The translations under genes and the position numbers were made by a program. The notes below the pieces were generated by a model that was given only the letters and a program-made list of their open reading frames with translations, was not told where the DNA came from and did not search any database. A stretch of DNA of 61,184 nt, filler included, from a bacterium (GTDB lineage Bacteria; UBP15; UBA6099; JAJRTR01), in NCBI GenBank assembly GCA_024278215.1. It is 3 parts of 3 records of this genome, joined end to end, with 100 filler letters (N's around TTAATTAATTAA, not from the genome) between each part and the next. Parts side by side here need not be neighbours in the genome. Positions count along the whole stretch, not along the records: positions 1 to 24,939 come from JAJRTR010000199.1; 2 more parts are not named here. One strand, written 5' to 3'. This document shows, piece by piece, positions 1-61,184 of the stretch. The number at the start of each line of letters is the position of its first letter. Within the stretch, counting starts at the first letter, position 1.

Positions 1-894
1 GCGGGACCGTTCGCCAACATCGCGGTCGGCCAGTCGTCGATTATTGCAGATCAGATCGGCCTTAAATGCGCAGATTACCACGTCACGGAATCGGGATTCG
101 GCGCGGACATCGGATTCGAGAAATTCTGGAACATCAAGTGCCGCTTCAGCGGCCTGATACCGAACTGCTCGGTTATCGTGGCGACGACGCGCGCGCTGAA
201 ATGCCACGGCGGCGGACCCGCGGTTCTGCCCGGCGCGCCGCTGGACAAAGCATACACGAGCAACAACCCGAAACTCGTTGCGGCCGGTTGTGAAAACCTC
301 CTCGCACACATCGAGACAGTCAAGACTGCCGGTATTCCACCTGTCGTCTGCATCAACGCATTCTCGACAGACACAGCGGCGGAAATCAAGGCTATCAAAA
401 AAGCTGTCGAATCAGTCGGCGCACGCTGCGCTGTTTCCAAACACTGGGCAAGGGGCGGCGACGGCGCTCTGGAACTCGCGGACGCGGTTATTGACGCCTG
501 CGAGGACAAAGTCAAATTCAAATTCCTCTATGAGGACAAAGTGCCTCTGGGCAAACGCATCGAACTGATTGCTAAAAAAGTTTATCACGCGGACGGCGTG
601 GCATATTCACCGGTCGCGGAAGCCAAGCTGAAAAAGATGGAAGCGGACCCGAAGATGAAGGACTTCGCAACATGTATGGTGAAGACTCACCTCTCGATCT
701 CGGACAATCCGACGCTCAAGGGCGTTCCGAAGGGCTGGACGCTCACTATTCGCGACATCCTGACATATGCGGGCGCGAAATTCCTCGTACCAGTGGCAGG
801 AGACATCAAACTGATGCCCGGCACGTCGGCGGACCCGGCATATCGCAGGATCAAGGTCGACACCAGGACAGGTAAGGTAAAAGGATTATTCTAA
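1..894 (+). CDS. fhs: formate-tetrahydrofolate ligase, C-terminal part (5' truncated by window)
   Basis: Frame +1 is open from base 1 ([43 protein letters not shown]); ends TAA at 894. Confidence 0.95.
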
Positions 895-903
895 GAAAAC
901 CAG

Positions 904-935
904 GCAGGTGGGGCGCAATGCCCCGCCTGCTTTTT
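904..935 (+). terminator. rho-independent terminator after fhs
   Basis: GCAGGTGGGGC-GCAAT-GCCCCGCCTGC stem-loop followed by a T run. Confidence 0.75.
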
Positions 936-1068
936 ACTTAACATTGTTATTGTGTTGGAAAGTTTAGTTAACAGGTCGGTTGGCAATAAGGTTAGACCTC
1001 CTTATAATACAGGGATGTGCAGGCGGTTGAATGTTGCGCCCCGCAACATCAGGAAAAGGTGAGCATCG

Positions 1069-1845
1069 GTGAAGATAGCTGTTTCGGGCAAGGGTGGTGT
1101 TGGAAAAACCACATTCAGTGCGCTATTGTGCAATGAATATGAAAAAGAAGGAACAGTCGTTCTGGCTGTGGACGCTGATCCCGATGCGAATCTCGCGGGC
1201 ACACTTGGATTCACGGCAGACCAGGCCCCTACCCCGATTTCATCGTTGAAGGAACTTATCGAAGAGCGAACCGGAGCGAAAACGGGCGCGTGGGGCGGAT
1301 ATTTCAAGCTTAATCCAAAGGTGGACGACATCCCCGGGCAATTCTGTGTAAAGCGCGGTTCATTATCCCTTATGCTGCTTGGTACGGTGGAGAATGCCGG
1401 GCACGGCTGTATATGCCCTGAAAGCGCATTCCTGAAAGCGTTGATGTTGCATATCGTGTTCAATGAGAACCAGCACCTGATAATGGACATGGAAGCGGGG
1501 CTCGAACACCTCGGACGCGGCACGGCAACGGCAGTGGACGCGATTGTGGTAGTCGTGCGCCCGGACATGAAGAGCCTGGAGACGGCACGGAGGATCGTGC
1601 CTTTATGCAAAGAGTTGGGAATAGCAAAGCTTTTTTATGTGGGCAACGAAGCCCAGGACGAAAAAGATGTGGAATTTCTGGAGAAGAACTTGAACGACCA
1701 TCCACTGCTGGGAGTTATACCGGCGAGTGCGGAGGTCAGGGATTCGGGCCGAGAGGGACGCGGCCCGTTTGGTGATGAAAAAGTGAACGAAGAAGTGAAA
1801 AAAATTCGTAAACGCCTTGAAGAAGAGGCGGACGTTTCTAAATAA
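1069..1845 (+). CDS. cooC: CODH nickel-insertion ATPase CooC
   Basis: GKGGVGKTT deviant P-loop, DADPDANL, GCICP Ni motif, DMEAGLEH; directly upstream of cooS. Confidence 0.92.
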   Translation: MKIAVSGKGGVGKTTFSALLCNEYEKEGTVVLAVDADPDANLAGTLGFTADQAPTPISSLKELIEERTGAKTGAWGGYFKLNPKVDDIPGQFCVKRGSLSLMLLGTVENAGHGCICPESAFLKALMLHIVFNENQHLIMDMEAGLEHLGRGTATAVDAIVVVVRPDMKSLETARRIVPLCKELGIAKLFYVGNEAQDEKDVEFLEKNLNDHPLLGVIPASAEVRDSGREGRGPFGDEKVNEEVKKIRKRLEEEADVSK

Positions 1846-1892
1846 AAATCTAAATAATCCCGGATGTAAAAACACCGGGAGGGGAGGCATAA

Positions 1893-3866
1893 ATGGCAGA
1901 AGAAAAAAAAGCCAAACAGAAGTACTATGGCCCGGCGGACAAAAGGACGATCGATCCGGCATCCGAGGCGGTCATAGCAAACAGGTGCGATGACGGGTTT
2001 ATTGACCTGTTCGCCCGCAGTGATGCGATGTACCCCCGCTGCAAGTTCGGATCGGAAGGCGTATGTTGCAGAGTATGCGCGATGGGACCCTGCCGCGTGC
2101 AGCCGGACAAACCCGGCAAGGACAGGGGTGTTTGTGGAGCGAACGTCGACACGATCGTCGCCCGCAACTTCATCAGGATGGTGGCGGCGGGAGCGGCGGC
2201 GCACTCGGATCACGGCAGAGCCGTGTGTGAGACACTGCTCGCAGTTGCCAAGGGGCACAGTAAGGATTACGAGATCAAGGACGAACAGAAAGCGATCAAG
2301 GTCGCTCTCGACATGGGTATTGAAGTCGGCGACAGGCCGATAGTCGATATCGTCAAGGACATTGCCGAACTGGCGCTCGCACAGTACGGACAGCAGCAGG
2401 GCGAAGTACTATATACTAAGAAGGCCCCGCTGAAACTCCAGGAAAAATGGCGCGAACTCGGTGTCATACCCCGCGGAATCGACCGCGAGATAGTCGAGAT
2501 ACTGCACCGCACACACATGGGTGTTGACCACGATTACGAACACCTGCTGCTCCAGGGCGCAAGGGCTGCTCTGGGTGACGGCTGGGGCGGTTCGATGATC
2601 GCCACAGAATTACAGGACATCCTTTTCGGAACACCCGAACCGATAACCTGCGATTGCAATCTCGGAGTGCTCGAAGAAGACAAAGTCAATATCATCGTTC
2701 ACGGACATGAACCACTGCTCTCCGAGATGATAGTCGCCGCGGCGAGTTCAGAGGATATGCTCAAGGAAGCCGAAAAGGTCGGCGCTAAAGGTATTTCCCT
2801 GAGTGGAATCTGCTGCACAGCGAACGAAATCCTTATGAGGCACGGCGTACCGCCGGCCGGCAATTTCCTTCAGCAGGAACATGCAATTATGACCGGCGCG
2901 GTTGACGCAATGATAGTTGACGTACAGTGCATCATGCCGTCATTGCCAGAAGTTGCCAGGTGCTACAACACAAAAGTGATTTCGACATCGCCCCTGGCGA
3001 AGTTCCCGGGCGCCGAACACATTCAGTTCGACGAGGACGATGCTTTGAATATCGCAAAGAAGATTGTTAAAAAAGCAATCGAAAACTTCCCGAACAGGCC
3101 GGATAAGGTTTTCATTCCGGACGAGAAAGAACAATTCATCGGCGGTTTCAGCCACGAGACGATAAACTATCTGCTCGGCGGAACATTCCGCGCTTCATAC
3201 AGGCCGCTGAACGATAACATCATCAACGGCAAGATTCGCGGCGTGGCCGGTGTGGTCGGGTGCAACAACCCAAAGGACACACACGACTGGGGCCACACCG
3301 AGATGATCAAAGAGCTGCTCAAAAACGACGTGCTCGTGCTCGTCACCGGCTGCACGGCTATCGCAGTCGCAAAACAGGGCCTGTGCCGCCCGGAAGCGGC
3401 AGCGAAATATTGCGGACCCGGCCTGGCGGAAGTGTGCGAAACAGTCGGCATACCGCCGGTGTTGCACATGGGTTCATGCGTGGACAATTCGCGCATTCTG
3501 ATAGCCGCGACAGCGATGGTCAAAGAAGGCGGACTCGGCGACGATATATGCGATCTGCCCGCAGCAGGCGCGGCGCCCGAGTGGATGAGCGAGAAAGCTA
3601 TCTCCATCGGACAGTATTTCGTATCGTCCGGTGTTTACACGATGTTCTGCACGACATTCCCGTTCACAGGCTCGAAAAACGTGATGGAAGAGCTGACGGT
3701 GGGAATGGAAAAGAAATACGGCGGAATGTGGGATTTCGAGATGGACCCGGTTATCGCCGCCCAGAAGATGATTCAGCACATCGACAAGAAGCGCAAGGCT
3801 CTCGGCATAGACAAAGCAAGAGAACGCGTGCTCTTCGATATGGAAAAACGCAGGGAAATGGCGTGA
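1893..3866 (+). CDS. cooS: anaerobic Ni,Fe carbon-monoxide dehydrogenase catalytic subunit (CooS/AcsA)
   Basis: CCRVCAMGPC Fe-S motif, AAAHSDH, HGHEP, GICCTANE, VDVQC, GCNNP, GSCVDN, EWMSEKA; GGAGG RBS. Confidence 0.96.
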   Translation: MAEEKKAKQKYYGPADKRTIDPASEAVIANRCDDGFIDLFARSDAMYPRCKFGSEGVCCRVCAMGPCRVQPDKPGKDRGVCGANVDTIVARNFIRMVAAGAAAHSDHGRAVCETLLAVAKGHSKDYEIKDEQKAIKVALDMGIEVGDRPIVDIVKDIAELALAQYGQQQGEVLYTKKAPLKLQEKWRELGVIPRGIDREIVEILHRTHMGVDHDYEHLLLQGARAALGDGWGGSMIATELQDILFGTPEPITCDCNLGVLEEDKVNIIVHGHEPLLSEMIVAAASSEDMLKEAEKVGAKGISLSGICCTANEILMRHGVPPAGNFLQQEHAIMTGAVDAMIVDVQCIMPSLPEVARCYNTKVISTSPLAKFPGAEHIQFDEDDALNIAKKIVKKAIENFPNRPDKVFIPDEKEQFIGGFSHETINYLLGGTFRASYRPLNDNIINGKIRGVAGVVGCNNPKDTHDWGHTEMIKELLKNDVLVLVTGCTAIAVAKQGLCRPEAAAKYCGPGLAEVCETVGIPPVLHMGSCVDNSRILIAATAMVKEGGLGDDICDLPAAGAAPEWMSEKAISIGQYFVSSGVYTMFCTTFPFTGSKNVMEELTVGMEKKYGGMWDFEMDPVIAAQKMIQHIDKKRKALGIDKARERVLFDMEKRREMA

Positions 3867-3919
3867 TTCCGCATGACTTCACGATTATTTAATGATACTA
3901 CGAAGGAGGTAACACAAGA

Positions 3920-6154
3920 ATGTCAAAGATAATCGCAGCAGCAGGCATTCGGGGCGCGCACACCATCGTTGACAGGGTCGAAGCAGACTTGAAACGCGCT
4001 ATCGACAAATTCGGTCCCAACCAGGAAGTCGCATTCCCGAACACTGCTTACTATCTGCCTATAATTTATGGTATCCTCGGAGATAAAATCGAAAAGCTCT
4101 CCGATATGGAACCTGTAATTGCAAAATGCAAGACACTTTTACCGCCAATGGTAAAAGAGAAGAATCACCTTCCATATCTCGCGCCCGCGCTGGACGCAGG
4201 CATGGCATCACTTTTCGCCCAGGAAATGTCCGAGGGCATACGCTATGTTGAAGACCCCGATTTCTATGTTCAGGGCGAAGACCCCGAAGAGGGCAAAATC
4301 TGGCTCGGCGCGGCAGACGACGTTATTCTAAGAAAACGCGGAGTCGAGTTCGTCGACGGCACAGCTCCCGGATTCGCAGCCATCGTCGGCGCGGCTCCCA
4401 CCTCGGCAATCGCCTCGAAACTCGCTCTCGAAATACAGGAAAAGAACCTCTACTGCTTCATGGCGGCCAGCCATGACGGGAAGACATTCTCTGAACAGCT
4501 TGTTGAAGAAGGCGTCCAGATCGGCTGGCCCACAAGGCTCGTTTCCTTCGGTCCGGACATCAGCGCCGCCGTCTTCGCAATCGGCTTTGCCACGCGCGCG
4601 GCCATGAGCTTCGGAGGCATCGAAGCCGGTGATTTCCGCAAAATCCTTATCTACAACAAGGATCGCTGCTATGCCTTCGTCATGGCTCTCGGCACAGTCA
4701 CAGAAGAGTGGTACGCCACTGCGCTGGGCTGCGTCAACTACGGATTCCCGGTTATTGCCGACACACCGATACCCGAGGTCCTGCCCACCGGTATCTGCAC
4801 CTATGAGCACGTCGTTTCCAATATTCCTTACGACACCATGGTCCAGAAGGCTGTCGAAGTGCGCGGACTGAAGGTCGAAGTCGCCAAGGTAGACATCCCG
4901 CTCTCTTACGGGCCCGCCTTCGAGGGCGAGCGCGTGCGCGGCGCGGACATCTATCTGGAATGCGGCGGCGGCAAGAGCGACATGTGCGAGTATGTCGAAA
5001 CAAAGGAAATGGACGATGTCGAAGACGGCAAGATCACTGTCGTCGGACCCGACATATCCGATATTCAGAAAGACCCTTCGCCTTACCTCGGCAAAAAAGG
5101 CTATCCGATCCTGCCGCTTGCCATTCATGTCGAAGTCGCAGGACGCAAGATGGAATCAGATTATGAGCCCATCCTCGAACGCCAGGTTCACCACCTGCTC
5201 AACTACTGCCAGTTCATCATGCACATCGGACAGAGGGACATCGCCTGGCTGCGCGTCTCGAAGAACGCGGTAGATAAAGGATTCACTTTCGGCACCATCG
5301 GCACCATACTTCACGCCATGCTGCACAAAGACTTCGGAGCGATCTTCGACAAAGTCCAGATCACTCTCTACACCGAGCAGAAAAAGGTTGAAGAACTTGT
5401 CGCAAAAGCAAGAGCGGCATACAAGGAACGCGACTCCAGGGTCGAGAACATGACGGACGAAACGACAGACACATATTACTCGTGCACACTGTGCCAGTCC
5501 TTCGCCCCCAACCACGTATGCGTCGTCAGCCCCGAAAGAACGGGCCTGTGCGGATCATATAACTGGCTGGACTGCAAAGCATCAAACGAGATCAACCCGA
5601 CAGGCCCCAACCAGCCGGTCGAAAAAGGTGAAGTGATAGACGAACGTCTCGGACAGTGGAAGGGCGTCAACGACTTCGTGTCCGAAGCGTCGCGCGGAAA
5701 CATCACTCACTACAACTTCTACAGCATCATGAACCAGCCTATGACCACATGCGGCTGCTGCGAGTGCATCGCGGCGGTACTGCCCATGTGCAACGGCCTC
5801 ATGACCGTCAACCGTGACTATACCGGCATGACCCCCTGCGGCATGAAGTTCAGCACACTCGCCGGAACAGCCGGCGGCGGATTGTCCACACCGGGATTTG
5901 TCGGGCACAGCAAATACAACATCATCCAGAGAAAATATCTTATCGCCGAAGGCGGTCTTTTGAGGATGGTGTGGATGCCCAAGATGCTGAAAGAGGAAAT
6001 GGCGGACCTGCTCAAAGCGAGAGCCGAAGAACTCGGCGATCCGGACCTCATCGACAAAATCGCAGACGAAACAGTCGGCGTGACCGAAGATGAAATCCTC
6101 CCCTTCCTCCAGGAAAAGGGACATCCGGCTCTTACGATGGAATCAATAATTTGA
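3920..6154 (+). CDS. acsB: acetyl-CoA synthase subunit AcsB
   Basis: CTLCQSFAPNHVC, GLCG and TCGCCEC A-cluster motifs; N-terminal FPNTAYYLP domain; AGGAGG RBS. Confidence 0.96.
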   Translation: MSKIIAAAGIRGAHTIVDRVEADLKRAIDKFGPNQEVAFPNTAYYLPIIYGILGDKIEKLSDMEPVIAKCKTLLPPMVKEKNHLPYLAPALDAGMASLFAQEMSEGIRYVEDPDFYVQGEDPEEGKIWLGAADDVILRKRGVEFVDGTAPGFAAIVGAAPTSAIASKLALEIQEKNLYCFMAASHDGKTFSEQLVEEGVQIGWPTRLVSFGPDISAAVFAIGFATRAAMSFGGIEAGDFRKILIYNKDRCYAFVMALGTVTEEWYATALGCVNYGFPVIADTPIPEVLPTGICTYEHVVSNIPYDTMVQKAVEVRGLKVEVAKVDIPLSYGPAFEGERVRGADIYLECGGGKSDMCEYVETKEMDDVEDGKITVVGPDISDIQKDPSPYLGKKGYPILPLAIHVEVAGRKMESDYEPILERQVHHLLNYCQFIMHIGQRDIAWLRVSKNAVDKGFTFGTIGTILHAMLHKDFGAIFDKVQITLYTEQKKVEELVAKARAAYKERDSRVENMTDETTDTYYSCTLCQSFAPNHVCVVSPERTGLCGSYNWLDCKASNEINPTGPNQPVEKGEVIDERLGQWKGVNDFVSEASRGNITHYNFYSIMNQPMTTCGCCECIAAVLPMCNGLMTVNRDYTGMTPCGMKFSTLAGTAGGGLSTPGFVGHSKYNIIQRKYLIAEGGLLRMVWMPKMLKEEMADLLKARAEELGDPDLIDKIADETVGVTEDEILPFLQEKGHPALTMESII

Positions 6155-6167
6155 TTCCGCATTGACC

Positions 6168-6211
6168 GAATACTATACCTCCCGGGCCGCGCAAGGCCCG
6201 GGAGTGTATTC
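6168..6211 (+). promoter_or_regulatory. strong GC stem-loop between acsB and acsC (terminator or mRNA-stability hairpin)
   Basis: CTCCCGGGCC-GCGCAA-GGCCCGGGAG perfect 10-bp stem, extendable by GAATAC/GTATTC; no clean U tract. Confidence 0.55.
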
Positions 6212-6331
6212 TATTAAGAGTCCGGGCCACAGGCTCTCTGCCATTTCGCAGGAAAAGTCGTAAAACGCGAATGAGTAAGAACCTGAAACCGGACAAACAA
6301 CCTGTAAAAAGAAAAGAGGAGGTGCGAATGA

Positions 6332-7675
6332 ATGGCACTTACAGGAATTGATATTTTCAAAAGGCTGCCGAAGACAAACTGCGGTGATTGCGGAGTGCCC
6401 ACATGTCTTGCTTTCGCCATGGCTCTTGCAGCCGGCAAAGCGGACCTCGAAAAGTGCCCGCATGTATCCGATGAAACAAAAGAAGCCCTCGGCGCGGCCT
6501 CGGCGCCACCCATCAGGCCATTCAAGATCGGTGTTGGAGACGATGCGGTTGCAGTAGGCGGCGAGACAGTTGAATTCCGCCACGAAAAAACCTTCGTAGC
6601 GCCCACACCGATTGCGGTTCTCGTCTCGGCGGATGATGACGATGCCGTGATTGAAGCAAAGGTTAAACAACTCGACGATCTGCAGTTCGACAGGGTCGGC
6701 GTGATTCTCAAACCGAACATCGTAGCAATCAAGGACCCCGCCGGCGACAAGCTCGCGGACCTGGTCGCTAAGGTTCAGGGTATTAAGAAAGCGCCGTTGA
6801 TACTTATCAGCGACAGCGTAGACGCACTCAAAGCAGGCGCGGCAGCCGCCGGCGACAACAAACCGGTTCTTTATCCCGTTACTGCCGACAACGCCGATGC
6901 CATGGCCGAAATCGGCAAGGAAACCGGCTGCCCGCTCGGACTCAAAGCAGACAGTTACGACGCTCTTTCGGAACTCGCCGAAAAACTCATAAAGGCCGGC
7001 ATCAAGGACATGCTGCTCGACACCGGCGCGCGCGACTTGAAACAGGCTTTCCAGGATAGTGTCGCCATCAGAAGATTCGCTCTGAGGGCGGAACACAGGC
7101 CGCTCGGGTTCCCCACTCTCACGTTCCCGTGCGAAATGTCCGACGATCCCATCATGGAAGCTATGATCGCCGCCACTTTCATCTCGAAATACGGCGGGAT
7201 CATTGTACTCAGCGACCTCAAGGGCGAAGTCGTATTCCCGCTCATGCTGGCGCGGCTCAACATCTTCACTGATCCGCAGCGCCCGATGGCTACTTCCGAA
7301 GGCATCTATGAGATAGGCAAACCGACAGAAAAATCTCCACTCCTGATTACATCGAACTTCTCCCTTACCTACTTCATCGTATCGGGCGAGATCGAGGCGA
7401 GCCGCGTTGACTCATGGCTCCTTATCAAGGACACGGAAGGTCTCTCGGTCCTCACGGGCTGGGCGGCGGGAAAGTTCGTCGCAGACGCTATCGGTCCCTT
7501 CGTCAAGAAGAGCGGCATCGAGGACAAGATAGCTCACAAGAAAATCGTCATCCCCGGATTCGCGGCGCAGATCAGCGGCGAACTCGAAGAAGAACTACCC
7601 GGCTGGGAAGTTATCATCGGACCGCGCGAGGCATCTCACATCGCGGCTTTCCTTAAAGGATGGGCGCCGGATTAA
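6332..7675 (+). CDS. acsC: corrinoid iron-sulfur protein large subunit AcsC
   Basis: LPKTNCGDCGVPTCLAFA Fe-S domain, FTDPQRP, TSNFSLTYF, IGPREA. Confidence 0.95.
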   Translation: MALTGIDIFKRLPKTNCGDCGVPTCLAFAMALAAGKADLEKCPHVSDETKEALGAASAPPIRPFKIGVGDDAVAVGGETVEFRHEKTFVAPTPIAVLVSADDDDAVIEAKVKQLDDLQFDRVGVILKPNIVAIKDPAGDKLADLVAKVQGIKKAPLILISDSVDALKAGAAAAGDNKPVLYPVTADNADAMAEIGKETGCPLGLKADSYDALSELAEKLIKAGIKDMLLDTGARDLKQAFQDSVAIRRFALRAEHRPLGFPTLTFPCEMSDDPIMEAMIAATFISKYGGIIVLSDLKGEVVFPLMLARLNIFTDPQRPMATSEGIYEIGKPTEKSPLLITSNFSLTYFIVSGEIEASRVDSWLLIKDTEGLSVLTGWAAGKFVADAIGPFVKKSGIEDKIAHKKIVIPGFAAQISGELEEELPGWEVIIGPREASHIAAFLKGWAPD

Positions 7676-7798
7676 GTGCATCTTTGCAGATGAAAACAGG
7701 TCTATTAGTATTTGCAGGACCGGCGGCTCGAGAAAATCGACGATTCGGCCCCGGATATGGCGGCTCGAAATTTCCGGGCCGCGGCAAGGGAGGTTTAG

Positions 7799-8698
7799 AT
7801 GGACACAGTCTATTTGACAGGTGAAAACCTGAATATCATGTCGAAAACGATCGGCCCGGCTATGAAGGAACGCAATCCCGAACCCATCAAAGCTATGGCG
7901 CTCGAAATGGATAAGGCCGACATCGACTATATCGACATCAATCTTGGTCCCGCCCGCAAAAACGGCGAAGAGATGATGCAGTTCGTTGTGAAAACAGTGC
8001 AGGAAGTTACGGACAAACCGCTCTTTCTCGACACGACAAACGCATCCGCCATTGAAGCGGGACTCCAGGTTTACGAACGAAAATGTGACGCGAAACCAGT
8101 TATCAACTCGATCTCATGCAGGCCCGAACGCATGGAAATGCTTATGCCCGTCGCCAAGAAGTACGACGCGGCATGTGTGGGGCTTCTCATGGGCGTCGAG
8201 GGCATCCCGCGCGACGAAAACGAACGTGGTATGCTCTGCACGGAGTTTATGATGAAGGCCGATGAATACGGAATCGAACACGACGACATTTTTCTCGACC
8301 CGATCGTGGTTCCCGCGCCGTCACAGCAGATACAGGTGGCGGGCTGCACCAACTTCATGATGATGTTCCGCGACATCGCTCCGGGTTGCAGGGGCACGTG
8401 CGGACTCTCGAATATCTCGAACGGCGCGCCGACACACCTGCGAGGCATTATCGACAGAACCTACATGATCATCATCAACAGTTTCGGCATGAGCGGCGCT
8501 ATAATGAACTTCACCGACCAGAAACTCATTGACCTTATGCGCGGCAAACAGCCCGAAATCTATGACTTTGTCGTCAGTGTTTTCAACGGTGAAGAAGTAG
8601 ACGTCGCTTCACTCGACAAGGAAAAACAGGATTACTACAAAACCGTTAAAATCATAACGGGCGAAATCCTTTATTCCGACTCATGGCTTGATCTTTAA
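7799..8698 (+). CDS. acsE: methyltetrahydrofolate:CFeSP methyltransferase AcsE (pterin-binding TIM barrel)
   Basis: GENLN, YIDINLG, LDTTN, INSIS, DPIV, GLSNISNG; position inside the acs cluster. Confidence 0.88.
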   Translation: MDTVYLTGENLNIMSKTIGPAMKERNPEPIKAMALEMDKADIDYIDINLGPARKNGEEMMQFVVKTVQEVTDKPLFLDTTNASAIEAGLQVYERKCDAKPVINSISCRPERMEMLMPVAKKYDAACVGLLMGVEGIPRDENERGMLCTEFMMKADEYGIEHDDIFLDPIVVPAPSQQIQVAGCTNFMMMFRDIAPGCRGTCGLSNISNGAPTHLRGIIDRTYMIIINSFGMSGAIMNFTDQKLIDLMRGKQPEIYDFVVSVFNGEEVDVASLDKEKQDYYKTVKIITGEILYSDSWLDL

Positions 8699-8719
8699 AA
8701 AGGGAAAGGATTTACGGGT

Positions 8720-10738
8720 TTGGTGAAAATGAATAAAACAGGCGAAGAAATTCTTGCGGTAAAGATACTGCCGGAAGAATCGGTGATAAGGGTGGAGAGC
8801 GGTACCAACCTGCTCGAGGCTTTAGTGTCCGCAGGCATAAGGATAAACGCCCGTTGCGGCGGCGCCGGCGCGTGCGGCAAATGCAAAGTCGTCATAAAGG
8901 ACGGAACCGTTGAAGAGCTGAGCGACGAGAAGTCGCGGCTCACGGCTGAAGATAAGGAAAAGGGCATCAGACTGGCATGCCGCAGCATTGTACGCGAAGA
9001 CATTATTGTGGAAGTGCCGTTCGAGTCGAGGGTCAGAAAACTCGCCATGGGCGAGAAGGATACCGTGGAGGGGCGCAAGCGCATCCCGCCATGCGAAAAG
9101 GTAGATTACTTTTCACACGGCACACACGACGCGCCTGTCAGAAAGTTCTATATCGAACTCGCTGAACCTTCACTCCAGGACAACAGCGGCGACCTTACAA
9201 GGCTTTTCGGAGCCCTGCACAGGGAACACGGCATAGATGTCCGCGAGATAGACCTGCCGGTCCTTCGCATACTGCCCGGCATTCTTCGTGAAGCTGAATG
9301 GAAAGTCACCGCCAGTATCCTCTGCGAAGGCACAAATTGCGAGAAAGGTGCCGAAAACTGCTCGATCAAAAACTGCTCGAACCTAAGCATTGTCAGGGTC
9401 GAACCCGGCGACACTACCGCATCTCAATTTGCTCTTGCCGTCGATGTCGGCACCACTTCCATACACGTCCAGATCGTAGACGTGGTCAACAGAAAACCGG
9501 TCTGCAAGTCGGCTGAATATAACGGCCAGACCGCTTTCGGGGAAGATGTCATATCTCGCATAGTCTACTCGCTTAAAGACGGCCACCTGGAACAACTCCA
9601 GCGCGCCGCCGCCCGCACCATCAACGAGCTTCTCAAGGAATTGCTCGGCGAGGCCGGGCTCACAGCTTCAGACATTTCCTTTATCACGGCGGCAGGCAAC
9701 ACAACTATGACCCAACTGCTCGCCGGTATAAACTCGAAGCACCTCCGGGAAGCACCCTATGTGCCCACTGTGAATGCCCTTCCATGGCTCAAAGCCGAAG
9801 ACATCGGCATTGACGTGGAACCCAACACGCCTGTTTATCTCTTCCCCGGCGTCGCAAGCTACGTCGGCGGAGACATAGTTTCAGGAATTATGGGGTTCGG
9901 CCTCGCACGAATGGACGAACTCACTTTATATCTCGACCTTGGCACCAACGGCGAAGTTGTCGTCGGCAACAAGGAATGGATGATGACGGCCTCTTGCTCC
10001 GCGGGCCCCGCTTTCGAAGGCGGCGGCCTCACATGCGGCATGAGGGCCACTCTCGGCGCTGTCCAGGATTTCTTCATGGACCCCGATACAAAGGAACCCG
10101 TCGTTATCACCATCGGCAATAAAAAGCCCATCGGTGTATGCGGCTCCGGCGTTATCACCATCCTGGCGGAACTCCTCCGCTTCGGCATTCTCCAGCAGAA
10201 CGGCAAGCTCAACCCCGACACAGGTTCCGACAGAGTCCGCGAAGGCGAAAGCGGCCTCGAATATGTTCTCGTCTGGAAAGAGAAATCCGGCAGCGGTGAA
10301 GACATCATCATCACCGAAGCCGACCTGGATAACATCCTGCGCGCAAAGGGCGCGGTTTATGCAGGTTGCGCTTCTCTCATCAAGCAGGTCGGACTCACCT
10401 TCGACATGCTACAGAAAGTAGTTTTAACCGGCTCTTTCGGCAACTACGTGGACATCCGGAGCGCAATAACAATAGGGCTCCTGCCCGACCTGCCGCTCGA
10501 TGTCTACTGCTTTATCCCCAACGGCTCACTGCTGGGCGCGCGTCTCGCTGCCTTCAGTTGCGCACTCACCGGGGAGGCGGAACAAATCGCTAAATCTATG
10601 ACCAACATCGAACTCAGCGAAGACTCTACGTTCATGGACGGCTACATGGCGGCGATGTTCCTGCCGCACACTGACACGTCGCTGTTCCCTACGGTCAGCG
10701 CCGAACTGGAAAAGCTGAAAGAAGGGTACAAATCATGA
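8720..10738 (+). CDS. acsV: corrinoid reductive activator RACo/AcsV (2Fe-2S plus ASKHA domain); ATG at 8729 is an alternative start
   Basis: CGGAGACGKC...RLAC ferredoxin domain, DVGTT, GEDVISRI, DLGTNGE, SAGPAFEG. Confidence 0.92.
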   Translation: MVKMNKTGEEILAVKILPEESVIRVESGTNLLEALVSAGIRINARCGGAGACGKCKVVIKDGTVEELSDEKSRLTAEDKEKGIRLACRSIVREDIIVEVPFESRVRKLAMGEKDTVEGRKRIPPCEKVDYFSHGTHDAPVRKFYIELAEPSLQDNSGDLTRLFGALHREHGIDVREIDLPVLRILPGILREAEWKVTASILCEGTNCEKGAENCSIKNCSNLSIVRVEPGDTTASQFALAVDVGTTSIHVQIVDVVNRKPVCKSAEYNGQTAFGEDVISRIVYSLKDGHLEQLQRAAARTINELLKELLGEAGLTASDISFITAAGNTTMTQLLAGINSKHLREAPYVPTVNALPWLKAEDIGIDVEPNTPVYLFPGVASYVGGDIVSGIMGFGLARMDELTLYLDLGTNGEVVVGNKEWMMTASCSAGPAFEGGGLTCGMRATLGAVQDFFMDPDTKEPVVITIGNKKPIGVCGSGVITILAELLRFGILQQNGKLNPDTGSDRVREGESGLEYVLVWKEKSGSGEDIIITEADLDNILRAKGAVYAGCASLIKQVGLTFDMLQKVVLTGSFGNYVDIRSAITIGLLPDLPLDVYCFIPNGSLLGARLAAFSCALTGEAEQIAKSMTNIELSEDSTFMDGYMAAMFLPHTDTSLFPTVSAELEKLKEGYKS

Positions 10739-11508
10739 AAACCGCAACTATTGCTGTAGCAGGGAAAGGCGGCACCGGCAAGACCACTACCTGTGCTCTC
10801 ATGGTGCGCTACCTCATAAAGAACGGGCTGACTCCTATCCTTGCGGTAGATGCCGACCCCAACACAAACCTGGCCGAATCGCTCGGCTCGTCTCCCGATG
10901 ATTCCATCGGCGGCGTTCTCGCAGATTTCATGGAAAGCAGAGCTTCCATCCCACAGGGAATGACAAAGGAAGCTTTTCTCGAATTGAAACTAAACGAAGC
11001 TCTCGAAGAAACAAGCGATATCGATTTCCTCGTCATGGGCCGCAAAGAGGGACAGGGTTGTTACTGCTACCCCAACGCAATCCTCAAAAACTACATCGAT
11101 AAGCTCTCTACCAACTACCGATACGTTATCGTCGACAACGAAGCCGGCATGGAATGTCTGAGCAGAAAGACGATCGCCGATATATCGATTCTCGTTCTCG
11201 TGTCGGACCATTCTGTAAAAGGGCTTCGCGCAGCGAGACGAATCAATGAACTGGTGGATGAGTTAAAAATCGAGGTGGAAAAACGCTACCTTATCTTAAA
11301 CAGGTATAACAGCGATAATGAGGACCTGCTTCGCAAGTTTGTGGACGATGTGGAATCGGAAAAAGTGTTTAAAGTGCCGGACAGTAAAGAAATAGTCGAA
11401 GCGGACGCCAGGGAAACATCCTTCCTCGAATTGTCCGACGACATCGACGCGGTAAAATCAGTAAACGCATTTATGGAAGAAGCGCTCGGCGAGGCCGTCA
11501 AAGCCTGA
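10735..11508 (+). CDS. acsF: CooC/AcsF-family Ni-insertion ATPase, probably for ACS
   Basis: GKGGTGKTT, DADPNTNL, GCYCYPN, DNEAGME; overlaps acsV stop (ATGA). Confidence 0.85.
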   Translation: MKTATIAVAGKGGTGKTTTCALMVRYLIKNGLTPILAVDADPNTNLAESLGSSPDDSIGGVLADFMESRASIPQGMTKEAFLELKLNEALEETSDIDFLVMGRKEGQGCYCYPNAILKNYIDKLSTNYRYVIVDNEAGMECLSRKTIADISILVLVSDHSVKGLRAARRINELVDELKIEVEKRYLILNRYNSDNEDLLRKFVDDVESEKVFKVPDSKEIVEADARETSFLELSDDIDAVKSVNAFMEEALGEAVKA

Positions 11509-11555
11509 ACCGGACGATTGCATATTCCATCAACGAATATTTTGGAGGTAAAATC

Positions 11556-11777
11556 ATGGCGGAAATGGTAGAAAAAGAAATGTTTGACGGCAAAAAAGTC
11601 AAACTCATCGGCCCCGATTATGACGCGGGCTCACTCGCAGGAGGAACATCCTATAGCTGGAAAAGTAACATCGTCGGCAGAGACCAGTACATCAAGTATG
11701 TTTCGGAATCCGAAAGATACTGGTACACTCCGATGGATCAGTGGTTCGGCAGCGAAAAACGCAAGAACCCTGCATAA
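11556..11777 (+). CDS. small hypothetical protein (73 aa) inside the acs cluster
   Basis: GGAGGT RBS 5 nt before ATG; codon usage like neighbouring acs genes; fills the acsF-acsD gap. Confidence 0.8.
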   Translation: MAEMVEKEMFDGKKVKLIGPDYDAGSLAGGTSYSWKSNIVGRDQYIKYVSESERYWYTPMDQWFGSEKRKNPA

Positions 11778-11831
11778 AAAGGAGCATCAAATAATGTTTG
11801 AAACCTGTAGCAAAGAATCTGATACCTTATA

Positions 11832-12788
11832 ATGGGGGTGGACTCATTGGCTTTAGAAATTCCAAAACAGAGATACTCAGGAACGATTAAGGAAATACCC
11901 GTAGGCAAAGAAGGAAACCAGCTGGTGGTCGGAGGCGAAACAGCATTCCCCTTCTATTTCTTCGAAGGCGAAATGCCCAACAGACCCCGTATCGCAATGG
12001 AAGTCTACGACGAAAAACCCGAGGAATGGGCACCGGTAGTCATGGAGCCCTTCGCGGATGTTCTCGATGACCCGGTCGCATGGGCCAAACTCAACGTCGA
12101 GAAGTACAACGCGGAAATTATCGCTCTGCAACTCGTCAGCATCGACCCTAACGGAACAAACGCATCCGCTGAATCTGCGGCTGAAACAGCACAGAAAGTC
12201 GCGGATGCCGTCGACGTTCCCGTCATGGCGCTCGGTGTCAACAATGTCGAAAAGGACATGGAAGTTCTCCGCCTCATCGCTGAAAAATGCGAAGGCCGGA
12301 ACCTCATAATCGGCCCGGTAACTGAAGGCAATCACAAACAGATCGGTGCCCCGTGCATTGGCTACAAGCACACTGTCATGGCATCCACGCCTATCGACGT
12401 TAATCTCGCGAAACAGCTCAACATCCTGCTCACCACTCTCGGCGTCAAGGAAGACAAACTTATCATCGACCCGACAACCGGCGCTCTCGGCTACGGCATG
12501 GAATACTGCTACACCGTTATGGAACGCATCAGGATGGCCGCCATCGCTTCCAACGACACTCAACTCCAGTATCCATTCTTCTCCAACGTAGGCAAAGAAG
12601 TATGTAAAACAAAAGAGGCGAAACTCGGCGACGATGACGCGAGATACGGCGACCCGGCTACTCGCGGAATTATCATGGAATGTGTAACCGCTGTCTGCCT
12701 CTTACTCGCAGGCTCCGACATCATATCCGTCAGGCATCCGAAAACTGTCGAAATGCTCAATAAGTATCTCGACTTCTTTCTCGCCTGA
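11832..12788 (+). CDS. acsD: corrinoid iron-sulfur protein small subunit AcsD (TTG at 11847 is a likely alternative start)
   Basis: VGGETAFPFYFFEG, PIDVNLAKQLN, IDPTTGALGYGMEY, RHP. Confidence 0.94.
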   Translation: MGVDSLALEIPKQRYSGTIKEIPVGKEGNQLVVGGETAFPFYFFEGEMPNRPRIAMEVYDEKPEEWAPVVMEPFADVLDDPVAWAKLNVEKYNAEIIALQLVSIDPNGTNASAESAAETAQKVADAVDVPVMALGVNNVEKDMEVLRLIAEKCEGRNLIIGPVTEGNHKQIGAPCIGYKHTVMASTPIDVNLAKQLNILLTTLGVKEDKLIIDPTTGALGYGMEYCYTVMERIRMAAIASNDTQLQYPFFSNVGKEVCKTKEAKLGDDDARYGDPATRGIIMECVTAVCLLLAGSDIISVRHPKTVEMLNKYLDFFLA

Positions 12789-13066
12789 CATCTGTTGAAC
12801 ATCTGATATTTGTGTTCTTTTTTTCTCAACGTCTACGGGGTTCACCCTGAAAACGATGAGGCAGCCGAACACCACATCTCGTGTACGGCTGTTGCTTAAA
12901 TTTTGTTTTACAGGGGCCTGTCCCCGGTCGGCTGTCATAGACATGTTTTTATTGCTCGATTTTTTACAAACGTACACAGGGTCGGCACCCTTTACGTTAA
13001 AAACATGCAAGTTACTGCCCGACCATGGGCAGGCTTCGCACAATAATCTATTAATGGAGGTTATAT

Positions 13067-13948
13067 ATGGCGGAAAAAATCGACGGCAAAGCCATAGCAA
13101 TGCAGATCCGCGAGGAAGTCGGCCGGGACGTTCTCAAACTCAAGGAAGAAACCGGCGTACATGCCGGTCTGGCTGTCATTCTTGTAGGCGAAGACCCCGC
13201 ATCACAGGTATATGTCAAAAACAAAGGTATCGCCTGCGAAAAATGCAACATCAACTCATTCGAGCACAAACTCCCCGCGGACACAACCGAGGATGACCTC
13301 ATCAAACTGGTCGACGAACTCAACAACGACCCGAAGGTTCACGGCATCCTGTGCCAGTTGCCCCTTCCCAAACACATCGACGAGAACAAAGTCCTTCTGG
13401 CTATTGACCCCGCCAAGGACGTAGACGGATTCCATCCCATGAACGTCGGCAAATTCATGACACTGAAGAAATATTCCGACATCTCATCCATGGGCCTGTT
13501 TCTGCCCTGCACTCCTTATGGCTGCTGTGAACTGCTCGACCGTTCCGGCGTCGAATGCAGCGGCGCAAACGCCGTAGTCATAGGACGCAGCAACATCGTC
13601 GGCAAACCCGTTTCCATGCTGCTCATGTCCAAAAACGCAACAGTCACAATCTGCCACTCACGCACAAAGAATCTACCCGACGTAGTGCGCGGTGCCGACA
13701 TCATCGTAGCCGCTATCGGTGTGCCTAGATTCGTCAAGGGCGACTGGGTGAAAAAGGGTGCGGCAGTTATCGACGTCGGCGTAAACAGGCTTGACACAGG
13801 CAAACTATGCGGCGATGTCGACTATGACGCGGCATTCGAGAATGCTGCGTATATCACCCCCGTGCCCGGCGGCGTAGGACCTATGACCATTGCCATGCTC
13901 ATGAAGAATACTCTCATGTCGGCCACTAATGTGTCAAAACTGAAATAA
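13067..13948 (+). CDS. folD: methylene-THF dehydrogenase/cyclohydrolase
   Basis: [40 protein letters not shown]. Confidence 0.96.
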
Positions 13949-13998
13949 GCATTTTGACTTAAAATATTTCAAGTTTTATTATTTAATATTTATTGTTG

Positions 13999-14034
13999 AA
14001 AAAAGGCCCCGGTAGATTTCAACCGGGGCCTTTT
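13999..14034. terminator. bidirectional rho-independent terminator ending the WLP cluster
   Basis: AAAAAAGGCCCCGGT...ACCGGGGCCTTTT. Confidence 0.8.
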
Positions 14035-14218
14035 GGGAATAGCGATAATCAGGTGGCTGCACTTCTTATTGCAAATCTTACTTTACCCGAATCCTTTTTT
14101 GGATTTCGCCGTCATTTTCACCTGAACTTACTTTATCTATGATTGAATCTGATTGGACAAATCTGTGTGCAAACGATAAATTAGTAATGACAACATGTTG
14201 AAAAGGTGGAGAAAAAGA

Positions 14219-15049
14219 ATGGCTTACGATTTTAAAACCCAGTTTAAGGGCACAGAAAAATACATCACTTCGCAATCGCTCCGGGAAGTTGTAAATGCCG
14301 CAATCGTCCTTGCACGCCCCCTGCTCGTCAAGGGTGAACCCGGCACCGGGAAAACCCTGCTCGCTCATGCTATCGCTGAAGACCTGGGAAAAGAACTCAT
14401 TGTATGGAATGTCAAATCATCTACAAAAGCCAAAGACGGACTCTACATCTATGACACAGTACAGCGCCTCCACGACAGCCGGTTCGGCGACAACGATGTG
14501 TCCGACATCAAACAATTCATCCACCTTGGCAAACTCGGCGAGGCTTTCGATTCCGATAGACAAGTTGTTATCCTCATAGACGAAATAGACAAAGCGGAAC
14601 TGGAGTTCCCCAACGATCTTCTCAACGAACTCGACGAAATGTCCTTTTATATCCATGAAACAAAAGAGACTATCACTGCGAAGCACAGACCGATCGTCAT
14701 CATAACAAGCAATAACGAAAAGGAATTGCCCGACGCATTTCTGCGGCGATGCCTGTTCCATTTTATCGAATTTCCGGATGAGGCGATGATGGAAAAAATT
14801 GCTTATGTGCATCATCCTAATGTGCAGCGAAAACTTCTGGCGGAAGTCATACGACGTTTCTACTGGATAAGGCAAATGGACGAACTGAGGAAAAAACCTT
14901 CGACAAGCGAACTTATCGACTGGGTGCAGGCGCTCATGGCAGGCGGCGTCAATCCGGCAACATTAAAAAAGGAGATACCCTTCCTTGGTGTACTGTTGAA
15001 AAAAGAACAGGACATAGCAATACTTAACGCTCGCTCCGGCAGATATTGA
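14219..15049 (+). CDS. MoxR-family AAA+ ATPase (CoxD-like)
   Basis: GEPGTGKT Walker A, LIDEIDKA Walker B, FPNDLL, TSNNEKELPDAFLRRC. Confidence 0.9.
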   Translation: MAYDFKTQFKGTEKYITSQSLREVVNAAIVLARPLLVKGEPGTGKTLLAHAIAEDLGKELIVWNVKSSTKAKDGLYIYDTVQRLHDSRFGDNDVSDIKQFIHLGKLGEAFDSDRQVVILIDEIDKAELEFPNDLLNELDEMSFYIHETKETITAKHRPIVIITSNNEKELPDAFLRRCLFHFIEFPDEAMMEKIAYVHHPNVQRKLLAEVIRRFYWIRQMDELRKKPSTSELIDWVQALMAGGVNPATLKKEIPFLGVLLKKEQDIAILNARSGRY

Positions 15050-15324
15050 TTATGGTCAACCTTGATTTCATATCTCCTTCGTAGAATCCGTGGACTAAAT
15101 ATTCAACCTGAAAAAACTTGTTGAAACAGTAATAAAGGACCATATTAGTTACAGACTTTTCCGCTTGTTATTGATGTGAAAATAGAAACTCCGGAATAAC
15201 TCAAAAAAAGTCGCAAGTGTTGTATATAAATGAGAGTTATATAGAATTAAATAATTGTTACGCAAAGGCCGGCGTGTTTGTGCGCGGCCCGAAAACACAC
15301 GGAAGATAGGAGCAGGAAAGTCTT

Positions 15325-16968
15325 ATGGCAAAGAAAAAGCAGAGTGAAAAAGACAGGGTAATTATCTTCGATACGACACTCCGCGACGGCGAGCAGTCAC
15401 CCGGAGCCACCATGACGGTCAACGAAAAGCTTCAGGTGGCCCAGCAGCTTGCGAGGCTGAATGTGGACGTTATCGAAGCTGGATTTCCCTTTGCATCGCC
15501 GGGTGATTTCGAGGCTGTACAGCTTATAAGCCGCCACGTGCATGGCCCGACTATCGCAGGACTGTGCCGCACTGAAAAGGCCGATATCGAAAGGGCCTGG
15601 AATGCTGTTAAAGATGCTGACAGAAACAGACTTCATACATTTATCGCGACATCGCCTATTCACATGAAAAAGAAACTCGGCAAAACACCGAAACAGGTTG
15701 TGAAAATGGCGCAGGATGCTGTTGCGCGTTGCAGGCGGTTCACGGATAACGTGGAATTCTCTTGCGAGGACGCGACACGTTCCGAACTGGATTTCCTCTG
15801 CGAGATTGTCGAGAAAGCGATCGACGCGGGCGCGACAACAATAAATATTCCCGACACTGTGGGCTATGCGATGCCGCAGGAATTTATTGTGATGCTGCGT
15901 GAATTGATCTCGAAGGTGCCGAACTCGAATAAGGCGATATTCAGCACACATTGCCACAATGACCTCGGGCTCGCGGTCGCTAATTCACTGGCTGCGATAG
16001 TGTCCGGGGCACGCCAGGTGGAGTGTACGATCAACGGTCTCGGAGAGCGGGCGGGCAACGCTTCGCTCGAAGAAATTGTGATGGCGCTGCGCACAAGGCC
16101 GGACATTATGAAACCATGGACCGGGATTGTGACGACTGAAATATACCGCACGAGCCGCCTTGTCGCACGTGTGACAGGCATAAATGTGCAGCCGAATAAG
16201 GCGATTGTCGGCAGCAACGCATTTGCGCACGAAGCGGGCATCCACCAGGACGGCATGCTTAAAGACAAGAGAACTTATGAAATTATGGATGCTGATTCCA
16301 TCGGGTTGTCGAAAAGCAATCTCGTGCTTGGCAAACACTCCGGCAGACATGCTTTTATCGACAAACTCAATGAAATAGGGTACGAACTCGACTCCGCACA
16401 GATAAATAAGGCATTCGCGGAATTCAAGAACCTTTGCGACAAGAAAAAAGCGGTCTCCGACCATGACATAATGTCTATTGTCGAAGACGAGATCATGCAT
16501 ATACCCGAGACGTTCAAGTTGATTTCTGTCAACGTGATGTGCGGCGGCAGAGTGAAGGCGACGGCGATGATCGAGATGTATGTGGGCGACAGTAAAGTCG
16601 AAGAGGCGGCGATTGGTGTCGGCCCGGTCGATTCTGTTTACCAGTGCATAAGAAAGATAACGGGCGAAGATATTCAACTCGTGGACTTTTCGGTCAAGTC
16701 GGTTACGGGCGGTATAGACGCTATTGGTGAAGTAACGGTCAGAATTGCGGGCGATGACAAGAATATCTTCACAGGCAAGGGCGGCAGCGTGGATATAATC
16801 GAAGCCAGCGCGAAGGCCTATACGACTGCGATCAACAAGATGATCTTCTGGCGCGAGAACGAGAACAGGCGCGAGGCGGATTCCGGCAAAACGCCCGAAA
16901 AGAAGTCGGCAAAGAAAAAGAAAACTAAAAAGAAGACTAAAAAGGCCGGGGCTAAGGCAAAGAAGTGA
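15325..16968 (+). CDS. leuA: 2-isopropylmalate synthase with a Lys-rich C-terminal tail
   Basis: FDTTLRDGEQSPG, HCHNDLGLA, GERAGN, AHEAGIHQDG, LGKHSGR and regulatory domain. Confidence 0.93.
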   Translation: MAKKKQSEKDRVIIFDTTLRDGEQSPGATMTVNEKLQVAQQLARLNVDVIEAGFPFASPGDFEAVQLISRHVHGPTIAGLCRTEKADIERAWNAVKDADRNRLHTFIATSPIHMKKKLGKTPKQVVKMAQDAVARCRRFTDNVEFSCEDATRSELDFLCEIVEKAIDAGATTINIPDTVGYAMPQEFIVMLRELISKVPNSNKAIFSTHCHNDLGLAVANSLAAIVSGARQVECTINGLGERAGNASLEEIVMALRTRPDIMKPWTGIVTTEIYRTSRLVARVTGINVQPNKAIVGSNAFAHEAGIHQDGMLKDKRTYEIMDADSIGLSKSNLVLGKHSGRHAFIDKLNEIGYELDSAQINKAFAEFKNLCDKKKAVSDHDIMSIVEDEIMHIPETFKLISVNVMCGGRVKATAMIEMYVGDSKVEEAAIGVGPVDSVYQCIRKITGEDIQLVDFSVKSVTGGIDAIGEVTVRIAGDDKNIFTGKGGSVDIIEASAKAYTTAINKMIFWRENENRREADSGKTPEKKSAKKKKTKKKTKKAGAKAKK

Positions 16969-17017
16969 CGCCCTGCAATTGCTGGAATTATCAACATGCG
17001 GGAGAGGTAATACAGGT

Positions 17018-17821
17018 ATGACAACAAAGATAAAAGTACTCGTGGCTGGTGCCGAAGGCAGGATGGGGCGCGAAGTAGTGCGGGCAGTGACCGCCGAGAG
17101 CGACATGGAAGTTGTGGGCGCGTTCGACATGAAGGGCGTGGGAGAAGACATAGGACTTGATGCCGGTGTCGGTGCGCTCGATGTTGCGGTGAGTGATAAT
17201 CTGGCAGATATACTTAAGACCGCGAAACCGAAAGTGATGGTGGACTTCGCCGTAGCGAACGGCTTTGAAAAGAGGGCGATGGCGGCGCTGGATGCGGGTG
17301 TGCGGCTTGTCGTGGGCACTACGGGTGTCGGTGAAAAGTCGATGAAGAAAATAGCGGATAAGGCCGCGACAAGGAAGCTTGGAGTGCTGGTGGCACCGAA
17401 TTTCGCTATCGGTGCTGTGCTCATGATGCAGTTTGCGGCAGAGGCTGCAAAGCACATGAAGGGAGTAGAGATCATCGAGCTGCACCACGATGCAAAAGTG
17501 GATGCGCCTTCAGGAACGGCGGTTGCAACGGCCGAGAGAGTGATGGCGGCAAGAAAAGGTATGCCCGGACACGCAGACCCCACAAAATTTGAAAAATTAA
17601 AGGGGGCGCGAGGCGGGCGGCTCGGCGATATTTCTATTCACAGTGTGCGGCTGCCAGGTTTCCTTGCGTCGCAGGAAGTTATCATGGGCACACAGGGACA
17701 GACGCTTACGATACGGCACGATACAATATCGCGAGAAGCGTTTATGCCGGGTGTCGTTCTGGCGGTGCGCAGGATTATGAAAAAGAGATCGTTCGTGTTC
17801 GGACTCGAAAATCTGCTATGA
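17018..17821 (+). CDS. dapB: 4-hydroxy-tetrahydrodipicolinate reductase
   Basis: GAEGRMG, VGTTG, APNFAIG, ELHHDAKVDAPSGTA, SREAFMPG. Confidence 0.94.
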   Translation: MTTKIKVLVAGAEGRMGREVVRAVTAESDMEVVGAFDMKGVGEDIGLDAGVGALDVAVSDNLADILKTAKPKVMVDFAVANGFEKRAMAALDAGVRLVVGTTGVGEKSMKKIADKAATRKLGVLVAPNFAIGAVLMMQFAAEAAKHMKGVEIIELHHDAKVDAPSGTAVATAERVMAARKGMPGHADPTKFEKLKGARGGRLGDISIHSVRLPGFLASQEVIMGTQGQTLTIRHDTISREAFMPGVVLAVRRIMKKRSFVFGLENLL

Positions 17822-17909
17822 TGTTACCTGCATGTCTTTCTGAACAGTATAACGCATTACAGCGATGGAGATCGGTGTAAAACAGTAGATGAGAAAGACC
17901 GGTTAGAAA

Positions 17910-18146
17910 ATGAACAGAATATTCGACGGCAAGAGCGAAGCAGGAGCAGGTTCGAGACAATATATCGAGGAGATACTCAAGAACGCGCGGGGCGGCCCCC
18001 GCAGGACTATTGACATCTTGAGGGAAATAGTTGTGGATATGTGCGAAACCGCCGGCCTGGCAACTGTATGTGATGTGGATGATCTCAACGCGCGAATGGA
18101 CTTGATCGAACAAAGCCTGAGAGAATTAGAGAATCCGGAAGCATGA
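17910..18146 (+). CDS. small hypothetical protein with C-terminal coiled coil
   Basis: 78-aa ORF between dapB and the PP2C gene; the end GLATVCDVDDLNARMDLIE resembles phasin/BMFP-type tails. Confidence 0.5.
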   Translation: MNRIFDGKSEAGAGSRQYIEEILKNARGGPRRTIDILREIVVDMCETAGLATVCDVDDLNARMDLIEQSLRELENPEA

Positions 18147-18207
18147 ACACAGGCAGGCCGATCGCAACAGAACAGTTCTTTTCATTGAACGGACTTTTAT
18201 CGACTAT

Positions 18208-19833
18208 ATGAGAATCGGAATAGCAACAAAGATAATACTTTTTCTGCTGGTTATGTTCACATGCACGGCTATCGGTGTCATCCATTACACACAGAAAATA
18301 GTGTTCGACAACTATCTTGAGTACAGGCAGAAAGAACTTTCCGGGCTTGCCAGGGCACTGGATGAAACTATTGTGCAGGTATCACCGGATACATTCGGCC
18401 AGGTGCGCACAAGGATAATTGACCTGCTTGCTTCTCAGACTAACGGTCGAATTATTATCTCTGATTCTTTCGGAAAAATATATTACGATTCCAGGCGGAT
18501 AAGGGTGGGCCTGAATCTCCACAAAAAGAACGAACTCAGGATCAGCGATGGAAAAAGGACAGAGCAATTCCTGCTTCGAACGACAAATTTCAGGAAAGAT
18601 CAACTCGAACCACAGTATCAGACTCCTGAAAAACTTCCGAGATACATGAGTCGTCTCGACGATGTTTCACTTGTCTATTTTGCGCCGCTTCATCTTCAAT
18701 CGGAAATAATCGGGCAGGTCATGATAGACGAACCGCTCTCGCCGATGACTCGCTATATTACACGGGTGCGCGACAGTATTCTGCTGCTCATGGCGCAGAT
18801 ATTCCTTGTCGCCGCCGCTCTCGCATTCCTTGTGATTAACAACAGCGTCGTGAAACCGCTGAAAAGTGTGCAGGAACTTACAAAGAAAGTCGCGCAAAGT
18901 GAATTCGACGAGAGGCTTGAACTGAAAACCGGCGATGAAATAGGTGATCTCGCCAGAAGTTTCAATACGATGGTTTATAATCTCCAGAAATTTACCAGTG
19001 AGTTACAGGATCAGAATGCCGGCCTGATTCATCTTTCAAGTGAGCTCGAAATGCGCAACCAGGAAATGAACAGAAAGCATAAGCTTATAGATTTCGACCT
19101 CAGGCTTGCGCATAACATTCAGCAGGAACTGCTTCCACAGGTGTATCCCAGGATCGACGGGGTCGTGATCAGCGCGGCAAACTTCCAGGTCGGTGAAATA
19201 GGCGGCGACTGCTTCGATTTCTACAAATTCGGAGACAAGAGGCTCGGCGCGTTCATCGGAGATGTGTCGGGAAAGGGGATTGCGGCGGCGCTTGTAATGA
19301 GCATGGTCACGATTCTGTTCGCCCAGCTTAAGGACAGGTTGACGTCCCCGGCGCGAATTCTTGGAAATGTCAACGACATTATGTACAGGCATTTTGGGAG
19401 TCAGCACTCGATCTACCTGACATGTTTCTTCTTCAATCTTGATATGGAAGAAATGAAACTGACTTATTCCTGTGCGGGGCACAACCCGCCGATCAGGTAC
19501 AGAAAAAGCACGGACGAAGTGGTGAATCTTGAATCCGAAGGGTTCGGGCTGGGTATGTTTTCAAAGGTTCTTTATGAAGAAAAAACAATCGATGTGCTGC
19601 CCGGCGACAAGATTATCCTGTTTACGGACGGAGTTGTGGATACGAGGAATATGGATGGCGGCATGTTCGGCTTCGACAGGCTGGTATCGACGGTGAAGCG
19701 ATACAAGGATTCCAATAGTTTCAGGATGACGCATTTTATCGTGGAAGAACTGGAAGAATTCGCGGGCGATGCGCCCAGGCAGGATGACCTGACTCTTATC
19801 GTGATCGAAATTCAGGAAAAAAAGAACCCTTAG
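18208..19833 (+). CDS. membrane sensor with HAMP domain and PP2C/SpoIIE (RsbU-type) phosphatase
   Basis: Two TM helices, DEIGDLARSFN HAMP, GGDCFD, GDVSGKG, AGHNPP, FTDG, QDDLT. Confidence 0.92.
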   Translation: MRIGIATKIILFLLVMFTCTAIGVIHYTQKIVFDNYLEYRQKELSGLARALDETIVQVSPDTFGQVRTRIIDLLASQTNGRIIISDSFGKIYYDSRRIRVGLNLHKKNELRISDGKRTEQFLLRTTNFRKDQLEPQYQTPEKLPRYMSRLDDVSLVYFAPLHLQSEIIGQVMIDEPLSPMTRYITRVRDSILLLMAQIFLVAAALAFLVINNSVVKPLKSVQELTKKVAQSEFDERLELKTGDEIGDLARSFNTMVYNLQKFTSELQDQNAGLIHLSSELEMRNQEMNRKHKLIDFDLRLAHNIQQELLPQVYPRIDGVVISAANFQVGEIGGDCFDFYKFGDKRLGAFIGDVSGKGIAAALVMSMVTILFAQLKDRLTSPARILGNVNDIMYRHFGSQHSIYLTCFFFNLDMEEMKLTYSCAGHNPPIRYRKSTDEVVNLESEGFGLGMFSKVLYEEKTIDVLPGDKIILFTDGVVDTRNMDGGMFGFDRLVSTVKRYKDSNSFRMTHFIVEELEEFAGDAPRQDDLTLIVIEIQEKKNP

Positions 19834-19850
19834 AATTTTGCAATCGGCTC
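19832..19850 (+). repeat. solo terminal inverted repeat of repeat family A
   Basis: AGAATTTTGCAATCGGCTC matches the family A right end; overlaps the TAG stop of the PP2C gene. Confidence 0.65.
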
Positions 19851-19937
19851 GGAATGACTGATTATTCCTGTTTTTTCCATTTTAAAGACAATGTAACTTA
19901 TTATTTAAAGATACTATTATATAATATATGGCCCTGC

Positions 19938-19969
19938 CCCGGATTTCTCACAAAGAAATCCGTTGCGGC
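19938..19969 (+). repeat. deleted remnant of repeat family B
   Basis: CCCGGATTTCTCACAAAGAAATCCG is identical to 40469-40493 and is joined directly to the internal TTGCGGC. Confidence 0.7.
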
Positions 19970-20004
19970 ATGATTGTGGCCTGTACTTTTTAAGGTGAAT
20001 AGTT

Positions 20005-20889
20005 TTGTTGGTTCCTACAGTTGAAAAACAACCTGGCATTATACATAAGTATTGGGTGCTTACAGCAGTATGTTTAATAATAATGTCGACATCTGCGATT
20101 GTCTATGCGCAGGCAACACCGGGCGAGCCCGGCCCCAAAGCGTATGTGAAGGAATATCAGGACCCGCTCGATGCGAATAAGGAAGGATATGACGATTACG
20201 AACTGGCGAAGATGCACTATGACCGCGCGGTGGATTATCATCTGTCGGGAATGCTTGTGCAGGCGGTCGAGCAATATAAAAAGGCAATAATTCTGGACCC
20301 TGAAATGGCGGCGTATCATGCGGACCTTGGTGAAGCGTACCGGGTGATGGGAAACACGCGGGGCGCGATTTCCGAACTGGAGACGGCGGTCGAGTTGTCG
20401 CCCGGCATGGTGAACGCACTCACGACACTGGGCGTGATATACGAGCGGGAAAACCTGCCGCACAAGGCGATTGATTATCATCGGCGGGCAATAAAGATCG
20501 ATCCGCGCCATTACGTTGCATACAACAACCTCGGCCATGCTTATGATACGCTTGGCCTCGTGCGGGCGGCGATGGACAATTATAAAAAGGCGATCGAAAT
20601 AAAAGAAGACTTCTCGCCGGCTTATGACAATCTCGGAACGGACCTCATGCGGTTGAACAGGCCGCAAGAGGGCATAAGCATGTTGAAAAAGGCTATTGAT
20701 TACGCGGGAGAAGGACATCCGCAACTCGGACTTTATTACAACGATCTCGGCGCCGCTCTTGTTATGAGTAAAGACTACGAAAAAGCATACAGCGCTTTCG
20801 AGAAAGCACTCTCTCTTTCTCCCAACAATCCGGACATACAGAGAAATTTCATATTTATCAGAGACCACTTATATGGCAAGAGCAATTAA
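20005..20889 (+). CDS. exported/membrane-anchored tetratricopeptide repeat protein (start uncertain)
   Basis: N-terminal hydrophobic segment; repeated AYNNLG/YKKAI TPR units. Confidence 0.88.
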   Translation: MLVPTVEKQPGIIHKYWVLTAVCLIIMSTSAIVYAQATPGEPGPKAYVKEYQDPLDANKEGYDDYELAKMHYDRAVDYHLSGMLVQAVEQYKKAIILDPEMAAYHADLGEAYRVMGNTRGAISELETAVELSPGMVNALTTLGVIYERENLPHKAIDYHRRAIKIDPRHYVAYNNLGHAYDTLGLVRAAMDNYKKAIEIKEDFSPAYDNLGTDLMRLNRPQEGISMLKKAIDYAGEGHPQLGLYYNDLGAALVMSKDYEKAYSAFEKALSLSPNNPDIQRNFIFIRDHLYGKSN

Positions 20890-22294
20890 GAAACGAGAAT
20901 TCGGCGGTGCGCCGCCTATAGATTTCCTTGATTTAAGCTACTTTATGCCGCTTATGACGGCGGCTGCACTCAAGGAGTCGGCAGCATTTCCCATATCGTA
21001 TGGCGGCCCCCTGAAAATGCTTGCCACCCTGGCACAGCCACTCGGCAGTCTGGCACGCCGTCAAACATTCGAGCGTTTTGTCAAAGTTTTGATGGTAAAT
21101 GAATACGAAGCCACCGGAGCGCGGCCCGAAAAATATGCAGGCTGGGTGACAAGACAGTACGACGCAAGAAGATATAATTATATTGTCATCGGCCCGCCTC
21201 TCGGGTCGCTTGTCTATCTTTCTTCTATTCTCGATGCCCCGTTCCTGCCTTTGAATTATGCGGTTGCGTGTCGCCGCAAAGCCATAAATCCCGACGACAT
21301 AAAGGAACATCTCGACACAGGCCGAAAACTCGCCGATTACTATCTCAACAACAATCCCGATATCCAGGTCACACAGGAATATGACCCCGTTCATCAGCGC
21401 CTCAGGATCAAGAACGGCTCGATTCTGCGATGCCGTTTCCAGAAACTTCCGAAAACGTACAGAACATTTATCAAAAGGCATCTCGCAGAGAACGGGACAA
21501 TCATGTTTATCGAATCCCGCATCGGATGGCGGCAGTACAAGGTCAAAGACAATTTCTTTTTTCAGATCGGCACACCGGGCGGAATTCCCGACGACGAATA
21601 CATTCGCGGCAGCAAGAGACTCGAACTTTTCCGCCAGCGCTTCCTCCAGGACAAAGCGGTCTACAGGCTGCCGCTGCCCAACGAACTGCAGCCGGAAAGC
21701 AAGTTCGGCGTGACACCCTCAATACGCAACGATACGCTTGCCGCCGCTTACAGCATGAAACGCAATATATGCCAGCTTTTCACGAACGACATCTATCAGA
21801 TCAACAAACTCGTTTCCAGACTTTTCCTGCTCTGCGCACGCCGTGAAGGGCTGAGACCAAGCTATTGCTACGTCCAGTCGGGACAGTTCCTTTCGCCATA
21901 CTGGTGTATGCAAACGCTCACAGTTCCGATATGGGTTCCCTCGCCATGCTACCCGGCGCTGCAATATGTGGACGAGTTCCTTAAGAGTTATCCTTTTGAA
22001 ATAGAGGAAGTGCTTCTTTCGTTCGAGCCCTCTATCGAGGAGGCCCCGGATTTCATAATGCTCAAACGCTGGAAAGAGACAATCGGAGCCGATACGAAAA
22101 TACGCTACATCGGCATGAACCCGTCTCGATACCCGGCAGACTTCAATGCCTTCTTTAAGTATTGGCCCGAACTGAGCAAATGGGCGAAACGCCGCCGCCG
22201 GCCCATGGACATGCGCATAACTACCGATAACTTCATCGATGAGGCGCAGAACTGCGGCATACATTTTCAGATCACAGAAAACAACAAACGATAG
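20873..22294 (+). CDS. hypothetical protein (473 aa), overlaps the 3' end of the TPR gene
   Basis: Long ORF with normal codon usage, overlapping the TPR gene end by 17 nt; no function recognised. Confidence 0.8.
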   Translation: MARAIKKREFGGAPPIDFLDLSYFMPLMTAAALKESAAFPISYGGPLKMLATLAQPLGSLARRQTFERFVKVLMVNEYEATGARPEKYAGWVTRQYDARRYNYIVIGPPLGSLVYLSSILDAPFLPLNYAVACRRKAINPDDIKEHLDTGRKLADYYLNNNPDIQVTQEYDPVHQRLRIKNGSILRCRFQKLPKTYRTFIKRHLAENGTIMFIESRIGWRQYKVKDNFFFQIGTPGGIPDDEYIRGSKRLELFRQRFLQDKAVYRLPLPNELQPESKFGVTPSIRNDTLAAAYSMKRNICQLFTNDIYQINKLVSRLFLLCARREGLRPSYCYVQSGQFLSPYWCMQTLTVPIWVPSPCYPALQYVDEFLKSYPFEIEEVLLSFEPSIEEAPDFIMLKRWKETIGADTKIRYIGMNPSRYPADFNAFFKYWPELSKWAKRRRRPMDMRITTDNFIDEAQNCGIHFQITENNKR

Positions 22295-22496
22295 TGGCGG
22301 AGTAGCGCAATGCGATGTCATACGGGGTATGCACCCGGCCCGACTGGATCACGGCGTTGCGTGTCCCGCGGATTCGCCGCCTCCTGAACAGCGTCGCCTG
22401 CGGCTACCTCTCTTCGACGAAACGTACATGGCCGCCGTCACTTTCTCCCCCTGCCGGCAGTTCGCCGTTCCACGTCTATATAGCATTTATTATTTA

Positions 22497-22675
22497 GAGC
22501 CAGTTGCAAAATTATGTTCGAAGCGAGGTCGAGCGAAATTGGTCGGAAGCAAGGCGGAGGTGCAAAATCCCCGCAGGCGTACTTGTAGAGTACGTCGAGG
22601 ATGATTTTGTGCCGACAACGCAGCTGTTAACAATTGCAGCCGACCGTAGCCGAATCAGAATTTTGCAATTGGCTC
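22497..22675 (+). mobile_element. family A MITE-like element, full copy (179 bp)
   Basis: TIRs GAGCCAGTTGCAAAATT / AATTTTGCAATTGGCTC; TTTA direct repeat on both sides. Confidence 0.9.
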
Positions 22676-22776
22676 TTTAGAATTGCATACGTATAGTTAC
22701 GATTATCATGTACAAAGGAAAGAACACTTTATTGTCGTGTCAACGATGACACGACAGTCGATTATTTGCCATTCGG

Positions 22777-23862
22777 TTACGATAAATTCGTGCCGGGCGC
22801 CGGCTTTTTCTGGTAAATTCCGCGCCTGGGGCAATTTCGCGGGTGATTCTCGGTATTTTCGAACCAGGCGAGATACTTCTCCATACTTGTTCTTCCCGAC
22901 TCGACGAGCGCTGTCTTCTTTTCTTCAGACAGGTCCAGCTCGGTCGTAAACACGCCAAGGGAATCAATAAAAACACTTCTCGCCCAATCGTCCTCATGCA
23001 GATGTTTATTACCCAATTGGTTCATGACAATCCTGACCAGAACTTTTGAAAATTCCAGCAGATTATTTATTTCGGCAGTACGCCTCTGGCGGTAGTCCCT
23101 GTAAACACCCATTTGCTCCGGGGTGTCGAGATGAAAGCCAAGTGTCTGTTTGTTATACATATATGGACTTGCATAAGGATGTTCCTGAAGGAATATTGCG
23201 TTCGCCCGCTTGTAATAATCCGTTTCAATCCCCATCAAGCCACATTCGGTATTCTCTATGTACTTTCTCCTGTCAAACAGTTTGATTGGATAGTTATTGA
23301 CAACTCCGCCGTCGACTATAACATCTCCACGCTCATTGTTGGTGGATGCGAAAAAAAATGGGATCGACATGGACGCTCTCAAGGCATCAGAAATCAAAGA
23401 GTCCGGTGTGTTTTCAAATGACATGACTTCACCGAATCCGGTGCTCAGATTCGTTGTGCATACGTAGAGATCGCCTGCCGATTCATTCTCTTTCAGGTCT
23501 CTGAATGTAGCGCCCGGTTTCCCGATCTTCTTTTCTATCAATTCCTCGATCCAGTTATTGAAATAATCGCCTGAAAACCACCCGAATTTTTTCAGCAGGC
23601 GGCCCGCGTCTTTTATTTCATTGAATACGCCTGTATCCTCATTGATAAACTGTGTGAAATCCAGTTCCAATGCTTCTTTCCGAATTTCTGCGCTTGTATA
23701 TCCTATCGCAACGAGCGCGGCAAATATCGCACCGGCGCTCACTCCGCCGAAACGCTTCACCGAGCCCAGTATATCCTTCTCCTCCATGACCTCGAGCGCG
23801 CCGATATATGCGATTCCCTTTACTCCGCCACCTTCAAATACAAGATTCCTGAATAAGTCCAT
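22777..23862 (-). CDS. patatin-like phospholipase
   Basis: GGGVKG, GVSAG nucleophile motif, ASMSIP, DGG. Confidence 0.92.
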   Translation of the reverse strand: MDLFRNLVFEGGGVKGIAYIGALEVMEEKDILGSVKRFGGVSAGAIFAALVAIGYTSAEIRKEALELDFTQFINEDTGVFNEIKDAGRLLKKFGWFSGDYFNNWIEELIEKKIGKPGATFRDLKENESAGDLYVCTTNLSTGFGEVMSFENTPDSLISDALRASMSIPFFFASTNNERGDVIVDGGVVNNYPIKLFDRRKYIENTECGLMGIETDYYKRANAIFLQEHPYASPYMYNKQTLGFHLDTPEQMGVYRDYRQRRTAEINNLLEFSKVLVRIVMNQLGNKHLHEDDWARSVFIDSLGVFTTELDLSEEKKTALVESGRTSMEKYLAWFENTENHPRNCPRRGIYQKKPAPGTNLS

Positions 23863-24041
23863 TCTACGTTACCTTTCCCGCTCCTTCTCCGAAACCGGAA
23901 ATCCATTTTTTCGCGTAATCCGGATACCGCGTTCTATAGTACTGTCAAGGCTGTTGTTCGCGTGCAAATAAAAAGAGTCTGATCACGAACATGCGACCTG
24001 CACGGTTCCTGCTATACCGGGTTATGAACAACCCTCCGCCC

Positions 24042-24608
24042 CTACCTTATCAGCTTGCTGATTTCCTGGAATTCACGATCGTTTTTTGTTTCCATAAGTT
24101 GGAAAAGCGCCATCTCCGTCGAGCAGGAAAATGCGCCGCATTGCAGAGCACGCCTTGTAGCTGTCGCGGCGTTCTCTTCTGCGCGTGACGAGACTACATC
24201 GGTGAGCCAGTGCATATTGTAGCCCGCAGCGATACCGTCAAGTGCCGACTTAATGACACAGATATGAGCTTCGATTCCACCTATGAGAATGTTTTTCCGG
24301 CCCGATTCTTCGATTGCGCGCGTAATCGCGCGATCATCAAAAACACTGAAAGCGTCCTTTTCGTAGGGCGAAAACAGGTGGCCGATTGCTCCTTTCACGT
24401 GGGCGACAGTGGGACCGAGTCCCTGTGGATATTGTTCGGTGACGATGATGGGAACTCCCAGAAGAATGCAGCCCCTTGTTATTTTCGCCGCATTGTTAAG
24501 GAGTCCGTCGATAGCGTGAATATGCGGAACGAACCGCTGCTGTATGTCTACAATAAGCAAAAGTGTATCTTCTTTTTTCAACCTTCCCGGCTTAAGATGC
24601 TGCGTCAT
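24042..24608 (-). CDS. isochorismatase-family hydrolase (YcaC-like)
   Basis: VDIQ, TEQYPQGLG, GIEAHICV. Confidence 0.9.
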   Translation of the reverse strand: MTQHLKPGRLKKEDTLLLIVDIQQRFVPHIHAIDGLLNNAAKITRGCILLGVPIIVTEQYPQGLGPTVAHVKGAIGHLFSPYEKDAFSVFDDRAITRAIEESGRKNILIGGIEAHICVIKSALDGIAAGYNMHWLTDVVSSRAEENAATATRRALQCGAFSCSTEMALFQLMETKNDREFQEISKLIR

Positions 24609-24802
24609 ATTTTAGTCTCCCCTATTTTTTTCGACCAACCGCTTTTCAAGATATTATCACAAAGAGCACGGTCTTTTTATCACCTTCCTGTTAAAAAGTT
24701 CATGCCTGTCGCGGCCCCCCCTGCTTTTCTGCTAATTTTCAGGAATGGAGTATGCACTTGACACAACCAATACGAACAGCGGACTGCGCATTATTTTCTA
24801 TG

Positions 24803-24939
24803 GAGCCAATTGCAAAATTCTGATTCGGCTACGGTCGGCTGCAATTGTCAACAGCTGCGTTGTCGGCACAAAATCATCCTCGACGTACTCTACAAGTACG
24901 CCTGCGGGGATTTTGCACCTCCGCCTTGCTTCCGACCAA
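24803..24939 (-). mobile_element. family A element, inverted, truncated by the assembly gap
   Basis: Reverse complement matches the 22497 copy at 136 of 137 positions by manual comparison. Confidence 0.9.
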
Positions 24940-25039
24940 NNNNNNNNNNNNNNNNNNNNNNNNNNNNNNNNNNNNNNNNNNNNTTAATTAATTAANNNNN
25001 NNNNNNNNNNNNNNNNNNNNNNNNNNNNNNNNNNNNNNN
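24940..25039. other. assembly gap with artificial spacer
   Basis: N run containing TTAATTAATTAA. Confidence 0.97.
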
Positions 25040-25438
25040 GCGCAGAGTGGCAAGCACGGTTGCGGCATGACCATGAGGCAGACTGCGCACGATCTCGAAA
25101 GCATCCTGCGGCAGAGCGCCGTCGTCGATGGAATGGCCCTTGAGAAGCAGCCGCAGCCCCTCGACAATATGCGGCGGCCAGTTAGTCAGATTTGCGATAG
25201 TGCGTTTGCGCACCTTACCGTCCTCGCGGTAAGACTCGCGAAGCAGAATACAGGGCGGAGAATTGCGATTAGGAACAGATTCGATATACATGAACACCAT
25301 TATAGTATACAAAAGCTGTTATGTCAAGTACTTAAAGCATATTTACATGGGTACAAATATCAACTACAGTTCATGAAATATTCTTTTGTTTGCAGGCATT
25401 TTTGTCATAATCCAGCCATTTTCAGGGGGGAAGTTCAG
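25040..25438 (-). mobile_element. IS1634-family element, left end and transposase N-terminus (CDS starts about 25291, truncated by gap)
   Basis: MYIESVPNRNSPPCILLRESYREDGKVRKRTIANL...SLPHGH; terminus CTGAACTTCCCC on the minus strand from 25438. Confidence 0.85.
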
Positions 25439-25439
25439 T

Positions 25440-26684
25440 TTAAACCGTGTTGCCTCTATCGAAGTTCCGGAATTCGGAATAGAGTTTACGCTCGTATCTC
25501 TTGAGTATTTCAATCTGTTCGCCTGCGCCCTGCATATCGTCGAACGCTTCTGAAACCGCGATATTTGTGTATGCGACAAGCTCCGGGATAATTTGCACAA
25601 GTATCATGGATTCGAGGAGCGCACTGTCTTTGCCGGCGATGTGCCTGCTTATCTGGTTTGCTACAGATGTCATGAAATTCTTTTTACCGGTGTAGCTTTT
25701 CAGCATATCATTAAACTGCATAACATCGTTCAGACTATGGTTCATCGAATCGAAGTAGCCCATCATAAACCTGGATATCATTTTCTTTTCAATATATTTT
25801 TTTTCATCGAGCCACATGCCCGACAGGACAAACTGGCATGCCTTTATCGCCATCTCTCCATCGCCTGAAAGTTTGCTGTTTACCACTGCCACGCCGTTTC
25901 CCGATTCTGTCGATATTCGATGCAGCAAAGTAACCGCGCTCCGGAACCACGTTTCCCGCGCCTGCCTCAGATACACATTCAGGAGATTTACCTCTTTCTG
26001 GTACTCGTACACTTCTTCAGGGGCAGCATCTCCCCTGCCCCGCACTTCATTCTTCACAGCGGACAGCCCGGTACCGGCTTCACCTGAATGTATTACATCC
26101 TCATTATCATAAATATAGTTTCCACTCGCATTTCCCACGGATACAGATTCAACATCATCCGCTTTTTCTATATCTGCAACGGATACTCCGGAATCGAAAT
26201 AATATTTTTCTGTCGAACAATTGTCATCAGTTGTCCCTCTCTCACCTGCATCCGGCTTCATATTTATTTCGTGTTCTTCTTCATGCTTTTCCGCCGGTGG
26301 CTTCTTTCTGAATGCCCCGAATATTGTTTTTATTTTTTTCCCTACCCTGCCGATAACTCCCGGTTTCTTTTCGGTTGCGCTCTTGTCAACAATCGTTTCA
26401 GTATAAGTTTCCTCTCCCGATTCGACATTTACGGCAGCAACATCAATACCTTCATCAGCCGGAGTTGCATCAGCGGTTTCGGCGATATGCGACTCCGCAT
26501 AATCCGTTTTCTCATCGGCAACAAACCCCTGCGACGACTGACCGGCCCCCCGCGATTCGATGGGTTCTGTTTCAGTCTCGTTCAGATTCTCTTCAAGTCG
26601 TTTCGGGATATTTGTCTGCATGCCGCAGCCGGTGCAGAATATTCTGTCTTCTCTTAATTCTTTCCCGCATTTTTTACAGAACAT
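25440..26684 (-). CDS. zinc-ribbon domain protein with long acidic linker
   Basis: MFCKKCG...FCTGCG N-terminus, E/D-rich middle, helical C-terminal region. Confidence 0.8.
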   Translation of the reverse strand: MFCKKCGKELREDRIFCTGCGMQTNIPKRLEENLNETETEPIESRGAGQSSQGFVADEKTDYAESHIAETADATPADEGIDVAAVNVESGEETYTETIVDKSATEKKPGVIGRVGKKIKTIFGAFRKKPPAEKHEEEHEINMKPDAGERGTTDDNCSTEKYYFDSGVSVADIEKADDVESVSVGNASGNYIYDNEDVIHSGEAGTGLSAVKNEVRGRGDAAPEEVYEYQKEVNLLNVYLRQARETWFRSAVTLLHRISTESGNGVAVVNSKLSGDGEMAIKACQFVLSGMWLDEKKYIEKKMISRFMMGYFDSMNHSLNDVMQFNDMLKSYTGKKNFMTSVANQISRHIAGKDSALLESMILVQIIPELVAYTNIAVSEAFDDMQGAGEQIEILKRYERKLYSEFRNFDRGNTV

Positions 26685-26941
26685 GCAGCTTATTTCTTTC
26701 ATTTTAAAGAGATCTATGTGTTTTAACTTAAAGGCGATTCAAACATACCAAATTGTATGTTACCACATAACATTGTTTCAATAAAGAACAAATGCAACTG
26801 GGTGGGGCGCGTCGCGACTTTCACAACAATGAGGGGATTTGAATTACACAGGGGGGATGCAGCCCTGATAAGAACCTACCGGAGCAAGTTGCGTGTAATC
26901 ATAGCCGATCAAAATGGAATCCTTTGAAACACATGAAAACT

Positions 26942-27814
26942 TCAGAGGCCGGGGAACGGACGCTCCGCAAGTCCCTTTTTTATCATCTCGCGGATACTGT
27001 TTTTTACGGTTTCTATGTGGCCGCTGATTTTGTCGGGATGCGGAAGATCGTCTTTGTATTCCGAGAAATCAATGGGTTCGCCAAAATAAATCCTGTATTT
27101 GCTGGGGTATGGAAGGAACCCTACCGGCCCGAACCACGGGAAAGTGGGCGTGATCGGAAAGTAAGGCATTCCGGTGAGGTCGGCCAGGGGTTTGTAATCG
27201 ACAAAAGAAGGTGCCTGCTCTTCGCCGCCGATAACCGCTGTCGGAATAATCGGCGCATTGAACCTGATGGAAAGTTCCAGAAAACCGGGTGTGAATCTCT
27301 GAAGCTGGTAACGTTTTTCCCATGTTTTGCCCGAGCCGCGTATGCCCTCGGGGAATATCATCAGCAACTCTTCGTTCGAGAGAAGTTTCTCGGCGTTTTC
27401 GATGAAGCCAGGCACCTGGCCCGCCCGCGCGAATATCAGGCTGACGACTGGCAGTGTGGGAAACCATTTTTCGACCATCGCACGCGGCAGGCGCGGGTTT
27501 TCCATCTGTGTCACGCACGCCACTGCTATCAGCATCCCGTCGAGCGGCAACTGCCCGCTGTGATTGGGCACTATGATCGCCGGGCCTTTTGTCGGTATCC
27601 TGTCGATGTCGAACGTCTCGGCTCGAAACCAGCTATTGTATGCAAACATTGAAGCCTTCACAAAAATCTTCAACTGCTCTTTGTTCAGTCCGAACTCGTC
27701 GTAACCCGAACCGGTAATCTCGTGAATATCGAGCTGATCGATTTTCTCGAGTATTTCCGGCGGCAGGGTTTTTTCGGCTCTCTCGACAAGCTTTTCAATT
27801 ATTTTCTTTTGCAT
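26942..27814 (-). CDS. lysophospholipid acyltransferase (PlsC-like)
   Basis: NHSGQLPLD (HX4D-type) and FPEG motifs; GAGGTG RBS. Confidence 0.9.
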   Translation of the reverse strand: MQKKIIEKLVERAEKTLPPEILEKIDQLDIHEITGSGYDEFGLNKEQLKIFVKASMFAYNSWFRAETFDIDRIPTKGPAIIVPNHSGQLPLDGMLIAVACVTQMENPRLPRAMVEKWFPTLPVVSLIFARAGQVPGFIENAEKLLSNEELLMIFPEGIRGSGKTWEKRYQLQRFTPGFLELSIRFNAPIIPTAVIGGEEQAPSFVDYKPLADLTGMPYFPITPTFPWFGPVGFLPYPSKYRIYFGEPIDFSEYKDDLPHPDKISGHIETVKNSIREMIKKGLAERPFPGL

Positions 27815-28128
27815 CGTTCGCACCTCTTATTGCAATGAATTGATTGTATCACATCTATGCGATATGCGACAACTTCGGGCAAGTAATCATGACATTGGCA
27901 TAATACTGATCTTGTGCGTTTTTGAAACATGTGCAGACGCGAAATATCATTCAACAACAATTACCGGATAACTAAAACCGCTGCATTTTTTAGTTTTTAT
28001 GGTATGATATGAAAGCAGGGTAACACTTCAGAAGGCTGAAGTATTACTTATTGTGTTATATCGCTGTGCGAAGAAATTCAAGCATCCGTTTCAGCTATTT
28101 TTCTTTAATACGAGGTCGGTAAATAATA

Positions 28129-29367
28129 ATGTTTATACGATTTTTCATAGAACTCAGAAGTTTCGGCATACCGGTGACGGTGAAGGAATGGCTCACACTC
28201 GTGCAGGCTCTGGAGAAAGGTCTATGCGAAGCGAGCCTCGAAAGTTTCTACTATCTGGCGCGTGCGATTCTTATAAAAAACGAAACATTCTTCGACCGCT
28301 ATGACCAGGCTTTTCAGCATTTCTTCAAAGGCGTGGAAGTGGACAGGGCGATGCTTGACGAAATACTCGAAGGGCTGAAGAAAGTCGACCCACTCGAACT
28401 CACAGAGGCTGAAAAACGGCTTCTGAAGGAACTTTCTCTGGATGAAGTTCTTGAAAACTTCCGCAAGCAATTCGAGGAAGGCCACTTCAAGGAACATGTC
28501 GGCGGAGACAAAGCCATCGGCACAGGCGGACGCTCCACACAGGGCGCTTTCGGCTACAATCCCGCCGGGGTACGCATCGGACAGGGCGAAAGTCGGCATG
28601 GACGCGCTATCCAGATTGCCGAAAAAAGGAAGTTTCGCAATTATTCCAGCAGTCACGTTCTCGACACACGCACTCTGCGTGTAGCTCTCACAAAACTTCG
28701 CACGCTGCTGCCCGAAGGCCCCGAAGATGTGCTTGATCTCGACAGTACAATAGATAAAACGTGCAAAAATGCCGGCGACCTCGAGCTTGTCTGGAAGCGC
28801 GACAGGCGCAACAGGGTGAAACTCGCGCTGTTTATGGACGTCGGCGGCTCGATGGAACCCTACCAGATAGCTGTCAGCAAACTTTTCAGTGCGGCCAAGT
28901 CGCAGATTCGCGATCTGAAATATTTCTATTTTCACAATTGCATATATCAGGATATCTGGGACAATATCGAGATGGGCAAGCCGATACCCACCAAGGAGGC
29001 AATCAACTCTCTTTCCGACGATTACAAACTGATTTTTGTCGGCGATGCTTCTATGGCGCCCAGCGAATTGCTCGATGTCAACGGTTGTATCGAGTATTTC
29101 TATAACAACGATGTGCCGGGAATATGGTGGATGCACAAATGGGCTGCGAAATTCAAATCAGCCGTCTGGCTCAACCCCATTCCGCCACATTCCTGGAATT
29201 ACTCGATGAGCACGCGCATCATAAATAAGGTGTTTCCCATGTATCCTTTGACGATTGACGGTCTTGGCGATGCGATCAAAAAACTTCTCAAACCTTCGCG
29301 GCCGATTATTACAAATGCCGAAATCCAGTCCATAGTCTCCGCGCGGCGAAGACCATATTATTATTGA
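28129..29367 (+). CDS. VWA-domain protein (CoxE-like partner of MoxR ATPases)
   Basis: DVGGSM MIDAS, YFHNC, VGDASMAP, WLNP. Confidence 0.88.
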   Translation: MFIRFFIELRSFGIPVTVKEWLTLVQALEKGLCEASLESFYYLARAILIKNETFFDRYDQAFQHFFKGVEVDRAMLDEILEGLKKVDPLELTEAEKRLLKELSLDEVLENFRKQFEEGHFKEHVGGDKAIGTGGRSTQGAFGYNPAGVRIGQGESRHGRAIQIAEKRKFRNYSSSHVLDTRTLRVALTKLRTLLPEGPEDVLDLDSTIDKTCKNAGDLELVWKRDRRNRVKLALFMDVGGSMEPYQIAVSKLFSAAKSQIRDLKYFYFHNCIYQDIWDNIEMGKPIPTKEAINSLSDDYKLIFVGDASMAPSELLDVNGCIEYFYNNDVPGIWWMHKWAAKFKSAVWLNPIPPHSWNYSMSTRIINKVFPMYPLTIDGLGDAIKKLLKPSRPIITNAEIQSIVSARRRPYYY

Positions 29368-29449
29368 ATCCGGCACTCCGCACAGCTTCTCTTTCACAAT
29401 TGCTTTTTTTCACCCTATAATAAATCGTATCTTTTGCAAACACGTTGCC

Positions 29450-30103
29450 GTGGATAATGGAATAATTATGACCAGCGCCGACATGATACCATCACATAAA
29501 GCTGTCGCAGTGATACTTGCAGGCGGGCTCAGCTCGCGTATGGGCGAGAACAAGGCTGAAATCAAATTTCGAGGAACATCCATGCTGGAACGGCTCGAAC
29601 AGGAACTTTCCGCCTACTTTGAAAAAGTCATGATCTCGACGAGGGCAGGCACGAGTAGTCAACTGGTTGCCACCGGCACAATCGGAGAGATCGTCGAAGA
29701 CGTTCTGCCCGGACGCGGACCGCTGGGTGGTCTTTTTTCGGTTATGAAATATGTCGAGAGCGAACTGTATTTCGCTGCCGCATGTGACATGCCTTTTCCC
29801 GACGGACAACTTGCGGCCGGAATGATCCGGGCTGCATCCGATACCTTCGATGTGGTAATACCCCGCATGAACAATGGCAATCTTCATCCGCTGTTCGCTG
29901 TTTACAGAAGAACCTGTCTGCCCTTCATCGACGCGCAGTTGAAAACCCGAAACAACAAGATTATCGACTTTTTCGACCGTGTTAATGTCCTCTATTATGA
30001 TGAAGTCCTGTTGAGAGATGCCGATCCGCAACTGCGTTGCCTTGAAAATGTGAATACACGCGAAGACCTGGAGAGAATTATCAGGATGGAAGATGAAAAC
30101 TGA
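29450..30103 (+). CDS. mobA: molybdenum cofactor guanylyltransferase
   Basis: LAGGLSSRMGENKA, GPLGG, CDMP, NVNTREDL. Confidence 0.92.
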   Translation: MDNGIIMTSADMIPSHKAVAVILAGGLSSRMGENKAEIKFRGTSMLERLEQELSAYFEKVMISTRAGTSSQLVATGTIGEIVEDVLPGRGPLGGLFSVMKYVESELYFAAACDMPFPDGQLAAGMIRAASDTFDVVIPRMNNGNLHPLFAVYRRTCLPFIDAQLKTRNNKIIDFFDRVNVLYYDEVLLRDADPQLRCLENVNTREDLERIIRMEDEN

Positions 30104-30121
30104 TCAAGTAATATATCAGGT

Positions 30122-30160
30122 GAGCCGGTCGCAGCAGAATCAGAATGTTGCAATCGGCTC
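30122..30160 (+). repeat. family A right-end fragment
   Basis: CGCAGCAGAATCAGAATGTTGCAATCGGCTC matches the family A right end. Confidence 0.65.
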
Positions 30161-30199
30161 AGGTGCATAATAAAATTCTGTCATCGTGGAGCAACTCGC

Positions 30200-30781
30200 A
30201 TGAACGATAACAAAAGCAAAGCCGCCGGACAGGCCGGTGTCCCCCCATTAATTTCAGTGGTCGGCAAATCGAATTCGGGAAAAACTACTTTTCTTGAAAA
30301 GTTGATTGCAGAATTCAAACAGCGTGGCTGTAAGGTCGGAGTCATCAAGCACGACGCTCATTCGTTTGAAATAGATCACAAGGGAAAAGACAGCTACCGC
30401 CTTAAACATGCCGGGGCGGACACGATGATAATATCTTCGTCCACACAACTTGCAATGGTGAAAAACACGACGGAAGACACTGCTCTCGTCAATCTGCGGG
30501 CGGCATACATGATGGACATGGACATTATTCTCGCTGAGGGGTACAAGAGAGAGCGTGCACATAAAATAGAGATTTCACGACGTGAGAATTCCACGGATAT
30601 ACTGTGTGAGGAAGATGACTGCCTGGCCCTTGTAACAAACTGGAACCCGCCGCTTGACGTACCGAAGTTTGCACTCGACGACGTACAGGGTATCGCTGAT
30701 ATGATACAGCAGCGTTTCCTTAACAACAGTAGTGGTTGCGGTCAACGGCATTGCGAAGGAACATCGAATGATCGAGTATGA
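30200..30781 (+). CDS. mobB: molybdopterin-guanine dinucleotide biosynthesis protein B
   Basis: GKSNSGKTT, IKHDAH, GKDSYR, EGYK. Confidence 0.92.
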   Translation: MNDNKSKAAGQAGVPPLISVVGKSNSGKTTFLEKLIAEFKQRGCKVGVIKHDAHSFEIDHKGKDSYRLKHAGADTMIISSSTQLAMVKNTTEDTALVNLRAAYMMDMDIILAEGYKRERAHKIEISRRENSTDILCEEDDCLALVTNWNPPLDVPKFALDDVQGIADMIQQRFLNNSSGCGQRHCEGTSNDRV

Positions 30782-31979
30782 AGAAGCGCAAAAAATAATA
30801 ATTGATTCAGTGCAGGCTGTCGGGCAGGAAGAAGTGTCGCTCGAAGAAGCGCCGGGCCGTGTTCTTGCCGAAGACGCCGCGGCGGATGCGGACATTCCCG
30901 TGTGTGACAATTCGACAATGGACGGTTTTGCTGTCAGGCGCGAGGATGTAAAAAACGCGAAGCCCGGATGTCCCGTGCGTCTCGAGGTTGTCGAGACGAT
31001 AGCAGCAGGCCACCTGCCTGAAAAGCAAGTCGGGCGTGGCCGGGCAAGCCGCATAATGACCGGCGCTGTCATTCCGACCGGAGCCGACGCTGTCGTCATG
31101 TTTGAAGATACAGAGAATGACGGCGAGACTCATGTGTTGATAAGAAAACCTGTTGGTAACAGGTCGAATATAAGAAAAGCCGGAGAAGACGTGAAGAAGG
31201 GAAGCATCGTGCTTTCGGCAGGCCGTCTTCTGAAACCTGCTGATATCGGCATATTGGCTGCATCAGGTCATCCATCCGTTCATGTTTCCCGCCGCCCTGT
31301 CATTGGGATCATTTCCACAGGCGACGAGATCATCGCCCCCGATCAGCCGCTGGTCAAAGGCCGGGTGCGCAACAGCAACAGTTTCGCGCTCTACACGAAG
31401 TGCATCGCCGCAGGCACGGTTCCGCGAAGGCTCGGCATTGTTCGAGACAGCCGCGAAGACCTCGAAAAAGTATTGTCCGATGCTGCCGCGGAATGCGACA
31501 TAGTACTTACCACAGGCGGCGTTTCCATGGGTAAGTTCGACAGGGTGAGAGATACTGTCGAGACGCTGGGAAACATCATATTCCGGGGAGTGCGTATAAA
31601 GCCGGGAAAACCGCTGGTGTTCGGGGAAATATGCGGAACTCCGATATTCGGACTTCCCGGCAATCCGGCGGCTGCTATGGTTGATTATGAACTTTTTGTA
31701 AGACCCGCACTGATGAAAATGGTCGGAGCGAAACAGATATTCAGGCCGCTTTACATCGGTGTTCTTGATCATGATCTTAAGATTCGCAAAAGCGGTTTCG
31801 TTCATGCACTGCATGCAACGGCAACCATAAAAAAGGACGGGTATCACCTGTCCACAGCATATAAGAAGAGCCCGGGAATGCTAAGCGGCATGGTTATTGC
31901 AAACTGCCTCGCAATTGCAGATGACATGCCGAAGCAACTGCGAAGAGGCGATCTGCTGGAATTCTTCTTCGTTGATTGA
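30768..31979 (+). CDS. moeA: molybdopterin molybdotransferase
   Basis: STMDGFA, IMTGA, STGDE, TTGGVSMG, KPGKP, LPGNP. Confidence 0.93.
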   Translation: MIEYEEAQKIIIDSVQAVGQEEVSLEEAPGRVLAEDAAADADIPVCDNSTMDGFAVRREDVKNAKPGCPVRLEVVETIAAGHLPEKQVGRGRASRIMTGAVIPTGADAVVMFEDTENDGETHVLIRKPVGNRSNIRKAGEDVKKGSIVLSAGRLLKPADIGILAASGHPSVHVSRRPVIGIISTGDEIIAPDQPLVKGRVRNSNSFALYTKCIAAGTVPRRLGIVRDSREDLEKVLSDAAAECDIVLTTGGVSMGKFDRVRDTVETLGNIIFRGVRIKPGKPLVFGEICGTPIFGLPGNPAAAMVDYELFVRPALMKMVGAKQIFRPLYIGVLDHDLKIRKSGFVHALHATATIKKDGYHLSTAYKKSPGMLSGMVIANCLAIADDMPKQLRRGDLLEFFFVD

Positions 31980-32175
31980 ACAACCCTGCGGCAGAATTAT
32001 ACGTTTTGTCATTTATCCGTACCGGCGGCAGAGGATAAAAAAACTTTTCATCATGATTTTACAATTGGCTCAATACAATAATATTTTTACAAAGTCAAAA
32101 AGGTGCATGTCGCCGGCTCCAGTTCTGCCTGAGCGGTTTTATCACAACGATTCCCCTGGCAGTGATATGCGAGAG

Positions 32176-33477
32176 TTAACGCTTGTATGGCGCTGAGTTC
32201 ATGGACCGCGGTTTCCGGCGATACCCACCTTTGCCACGACCGTGAGAGGGTCGTTGACGGCTTGAGCCATATTGCTGCTTCGTCGCTCTCTTCCGGATAT
32301 TGGGTTCAAGGTCCGTGGGTGGAGGCGTTTTGTATGTTGAGCGGTATGGGTAATCAGACTGCACGACCGGAATCCACTTCTGCATAAGGCGCTCTATGGC
32401 AGGCAGATATTTCCGTTCGGTTTCGTCGCAGAACGAAATGGCGATACCCTCCATACCGGCACGACCGGTGCGTCCGATACGATGCACATAGCTTTCGGGC
32501 TCGTTAGGCAGATCGAAGTTGATCACATGTGATACATTGTCCACATCAATGCCGCGCGATGCGATATCCGTAGCGACGAGAACACGGCAACGACCGCGCT
32601 TGAAATCGGTCAGGGCGCGTGTGCGCGCATTCTGTGATTTGTTGCCGTGTATGGCGGCGGCCCTGATTCGGGCTCGAAGCAGTTTCTTGCACACTTTATC
32701 CGCTCCGTACTTGGTGCGGGTGAATATGAGCACACGGTCCATACCGGCATCCTTCAACAGGTGTATGAGCAAATTGATCTTGTCGGCTTTTTCCACGAAG
32801 TATAGATTCTGCTCGATGAGGTCCACAGTAGAAGCCGGGGGGTCTACAGCCACGGAGACAGGGTCGGTTAATATGGAGTCGGCCAGGTTGCGTATTTCAG
32901 CGGGCAGTGTTGCTGAAAAGAGAAGTGTCTGCCGATTGCGGGGCAACACTTTTACGATGCGGCGCACATCATGGATAAAGCCCATGTCAAGCATACGGTC
33001 GGCTTCGTCGAGCACAAACACTTCGAGAGCATCGTAGCGGATGAAACCCTGATTGGTGAGGTCGATGAGCCTTCCCGGCGTGGCCACGAGAATATCCACG
33101 CCGCGTCGAAGCGAGTCGGTCTGCGAACCCTGTTTGACGCCGCCGAATATGACTGCGCGGCGTATCCCTGTGTGCCTGCCATAGGATGCGAAGCTGTCGC
33201 CGATCTGTGAGGCCAGTTCGCGGGTGGGTGTCAGGACGAGTACACGCACGGGACGTCGTCCCTTGTGAAATTGACGCCCGACACTCAGCCGCTGCAGGAT
33301 GGGCAGAGCGAAGGCCGCTGTCTTGCCCGTGCCGGTCTGAGCACAACCCAGCACGTCACGGCCCTCGAGCACGAGCGGTATTGCCTGTTCCTGGATAGGC
33401 GTGGGTTTTACATAGCCCTCGGTTGTAACCGCGCGAATCAGCTCGCCATTGAGTTTCAAATCTTTAAAATCTTGCAT
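32176..33477 (-). CDS. DEAD-box RNA helicase (RhlE-like)
   Basis: [29 protein letters not shown]; basic tail. Confidence 0.95.
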
Positions 33478-33854
33478 AATACTTCACACAGGAGACCGCT
33501 AAGCAGTCTCGTCCTTTATCTGAATTACCTGTACTCCGCAATATGACAGCTCACTCTTATGCCGCCGTCTTGCGCAGGTCCATCCGGGCGAACACACGTC
33601 CTTATTATGACGTTTGTTTACCGAACCGGATTTGCGGACTTTATTTATATCTGACAGTGGAGGAGTATCGAGAATTGTGAAGTGCTCGTACACACCGCTT
33701 CGTGCGATGTCCTGATACCTGATATAATTATTTCAACGATCCGCATTGGTTGTTATACGGCCCTGACCGTCTTCCTTTGTAAGCATAGCACGTCATAATG
33801 CAAATAACAGGGTTTGGCGAAAATCGGGTGTAACCTGCTCACGAAGGGTTCTGT

Positions 33855-33879
33855 CCCGCATTGGTAAAATACGCGGGAT
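33855..33879 (+). repeat. degenerate right end of repeat family B
   Basis: CCCGCATTGGTAAAATACGCGGGAT versus CCCGCATTTGTGAAATATGCGGGAT at 40621-40645. Confidence 0.55.
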
Positions 33880-33931
33880 GTAATTCTCACAAATCATCAA
33901 CAAGACGCACAAGTTAAGTTAAAATATTACT

Positions 33932-34747
33932 ATGAATAAAAACAATACCGACAGCGAAAAAAAATATTTCGCGGCAAGCCGCCATATCGACAATCATCTT
34001 GAAAATGTAATCAGGCTGATAACGTATGATGACGTTTCAATTCGAACGGCTGGAATAAAACAGGAGACATTGAGAGCATTCAGGAGAATGTGCGAATTGT
34101 ATCATTCTCTTATTACTCTTGATTCTGTCGAGCATTACGAGGCGACGACTGCACTTGCGGCGCTGCTTTACGAAAGGCACATGGATTTTGTGTTGCTTTC
34201 CGGCGATAAACGCGGCGAAATGGAAATGCGGTATCGTGAATTCATGAAACTTCAGAAATACAGGTCGGCGCACAGGATGGTGTCGTTCTATGACGAAAGC
34301 AAGGGGCGAACCGCGCTCGATGTTGAAACACAGAAGGAATACAAGCGCCTGTCGGGCGGCATCGAAGAGATAAGGAAAAGGGTGGCGGAAGTATGGGGAC
34401 CTGACAACAGAGGCAAATCGAGTTATCCCGTGCACTGGTCGGGCCGCAAGTGCACACGGGTTATATCGAGCGAATTGGGTGTCGAGTACGAGGAATTGTA
34501 TATCGAAGCCTATGCAGTCCTGAACTGGCTTCTGAGCAGCGGCCTGTACGAAAATCAGGAACTTCCGCGGGCGACCAAAGAAGGAATATGCGAATGGGCG
34601 CATTATGTCGGTCAATTGACAATGCTGGATGCTTATTCCAGGTTGATAAATATGTTTGATTCAATCGCAAAACCTGAATGGTTGGACGAAGTAGTGAATA
34701 AGTTGCGCAATCACCCCGGGAAAACATTGAATGATATTGATGTGTGA
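33932..34747 (+). CDS. hypothetical helical protein (DUF5677-like)
   Basis: 271-aa ORF; LLYER and HWSG segments resemble DUF5677 by eye. Confidence 0.6.
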   Translation: MNKNNTDSEKKYFAASRHIDNHLENVIRLITYDDVSIRTAGIKQETLRAFRRMCELYHSLITLDSVEHYEATTALAALLYERHMDFVLLSGDKRGEMEMRYREFMKLQKYRSAHRMVSFYDESKGRTALDVETQKEYKRLSGGIEEIRKRVAEVWGPDNRGKSSYPVHWSGRKCTRVISSELGVEYEELYIEAYAVLNWLLSSGLYENQELPRATKEGICEWAHYVGQLTMLDAYSRLINMFDSIAKPEWLDEVVNKLRNHPGKTLNDIDV

Positions 34748-34838
34748 AATCGCTCGTGATCCGGAGTTTATTACATGGACAAACTCAAAGGGCAAACAGC
34801 GTCCGGCTACAATCAGTTTGAATTAAGAGATGAACATT

Positions 34839-36047
34839 TTAAAAACGATCAAGTCCCCAGAAAATGAAATCACGCGGAGCAAGCAGGGTTTCAAATAATG
34901 GATTTAGTTCGGTATAATTTATTCCATGAAAGCCGGAAACACCGAGAAGCCGCATCACGAACTCAGATTGGTCGATTTCCTTTATTTCCAGCGTTTTGCA
35001 TTTATTGATGTTTATTATGGAAAGATTTCTATTTTGCCATTCGAGGGCGATGCTTCCACAACCTGAGATATTCAATCCATAACGGCCGTCTTCGATTGTA
35101 TGGTGGTGAGAGCGAAGGTCGTTTTCAAAAACATGCTCAAGTTTTTCAACAAGCTTGTTCAGATCAAGTATCTTTCCCATAATATCCCTGGTTATTGTTC
35201 TGCAACCGCCGAGCAGCGCGATTTTTACCGCAAGCGGATGAGTCTCCGGAAGATCTCCGGCAAGAGTTTTCAGTCTGCGCCGTCGCGTTTCGGCAAGTGC
35301 GGCACGCAGCAGATTCTTTGGTGCCTCGTCGTGTCCAGCAAGGTTGCGGCATTCATGTATCCACATGATTTTCGTTTTTTTGTCTTTTCTTATGAAACAA
35401 ACCGCAACCGGTCTGTCATCCTCGAAAGCTGTGAAGCATATATAATTTCTGATAAATACCCATTTCGGCAGGCTGTCGGCATAAGCTTTGTTTCTTGTGA
35501 AGCAGCCGGAGTATTTCATTTTGTTTGCTGCGCTGATCTCGCGCAGCAGTTCAAGTGAATAATTCAATGCAGTCCGTCTTACAGTGTACCTGTCAGGCAC
35601 CGGAAAAAGCGGAGTAGATGCGTCAAGCATATATTGTGGAACAGGGATCATTCGCCATCCATGCGCACCGTAGAAACTGTGTTTGTCCGAGCATAGAAGC
35701 GAGAAAAGGTATCCCTCCTTCTTCATATATTCGACAGCGTCCGCCAGCAGGTCGAGCCCGTATCCTTTTTTGCGGTGCGCTCTTTTTATGTGAACATCCG
35801 CGATTGCGCCAGTCGGTACCGGTACCCCGGCGATATTTATATACCGTTTTAATATATTCAGTCCGCCGACAATATTATCATCGACTATATAAAGTCGCGT
35901 ATTGCTCAATTTGAATCCCGGAGACTTCGTATTGATATAAAAGAAATCATTTTCACCAACCCCGAAGGCCTCCGCCGAGCTTTTTACCATAAGATCGAAT
36001 TCCGAACGTGACACGGCACTACGTATATATGTGTTGTTTCCTGTCAT
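34839..36047 (-). CDS. Eis-like GNAT acetyltransferase
   Basis: GAIADVHIKRAHRKKGYG motif A, FYGAHGW, ~400-aa length, ends in DRF. Confidence 0.82.
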   Translation of the reverse strand: MTGNNTYIRSAVSRSEFDLMVKSSAEAFGVGENDFFYINTKSPGFKLSNTRLYIVDDNIVGGLNILKRYINIAGVPVPTGAIADVHIKRAHRKKGYGLDLLADAVEYMKKEGYLFSLLCSDKHSFYGAHGWRMIPVPQYMLDASTPLFPVPDRYTVRRTALNYSLELLREISAANKMKYSGCFTRNKAYADSLPKWVFIRNYICFTAFEDDRPVAVCFIRKDKKTKIMWIHECRNLAGHDEAPKNLLRAALAETRRRRLKTLAGDLPETHPLAVKIALLGGCRTITRDIMGKILDLNKLVEKLEHVFENDLRSHHHTIEDGRYGLNISGCGSIALEWQNRNLSIININKCKTLEIKEIDQSEFVMRLLGVSGFHGINYTELNPLFETLLAPRDFIFWGLDRF

Positions 36048-36144
36048 CTAATTATCCTGTTCTTTTTCAAGTAGCTTTTCATTTCGGTTTATAATATCGA
36101 AAGGATTCTTCGGACTTCAGGCTGGTGCAATTTATTGTCGATAA

Positions 36145-37506
36145 TCAGTTATACCGCTTACGCACTTCCAGTCTCAGTCTTTTCCCGAGATTTTTCAATT
36201 CACCGAATTCCTCCGTTGTAATATTCGGATGCTGGAACATTATAATCGACGAATTCTGCAACAGGGGGTCCTTGTCCGGCGTATACCTGAATGTATTCAC
36301 GGCACGCTCGAAATCAGGTGTTCCCGGAATCGGCGAATACTCGGTAAGCACCGGCTCGACTCCGTTTCCCGCAGCTTCTCTAACGGCATTTTCTATATCC
36401 GCATAGTGCTGAGCCGGGTGTCCGCAAAGAATGTACGCGCCAAGGTCCGCACCTTTGAAACCTGCGTTCCTGAGTGTCAGCGCGGCACGCCGGAATGTGT
36501 CGGTGTCGACCTTGCCGCCGCTTTCAGACTGAAATCTCGCATCAGCAGACTCAAAACCAAGCCGTATATGCGTAAAATTATTCTTCTTCATCAGATATGC
36601 AATTTCCGGCGTAATGCTTCTCGCATGAACGGCATTCGGTATGTAGAAGTTTATCTTTATTCCGTCGGCATACAACTTTTGCATAACCGGCACAAAAACT
36701 TTTTCGGCATTCACGAGCAAAGCGTCATCTGCGAATGCGATATTCTTTGTCTTAAATATTTTATTAAGATTCGTCAGTTCGGCGACGACATCATCGGGGT
36801 TTCTCTGCTCGAAACGCGGAGCGAGCATCGACGAAACGCAATATGTACATTTAAAAGGGCAGCCTCTGCTGAACGAAACAGTCGAAGCCCCGTGGTCGCG
36901 ATTTAGGTCATGCGCAGGTATTGGAAATTCATTATATTGTCGCGGCACACTGATTCTACAGCCGGTAATGTCGTGGAGCAAATCCGCCGCTCTCTCATCG
37001 AACGGTCCCGTAAAAACCACATCAGCGCCGCTGTTGTTCTTCGCATGTCCCGAACATATTGTTGCGTATCTGCCGCCAAGAATTAAGGGGACATTCGGCC
37101 ACTTTTCTTTCGCGGTTGCGATCACATTGAAAACACCGGGATACCAGTATGTCATCGACGACGTGACGAGGATGACGTCAGGACGGTCGGTGGAGTCGAG
37201 CTGTGCCGCGAAGGAGGCTTCGGTGATTCCATACCTGCCGTAAAGACGGGGCGCGAAACTTAACGATTCCGGTTTGTCAATCAGTGTTTTGAGGAATCTG
37301 CCGGTTCCGTCCCGCCTTGACTTCAGACCCGCGGACACCTGCGATGGGTCAGTCCTGTCGAGACAATCTATAAGCTGTACATCGAAACCGGAATTGCGCA
37401 GAATCGCGCCAATATACAATAATGAAAGCGGCTTGAACCAGAAATCATAGGCCGCGAAATCCGTGATCCACGGATTCAACAAAAGTGCTCCGGGCTTTCC
37501 TTTCAT
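36145..37506 (-). CDS. B12-binding-domain radical SAM protein
   Basis: NPWITDFAAYDFW, MTYWYPG, SRGCPFKCTYC. Confidence 0.9.
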   Translation of the reverse strand: MKGKPGALLLNPWITDFAAYDFWFKPLSLLYIGAILRNSGFDVQLIDCLDRTDPSQVSAGLKSRRDGTGRFLKTLIDKPESLSFAPRLYGRYGITEASFAAQLDSTDRPDVILVTSSMTYWYPGVFNVIATAKEKWPNVPLILGGRYATICSGHAKNNSGADVVFTGPFDERAADLLHDITGCRISVPRQYNEFPIPAHDLNRDHGASTVSFSRGCPFKCTYCVSSMLAPRFEQRNPDDVVAELTNLNKIFKTKNIAFADDALLVNAEKVFVPVMQKLYADGIKINFYIPNAVHARSITPEIAYLMKKNNFTHIRLGFESADARFQSESGGKVDTDTFRRAALTLRNAGFKGADLGAYILCGHPAQHYADIENAVREAAGNGVEPVLTEYSPIPGTPDFERAVNTFRYTPDKDPLLQNSSIIMFQHPNITTEEFGELKNLGKRLRLEVRKRYN

Positions 37507-37749
37507 AAGCATATATATTACTATCCGTTTGAATGTATTTATACGTGATGCTGATTTATAATTTTCACAACGTCTCACTTTACCCCAATACCGTTTGCTT
37601 TAGCAACAATGATGCGCAAAAAAAGCCTGTATTTATCGCGAATATTGATACATACATCTTAACCCGGCATAGCCGGAACCAAAAAGGTCGCATTTTCGTG
37701 CCCAAATAAATGCGGTTTGAGCACGGCACACAGAGTTTCAATGTTCCCG

Positions 37750-38261
37750 CAGTCATGATTGTCGCCCGTGTGCTTGACCCGCGCTCGAAACTCACGACTG
37801 CTCAGGGTCTCGATACGGAAACCATGTGCAGCTCTCCTAGCGAGTTGTTGGATGTCGGTGAGTGTGATGAAGACGAATGGCACATGCGCCGGGCGCTCGC
37901 GCCCATCCTGTTCGACGACCGCACACCCGACGCCCCGGACGAACGCGCATCAGCAGTCGCGCCTGTGCAACTATCGTCCGCCGCCGCCCGCAAAGCCCGC
38001 ACAAAACGAACAGACGACAGCTATACAGTACAGAGCTTAAGGCAAGTGCTTACAAATCTCGGTACCATCACCATCCGATCTCGTACAAGCGAAAGTGGCC
38101 GGAGCCGAAACATTTTACAAAATAGCCCGTCCCACCAGCCGGCAGCAACGAGCACTGGACCTGCTCGGCATACGACTTCGTGTAATCGGACGTGCACATA
38201 AGAAAATACAAATATCCCGATAAACACTGGCTTTATTGAGTTTTATCATTGGAAAGTTCAG
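37750..38261 (+). pseudogene. internally deleted IS1634-family transposase remnant with right end
   Basis: MIVARVLDPRSKL...DEDE fused to WHMRRALAPILFDD...RKARTKRTDD; terminus GGAAAGTTCAG resembles the end at 25428-25438. Confidence 0.8.
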
Positions 38262-38269
38262 ATAAAGAA

Positions 38270-38297
38270 AAAAGCCGCTCCACTGGAGCGGCTTCCC
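38270..38297 (-). terminator. rho-independent terminator-like hairpin
   Basis: AAGCCGCTCCA-C-TGGAGCGGCTT with an A run on the left. Confidence 0.6.
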
Positions 38298-38494
38298 TCT
38301 AGGGTGTTGCAATCGGCAACACTAACTTCAACTCATTATATACATCGACACAAACCCCAATAAACTTTATACTAATTGAAAAATAAATTCATCTACGTTC
38401 GTAGACAGAATTTTATGGCGGAATATTACAAATCGAGACGCTATTTATGCTATTATTATGTATGGAGTTTTTCAGATAAAGGGGGTATCCCGCA

Positions 38495-38701
38495 ATGAGT
38501 GATGATTTTACAAAATATGATGCGATATTTGTCGAATCTATTGTCGAGGAGATAAACGAGATACTGGTGGAAAAATACAAGGACGAGGAAACCGTGCCGA
38601 TTCTCGGGGTTATAGAAAAAGACAAACTGCCTGAAGATTTTGCTATATGGCTGAAGATTTTTAAAACTGAAGACATCGAAGAAAAACTTGATTTTGACTG
38701 A
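38495..38701 (+). CDS. small acidic hypothetical protein (68 aa)
   Basis: GGGGGT RBS; protein-like composition. Confidence 0.6.
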   Translation: MSDDFTKYDAIFVESIVEEINEILVEKYKDEETVPILGVIEKDKLPEDFAIWLKIFKTEDIEEKLDFD

Positions 38702-38761
38702 TTATTCCGGCTTTTCTACAGCAATCGACACGGAATCAACGTTGTTGGAATTGGATATAAG

Positions 38762-39652
38762 ATGAGACTCAGACAAATTGCCGACAATATTTACTTTTTC
38801 CCCGGCGCTTTCTTTATGTTCTATGTTGTAAAAGGGAAAAAACGAACAGCGCTGCTTGAGCTTGGTATCAGCCAGCTTGTGCCGCAGGTGATGCACGACT
38901 TCAGGGAAAACTTCGATCATGCGGACGCGCCCGGCTTGCTGGTGGCGCTGCACGGGCATTTCGACCATGCAGGGTCTGCCGCGAGGTGGAAAAAGGAGCT
39001 GCCTGACGCAGAACTTGCAGGCGCGCAGGCGGCGGCGAACGCGCTGGGCAACCCGGATATGATGCCGGGCTACAGGAGATCGATGGAAGCTGCGTCAGCA
39101 AACCCGTTTTTCAAGGATATGTTTCCTGAATCTGAGGATGATGTTTTCCTTGAACCTGTGAAATTCGATACGATTTTGAAAGAGGGCGATACGATTGACC
39201 TCGGCGGAGAAGTCCTCGAAGTATTCGAGACGCCCGGACACTCGGAATGCAGCCTTTCGCTTTTTCACCCATCGAGCTCGACGTGTTTCGCCTCCGACGC
39301 CTGCGGGCTGCCACTGCCCAACGGGCGTATATGGCCAACGTCGTTTATCGACAAATCGCAATATCTGGATTCCATACGAAAACTGAAGGGGCTCGATGCG
39401 GAAAACCTGTGCATGGGGCACACTATGCCCTACAGGGGTGCACACAAGATAGGCCGACTGCTTGATAAAAACATCGAAGCGGTCTCTAATTTCTATGCGC
39501 TCACCGAGCGGTTATGGAATGAGACAGGTGACGAGAAACAGGTTCTCGATGCTCTTTACAAGGAATATGCAGGTGACGGATTGCCGGCTATCGGCTGGGT
39601 GGTAAAATACGGCAATAAGGTAATGGCCAGGCAGGTTATGAGAAAATCATGA
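38762..39652 (+). CDS. metallo-beta-lactamase-fold hydrolase
   Basis: HGHFDHAG, TPGHS, SDA, MGH. Confidence 0.9.
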   Translation: MRLRQIADNIYFFPGAFFMFYVVKGKKRTALLELGISQLVPQVMHDFRENFDHADAPGLLVALHGHFDHAGSAARWKKELPDAELAGAQAAANALGNPDMMPGYRRSMEAASANPFFKDMFPESEDDVFLEPVKFDTILKEGDTIDLGGEVLEVFETPGHSECSLSLFHPSSSTCFASDACGLPLPNGRIWPTSFIDKSQYLDSIRKLKGLDAENLCMGHTMPYRGAHKIGRLLDKNIEAVSNFYALTERLWNETGDEKQVLDALYKEYAGDGLPAIGWVVKYGNKVMARQVMRKS

Positions 39653-40176
39653 CACATAAGAAACATGACGGGCTGCTGTCGGGGAAAAAAAGAAAGATCA
39701 ACACGGGAAAGATTCTCAAAATCACCCTGGCCCTTGTCGTCATTATAGCAGTCCCGCTTGTTTACATGTTTTTTCTCAGCCCGGAGGCGCAGGTTAAAAG
39801 AGCTTTTTAGCGGGCGGTGTCCGCCTTCGAGCACATGGATACAGATGCGGTTCTCGACTGCATTTCCGATTCCTACGGCGACGAGGTCGGAAACACTAAA
39901 GATTCCATCGCCGCGGTTCTGCCGAAACTCTTCGCCATGTTCAAAGGGCTATTCGTCCACATCACAGAATTTGAGACAGTATTTCGCGAGGGCGACCTTG
40001 CAGTTGTTTCGGTAACAGGGGCAATAATATTCACGCAAAAAGATGACACGCGTATGAGAATCAAGCTCGACGAGCCGATGAAGGTTCATTTTAAGAAGGA
40101 GTCCGGCGGCTGGAAACTGATCGCCATCGAAAATCCCGGCGAAGACTTTTCAAATCTACCGAATATGATTCTCTGA
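39649..40176 (+). pseudogene. membrane-anchored NTF2/SnoaL-like protein interrupted by an in-frame TAG at 39808-39810
   Basis: ATG 39649 overlaps the MBL stop; reads MTHKKH...ILKITLALVVIIAVPLVYMFFLSPEAQVKRAF*RAVSAFEHMDTDAVLDCISDSY...FKKESGGWKL in one frame. Confidence 0.75.
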
Positions 40177-40294
40177 GTTTTCAATTTCACAACAACAACG
40201 AGCAAAAAGTTCAGTAACAGCGGAAATCAATCACACGAATACGAAATATGGCAATAAAAAGACCGTGATCTTCGAGATAGTATCTTGAAAAGAT

Positions 40295-40424
40295 ATAGTT
40301 GCGTTGTCGGCACAAAATTGTCCTCAACGCACTCCGCGAGTACGTCTGCGATGTTTTCGCGCCTTCGACTTGCTCTGAACAATTTCGCTTGCCATCGCTA
40401 CGAACATAATTTTGCAATTGACTA
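40295..40424 (-). mobile_element. degenerate partial family A element
   Basis: TGCGTTGTCGGCACAAAAT...GTACGTCTGCG...CGCTACGAACATAATTTTGCAATTGACT. Confidence 0.8.
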
Positions 40425-40468
40425 TATTGTTGCTAAAATAATGTGACTCATCGCAAAAAGAGCAATAG

Positions 40469-40643
40469 CCCGGATTTCTCACAAAGAAATCCGGAAAACC
40501 GTGAGAACCCCCATTCTACTGCGTTGCGGCGGCGATTCGGGATCGGTCACATACCGGCAGTATGCTCCCTCACCACTCACTTGCCGCGCCTTGTATTATG
40601 GGCATTCTTCCGGTTTTTCACCCGCATTTGTGAAATATGCGGG
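40469..40643 (+). mobile_element. family B MITE-like element (175 bp)
   Basis: Imperfect TIRs CCCGGATTTCTCACAAA / TTTGTGAAATATGCGGG (14 of 17); ATAG on both flanks; nested internal inverted segments. Confidence 0.75.
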
Positions 40644-40670
40644 ATAGAACATAATAAGGAGCAAGCAAAT

Positions 40671-41750
40671 ATGCTGAAGACATGGCTTACGGAACAAGTG
40701 GGGATAAAGTATCCGGTGATACATGGCGGTATGGGACCATACAGCACAAACAATCTGTGCGCGGCGGTTGCCGATGCAGGTGGACTCGGCATAATCAGTC
40801 TGATAGGGATGGGAGTACAGCACTCGGAAGCTACACCTGTCGACCCTGTGCTTGTTTTCGGCGAGGGCACAACCGAAGAATATCTCGAAAAGAGCATAGC
40901 TTTTGTGCAAAATAAAACTGCGGTATCCGGTGGAATATTCGGCGTTAATTGCCCGGTTTCCGCGGAATTCATGGAGGCTGCGAAGTTGCTGATAGACGGC
41001 GTCATCAGCATCAGGGACAGGGATGAGGACCTCAAAAAGAGATTGAAAGTGATAATAACATCCGCTGGCGACCCGGTGCCATGGGCTGAACATATAAGGA
41101 AAACCGATTTGATCTGGTTCCATGTGATACCGTCGATATATCACGCAAAGCGAGCGTCGAAAGCAGGTGTCGACGCAATAATCGCTTCGGGCCATGAAGG
41201 CGGCGCTCACATATCGTGGCAGCCGGTACATTCGATGGTCCTTATTCCCGGTGTCGTCGATTCGTCGTCTCTGCCCGTCATAGCCGCAGGCGGGATATGC
41301 GACGGTCGCACAATAGCCGCCGCATTCGCGCTCGGCGCGGTCGGCGTTCAGATGGGCACGCGATTCATTGCCACACAGGAATGCGATTTCTGGGATGTAT
41401 GGAAGCAGGGCATTATAAAGAGTTCCGACAGGGACACGCTCGTCGGGCGTGGTATGTTCGGTCCGATGAGATTCATTAAAAACAAAGCGTCTTTGAAGCT
41501 CGTCGAGAAAACGGCGCTGTTGCTTCCGGATTTCCTGAAGGGTGAGCCGGTCGAGTTGAACGAGGAGATTCTCGAGATAGAAAAGGCAGGCTTCGCGCGT
41601 CTGATAGATAACGATGAATCCGGCTCGCTTATACTCGGCGGCGAGGCATCGGGCCGAATCGACGATATGCCCACATGCAAAGACCTGATCGAACGAATCG
41701 TCGCCGACGCTGAAAAGGTTATGAACTCGATGCCGGAGCATTGCAGTTGA
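40671..41750 (+). CDS. nitronate monooxygenase / FabK-like flavin oxidoreductase
   Basis: GGMG, AGGLG, GHEGGAH, AAGGICDG, QMGTRF; AAGGAG RBS. Confidence 0.88.
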   Translation: MLKTWLTEQVGIKYPVIHGGMGPYSTNNLCAAVADAGGLGIISLIGMGVQHSEATPVDPVLVFGEGTTEEYLEKSIAFVQNKTAVSGGIFGVNCPVSAEFMEAAKLLIDGVISIRDRDEDLKKRLKVIITSAGDPVPWAEHIRKTDLIWFHVIPSIYHAKRASKAGVDAIIASGHEGGAHISWQPVHSMVLIPGVVDSSSLPVIAAGGICDGRTIAAAFALGAVGVQMGTRFIATQECDFWDVWKQGIIKSSDRDTLVGRGMFGPMRFIKNKASLKLVEKTALLLPDFLKGEPVELNEEILEIEKAGFARLIDNDESGSLILGGEASGRIDDMPTCKDLIERIVADAEKVMNSMPEHCS

Positions 41751-41823
41751 TAATTGCTTTCGGAGTAACACTTCAGTCAAGTGAAGAATTTACTTCAGCC
41801 GGTTGAAATGTTTCCTTCCGGAA

Positions 41824-42390
41824 CTATTCCCGGTCGCCCTGAACGATGCCCGTTTGAATGCTTTTCTGCGCTTGATATTTACCTTTTTTGTCGGCATAAG
41901 ATGTTTCGCACACTTCATCCGCGCCGATGAATACCACCTGCCCGATTCCCTCGTCGGCATATAGCCGCACCGGCAGCGGCGATGTATTCACGATGCAGAT
42001 TGTCACGTATCCTTCCCACTCGGGCTCGAGTGGTGTGACATTTACGAGAACACCGCAACGCGCATAAGTTGATTTCCCTGTTACAATCGCGAGAACATCA
42101 CGGGGGATGCGGAAATATTCCAGACTGCGCGCGAGCACAAAACTGTTCGGTTTCAACTCCAGCACATCGGTTATGATCTCTTCGTATTCGATGCCGCCGC
42201 CGGATTTCGGATCGATATAAGAATCTTTCCCGAAAACCGGAGCTTTGAATATGTTGCTGATACGCATATCATACCCATAAGACGAAATACCGTAGGAAAC
42301 CACCCCGCCGCTCACCTGCCCGGACTCGAACGGTTCGAGCATTCCGCGTTCTTCGGACATCTTTTTTATCCATTTATCATTTTTAACCAT
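41824..42390 (-). CDS. dcd: dCTP deaminase
   Basis: [32 protein letters not shown]. Confidence 0.94.
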
Positions 42391-42412
42391 TTTTGTCTCC
42401 AATTACGTTTTT

Positions 42413-43519
42413 TTACTTCTCGGGCTCATCGTCGAAATTATGATATTTGTAGAACGAGTAATATGAAGCGAGGACGATAAAGTCCATGCCGGGGTGTTCG
42501 ATGTTGCTGATCGGATGTACTGTCTCCCATTCTTTCGGGCTTCGCTCCCAGCGGTAGCCCCAGTGATAACCTGTCGGTTTCCATCTGTTGGGCAACTCGG
42601 CAGGGAATGCGCGCAGTTCTTTCTTAATCAGTTTATCGGTTTTCAGTCCGAAGACTTTTCCATAGAACCAGTTGAATAGCGGGTTGCCGTCTTTGCGTAC
42701 AGGTTTGAACCATGTTTTTATCATATCGTCAAGGCCCGTGAGTTCGGGACGCAGAATCTTCGCGACGAAAAGGCGCTCGAACATCAGGTTCAATGAAAAA
42801 TAGTTGACACTTCCCGTCCTGATAAGGTACGCCTGTTTGAATTGCAGAAAGAATTTTTCTTTTTCCGAATCGAACGTCTCGCCGGGTCCGTAGATATCGA
42901 CATCGATCTCCAGTTTTTCCGCGAGCAGTTGGAACAGCAATTTCAAATCAGTGCAATCCGTCCACGGACCCTCGCCGTAAATCCAGTTGTGAGCCTTTCC
43001 GTAAACTATTATATTGCGGGTGATGCGCGCTATTTCATTTCTGAGTTCGGGCGGTCCGTGCAGAGCGACCTCCGCCATTCCCATCAACATTTCGCCATAC
43101 TGATCGATGCTTGTCTGGCCGTGCCCGTAGTCGTCGGGTATCTCCGGCCATCTTTTGTACCTGCCGGGCTCGACCTCGATCTCCTCCCAGTATCTCAGCC
43201 CATCACGAACAAGGTCCCATCGTTCATCGAGCGCGAAAGCCGACATCGTGAGGCCTGTCCAACCCTGACTGTCGCCAAGGCCCACGTATTTAACGACTGC
43301 TGTATGCGAGTCGTCAAGTTCCGCTTCCGCAGTGCCGCCCTTATACATATGCCGCGTGACAAAGGATTCCATGTAGTGGTTGTGTTTTTCGAGGATATCC
43401 GGCGGGAGCGCCTTTTGAACCGAAGGTTCGGACATAGTCTGCCCGGCGCTGAATACCATAGCCGATACCAGCAGCAGGAACAAAAAACAACAGGTATTTC
43501 GCCGACATGATAATCTCAT
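42413..43519 (-). CDS. secreted hypothetical protein
   Basis: Signal-peptide-like N-terminus; aromatic-rich; GDSQGWTG and TSIDQY segments. Confidence 0.75.
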   Translation of the reverse strand: MRLSCRRNTCCFLFLLLVSAMVFSAGQTMSEPSVQKALPPDILEKHNHYMESFVTRHMYKGGTAEAELDDSHTAVVKYVGLGDSQGWTGLTMSAFALDERWDLVRDGLRYWEEIEVEPGRYKRWPEIPDDYGHGQTSIDQYGEMLMGMAEVALHGPPELRNEIARITRNIIVYGKAHNWIYGEGPWTDCTDLKLLFQLLAEKLEIDVDIYGPGETFDSEKEKFFLQFKQAYLIRTGSVNYFSLNLMFERLFVAKILRPELTGLDDMIKTWFKPVRKDGNPLFNWFYGKVFGLKTDKLIKKELRAFPAELPNRWKPTGYHWGYRWERSPKEWETVHPISNIEHPGMDFIVLASYYSFYKYHNFDDEPEK

Positions 43520-43709
43520 TTAATCTCACACCGAGTTTCATCGTTCCCAAAGCGTATCCTGGGAACGCCTGGAACTGGAAGCTCCAGCTTCCACCGATCT
43601 CTTTTCAACATTTCTTTACCACCTTGCGCATTTACAAGTGTGACACGACACTATACCCGGAACGACAGAACCTAAGTGAACGGCATGTTTTCGTAAGTTG
43701 GAATTGCAG

Positions 43710-44438
43710 TTATTTCCTGCTGCCGAAAACGATTGTTCCGCCTGCATGTCCGATCGCTGCAGCAAGTGGAATCGCGAGGAAATATAGAACCAGCAACGGC
43801 ACATTGTACTCGTCCTGCGACAGAACGCCTGCTTTCGCGTGCGTGAGGGTTGTGATCAGGGAAAGAGCGATAAGCAGTTGTCCGGCGAAAATCTTGAATT
43901 TGTATGTGCCGCCTGAAACCTTTCCGTATTTGAACACCCAGTGGAACAGCCCTGAGATATACGCTGCCGGAGCGGTCAGAAGGCCCACAATCATAAGGTA
44001 ATAAGCTGTTCTCTCGAATGCGGCGACATCCAGAATATAGAACAGCGAGAGGAAAACCGGCGCGAGCACAAAAACCGCCTGCGGGAAATGTACCAGTATC
44101 GGATGCGGGTGCATATCGATTATCTGTTGTATCGCATCGGGTGGGCGGGACTGGACAGGGGCGGAGAGCGGTTCGGAATGTTCGCGGACGGTCGTTGCCT
44201 CCGTATCGGCTTTGAGTATGCCGACTTTCTCCACGCGCTCGAATACTTCGGTGCCGTGCGGCGCGTTTGCAAAATCGGCTGTGAGGTCGGCGCCTGCCGT
44301 GTGTTTATTCATGTGCCGGCCTTCTTTCCACATACTGCTCGCCGAGACATCGTAAACATTTCCATCCCGGGCCACATAAGCAGGTTTGCCGCCTCGACCG
44401 TGGTTTTGCGACAGTTCGTTTTCAGTGAATTCCTTCAT
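43710..44438 (-). CDS. cytochrome b5-like heme-binding domain fused to a DUF2231-type membrane domain
   Basis: VYDVS..W..GRH..H.AG.DLT...APHG, then HPILVHFP and four TM helices. Confidence 0.85.
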   Translation of the reverse strand: MKEFTENELSQNHGRGGKPAYVARDGNVYDVSASSMWKEGRHMNKHTAGADLTADFANAPHGTEVFERVEKVGILKADTEATTVREHSEPLSAPVQSRPPDAIQQIIDMHPHPILVHFPQAVFVLAPVFLSLFYILDVAAFERTAYYLMIVGLLTAPAAYISGLFHWVFKYGKVSGGTYKFKIFAGQLLIALSLITTLTHAKAGVLSQDEYNVPLLVLYFLAIPLAAAIGHAGGTIVFGSRK

Positions 44439-44550
44439 TGTCCCTATCCCTTCGATAGTCTTTTGTATTGTATCGGTCATTTGATCCGCTTGCAATAATC
44501 TGTTTCGCAGCGAGTAGGCTCATTACGTAAACGCAGTTCAGTTCACAACA

Positions 44551-45363
44551 TCATTGTACAAGCCAGTTACGGATGTGTTCGAGACAGGGGAGTTGCGAGC
44601 GGAGTTTGTCCTGCGCGTCGAAATCTATCTCGGCCAGGGCGATATCCTCGCGGTCGGGAACGACTGCGAGTACGTTGCCCCATGGCTCGGCGATAAGGCT
44701 TTTTCCGTAGCATTGCCGCTTTTTTGTTAGCCTGCCGCACTGCGCGGGCGCGGCGATGTACACAAGGTTTTCTATCGCCCTGGCTTTCAGCAGCGGAACC
44801 CAGTGGTCTTTCCCTGTGTGCAGAGTGAACGCTGCCGGAACGAAGATCATGCGCGCGCCTTTCAACGTGAGCCGCCTGAAAAGCTCGGGAAATCTGAGGT
44901 CGTAGCATACAGTGAGTCCTATGGGGCCGACTTCGGTTTCCGCCACGATCACTTCATCGCCCGGCTCCACCACATTTGATTCCTTGTGTGTCGCGCCTGC
45001 GTTTATCTCTATATCAAAGAGATGAATCTTTTTATATTTTGCGACTATCTCGCCGCCGGGTCCGATAACAGGGCAGGTGTTGAACACTTTCCCGCCGGGC
45101 GCCGGTTCCGGTATGGTCCCGGCGACGAGAGTGATCTTTCGTTCGCGGCAAAGCCGGCGCAGCAGTGCCACAGGGCCGTCGTCCAGGGGAAGAGTGTCGG
45201 GAGGCGGATCGTCGTTGTCTCTGATGCGCGACCAGTTTTCCGGCAGTCCGACGAGTTTCGCGCCGCGATCCGCCGCTTTATCGACAAGCTCCAGCGCTTT
45301 GTCTGTATTCCGCTTCATATCTTTTGTGGATGTCATCTGAACAACTGCCGCGAGAAAACTCAT
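44551..45363 (-). CDS. carbon-nitrogen hydrolase (Nit1-like)
   Basis: LPE, YKKIHLFD, CYDLRFPE catalytic triad. Confidence 0.93.
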   Translation of the reverse strand: MSFLAAVVQMTSTKDMKRNTDKALELVDKAADRGAKLVGLPENWSRIRDNDDPPPDTLPLDDGPVALLRRLCRERKITLVAGTIPEPAPGGKVFNTCPVIGPGGEIVAKYKKIHLFDIEINAGATHKESNVVEPGDEVIVAETEVGPIGLTVCYDLRFPELFRRLTLKGARMIFVPAAFTLHTGKDHWVPLLKARAIENLVYIAAPAQCGRLTKKRQCYGKSLIAEPWGNVLAVVPDREDIALAEIDFDAQDKLRSQLPCLEHIRNWLVQ

Positions 45364-45384
45364 GTTGCTGCTCCCATGTCCTTT

Positions 45385-46629
45385 TCAGCGCCCCAGTACT
45401 TCGGAGAAAGTGCGGTTGTGCATGTCCCAGCCGGCGATTCTGCCGTCGCGCACATGCACTATGCGGAATCCCCAACTCGGGTTGTCGCTGTCTTTGCCGC
45501 CTCCGAGTCCCGCCGCCTTTGTCCACACTTCGGTCGTATACTTGCCCAACTTTTCTATGCGGTTGTAGTGCATGTGTCCGACGAAAACATAGCCGACTTT
45601 GTAGTGATCGAGCAGCTTAGTGAATTGCGCCACAGATGCGCCCTTCACCTTGATGACCGGCGAAAATCCCATCTTGCGCCCACCCTGCAGAAACTTATTC
45701 GGGATGTGCGTATATATAACAAATTCCTTGAAACCCCGTTTGCTCGCGTCCGCCATATCGTTTTTAAACCATTTCCATTGTTTCGGCCCGATGTTCGAGT
45801 TTATCGGGATGCCGAGGAAAACATAGTCGGCGTTGAACCGGTCACGAAGCTTCTTCGGCCAGTCGAAACTGTTGAGACCGACGAAATGAATGTCTCCGTA
45901 GTCGAAAGAGTTGTATGTCGGGCCGTATGCGGCGTCCCAGTACGGACGTCCGTCGATGGGTTCGTCGGGGCGGTTATCCACATACTGTTCGTGATTGCCC
46001 GGCACCATAAACATGGGCAGCGTCATTTGTTTTGCGAATACGTCGTATCCGTAAATGTAGTCCCTGTCATAAGTTTCCGGGTTGAGACCGAGGTCGCCCG
46101 AGAACAGCACGAACTCGACATTCATCTTCGCGAGGTCCTTTATCAGCGCGAGCCGGACTTTGTTCGCGTCTTCTATGTCGCCGCCTTTTTCCACGTTGAA
46201 ATGTATGTCTGTAATGTGCACGAAATCGTAATCTTTCTTGAACTCTTTTACTACCTTCACCGAGTGAATCTGAGTGTCCGTACTGCCGTCGTCGAATGTT
46301 ACTTTAAGGTCGTACAGCACATCGGGCGTGTCTTGCGGTATCGCAGCGGAAAAGACGACGGTGTCTTCGTCCGCGCTGATTCTGTCGAGTGTGAGAGCGA
46401 CGCGGTATGCCTTCATCACGGTACCGGAAAGTTCAGCACCCGCTACCTGCTTCGCTCCGGGTTTCAAGACCAGTTCGAACGCTTCGCCCGACTTCACAAT
46501 CGCAGGCACGCTCAACAGCGGCTTTTGTATTTCGTGCACCCTCTGCACAGGCACGGCGAACGCAGCCGCCGACACGAACAGCAAAGCAACCAGGATCAAA
46601 AAATATTTCGATAATCTTCTCATTGCCAT
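45385..46629 (-). CDS. secreted calcineurin-like metallophosphoesterase
   Basis: Signal peptide; TDIH, SGD, GNHE, GHMH. Confidence 0.88.
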   Translation of the reverse strand: MAMRRLSKYFLILVALLFVSAAAFAVPVQRVHEIQKPLLSVPAIVKSGEAFELVLKPGAKQVAGAELSGTVMKAYRVALTLDRISADEDTVVFSAAIPQDTPDVLYDLKVTFDDGSTDTQIHSVKVVKEFKKDYDFVHITDIHFNVEKGGDIEDANKVRLALIKDLAKMNVEFVLFSGDLGLNPETYDRDYIYGYDVFAKQMTLPMFMVPGNHEQYVDNRPDEPIDGRPYWDAAYGPTYNSFDYGDIHFVGLNSFDWPKKLRDRFNADYVFLGIPINSNIGPKQWKWFKNDMADASKRGFKEFVIYTHIPNKFLQGGRKMGFSPVIKVKGASVAQFTKLLDHYKVGYVFVGHMHYNRIEKLGKYTTEVWTKAAGLGGGKDSDNPSWGFRIVHVRDGRIAGWDMHNRTFSEVLGR

Positions 46630-46751
46630 AAACTCCATTCACAAACGAATCAGGAAATATAGAAATACAACTGCGCAGACTGCAAAATCATGTTCGACTG
46701 CTGTTATTCTATACATCTTCGTAAAAAATGGAAGTTATATACCATACAGAT

Positions 46752-46929
46752 GAGCCAACTGCAAAATCATGTTCGTGGCGAAGTCGAGCGAAATTGTTCG
46801 GAACAAGGCGGAGGTATAAAATCCTCGCAGGCGTACTTGCAGAGTATGTCGAGAACAATTTCGCACCGACAACGCAACTATGGACAATAGCAGCCAACCG
46901 CAGCAGAATCATAATTTTGTAATTGGCTC
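46752..46929 (+). mobile_element. family A element, full but diverged copy
   Basis: GAGCCAACTGCAAAATC...AATTTTGTAATTGGCTC; AGAT on both flanks; an extra left-end fragment ACTGCAAAATCATGTTCG at 46679-46696. Confidence 0.88.
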
Positions 46930-46941
46930 AGATATTACAAC

Positions 46942-47652
46942 TCACTTGTGGCGAGACAAAGGGCTATGTGTGCCGATACCGGACCGGTGCCCCGAGACCT
47001 GCCGGGGCACATAGGGGACGGTCTCAGTCAGCGTCGCCCTTTTCGCAGGGAGCCCGTATTCAAAGACGCCTTTTTTATCATTTTCGACGGCATCCCCGCG
47101 CAGTGGCCATGAGCCTTCGGACAAATATCCCTTTTCGACAAGGTCCTGCAAGTTGTTTATGTTTCCATTCTGAGATTGTTGATTCCCTGTTCCAACATAA
47201 CTGCCGTTCTCGGGATGATAAAACAAACCGATCGCCACGATCACGACGATTGACAGCACTATTATGAGCATTCCGCAGATTGACCAGAAACGCTGAGTTT
47301 CCTTAAACTGTTTCACGCTGTCGAACGTCCTCGCCTTCCATGCCAGCTCGTTGCCCTTGAACCCGAGATAGAGCGAAACGGCAAAACCGATAATTACAGT
47401 AAACGGGATCAGACATGTAGCGAGCAGGACGGCAAAAAACAGCCACAGCCTGTGAGCCGCCGTCCAGAATATGCTGAGCGAAAACGCGCCGAAATTAAAA
47501 CCTTTAATCTCATCGGGCACGGGGCGGCGGTTTGCAGGTGCCTCATCCGGGCACACCGCGCCTCTGACGGCCCTGCTGCCAGGCCGACCCCCACAATTTT
47601 CGCAGCAGGAGGCTGCGTCGTTGTTGTTATGTCCGCAATTCGGACATTCCAT
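46942..47652 (-). CDS. zinc-ribbon membrane protein
   Basis: CPNCG...CENCG, FNFGAF...GNELAW...Q.FW, several TM helices. Confidence 0.75.
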   Translation of the reverse strand: MECPNCGHNNNDAASCCENCGGRPGSRAVRGAVCPDEAPANRRPVPDEIKGFNFGAFSLSIFWTAAHRLWLFFAVLLATCLIPFTVIIGFAVSLYLGFKGNELAWKARTFDSVKQFKETQRFWSICGMLIIVLSIVVIVAIGLFYHPENGSYVGTGNQQSQNGNINNLQDLVEKGYLSEGSWPLRGDAVENDKKGVFEYGLPAKRATLTETVPYVPRQVSGHRSGIGTHSPLSRHK

Positions 47653-47655
47653 TTT

Positions 47656-48951
47656 TCACCTTCCGATATACGACATAACAGGAACCACAGCCGCGGGTAT
47701 CGTATTGACTTTCCTTCCGCAAAGGGCCGCTCTCGCCTTTATCACTGCTGCCTTCAGCGCCGGCCCATCCTCTGCCACCGCCGCTTCGACAGCGCGCAAT
47801 GCGATTTTACAATACTTTGCAGTCTCCTTCGCAAGCGGTCGGACATCGTTGTAGAAAAGTCGCAGCGCGTCGGCTTCTTTTAACAGCGCCGGTAACTCAA
47901 TGAATTGTTGCAACACATTTTTCAATTTGTGCAATTCGCCGTTCCCTGCGGCGTCAATTGCGGATACAGTCGGCGAAGGCGGCTCTCCGAAGAAAAACGA
48001 CGCCGGGTGGAGTGCGCAGAATTCGAGCAGCAGATCACGGTCGCCGGCGGAAAGTTTCTGTCCCCAGGGCGCAACAGTCGCTTGAGCGAGAGCCGCGCGC
48101 GGATCGTAATCGTGCGGCGAACGCAGCCACTGCGCGATCGTCAACAGCGGTATGGCGGAAGCCGCCGCTTCGTTCATCGGGTTGGCGTAGTAGCCCGCCA
48201 GCATCGAAGGCACGTCCGGTTCGCGTCCTGCGATGGGGCCGAGATTAAGTTTGCAGCGGTTGTAGTCGTTCACAGGATAGTTGTCCCACAGCAACGGTTT
48301 TCTTTTTATTATGCCGGCAATGGATTTCGTGTCTTCGGTCGTAATTCGCGGTGAAACCACCAGCGGCCCGGTCCAGAATATCTCGATCGAGCGGGAAATA
48401 TCTTTGCCGATAGTTTCAAGATATGGAGTCGGCTTTACGCCAATGTATTCTGTAGGGCAAAAAAGCAGGCGCGCGCCGGGCACTCTTTCCAAAAGCACGT
48501 CGGCAAGCCTGTTCACGAGATCGGCCTGTGCCGAGGCGAGAGAGCTCCATTTATTCCTGTCGGACACATGCGAAAGTACTGGTGGAATGTCGTCGAGAAA
48601 CAGCGCGAAACTTCGTACTCCATAATCAGAGATGGAAACAAACTTGTCGGCGAGCGCATCGAAATCTTTGCGCTCTGAATACCTGATCGACAGGCCGGGG
48701 CTGAGCGCCCAGCAGAAGTTGATGTTTTTTTTGCCGCATTTGTTTATGGCGGCGACGAGATGTTTCCGGGCGACGGCAGTGTAGGGTGTCCGCCACCTCT
48801 TGCGATGAAACGGATCGGCCTTCGGTGCGTAGATATAGGAATTGAAACCGGCGTAAGACATAAAGTCAATAAAACGCAATCGTGCGGCGGCGCTCCACGG
48901 TTTCCCATAAAACCCCTCGACAACACCCCGGTCATAATCTGTTTGTTCCAT
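47656..48951 (-). CDS. GH84 beta-N-acetylglucosaminidase (O-GlcNAcase-like)
   Basis: RGVVEGFYGKPW, YIYAPKADP, LFLDDI catalytic DD, WDNYPVND, NPMN. Confidence 0.92.
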   Translation of the reverse strand: MEQTDYDRGVVEGFYGKPWSAAARLRFIDFMSYAGFNSYIYAPKADPFHRKRWRTPYTAVARKHLVAAINKCGKKNINFCWALSPGLSIRYSERKDFDALADKFVSISDYGVRSFALFLDDIPPVLSHVSDRNKWSSLASAQADLVNRLADVLLERVPGARLLFCPTEYIGVKPTPYLETIGKDISRSIEIFWTGPLVVSPRITTEDTKSIAGIIKRKPLLWDNYPVNDYNRCKLNLGPIAGREPDVPSMLAGYYANPMNEAAASAIPLLTIAQWLRSPHDYDPRAALAQATVAPWGQKLSAGDRDLLLEFCALHPASFFFGEPPSPTVSAIDAAGNGELHKLKNVLQQFIELPALLKEADALRLFYNDVRPLAKETAKYCKIALRAVEAAVAEDGPALKAAVIKARAALCGRKVNTIPAAVVPVMSYIGR

Positions 48952-48982
48952 CTGTCCGCGCTTCCCGTCCTGAAGCTTATAC

Positions 48983-49855
48983 TCACAACGCTCTGAGAAA
49001 TTCCGGGCGCAGGAAACGCCCGGGATCGGCAAGAGCAGCGTCGATAGTGCCGAGCAGCTTTTCTCTATCCTGCGCCAGCACCCCCTTGAGAGGCAGGTAG
49101 TTCGACGCGTGATTTGTCCTGAAAATGCAGCCGTCGGTACGAAGCTGATCGACAAGTTGCCTGACTTCCCGCAACAGCTCGAGTTTTGTCAGAAATCGAA
49201 AGTCCGGCCCCATCTGTTCCGCGAAATAATCTTCGAGCGGACCGAGCATCAGTGAGAGCGCGCTGACATAGGTCGGATTCATTTCCGAACATACCGATGC
49301 GGTGTCTGCAATGTGCTGCTCGGACATTTTTGCGCCGCCGAGCCCGAGCAACACGGTGACAGAAAGAGGGAATCCCGCCTCGAGCGCCTTGCCGCCAGCC
49401 TCGATCATTTCCGCCCGAGTCGTGCCTTTGTCCACTTTACGCAACACGTCGTCGTTGCCCGACTCCAGGCCGAAATAAAGAATATCGAGACCTTCCTCAC
49501 GAAGCAGGCGAAGTTCGCCCATCGTTTTTACGAGCAGATTTTTTGGGTTTGCGTAGGAAGTTACGCGCTCGAGTTTGGGGAACTTGGCGTAGAGCAGCCT
49601 GAGGATTTTGCTCAGAGTCGATGTTTTTATAACAAGCGCGTCGCCGTCCGCGAGGAATATGCGTTTTGTGTGCGGCATGGTTCCCGCGCACTCGAGGACA
49701 TCCTTCTTGAAATCGTCGAACCTGCGTATGCGAAACTTCTTCATCTTGTACATACCGCAGAAAAGGCATGTGTTGTTCGAGCAGCCATAAGTGGCTTGCA
49801 GTATCAGGGAATCCGCTTCACTTGGCGGCCTGAACAGTGGCTGATCATATTCCAT
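48983..49855 (-). CDS. radical SAM protein
   Basis: RPPSEA, GCSNNTCLFCGMY, FLADGDA, GLESG, NHASNY. Confidence 0.9.
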   Translation of the reverse strand: MEYDQPLFRPPSEADSLILQATYGCSNNTCLFCGMYKMKKFRIRRFDDFKKDVLECAGTMPHTKRIFLADGDALVIKTSTLSKILRLLYAKFPKLERVTSYANPKNLLVKTMGELRLLREEGLDILYFGLESGNDDVLRKVDKGTTRAEMIEAGGKALEAGFPLSVTVLLGLGGAKMSEQHIADTASVCSEMNPTYVSALSLMLGPLEDYFAEQMGPDFRFLTKLELLREVRQLVDQLRTDGCIFRTNHASNYLPLKGVLAQDREKLLGTIDAALADPGRFLRPEFLRAL

Positions 49856-50362
49856 ATTCTTTCTCCCGGTTTTGAACCCGTATTGGTGAAATATTCGGGT
49901 TAATATCAAAAATAATTTATGTGCCAATTCCGACAATACAACATGTAATACATTATACATCATAAAATAAATATCACTGATTGGAAACAAAATGTTAAAC
50001 GAAAATGTTATTGTTTGACAGAAAAAGAATAATTTTAAGTATGATCTTGACTGATATGGCAAAATTATCTTATTATAGGGAAGATCAAATAAGTGGCTGC
50101 CGGGCAAATAGATGCAAAAATTAGTAATAATTATTCATAATTTGTTTGAGGCAAAGAAGGCAATTGCGTATCCGGCTGTTCAATAGATATTTCTCGACAC
50201 AATGGGTTTACAAAGAATAAATATTTCTATTGAATATGCAAAGGAAAGAAGAAGAGATTATTATAGACAGTGATGGCGGCAAACTGTTCATAAATGCGAT
50301 TTGCAAACAAGCTTGAATGAAAGACATAAGGCAAATAGAATAGTTAGAGTTAAAAGAGAATT

Positions 50363-50436
50363 GCGCCCGTAGCTCAGCTGGATAGAGCGTTAGATTCCGG
50401 ATCTAAAGGCCAGGCGTTCGAATCGCCTCGGGCGTA
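50363..50436 (+). tRNA. tRNA-Arg(CCG), CCA not encoded
   Basis: Acceptor GCGCCCG/CGGGCGT, D arm AGCTCAGCTGGATAGAGC, anticodon arm TTAGA-TTCCGGA-TCTAA, T loop TTCGAAT. Confidence 0.95.
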
Positions 50437-50501
50437 TACTAAATGCACATTGCATCAAGTATTAAAATGTGCAAATATTAAGAATTGAGGGTGATAGAAA
50501 C

Positions 50502-50786
50502 ATGAGTGAAGGAGCATTTTTAAAGAAACAACGTCTGAAAAAAGGAATGACAATCCGAGACGTCGTAGCCATGACAGGGGAAGAGATCGACAAAACTACG
50601 ATCTCAAGGATTGAGCGCGATGAAAGGAAAATCTCTTTAAAAGCAGCGTTCTATTTCTCGAAGATATATGAACTGCCTATGGAAGAGATTGCCAAAAAGG
50701 CACTTGGCCCGAAGGCTAAGATTAAGAAAATCAAGATCGTCAAGAAAAAACGCGGTCGAAAAAAGGGCTCGGGAAACAAGAAATAG
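50502..50786 (+). CDS. XRE/Cro-family HTH protein with basic C-terminal tail
   Basis: LKKQRLKKGMT...TISRIERDER...; GAGGGTG RBS; tail KKKRGRKKGS. Confidence 0.85.
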   Translation: MSEGAFLKKQRLKKGMTIRDVVAMTGEEIDKTTISRIERDERKISLKAAFYFSKIYELPMEEIAKKALGPKAKIKKIKIVKKKRGRKKGSGNKK

Positions 50787-50842
50787 CAGAGTAGAATTTA
50801 CTTTGTGGCAGACTTTTTCCGGTTTAACAACAACAGTATATA

Positions 50843-50878
50843 AATGTGAGGCAGTATTTTTTAGTGCTGCCTCACATT
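50843..50878. terminator. hairpin between convergent genes, probable terminator
   Basis: AATGTGAGGCAGTA...TGCTGCCTCACATT. Confidence 0.6.
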
Positions 50879-51010
50879 ATATTATCATGGGCTTAAGCGT
50901 AAGGCTGCTATATACGTATTCAGAGTCCGCGAAGAAATAAGCTGGAAGTGTTGAAACGACATAGTATTATTTTGAAGAGAATGTTTTTACTGATGGGTAT
51001 ACCGGACCGG

Positions 51011-52531
51011 CTACTGTATCAAAACAGGCATGCCCATGGCGGGCCAGATGAATCTTATAAATATTGCAAGCACAAGCAACAGGATTATGCTGGCCGGAAT
51101 ACCGGCAGCGAAGAATTCGCCGGATGAAAACTGTTTGCTGCCGTAAGCGATGGCATTTGGGGCGGCTCCGACAAGCAACATAAACGGCATACCGGCAACG
51201 GCAAGCGAGGCGAACAGAATCACCTCGGGCGCTACGCCTATATATGGCGCTATAACCAGCGCTACAGGCAGTGAGATTGCTATCGCCGCGACGTTCATAA
51301 TTATGTTCGTCAATATAAGTACCAGGAAAGCTATACTCATCACGAAAACGAACCAGGGGGCGTTTCGGAACAGGACCATCCAATTGACCGCCAGCCATTC
51401 GGCGGCACCGGTCTGCCACAAACAGAATCCGATGCTCATGGCACCACCGAAAAGCAGGATGATATTCCACGGAACGTCTTCAAGGTCCTCAATATCCAGA
51501 ATCTTGAACGCAAAGAACATAACAGTGACGACAAGTATGACGGCACTCTTATGAAAAGGTTTAAGTTCCGGTATGAAAGACCTCGCACCGAGAAAAGCTA
51601 TACACAAAAAAACAAGAACTATGGAAATTATTTCCTGAGTAGTGATCGGACCGAGTTTATGATGTAGTTCCATCGCTCGTTTTCGCAGCCCCGGTATGGT
51701 CTTTTTTTCCGGTTTGTACACGATAATAAAATATACCCATAGAATAATAGTCATCAGCACGCCCAGCGGCAGCATGAAGTAGGTGAGCCTGAAGAATGTG
51801 ATTTCATAGCCGGTGATGTCCCTGAAAAAGCCGATGGCGACCGCCCCGCGTGCCGCTCCCAGAAGGGTGATTATGCTGCCCGCGCCGGCGACGTAAGCCA
51901 TTCCCATGAAAAGCCCCTTGCCGAACTTCGTTTCCTTGTCTCCTTCGCCATATAATGAATAAATCGCCATAAGCAATGGGAAGATCGTCGCCGCCACCGC
52001 GGTATGTGCCATCACCAGCGTCATAGCGGACGTCATGAGAAAACAACCAAGATATATCATACTCGTTCTTTCTCCCACGAGAGAAAGCATCTTGTATGCC
52101 ATTCGTTTTGTGAGCCCCGTCTTGGTGAAAACGAGTCCGATCACGATGGAACCGAAAATGAACCAGACCGAAGGATCGAGGAAATCCGTCAGGGCGGTCC
52201 GTGTGTTGCGTATGAGAAATATCGACTGGAATACTCCGATAGCTATGCTGGTAACACCTATGGGCACCACTTCCGTGACCCACCATGTGACCGCAAGCAG
52301 GAACAGCGCCAACGCGGCTTTTCCCTCTCGCGTCAGGGCAAAATGTTTTCCCATGGGGTCCACGGCGTCAGGAAGCGGCGGCGCGAGATACAACATCGCG
52401 AAAAGCCCCACTCCCAGCAACAGCAGGATGGTTCTTTTCATATCCAACTTCGCCGGTTTCTTGTATATCCGGCGACTCTTTCCATTTTGTTTCTTATATG
52501 CCATGTAAGAAATATCCCTTCGGTATTCCAT
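51011..52531 (-). CDS. SLC13/DASS-family anion:sodium symporter (alternative start 52504)
   Basis: Many TM helices, WWVTEVVP, VPWNIILLFGG, GAAPNAI. Confidence 0.9.
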   Translation of the reverse strand: MEYRRDISYMAYKKQNGKSRRIYKKPAKLDMKRTILLLLGVGLFAMLYLAPPLPDAVDPMGKHFALTREGKAALALFLLAVTWWVTEVVPIGVTSIAIGVFQSIFLIRNTRTALTDFLDPSVWFIFGSIVIGLVFTKTGLTKRMAYKMLSLVGERTSMIYLGCFLMTSAMTLVMAHTAVAATIFPLLMAIYSLYGEGDKETKFGKGLFMGMAYVAGAGSIITLLGAARGAVAIGFFRDITGYEITFFRLTYFMLPLGVLMTIILWVYFIIVYKPEKKTIPGLRKRAMELHHKLGPITTQEIISIVLVFLCIAFLGARSFIPELKPFHKSAVILVVTVMFFAFKILDIEDLEDVPWNIILLFGGAMSIGFCLWQTGAAEWLAVNWMVLFRNAPWFVFVMSIAFLVLILTNIIMNVAAIAISLPVALVIAPYIGVAPEVILFASLAVAGMPFMLLVGAAPNAIAYGSKQFSSGEFFAAGIPASIILLLVLAIFIRFIWPAMGMPVLIQ

Positions 52532-52635
52532 AACACATTTTCGCGAAATCGCCCTGAAAGGCTTATATATGATGTCAGTTATCGTCTATTGCTGATCGAC
52601 AATTGTCGACATGAACTTATTGCACATTACCCATT

Positions 52636-52802
52636 GAGGCAATTGCAAAATTCTGACTCTGCTGCGATTGTCCATAGCTGCGTTGTCGGCATAAAATCGT
52701 CCTCGACGTACTCTACAAGTACGTCTGCAATGATTTTACACCTACGCCTTGCACTGAACAATTTCGCTCGACCTCGCTACGAACATAATTTGCAATTGGC
52801 TC
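52636..52802 (-). mobile_element. family A element, inverted, with a short internal deletion (167 bp)
   Basis: GAGGCAATTGCAAAATTCTGA...CATAATTTGCAATTGGCTC; CCATT on both flanks. Confidence 0.88.
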
Positions 52803-52805
52803 CCA

Positions 52806-53336
52806 TTATTCATTCAGAAGATGGTATATCCTGTCGAAAACATCTACAGAACGAACGACGCCCACGACAGTTTCTCCGTCAAGCACGGGAATAAGCGCCA
52901 CATTGTTTTCCACCATCTCATACACGATTTTGCCGAGATGATCCTCGTGAGTGACTGTTCCTTTTACAGGCTTCAGTATTTCATCTACCGTTCGTTGCGT
53001 CTTCGTCTTTATCTCTTCTATGAGGTGGTCATAGTTAAGCTCGGTAAGGTTGGGATCAATCCTTACATCGAACAGCATCTTTCTGTACCCCATAGATTTT
53101 GACGAGAGAAAATCGGGCTCAAGCCCTCTGAGTATGTCCCGCCTTCTCACTATTCCCATCAAATCGTCGTTCTCATTAAAAACCAGCAGCACACGTGGTA
53201 GTGATGTCTTGCCGTTGATCTGAAGATGTGTCCGGTCGAAAACCTCCATAGCATCCAGAAGCGTACAATTCGTATTTATATACGGATAATCCTTAAGCGG
53301 AATCATAATGTCATTCGCTCTTTCAGCATTCTGCAT
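52806..53336 (-). CDS. CBS-domain protein, co-oriented upstream of the SLC13 gene
   Basis: ANDIMIP, GIVRRRDIL, IPVLDG..VGVVR..D; GGAGG RBS. Confidence 0.88.
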   Translation of the reverse strand: MQNAERANDIMIPLKDYPYINTNCTLLDAMEVFDRTHLQINGKTSLPRVLLVFNENDDLMGIVRRRDILRGLEPDFLSSKSMGYRKMLFDVRIDPNLTELNYDHLIEEIKTKTQRTVDEILKPVKGTVTHEDHLGKIVYEMVENNVALIPVLDGETVVGVVRSVDVFDRIYHLLNE

Positions 53337-53501
53337 GTTCTGCCTCCTCTCAAGGTAGAATCAGGCTTATAGCGCAATTGTATTTGCAATTTGCACGGGC
53401 AGAAAATATCAGCTCCCTCAATCGCAACAACATAAAAGCATTTTCAATGGATTCAGTACCGGCCAGAGGAACTTCCTGTTGTCCTCGCTATAGACGACAG
53501 G

Positions 53502-53520
53502 ATAATTCTGCAATTGGCTC
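53502..53520 (-). repeat. solo family A terminal repeat
   Basis: ATAATTCTGCAATTGGCTC. Confidence 0.55.
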
Positions 53521-53700
53521 CACCGGATAAGACTTTCCGGGAATAGCTTTCCTGTTCATGTTTTTTCATAAACGGATTTTCCGACTGCTTCTTGACACCC
53601 GATGTATCCAACAGTATAATTAACTGTAGGCAAAAGTCAAGTGCAAAAAATAATTCAGGACACACAGTATATTTACCTGTAGGGAGATGTCAAGATATAA

Positions 53701-54045
53701 ATGGTGAAATACAAGACGCACACCAGAGAAGAACTGGAGCAATTTGAACAAGAGTATGAGCATTTGAAGCAAAGAATATTGGCCCTCGGGCATGTTGTGC
53801 AGGGTTCGTTGACTGAAAGAATGATGGTATGCGGAAAGCCCGAATGCCGATGTCATGCGGACCCGGAATATCGACATGGTCCTTATATACAATTTAGCTG
53901 GAAGGAAGACGGAAAAACAATATCGGTTTATCTCACGGAGGAGCAGGCTGAATTATGCAGGAAGTGGATCGCAAACAATCATGAACTCGAAGAAATCATT
54001 CATCAGATGAGAAATATATCGAGAAATATCGTACGCTTTAAATGA
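53701..54045 (+). CDS. DUF6788-like small protein, a type often found beside IS elements
   Basis: GSL....CGKPECRC....HGPY...W..GKT motif. Confidence 0.8.
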   Translation: MVKYKTHTREELEQFEQEYEHLKQRILALGHVVQGSLTERMMVCGKPECRCHADPEYRHGPYIQFSWKEDGKTISVYLTEEQAELCRKWIANNHELEEIIHQMRNISRNIVRFK

Positions 54046-54048
54046 TAA

Positions 54049-54226
54049 GAGCCAATTGTAAAATTATGTTCGTAGCGAGGTCGAGCGGAATTGTTCAGAG
54101 CAAGGCGGTGGTGTAAAATCCTCGCAGGCGTACTTGTAAAGTACGTCGAGGACGATTTCGCGCCGACAACGCAGCTATGGACAATAGCAGCCGACCGCAG
54201 CAGAATTAGAATTTTGCAATTGGCTC
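54049..54226 (+). mobile_element. family A element, full copy (178 bp)
   Basis: GAGCCAATTGTAAAATT...AATTTTGCAATTGGCTC; flanks GATAA/AATAA are an imperfect duplication. Confidence 0.88.
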
Positions 54227-54241
54227 AATAAGAGTGGAAGA

Positions 54242-54341
54242 NNNNNNNNNNNNNNNNNNNNNNNNNNNNNNNNNNNNNNNNNNNNTTAATTAATTAANNN
54301 NNNNNNNNNNNNNNNNNNNNNNNNNNNNNNNNNNNNNNNNN
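54242..54341. other. assembly gap with artificial spacer
   Basis: N run containing TTAATTAATTAA. Confidence 0.97.
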
Positions 54342-55049
54342 CAGGCGCGCGGCGTCGTCGAGCGTCTTCCGCTGGTTGATGCAGAGCATGACATCCTGGA
54401 CCATAGCATCCTCGGGGTTCAGGTAATGCGTGTCGTTCGTTGCAATCAGCGGTATTGAAAGTTCCCGCGAAAGATCACACAGCACCCGGTTGACTTTGCG
54501 CTGTTCGGCAAGACCGTGGTCCATCAACTCGAAGTAGAAATTACCTTCGCCGAATGTTTTCAGGTGCCACAGCGCGGCCTCCTTTGCCGCCTCGATATTA
54601 TCCTGCATAATCAGCTTGGGAATCTCGCCGCCCAGGCATGCGGAAGATGCTATAAGTCCATCGCTCAGTTCGGCGAGAAGAGCCCTGTCCGCCCTCGGTT
54701 TGTAGTAGAAACCTTTTGTGTACGCCAGAGAAACGATGCGCGTCAGATTTTTGAATCCGATTTCGTTTTTTGCAAGCAGCAGCAGATGGTAAGCGCCTTT
54801 GTCGTATGGATGTTCCTTCTGGTCCATACGGCGGGGCGCAACATATATTTCACAGCCGTATATCGGTTTTACATCAGCTTTTCTGGCTTCCTTGTGGAAC
54901 TTCACCATTCCAAACATGACGCCGTGATCGGTCATGGCGACGGTATCCATGCCAAGCTCTTTAACTTTTGCCATGAGAGCGTTTATTCTTATGACCCCGT
55001 CGAGCAGGCTGTATTCAGTATGAACATGCAGATGAACAAAATCCGGCAT
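54342..55049 (-). CDS. dnaE: DNA polymerase III alpha subunit, N-terminal PHP domain (truncated by gap)
   Basis: FVHLHVHTEYSLLDG, TDHG, FYYKPR, SACLGGE, ATNDTHY. Confidence 0.93.
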
Positions 55050-55073
55050 TTATATCCTCCACGGATTGCCTGA

Positions 55074-55116
55074 GAGTCAATTGCAGAATCGTATTCTACT
55101 GTACCCGCCTGCAATC
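55074..55116 (-). repeat. highly degenerate family A end
   Basis: GAGTCAATTGCAGAATCGTATTCTACTG resembles GAGCCAATTGCAAAATTCTGATTCTGCTG. Confidence 0.4.
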
Positions 55117-55468
55117 CAGCTCCAATGACATATCGCGCAAAAACATCTATTTGCGGTCTTTGCAATACTTTTCAGCACTATCGCAAATATTCACCACTAT
55201 TTGCGCACAAATAACCATTTCACACCATTATTATATAATATATTCTGCTATATGGAAGGAGGAACAGAATATTCTTATGGACCAATTATATTCACTACAA
55301 GCCCGACCGCACCGGTTCGTTTACGGCACAATGAACTACAAACCGGCATTCATGACAAGCGTTGCAAGGTGACGCACGAAAATCAAAAAGTGGCCTGCCA
55401 CATCGACCGGCCCCTTTATATTTCCGTTTCATGTTGTAAACGAACTTGTGCTTTTATAAAAACCGAAC

Positions 55469-56323
55469 TCAGTTGTCATAAGTGTAGAAGCCCCTGCCCG
55501 ATTTGCGCCCCAGATGTCCGGCGTCGACCATCTTTTTGAGCAGCGGGCAGGGCCTGTATTTCGGATCGCCGTAGCCGGTAGTCAGCCTTTCCATGACATT
55601 GAGGCATACGTCCAGACCGATGAAGTCAGCCAGCGTGAGCGGTCCCATCGGATGGTTCATTCCCAGCTTCATACCGGTGTCGATCGACTCTGCGTCGCCG
55701 ACGCCCTCCCACAGTGCGAAAACCGCTTCATTGATCATTATCATTATCAGACGGCTCGTCGCGAAACCGGGGAAGTCGTTGATCTCGATAGGCGTCTTGC
55801 CGAGTTTAACGCTGAGTGCCTCGATAGTCTTATATGTCTCGTCGGAAGTGTCGTAGCCGCGTATGATCTCGATGAGTTTCATCATCGGCACCGGGTTGAA
55901 GAAGTGCATGCCGATGACTCTGTCGGGACGGCCTGTGGCGGCGGCTACCTGCGTGATCGACTGCGAGGAGGTGTTCGTCGCCAGAATCGCGTCTGCCGGC
56001 ATGACAGCGTCGCAATCTTTGAACACTTTTTTCTTCAGTTCGATGTTCTCGTTTACCGCTTCAACCATGAGCTGCGCGTCTTCCGCACCGTCATAAGTCG
56101 TGACCGCTTTGATTCTTCCGAGCGCAGCCTGTTTGTCATTTTCCGTGATCTTTTCCTTTTTAACCATGCGCCCCAGGTTTTTTTCGATTGCGGAAATGCC
56201 GCGTTGCACAAACTCGTCGCTGATGTCTTTCAGCAACACTTCCAGTCCGGCCTGCGCACATACGTGAGCGATGCCGTTTCCCATTGTCCCCGCTCCAAGC
56301 ACCAGTACTTTTTTTATTTCCAT
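55469..56323 (-). CDS. hbd: 3-hydroxybutyryl-CoA dehydrogenase
   Basis: GAGTMG, ATNTSS, GMHFFNP, NHPMGP, GRKSGRGFY. Confidence 0.92.
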   Translation of the reverse strand: MEIKKVLVLGAGTMGNGIAHVCAQAGLEVLLKDISDEFVQRGISAIEKNLGRMVKKEKITENDKQAALGRIKAVTTYDGAEDAQLMVEAVNENIELKKKVFKDCDAVMPADAILATNTSSQSITQVAAATGRPDRVIGMHFFNPVPMMKLIEIIRGYDTSDETYKTIEALSVKLGKTPIEINDFPGFATSRLIMIMINEAVFALWEGVGDAESIDTGMKLGMNHPMGPLTLADFIGLDVCLNVMERLTTGYGDPKYRPCPLLKKMVDAGHLGRKSGRGFYTYDN

Positions 56324-56494
56324 ATCTTTGTCTCCTTTCGGCTCTTCCTCGTTTGCATTTTGCTTCTTTATAATAATCTATTAGCAGACAGCTTTTTAAT
56401 CAATATGACGACAATCTTTTGTACGTCCAAAATAAAAGACCGCCTCGAAACCGAAGCGGCCTGTTGTCGATGCTGCGCGGATATTCACCTGTGC

Positions 56495-57589
56495 CTATTC
56501 GAAATATCTCAGGTCGATACCTCTTTTTTCGAGTTTCGGCAGAAATTCGTCGGGTTCGAGTGCAGATTCCGCCGCATGAACACCGGGTTTGTCGAGTTCT
56601 CCGCGTGCTATCATCAGCGCGCCTTCGACACACGGAATACTTGTAATCTCGGCAATGTGCCCTACTCCTGTATAGTAATTATGCGTTCGCTTTCCTTCGT
56701 TTTTACCGTAGACGTCGATCCTGAAAACGGACTTGTCGACGCCGCCTCCGCTGAAAACACCTTTTTCTTCGAGCGGTACAAGTATTTTCGCCAGGCGGTC
56801 GCGTTTTTTGGGCGTGTTGGCCAATCTAAGAAAACCGAACACTGTAGCCAACGTCGAGATATAAGGTGGATGTGTTCCGCCATGCAGAGTCACTTCCTTG
56901 AGTCCCGGCAGGTTCATCGGCACAGAAACGGATTCCGCATGGCCCGTATAATAAACCGGCAGTTTGCCGATAGGTTCGGGAAATTCGACAACCCGTCTGT
57001 TCATACCTGTCTTGACTTTTACCCTCTTGCCGTCTTTCCACTGGATGGTCTTGCCCGCGAAAATGTGCAGTACATGTTTTACGTTCGCCTCGCCGACATC
57101 TTCGCCCGAGCCGCCCGCCCACTGGATGTGTATCTTCTCCGGCGTGTCCATCGACTGGTAGCCCTTCTTCGCCAGCAGGTTCGTGATACCCGGCGAATTG
57201 CCCAGTCCACAGATCACTGTTACTTTCTTTTCCTTTGCCTTTTCGTCCAGTTCGATGACTTCGAGATAGGCGTCGAAATCGTCCATAATGCTTACATAGG
57301 GTGTTCCCGCCTCTATGCAGGCGCCCACAATATTCTTCTCGAACTTGTAGAACGGACCGATGAATCCGAGCGCGACATCGTAGTCCTTCACCGCTTCGGT
57401 TATCGTCGCGGGGTCCATGGCGTCCACTTTGCAGGCTGTGGCCTTCGGCCCCATTTCCGAGGCGGTTTTCTCCGCCTTCTCAAGATTTATGTCAGCTATC
57501 ATTACCTCTTCTACATCCTGCTCGTCCACAAGCAGTTTCACGGCGACGACAGCCATGTCTCCACATCCGCCCAATACTATTGTCTTCAT
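56495..57589 (-). CDS. saccharopine dehydrogenase-family NAD(P)-dependent oxidoreductase
   Basis: LGGCGDM Rossmann, GPFY, GLGNSPGITN, GHAE; GGAGGTG RBS. Confidence 0.85.
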   Translation of the reverse strand: MKTIVLGGCGDMAVVAVKLLVDEQDVEEVMIADINLEKAEKTASEMGPKATACKVDAMDPATITEAVKDYDVALGFIGPFYKFEKNIVGACIEAGTPYVSIMDDFDAYLEVIELDEKAKEKKVTVICGLGNSPGITNLLAKKGYQSMDTPEKIHIQWAGGSGEDVGEANVKHVLHIFAGKTIQWKDGKRVKVKTGMNRRVVEFPEPIGKLPVYYTGHAESVSVPMNLPGLKEVTLHGGTHPPYISTLATVFGFLRLANTPKKRDRLAKILVPLEEKGVFSGGGVDKSVFRIDVYGKNEGKRTHNYYTGVGHIAEITSIPCVEGALMIARGELDKPGVHAAESALEPDEFLPKLEKRGIDLRYFE

Positions 57590-57743
57590 CCGGCACCTCC
57601 TCTGGGTTTCTGAATTATATCTTTTATATTTTACACCCAAAACCGGTTCCGCAACAATTTTCGCAATCAATTCTTTTTCACTTCAATTTCAGGAATCTTG
57701 ATTGCGGCATGTTTTTAATGCAAAATGATCATTACACATAGCG

Positions 57744-59000
57744 ATGACAACCAAAGGGAAAACAACAGAACCATTTGCCGATTGTGTTCAAACACCCGGG
57801 TGGGTGATCGGACTCGATCTTGGCGGCACCAAATTGGCATCGGCGCTTTTCAGCGTGGCCGAAGACGGAAATATTGGATTCGTGCGGGCACTGAAAAACA
57901 AAACGTATGATGACATACTGGGCGCAGAACAAGACAGAAACACAGGCACCGCGGAGTGCTCCCGCCGGATAGAGGACGCGATGGTGGCGTCTGTAGAGGA
58001 ATTGCGCGGCGGCCGGTCTCCCGCCTCCGGCTCTGTCGGTATTTGCAGCGCCGGTTTCGTCGAAAACGGCATGATCATCGAAGCATGGAACACAGGGATG
58101 AAAAACTATCCGCTGAGGCGGAATGTCGCCCGCCGAACCGGAATGAGAGCATTCCTCTACAAAGACGCGTGGGCTCCCGTTTTCGGTCTTCAGCCCTGCG
58201 AACCCTCGATTATTTTCAGCATCGGCACCGGGCTCGGCGGTGTTTCCTGCGAACCCGGCAACATCATAGAAATACGAAGTTATACCTCACGACATAAGCC
58301 TAAATGGATACCGCATCTTTATTGTAACGACGATCCGGGCTACGCCGTTTCCTTCTCACGCGGCATGCTGTCCGCAATTATTGAAAGGGTTATAATAACA
58401 AATAAAACGCGCTTCCCCGGAACCACCATCCCGACACTCGACAACAGCACCGCTCCGGCACTCGCGAATAAAATATTCGAACTGGGCCGCGCGCGCGGCA
58501 GGCTGACCCCATCACGACCTGAACTTTTCGCCGCACGCATTCTCGCCCCGAAAGCTGTTGCAGGCATGAGACCGGGAGCGGTCTTTGCTGACCTTGTCTG
58601 CGCTGCGGAAACAGTTCCTTTCCTTTATGAATGCATCTCCGGCAGACAGATCGCTCCGGCAGCGCTCGATCTTCTGCTCGTGCAAAACGATCCGGCGGCC
58701 TCGCTCGCCGCTCTCATACACGCGTGGTTCATTGGTTATACACTTTTCAGAATGCAGAAGGAAAGAATTGAATTCAAGCTGCCGTCCGCCCGAAAGATAT
58801 TCGGCACCGGTTCCGGTTTCAACAAGGTAAACGCACCTTTAATAGGGAAAGATATTGTTGATGCAATGAATGCGTTTTGTGCTGAAGCAGGCATAGAAGA
58901 GGTGAAGACCGGCCCGGTGGAATTGATAGACACCGGAGAAATGCCGACAACATTCGCCTGCATGGGTGCCGCTGCGGGCGCCGCGATGGGGATCAAATAG
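57744..59000 (+). CDS. divergent ROK-family (ASKHA) protein
   Basis: GLDLGGTK and SIGTGLGG present; C-terminal MGAA. Confidence 0.7.
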   Translation: MTTKGKTTEPFADCVQTPGWVIGLDLGGTKLASALFSVAEDGNIGFVRALKNKTYDDILGAEQDRNTGTAECSRRIEDAMVASVEELRGGRSPASGSVGICSAGFVENGMIIEAWNTGMKNYPLRRNVARRTGMRAFLYKDAWAPVFGLQPCEPSIIFSIGTGLGGVSCEPGNIIEIRSYTSRHKPKWIPHLYCNDDPGYAVSFSRGMLSAIIERVIITNKTRFPGTTIPTLDNSTAPALANKIFELGRARGRLTPSRPELFAARILAPKAVAGMRPGAVFADLVCAAETVPFLYECISGRQIAPAALDLLLVQNDPAASLAALIHAWFIGYTLFRMQKERIEFKLPSARKIFGTGSGFNKVNAPLIGKDIVDAMNAFCAEAGIEEVKTGPVELIDTGEMPTTFACMGAAAGAAMGIK

Positions 59001-59063
59001 ACACATTTACCGCGCCGCAAACGACAATATATCGTCGCTTGCGGCGGAAGCTGTGGTATAATT

Positions 59064-60548
59064 CTATTCTTTCGCGCCTACCGGTTTGCCGTGAATCTTC
59101 TCTTTCAGGAATTCAGTGGCACGCTTTATCATTATGTCTTCTTCGCTCTTTTTTATATCATCAGGATTCTTTTCGATGTCCAGGATGCCGGTTGTTTCAT
59201 CAAGCTGCATCGAGTAATTGAAAAGCTTTGCCACATCGTCTACAGCGATAAACTTCTCGTTGTCTACTTCCTTGTACCTGATATCCGTCAGTGGCATTCC
59301 ATTGAAAATAATGCCGTTTTTCCCCTTCAGTTCGGCGAGTGGGAATTTCGCGACTTTGCCATATTCCCTGCCGTCGTCTTTCTGCGATTTGTGGACGTCT
59401 ACCTGCTTTTTGGAGACAATGATATCCGGAACAATTCCTTTTTTATTGATGTCACGCTTTTTAGCAGTGAGATACCGGTCGGTGGTGATCAGAACAGCTG
59501 AGTTGTCGCTCAGTCGGTAAACCGTCTGCACGAGCCCCTTGCCGAAAGTCGTATGCCCCATGAGAGTCGCAACGCCGTCGTCATGGAGCGCACCGGATAC
59601 GATCTCCGAAGCGGAAGCGCTGTATTCGTTGACGAGAACGACCGTGGGACAATTGATAATTTTCTGACCGCGCTCGGCATAGTAAGTAGTCAACCTGCCG
59701 TCCCTGTTTTCGCGGTGTACGATGGGGCCTTCGTCAATAAAAAGATTAGCGATTTTCACAGCGGAGTCGAGCAGTCCGCCGGGGTTGTTGCGAAGATCGA
59801 GAATGAAACCTTTCATGCCTTCTTTGTTGAATTTATTTATGTTGTCACGCAACTTGTTGCGGGAAACCTCGCTGAATGTTTCGAGCTTCACATAGCCGAT
59901 TTCTCCGTCGATCATCTTGGCTTTGTTGATCGGTTTCAGTTCGATTATATCGCGGATGATGTCATAGTCTTTTCCATCTGAATCGAGACCTGGACGCCAG
60001 ATAGTGAGCGTAACCTTCTCGCCCGGCTCGCCGCGGATTCGAGCCACGGCATCGTCGAGCGCCATATCTTCCGTGGAAGTGCCGTCAATCTTTATTATGA
60101 TGTCGCCTGATACGAGGCCGGCCTTGAATGCGGGCGTGCCCTCGAGCGGCGATATTACCGTCAATTGCTGGTTCCTGATCCCTATGACGATCCCCACACC
60201 GCCGAATTTGCCTTTCGTTTCAATCGACATGTTTTCATACGATTCGGGGTCCATGAATCGCGTGTACTGATCGCCCAGTGACCGCAGCATGCCTCGGATT
60301 GCACCGTATTCGAGCTCAGTCTGTTTATCTTCATTATCGAGTTTTTCGAGATAATACCTGTTTATGAGATGATATACTTCCATCAGGCGGTTGAATTCAC
60401 CGGCATTTGAAAAACCGCCCTGCGCCTGAACTTTTTCCACTCCCAGCAGCTTCAAAATACGGGATTCATTCCTTCCGCCCCAGAACGACATTGCTATGAT
60501 CACAAGGAAAAGTGCAAAATAGAAAAAAACTCTGAAAGTACGTTTCAT
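59064..60548 (-). CDS. S41 carboxyl-terminal processing protease with PDZ domain
   Basis: GGVGI PDZ, DLRNNPGG, SASASE, FGKGLVQ. Confidence 0.93.
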   Translation of the reverse strand: MKRTFRVFFYFALFLVIIAMSFWGGRNESRILKLLGVEKVQAQGGFSNAGEFNRLMEVYHLINRYYLEKLDNEDKQTELEYGAIRGMLRSLGDQYTRFMDPESYENMSIETKGKFGGVGIVIGIRNQQLTVISPLEGTPAFKAGLVSGDIIIKIDGTSTEDMALDDAVARIRGEPGEKVTLTIWRPGLDSDGKDYDIIRDIIELKPINKAKMIDGEIGYVKLETFSEVSRNKLRDNINKFNKEGMKGFILDLRNNPGGLLDSAVKIANLFIDEGPIVHRENRDGRLTTYYAERGQKIINCPTVVLVNEYSASASEIVSGALHDDGVATLMGHTTFGKGLVQTVYRLSDNSAVLITTDRYLTAKKRDINKKGIVPDIIVSKKQVDVHKSQKDDGREYGKVAKFPLAELKGKNGIIFNGMPLTDIRYKEVDNEKFIAVDDVAKLFNYSMQLDETTGILDIEKNPDDIKKSEEDIMIKRATEFLKEKIHGKPVGAKE

Positions 60549-60765
60549 TTAATGTCTCCTGAACATGTGAAAATTGTACAATAAAACAAAAACAGATCGA
60601 ATACTTCGCATAAATGTCAAGTATAGCCTATTTTCCCGATCAAGTAAAATAATTACAGCGGTTATCAATTTGAATTGCGTATGTGAAATCGAGAAATAAC
60701 ATAGAGCGCCGCGCAGCTAAAGTGCCGTTTCCGATGTGCATGATAGTCCGTTCACAGGTAGCTGC

Positions 60766-60879
60766 GACGGTACATCTGAAATTTCTGGAATGCAACGACT
60801 GTGTCGTTGCAACTGTGAAGAAGTCGCATTTCGCAAAAACTGACGTTATTGCATTCCAGGATTTTCTGACAGTGCCGTT
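60766..60879. repeat. ~114-bp element bounded by ~34-bp imperfect inverted repeats
   Basis: GACGGTACATCTGAAATTTCTGGAATGCAACGAC pairs with GTTATTGCATTCCAGGATTTTCTGACAGTGCCGTT. Confidence 0.6.
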
Positions 60880-60898
60880 AAACTCAAAATCCGTGGGT

Positions 60899-60926
60899 TG
60901 TTATTCTGAGCGAAGCGAAGAATCTC
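60899..60926 (+). repeat. REP-like short palindromic motif
   Basis: TGTTATTCTGAGCGAAGCGAAGAATCTC resembles the widespread GTCATTCTGAGCGAAGCGAAGAATCT repeat; single copy here. Confidence 0.55.
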
Positions 60927-61050
60927 CAGGTGTTTAAGTATTATTCTCAGTGCTCCCCGTAAACAGTTACATAATTATTCTACCCACACAAAATAGCGAA
61001 GAGGCATAAATATTATATTCATGTACCGCCTGCAAAGAATAATTTCAGTA

Positions 61051-61184
61051 GAGCCAATTGCAAAATTATGTTCGTAGCGAGGTCGAGCGAAATTGTTCCG
61101 AAGCAAGGCGGAGATGCGAAATCCCCGCAGGCGTACTTGTAGAGTACGTCGAGGACGATTTTACACCGACAACGCAGCTATGGA
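61051..61184 (+). mobile_element. family A element truncated by the window end
   Basis: GAGCCAATTGCAAAATTATGTTCGTAGCGAGGTCGAGCG...CAACGCAGCTATGGA. Confidence 0.9.

Follow-up and report, generated by a model that had tools for sequence, protein, structure and literature searches.

Family A, a gene-less MITE of a UBP15 bacterium, pairs IS1182-type ends with an ERIC-like folded core that may favour its propagation

The 179-bp repeat at positions 22497–22675 of the DNA studied here is a complete copy of family A, a gene-less MITE of a bacterium in the UBP15 lineage (assembly GCA_024278215.1). The whole stretch that was analysed, 61,184 nucleotides, is called the window. On balance, we think it probable that an ISUnCu17-type transposase of the IS1182 family moves family A in trans. 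Its interior holds an ERIC-like core, which probably folds as a single strand and works in cis, improving the odds that a copy gives rise to new ones. The transposase would bind the ends of family A and insert it at AT-rich sites of the form C-N4-G. One strand would fold into a rod in which the two ends pair with each other, and a broadly conserved protein would bind the internal loops of the core, which are held at a fixed spacing. That partner is more likely a host factor than the transposase, as the core occurs with several types of ends. As the acting form of the core, folded DNA seems somewhat more plausible to us than RNA.

The focal copy and its core both read on the plus strand. It is bounded by 17-bp TIRs, the left (22497–22513, plus) matching the ends of ISUnCu17-type IS1182 elements and the right (22659–22675, minus) identical at 17 of 17 positions to one end of two metagenomic insertion sequences, L361 and L380. 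Family A has GAG termini. TTTA stands on either side (22493–22496 and 22676–22679) as a 4-bp target duplication. The core of family A has a fixed geometry, GCAAGGC..AGGCGTA-loop-TACGTCGAG..AACGCAG. In the focal copy, core motif 1 (GCAAGGC) at 22549–22555 is the 5′ side of a conserved internal loop, the apical hairpin (AGGCGTAC-loop-GTACGTCGAG) is at 22575–22599, and core motif 4 (AACGCAGC) at 22617–22624 is the 3′ side of the loop, all on the plus strand. Folded as RNA, the copy forms a rod of -83.9 kcal/mol (z -8.4), and none of 200 shuffled sequences is equally stable. The DNA fold also stands apart from shuffles (z -7.4), and the opposite strand folds less well (z -5.0). The element, its TIRs, the TTTA duplication and the rod-like hairpin all stand as the preliminary description gave them. 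The insertion splits a separate AT-rich repeat of ~95 bp (22479–22755), and uninterrupted copies of that repeat elsewhere, 93–96% identical, are empty paralogous sites in which TTTA is single. The ~95-bp repeat has about a dozen further matches in the genome.

A profile of family A has 443 matches in the genome, 81 of them at contig edges. The element is 178–179 bp long and has 212 near-full copies, with a median identity to the consensus of 93%. Target duplications are 4 bp long in 113 of 191 copies and 5 bp long in 12, and in a larger set 131 of 209 copies have one or the other length. The target sites are AT-rich, with C five bases before in 81 of the 191 and G five bases after in 95. The search for empty sites proposed in the preliminary description was run on paralogous sites within the genome: the joined flanks of 204 copies gave spanning matches for 15, at least eight of which, including that of the focal copy, are clear, and the clear empty paralogs carry the duplicated bases once. 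Short, non-coding and multicopy, with 17-bp TIRs, target duplications, empty sites and ends shared with insertion sequences, family A is a gene-less MITE. Derivatives of 36–107 bp with internal deletions and both TIRs also occur, several with intact duplications (C6:16952-16997, C187:18449-18501, C136:7327-7362 and others).

The window consists of three contigs (C177, C178 and C203) with N-linkers between them. The linkers have the form N44-TTAATTAATTAA-N44 (24940–25039 and 54242–54341), and the apparent 101-nt repeat that they produce is an artefact. The seven long copies reported earlier for the 61 kb are all present, but they are spread over three contigs and four are complete. Besides the focal copy, the complete ones are 46752–46929 (plus), with the duplication AGAT; 52636–52802 (minus), which is 167 nt long through an internal deletion and has the duplication CCATT; and 54049–54226 (plus), whose duplication is imperfect. 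TTTA, AGAT and CCATT hold as copy-specific duplications. Two copies are truncated by contig ends, 24803–24939 (minus) by that of C177 and 61051–61184 (plus) by that of C203, and the copy at 40295–40424 (minus) is decayed and has no right end. All five solo ends noted earlier are there, namely solo TIRs at 19834–19850 and 53504–53520 (both minus), a right end of 38 nt at 30123–30160 (plus), a partial left end at 46677–46696 (plus) and a decayed solo TIR at 55074–55090 (plus); a sixth, absent from that account, is a solo TIR at 32055–32071 (minus). The sole Rfam match in the window is a tRNA gene at 50363–50436. Positions 25040–25312 and the region near 38000–38500 hold sequence that resembles pieces of an IS1634-type transposase.

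The preliminary description proposed a MITE that a DDE transposase mobilises in trans, saw no cognate one in the window and suggested looking for a transposase flanked by the same TIR. Three such insertion sequences were found in metagenomes and none in this assembly. A TIR scan of metagenomes gave at least 117 loci, and among the matches listed a partner TIR was found for 27 of 119. Ten of these 27 listed elements are short, with 4-bp duplications, and three (L361, L371 and L380) are 1.42–1.50 kb long. All three encode one kind of short DDE transposase, which has IS1182 as its top NCBIfam match, below cut-off, and shares 48% identity with proteins on plasmids that are annotated as ISUnCu17 or IS1182. 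Their ends match the family A TIR at 16–17 of 17 positions; the ends of ISUnCu17 match it at 13 of 17. ISUnCu17 and related short IS1182 elements share with family A both the end sequence and the flanking 4-bp duplication, which in ISUnCu17 is preceded by a C five bases upstream, as in family A. Unlike these elements, family A has no transposase and an unrelated interior, as a type II MITE does, and the insertion sequences tested have no core. Since L361, L371 and L380 share just 17–28 terminal bases with the MITE, its interior is no IS remnant, and that origin is ruled out.

The cognate transposase was not found anywhere in this assembly, a 95% complete MAG whose assembly breaks at repeats, so we infer the mobilisation of family A from its ends. 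Judged by these, an ISUnCu17-type enzyme very probably moves family A, which gives the proposed transposition in trans a named candidate partner within IS1182. By inspection, long pairs of family A TIRs in this genome enclose ordinary genes and no transposases. PF13751 yields two sub-threshold remnants here and no partner transposase, PF05598 has no match in this genome, and the three PF01609 genes were set aside as having ends unrelated to family A. A second IS1182-like transposase, whose ends differ, has left two 3′-end remnants (L011, C188:8625-8795; L012, C62:33079-33195), the first of which is followed after 33 nt by a family A copy. In Methanosarcina acetivorans, MITEs of 160–169 bp, one with 4-bp repeats, have been assigned an IS1182 partner, ISMac2 (PMC3852290). 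Those MITEs are archaeal, and the accessible part of their description includes no conserved folded core.

The core of family A is also found under unrelated ends. A blastn search of the element against 60 other genomes matched two, with four of the five matches confined to the centre, and gave no real match against plasmids and phages. A pattern of three core motifs gave at least 111 loci, which are rods of about 100–190 nt with differing ends. Among the matches listed, they fall in Acidobacteriota, Nitrospirota, deltaproteobacterial groups, Bacillota, Actinomycetota, Planctomycetota and Gammaproteobacteria. The fourth motif, which was not part of the search pattern, is present in 93 of the 111 listed matches, and in 81 of those 93 its spacing is 20–22 nt, with 12–34 allowed. 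A covariance model (R1) of 77 sequences, none of them enterobacterial, was run on 61 genomes, scoring no more than 67 candidates in each, and detected the core in 13. The Rfam scan proposed for family A gave no match to Rfam 15 at gathering threshold, the best E around the element being 2.1. A clostridial variant (L034, L061, L085, L086, L095 and L107) has motif 1 in a local hairpin and is missing the usual 3′ motif.

Within this genome, the same core is carried under different ends by family B, represented in the window by a 181-bp element at 40466–40646 (minus) that is nearer to ERIC than family A is. Family B has 67 near-full copies among 123 matches, at TA-centred targets. Some family A copies are inserted within family B elements (C56:15469, C93:2621). 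Elsewhere, the core-bearing element L028 shares its ends with an IS1182 element of locus L018. In that locus (L018:928-3668), an IS1182 element lies on one side of a core-bearing element and an IS481-like element on the other, each at a CTAG site at the end of the core-bearing element. Other short elements with the family A TIR have different interiors that do not match the core; since there are many such same-end MITEs, the core is not required for movement. Six of them (L305, L394, L413, L337, L329 and L364) have 4-bp duplications and unrelated hairpin interiors, some REP-like. Among viral loci, the model gave 6 matches in 100, then 4 weak ones and 4 in two further sets of 100; the phage cores have mixed orientation to genes and no common neighbour gene. 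Three phage contigs (G064-G066) have two core rods of ~125 nt each (L172, L173, L176, L177, L178 and L710), without IS-like TIRs. These rods have a common AGCG-N-GG / AACCGCT outer loop, and their arms are specific to each copy. Their neighbours include integrase, terminase and head genes, and their orientation is mixed.

The relationship to ERIC is seen with model R1, which has two matches in E. coli K-12, both intergenic, at hsdR-hsdM (E 2e-6) and rplA-rplJ (E 1.7e-4), these E-values being rough. The hsdR-hsdM element is 127 nt long with TATA ends and by eye ~85% like the ERIC consensus in the accessible part of PMC2759123. With an ERIC-only model, built on 14 copies of E. coli, the best matches in the window are family B (E 1.2e-4) and then the 54049 copy of family A (E 0.016); the E-values are again rough, and the focal copy has E 0.86. 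Family A and ERIC (also IRU or RU-1, 127 bp) are alike in forming an imperfect palindromic rod with CAAGGC and AACGCAG motifs and a GA-flanked apex of GCGTAC/GTACGT type. Family A differs in its length of 178–179 bp, in having 17-bp IS1182-type TIRs and variable 4-bp duplications in place of TA ends, and in an extra outer layer of helix. It has the central palindromic core of ERIC by models in both directions, weakly from ERIC to family A, and lacks the ERIC length and the TA termini and duplication; we therefore call it ERIC-like, not ERIC. For ERIC itself, the mobility mechanism is stated as not shown in the accessible parts of PMC2229807 and PMC2759123.

The same apical palindrome occurs in a Geobacter family of 24 elements that was catalogued in 2009 (PMC2700814, accessible part). 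Compared by description, not alignment, it is like the core in its central palindrome of the form G(A/G)CGTAG-loop-CTACGCC and in being intergenic, multicopy and present in other deltaproteobacteria too. The account is BLAST-based and, in that part of the paper, draws no link to ERIC or transposases. A literature search with most subscription papers and ISfinder outside its scope found no paper that groups these elements with ERIC or mentions ISUnCu17. With a core related to ERIC and a known Geobacter family sharing its apical palindrome, the novelty of family A is lower than the preliminary description assumed.

The covariation asked about in that description is found across phyla. In an alignment of 112 core sequences, 93.4% of cells are paired versus 69.0% when shuffled and 25–43% in slid controls, and double changes occur at 17 of 20 core pairs; the sequences are mutually related, the search pattern fixed three of the four motifs, and the alignment (A2) is fitted to the model. 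While the helices turn over, the unpaired asymmetric bases of the core are kept in 112 of 112 sequences. When Watson-Crick pairs alone decide the register, G-T accounts for 84 single mismatches and A-C for 19, and 48 of 89 elements lean to G-T and 5 to A-C. A symmetric double-stranded site would show no such bias, so it is one strand that folds. The other mismatches are mixed: A-G against C-T is equally skewed (60 vs 10) and fits DNA, whereas G-G against C-C (16 vs 27) is not and does not. By the relative stabilities of mismatches, the spectrum leans weakly to DNA.

The copies already inserted behave differently from the branches that gave rise to many of them. The earlier statement that variants keep G-U pairs fails for copies generally, since the rare alleles of inserted family A copies include 46 G-U and 46 A-C, and these equal numbers also rule out an in-family G-U bias as a sign of selection on copies. 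Rates of change are similar for paired, unpaired and TIR bases. On the terminal branches of a tree of 212 copies, changes per site are 5.9 in the core, 7.0 in the TIRs and 7.0 elsewhere; on branches with at least five descendants, they are 0.24, 0.24 and 0.65 (p 0.027). Counted as distinct sites changed, the sparing of the core is 4 of 33 versus 38 of 112 (p 0.016). Branches giving many copies also keep pairing, with a ratio of pairs kept to broken of 29:14 versus 204:408; the narrowest contrast, Watson-Crick to G-U versus Watson-Crick to A-C, is 16:9 versus 142:181 (p 0.06, not significant). The tree, built from copies of 179 bp, carries noise, with sites that flip repeatedly, so that homoplasy or gene conversion inflates the counts on deep branches. 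Inserted copies decay neutrally and many-copy branches spare the core, and therefore selection appears to act on propagation instead of on a host RNA function. The earlier proposal that the interior is under selection as structured RNA or single-stranded DNA is upheld as to selection, by the cross-phylum covariation, the strand-specific mismatch bias and the sparing of the core on deep branches, but not for inserted copies, where none is seen. Replication strand shows no consistent bias across the three genomes that could be called: 12 of 15 elements are on the C-rich strand in G062 (by hand, p ~0.035, with skew missing for one site), 9 of 16 in E. coli, and 179 versus 150 in this genome (p 0.12, on a weak skew). 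In G061, the GC skew is too weak to call.

An unlikely alternative, though the strongest of those we weigh, is that the core works as RNA in host transcripts, in mRNA processing or stability as for Yersinia ERIC, and is selected at the level of the host. Yersinia ERIC is reported, in the accessible part of PMC2229807, to be co-transcribed and to have orientation-dependent RNase E effects, and the G-U excess would suit an RNA. The core strand is indeed the better folding one as RNA in 198 of 212 family A copies and 85 of 89 cross-phylum elements, but it is so as DNA also, in 204 of the 212. No consistent orientation to genes was found. Between co-directional genes of this genome there is a mild sense bias (60 vs 38, p 0.03), but within 60 nt of gene 3′ ends the counts are 40:35, and across phyla the direction is reversed, with 8 sense versus 18 antisense. 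The equally fast loss of paired, unpaired and TIR bases in inserted copies also speaks against host-level selection.

We think it less likely again that the core is itself the mobile or targeting unit, read by some other single-strand enzyme (HUH or integrase-like) and captured by the ends of several IS families. The recurrence of one core beneath unrelated ends would follow from this, as would its fixed spacing (20–22 nt in 81 of 93 listed matches, with 12–34 allowed) and the phage copies, two in each of three phage contigs, with copy-specific outer arms and no IS-like TIRs. However, among 137 scanned ORFs flanking core loci (154 were found), there are two transposases, both at the single locus L018, and no HUH (Y1, RAYT-type) enzyme, and family A copies move whole, with DDE-type duplications. 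Least likely of all, in our estimate, is a core without function. In that case it would go back to one shared ancestral MITE, have spread by horizontal transfer and owe its lasting palindromic form to fold-back template switching. The neutral decay of inserted copies, the patchy distribution (13 of 61 genomes) and the existence of same-end MITEs without the core are as such a history would have them. Template correction, however, gives perfect symmetry. It does not account for the unpaired, asymmetric bases that 112 of 112 sequences retain, for the one-strand G-T excess or for a core that is spared on deep branches.

The way in which ERIC-type repeats move and the reason for their conserved centre have been open questions since about 1990. 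To these, family A brings a named candidate transposase, more than 200 copies for population-genetic tests and evidence of selection on the core at the copying step. As a MITE alone it is ordinary; the interest lies in the core, which is directly testable. More tentatively than for the mechanism proposed for family A, we suggest that ERIC may be one member of a pan-bacterial class of MITEs, whose strand-specific folded core would be a portable mobility enhancer, read by a conserved host protein, working with several IS families and selected only in copies that propagate.
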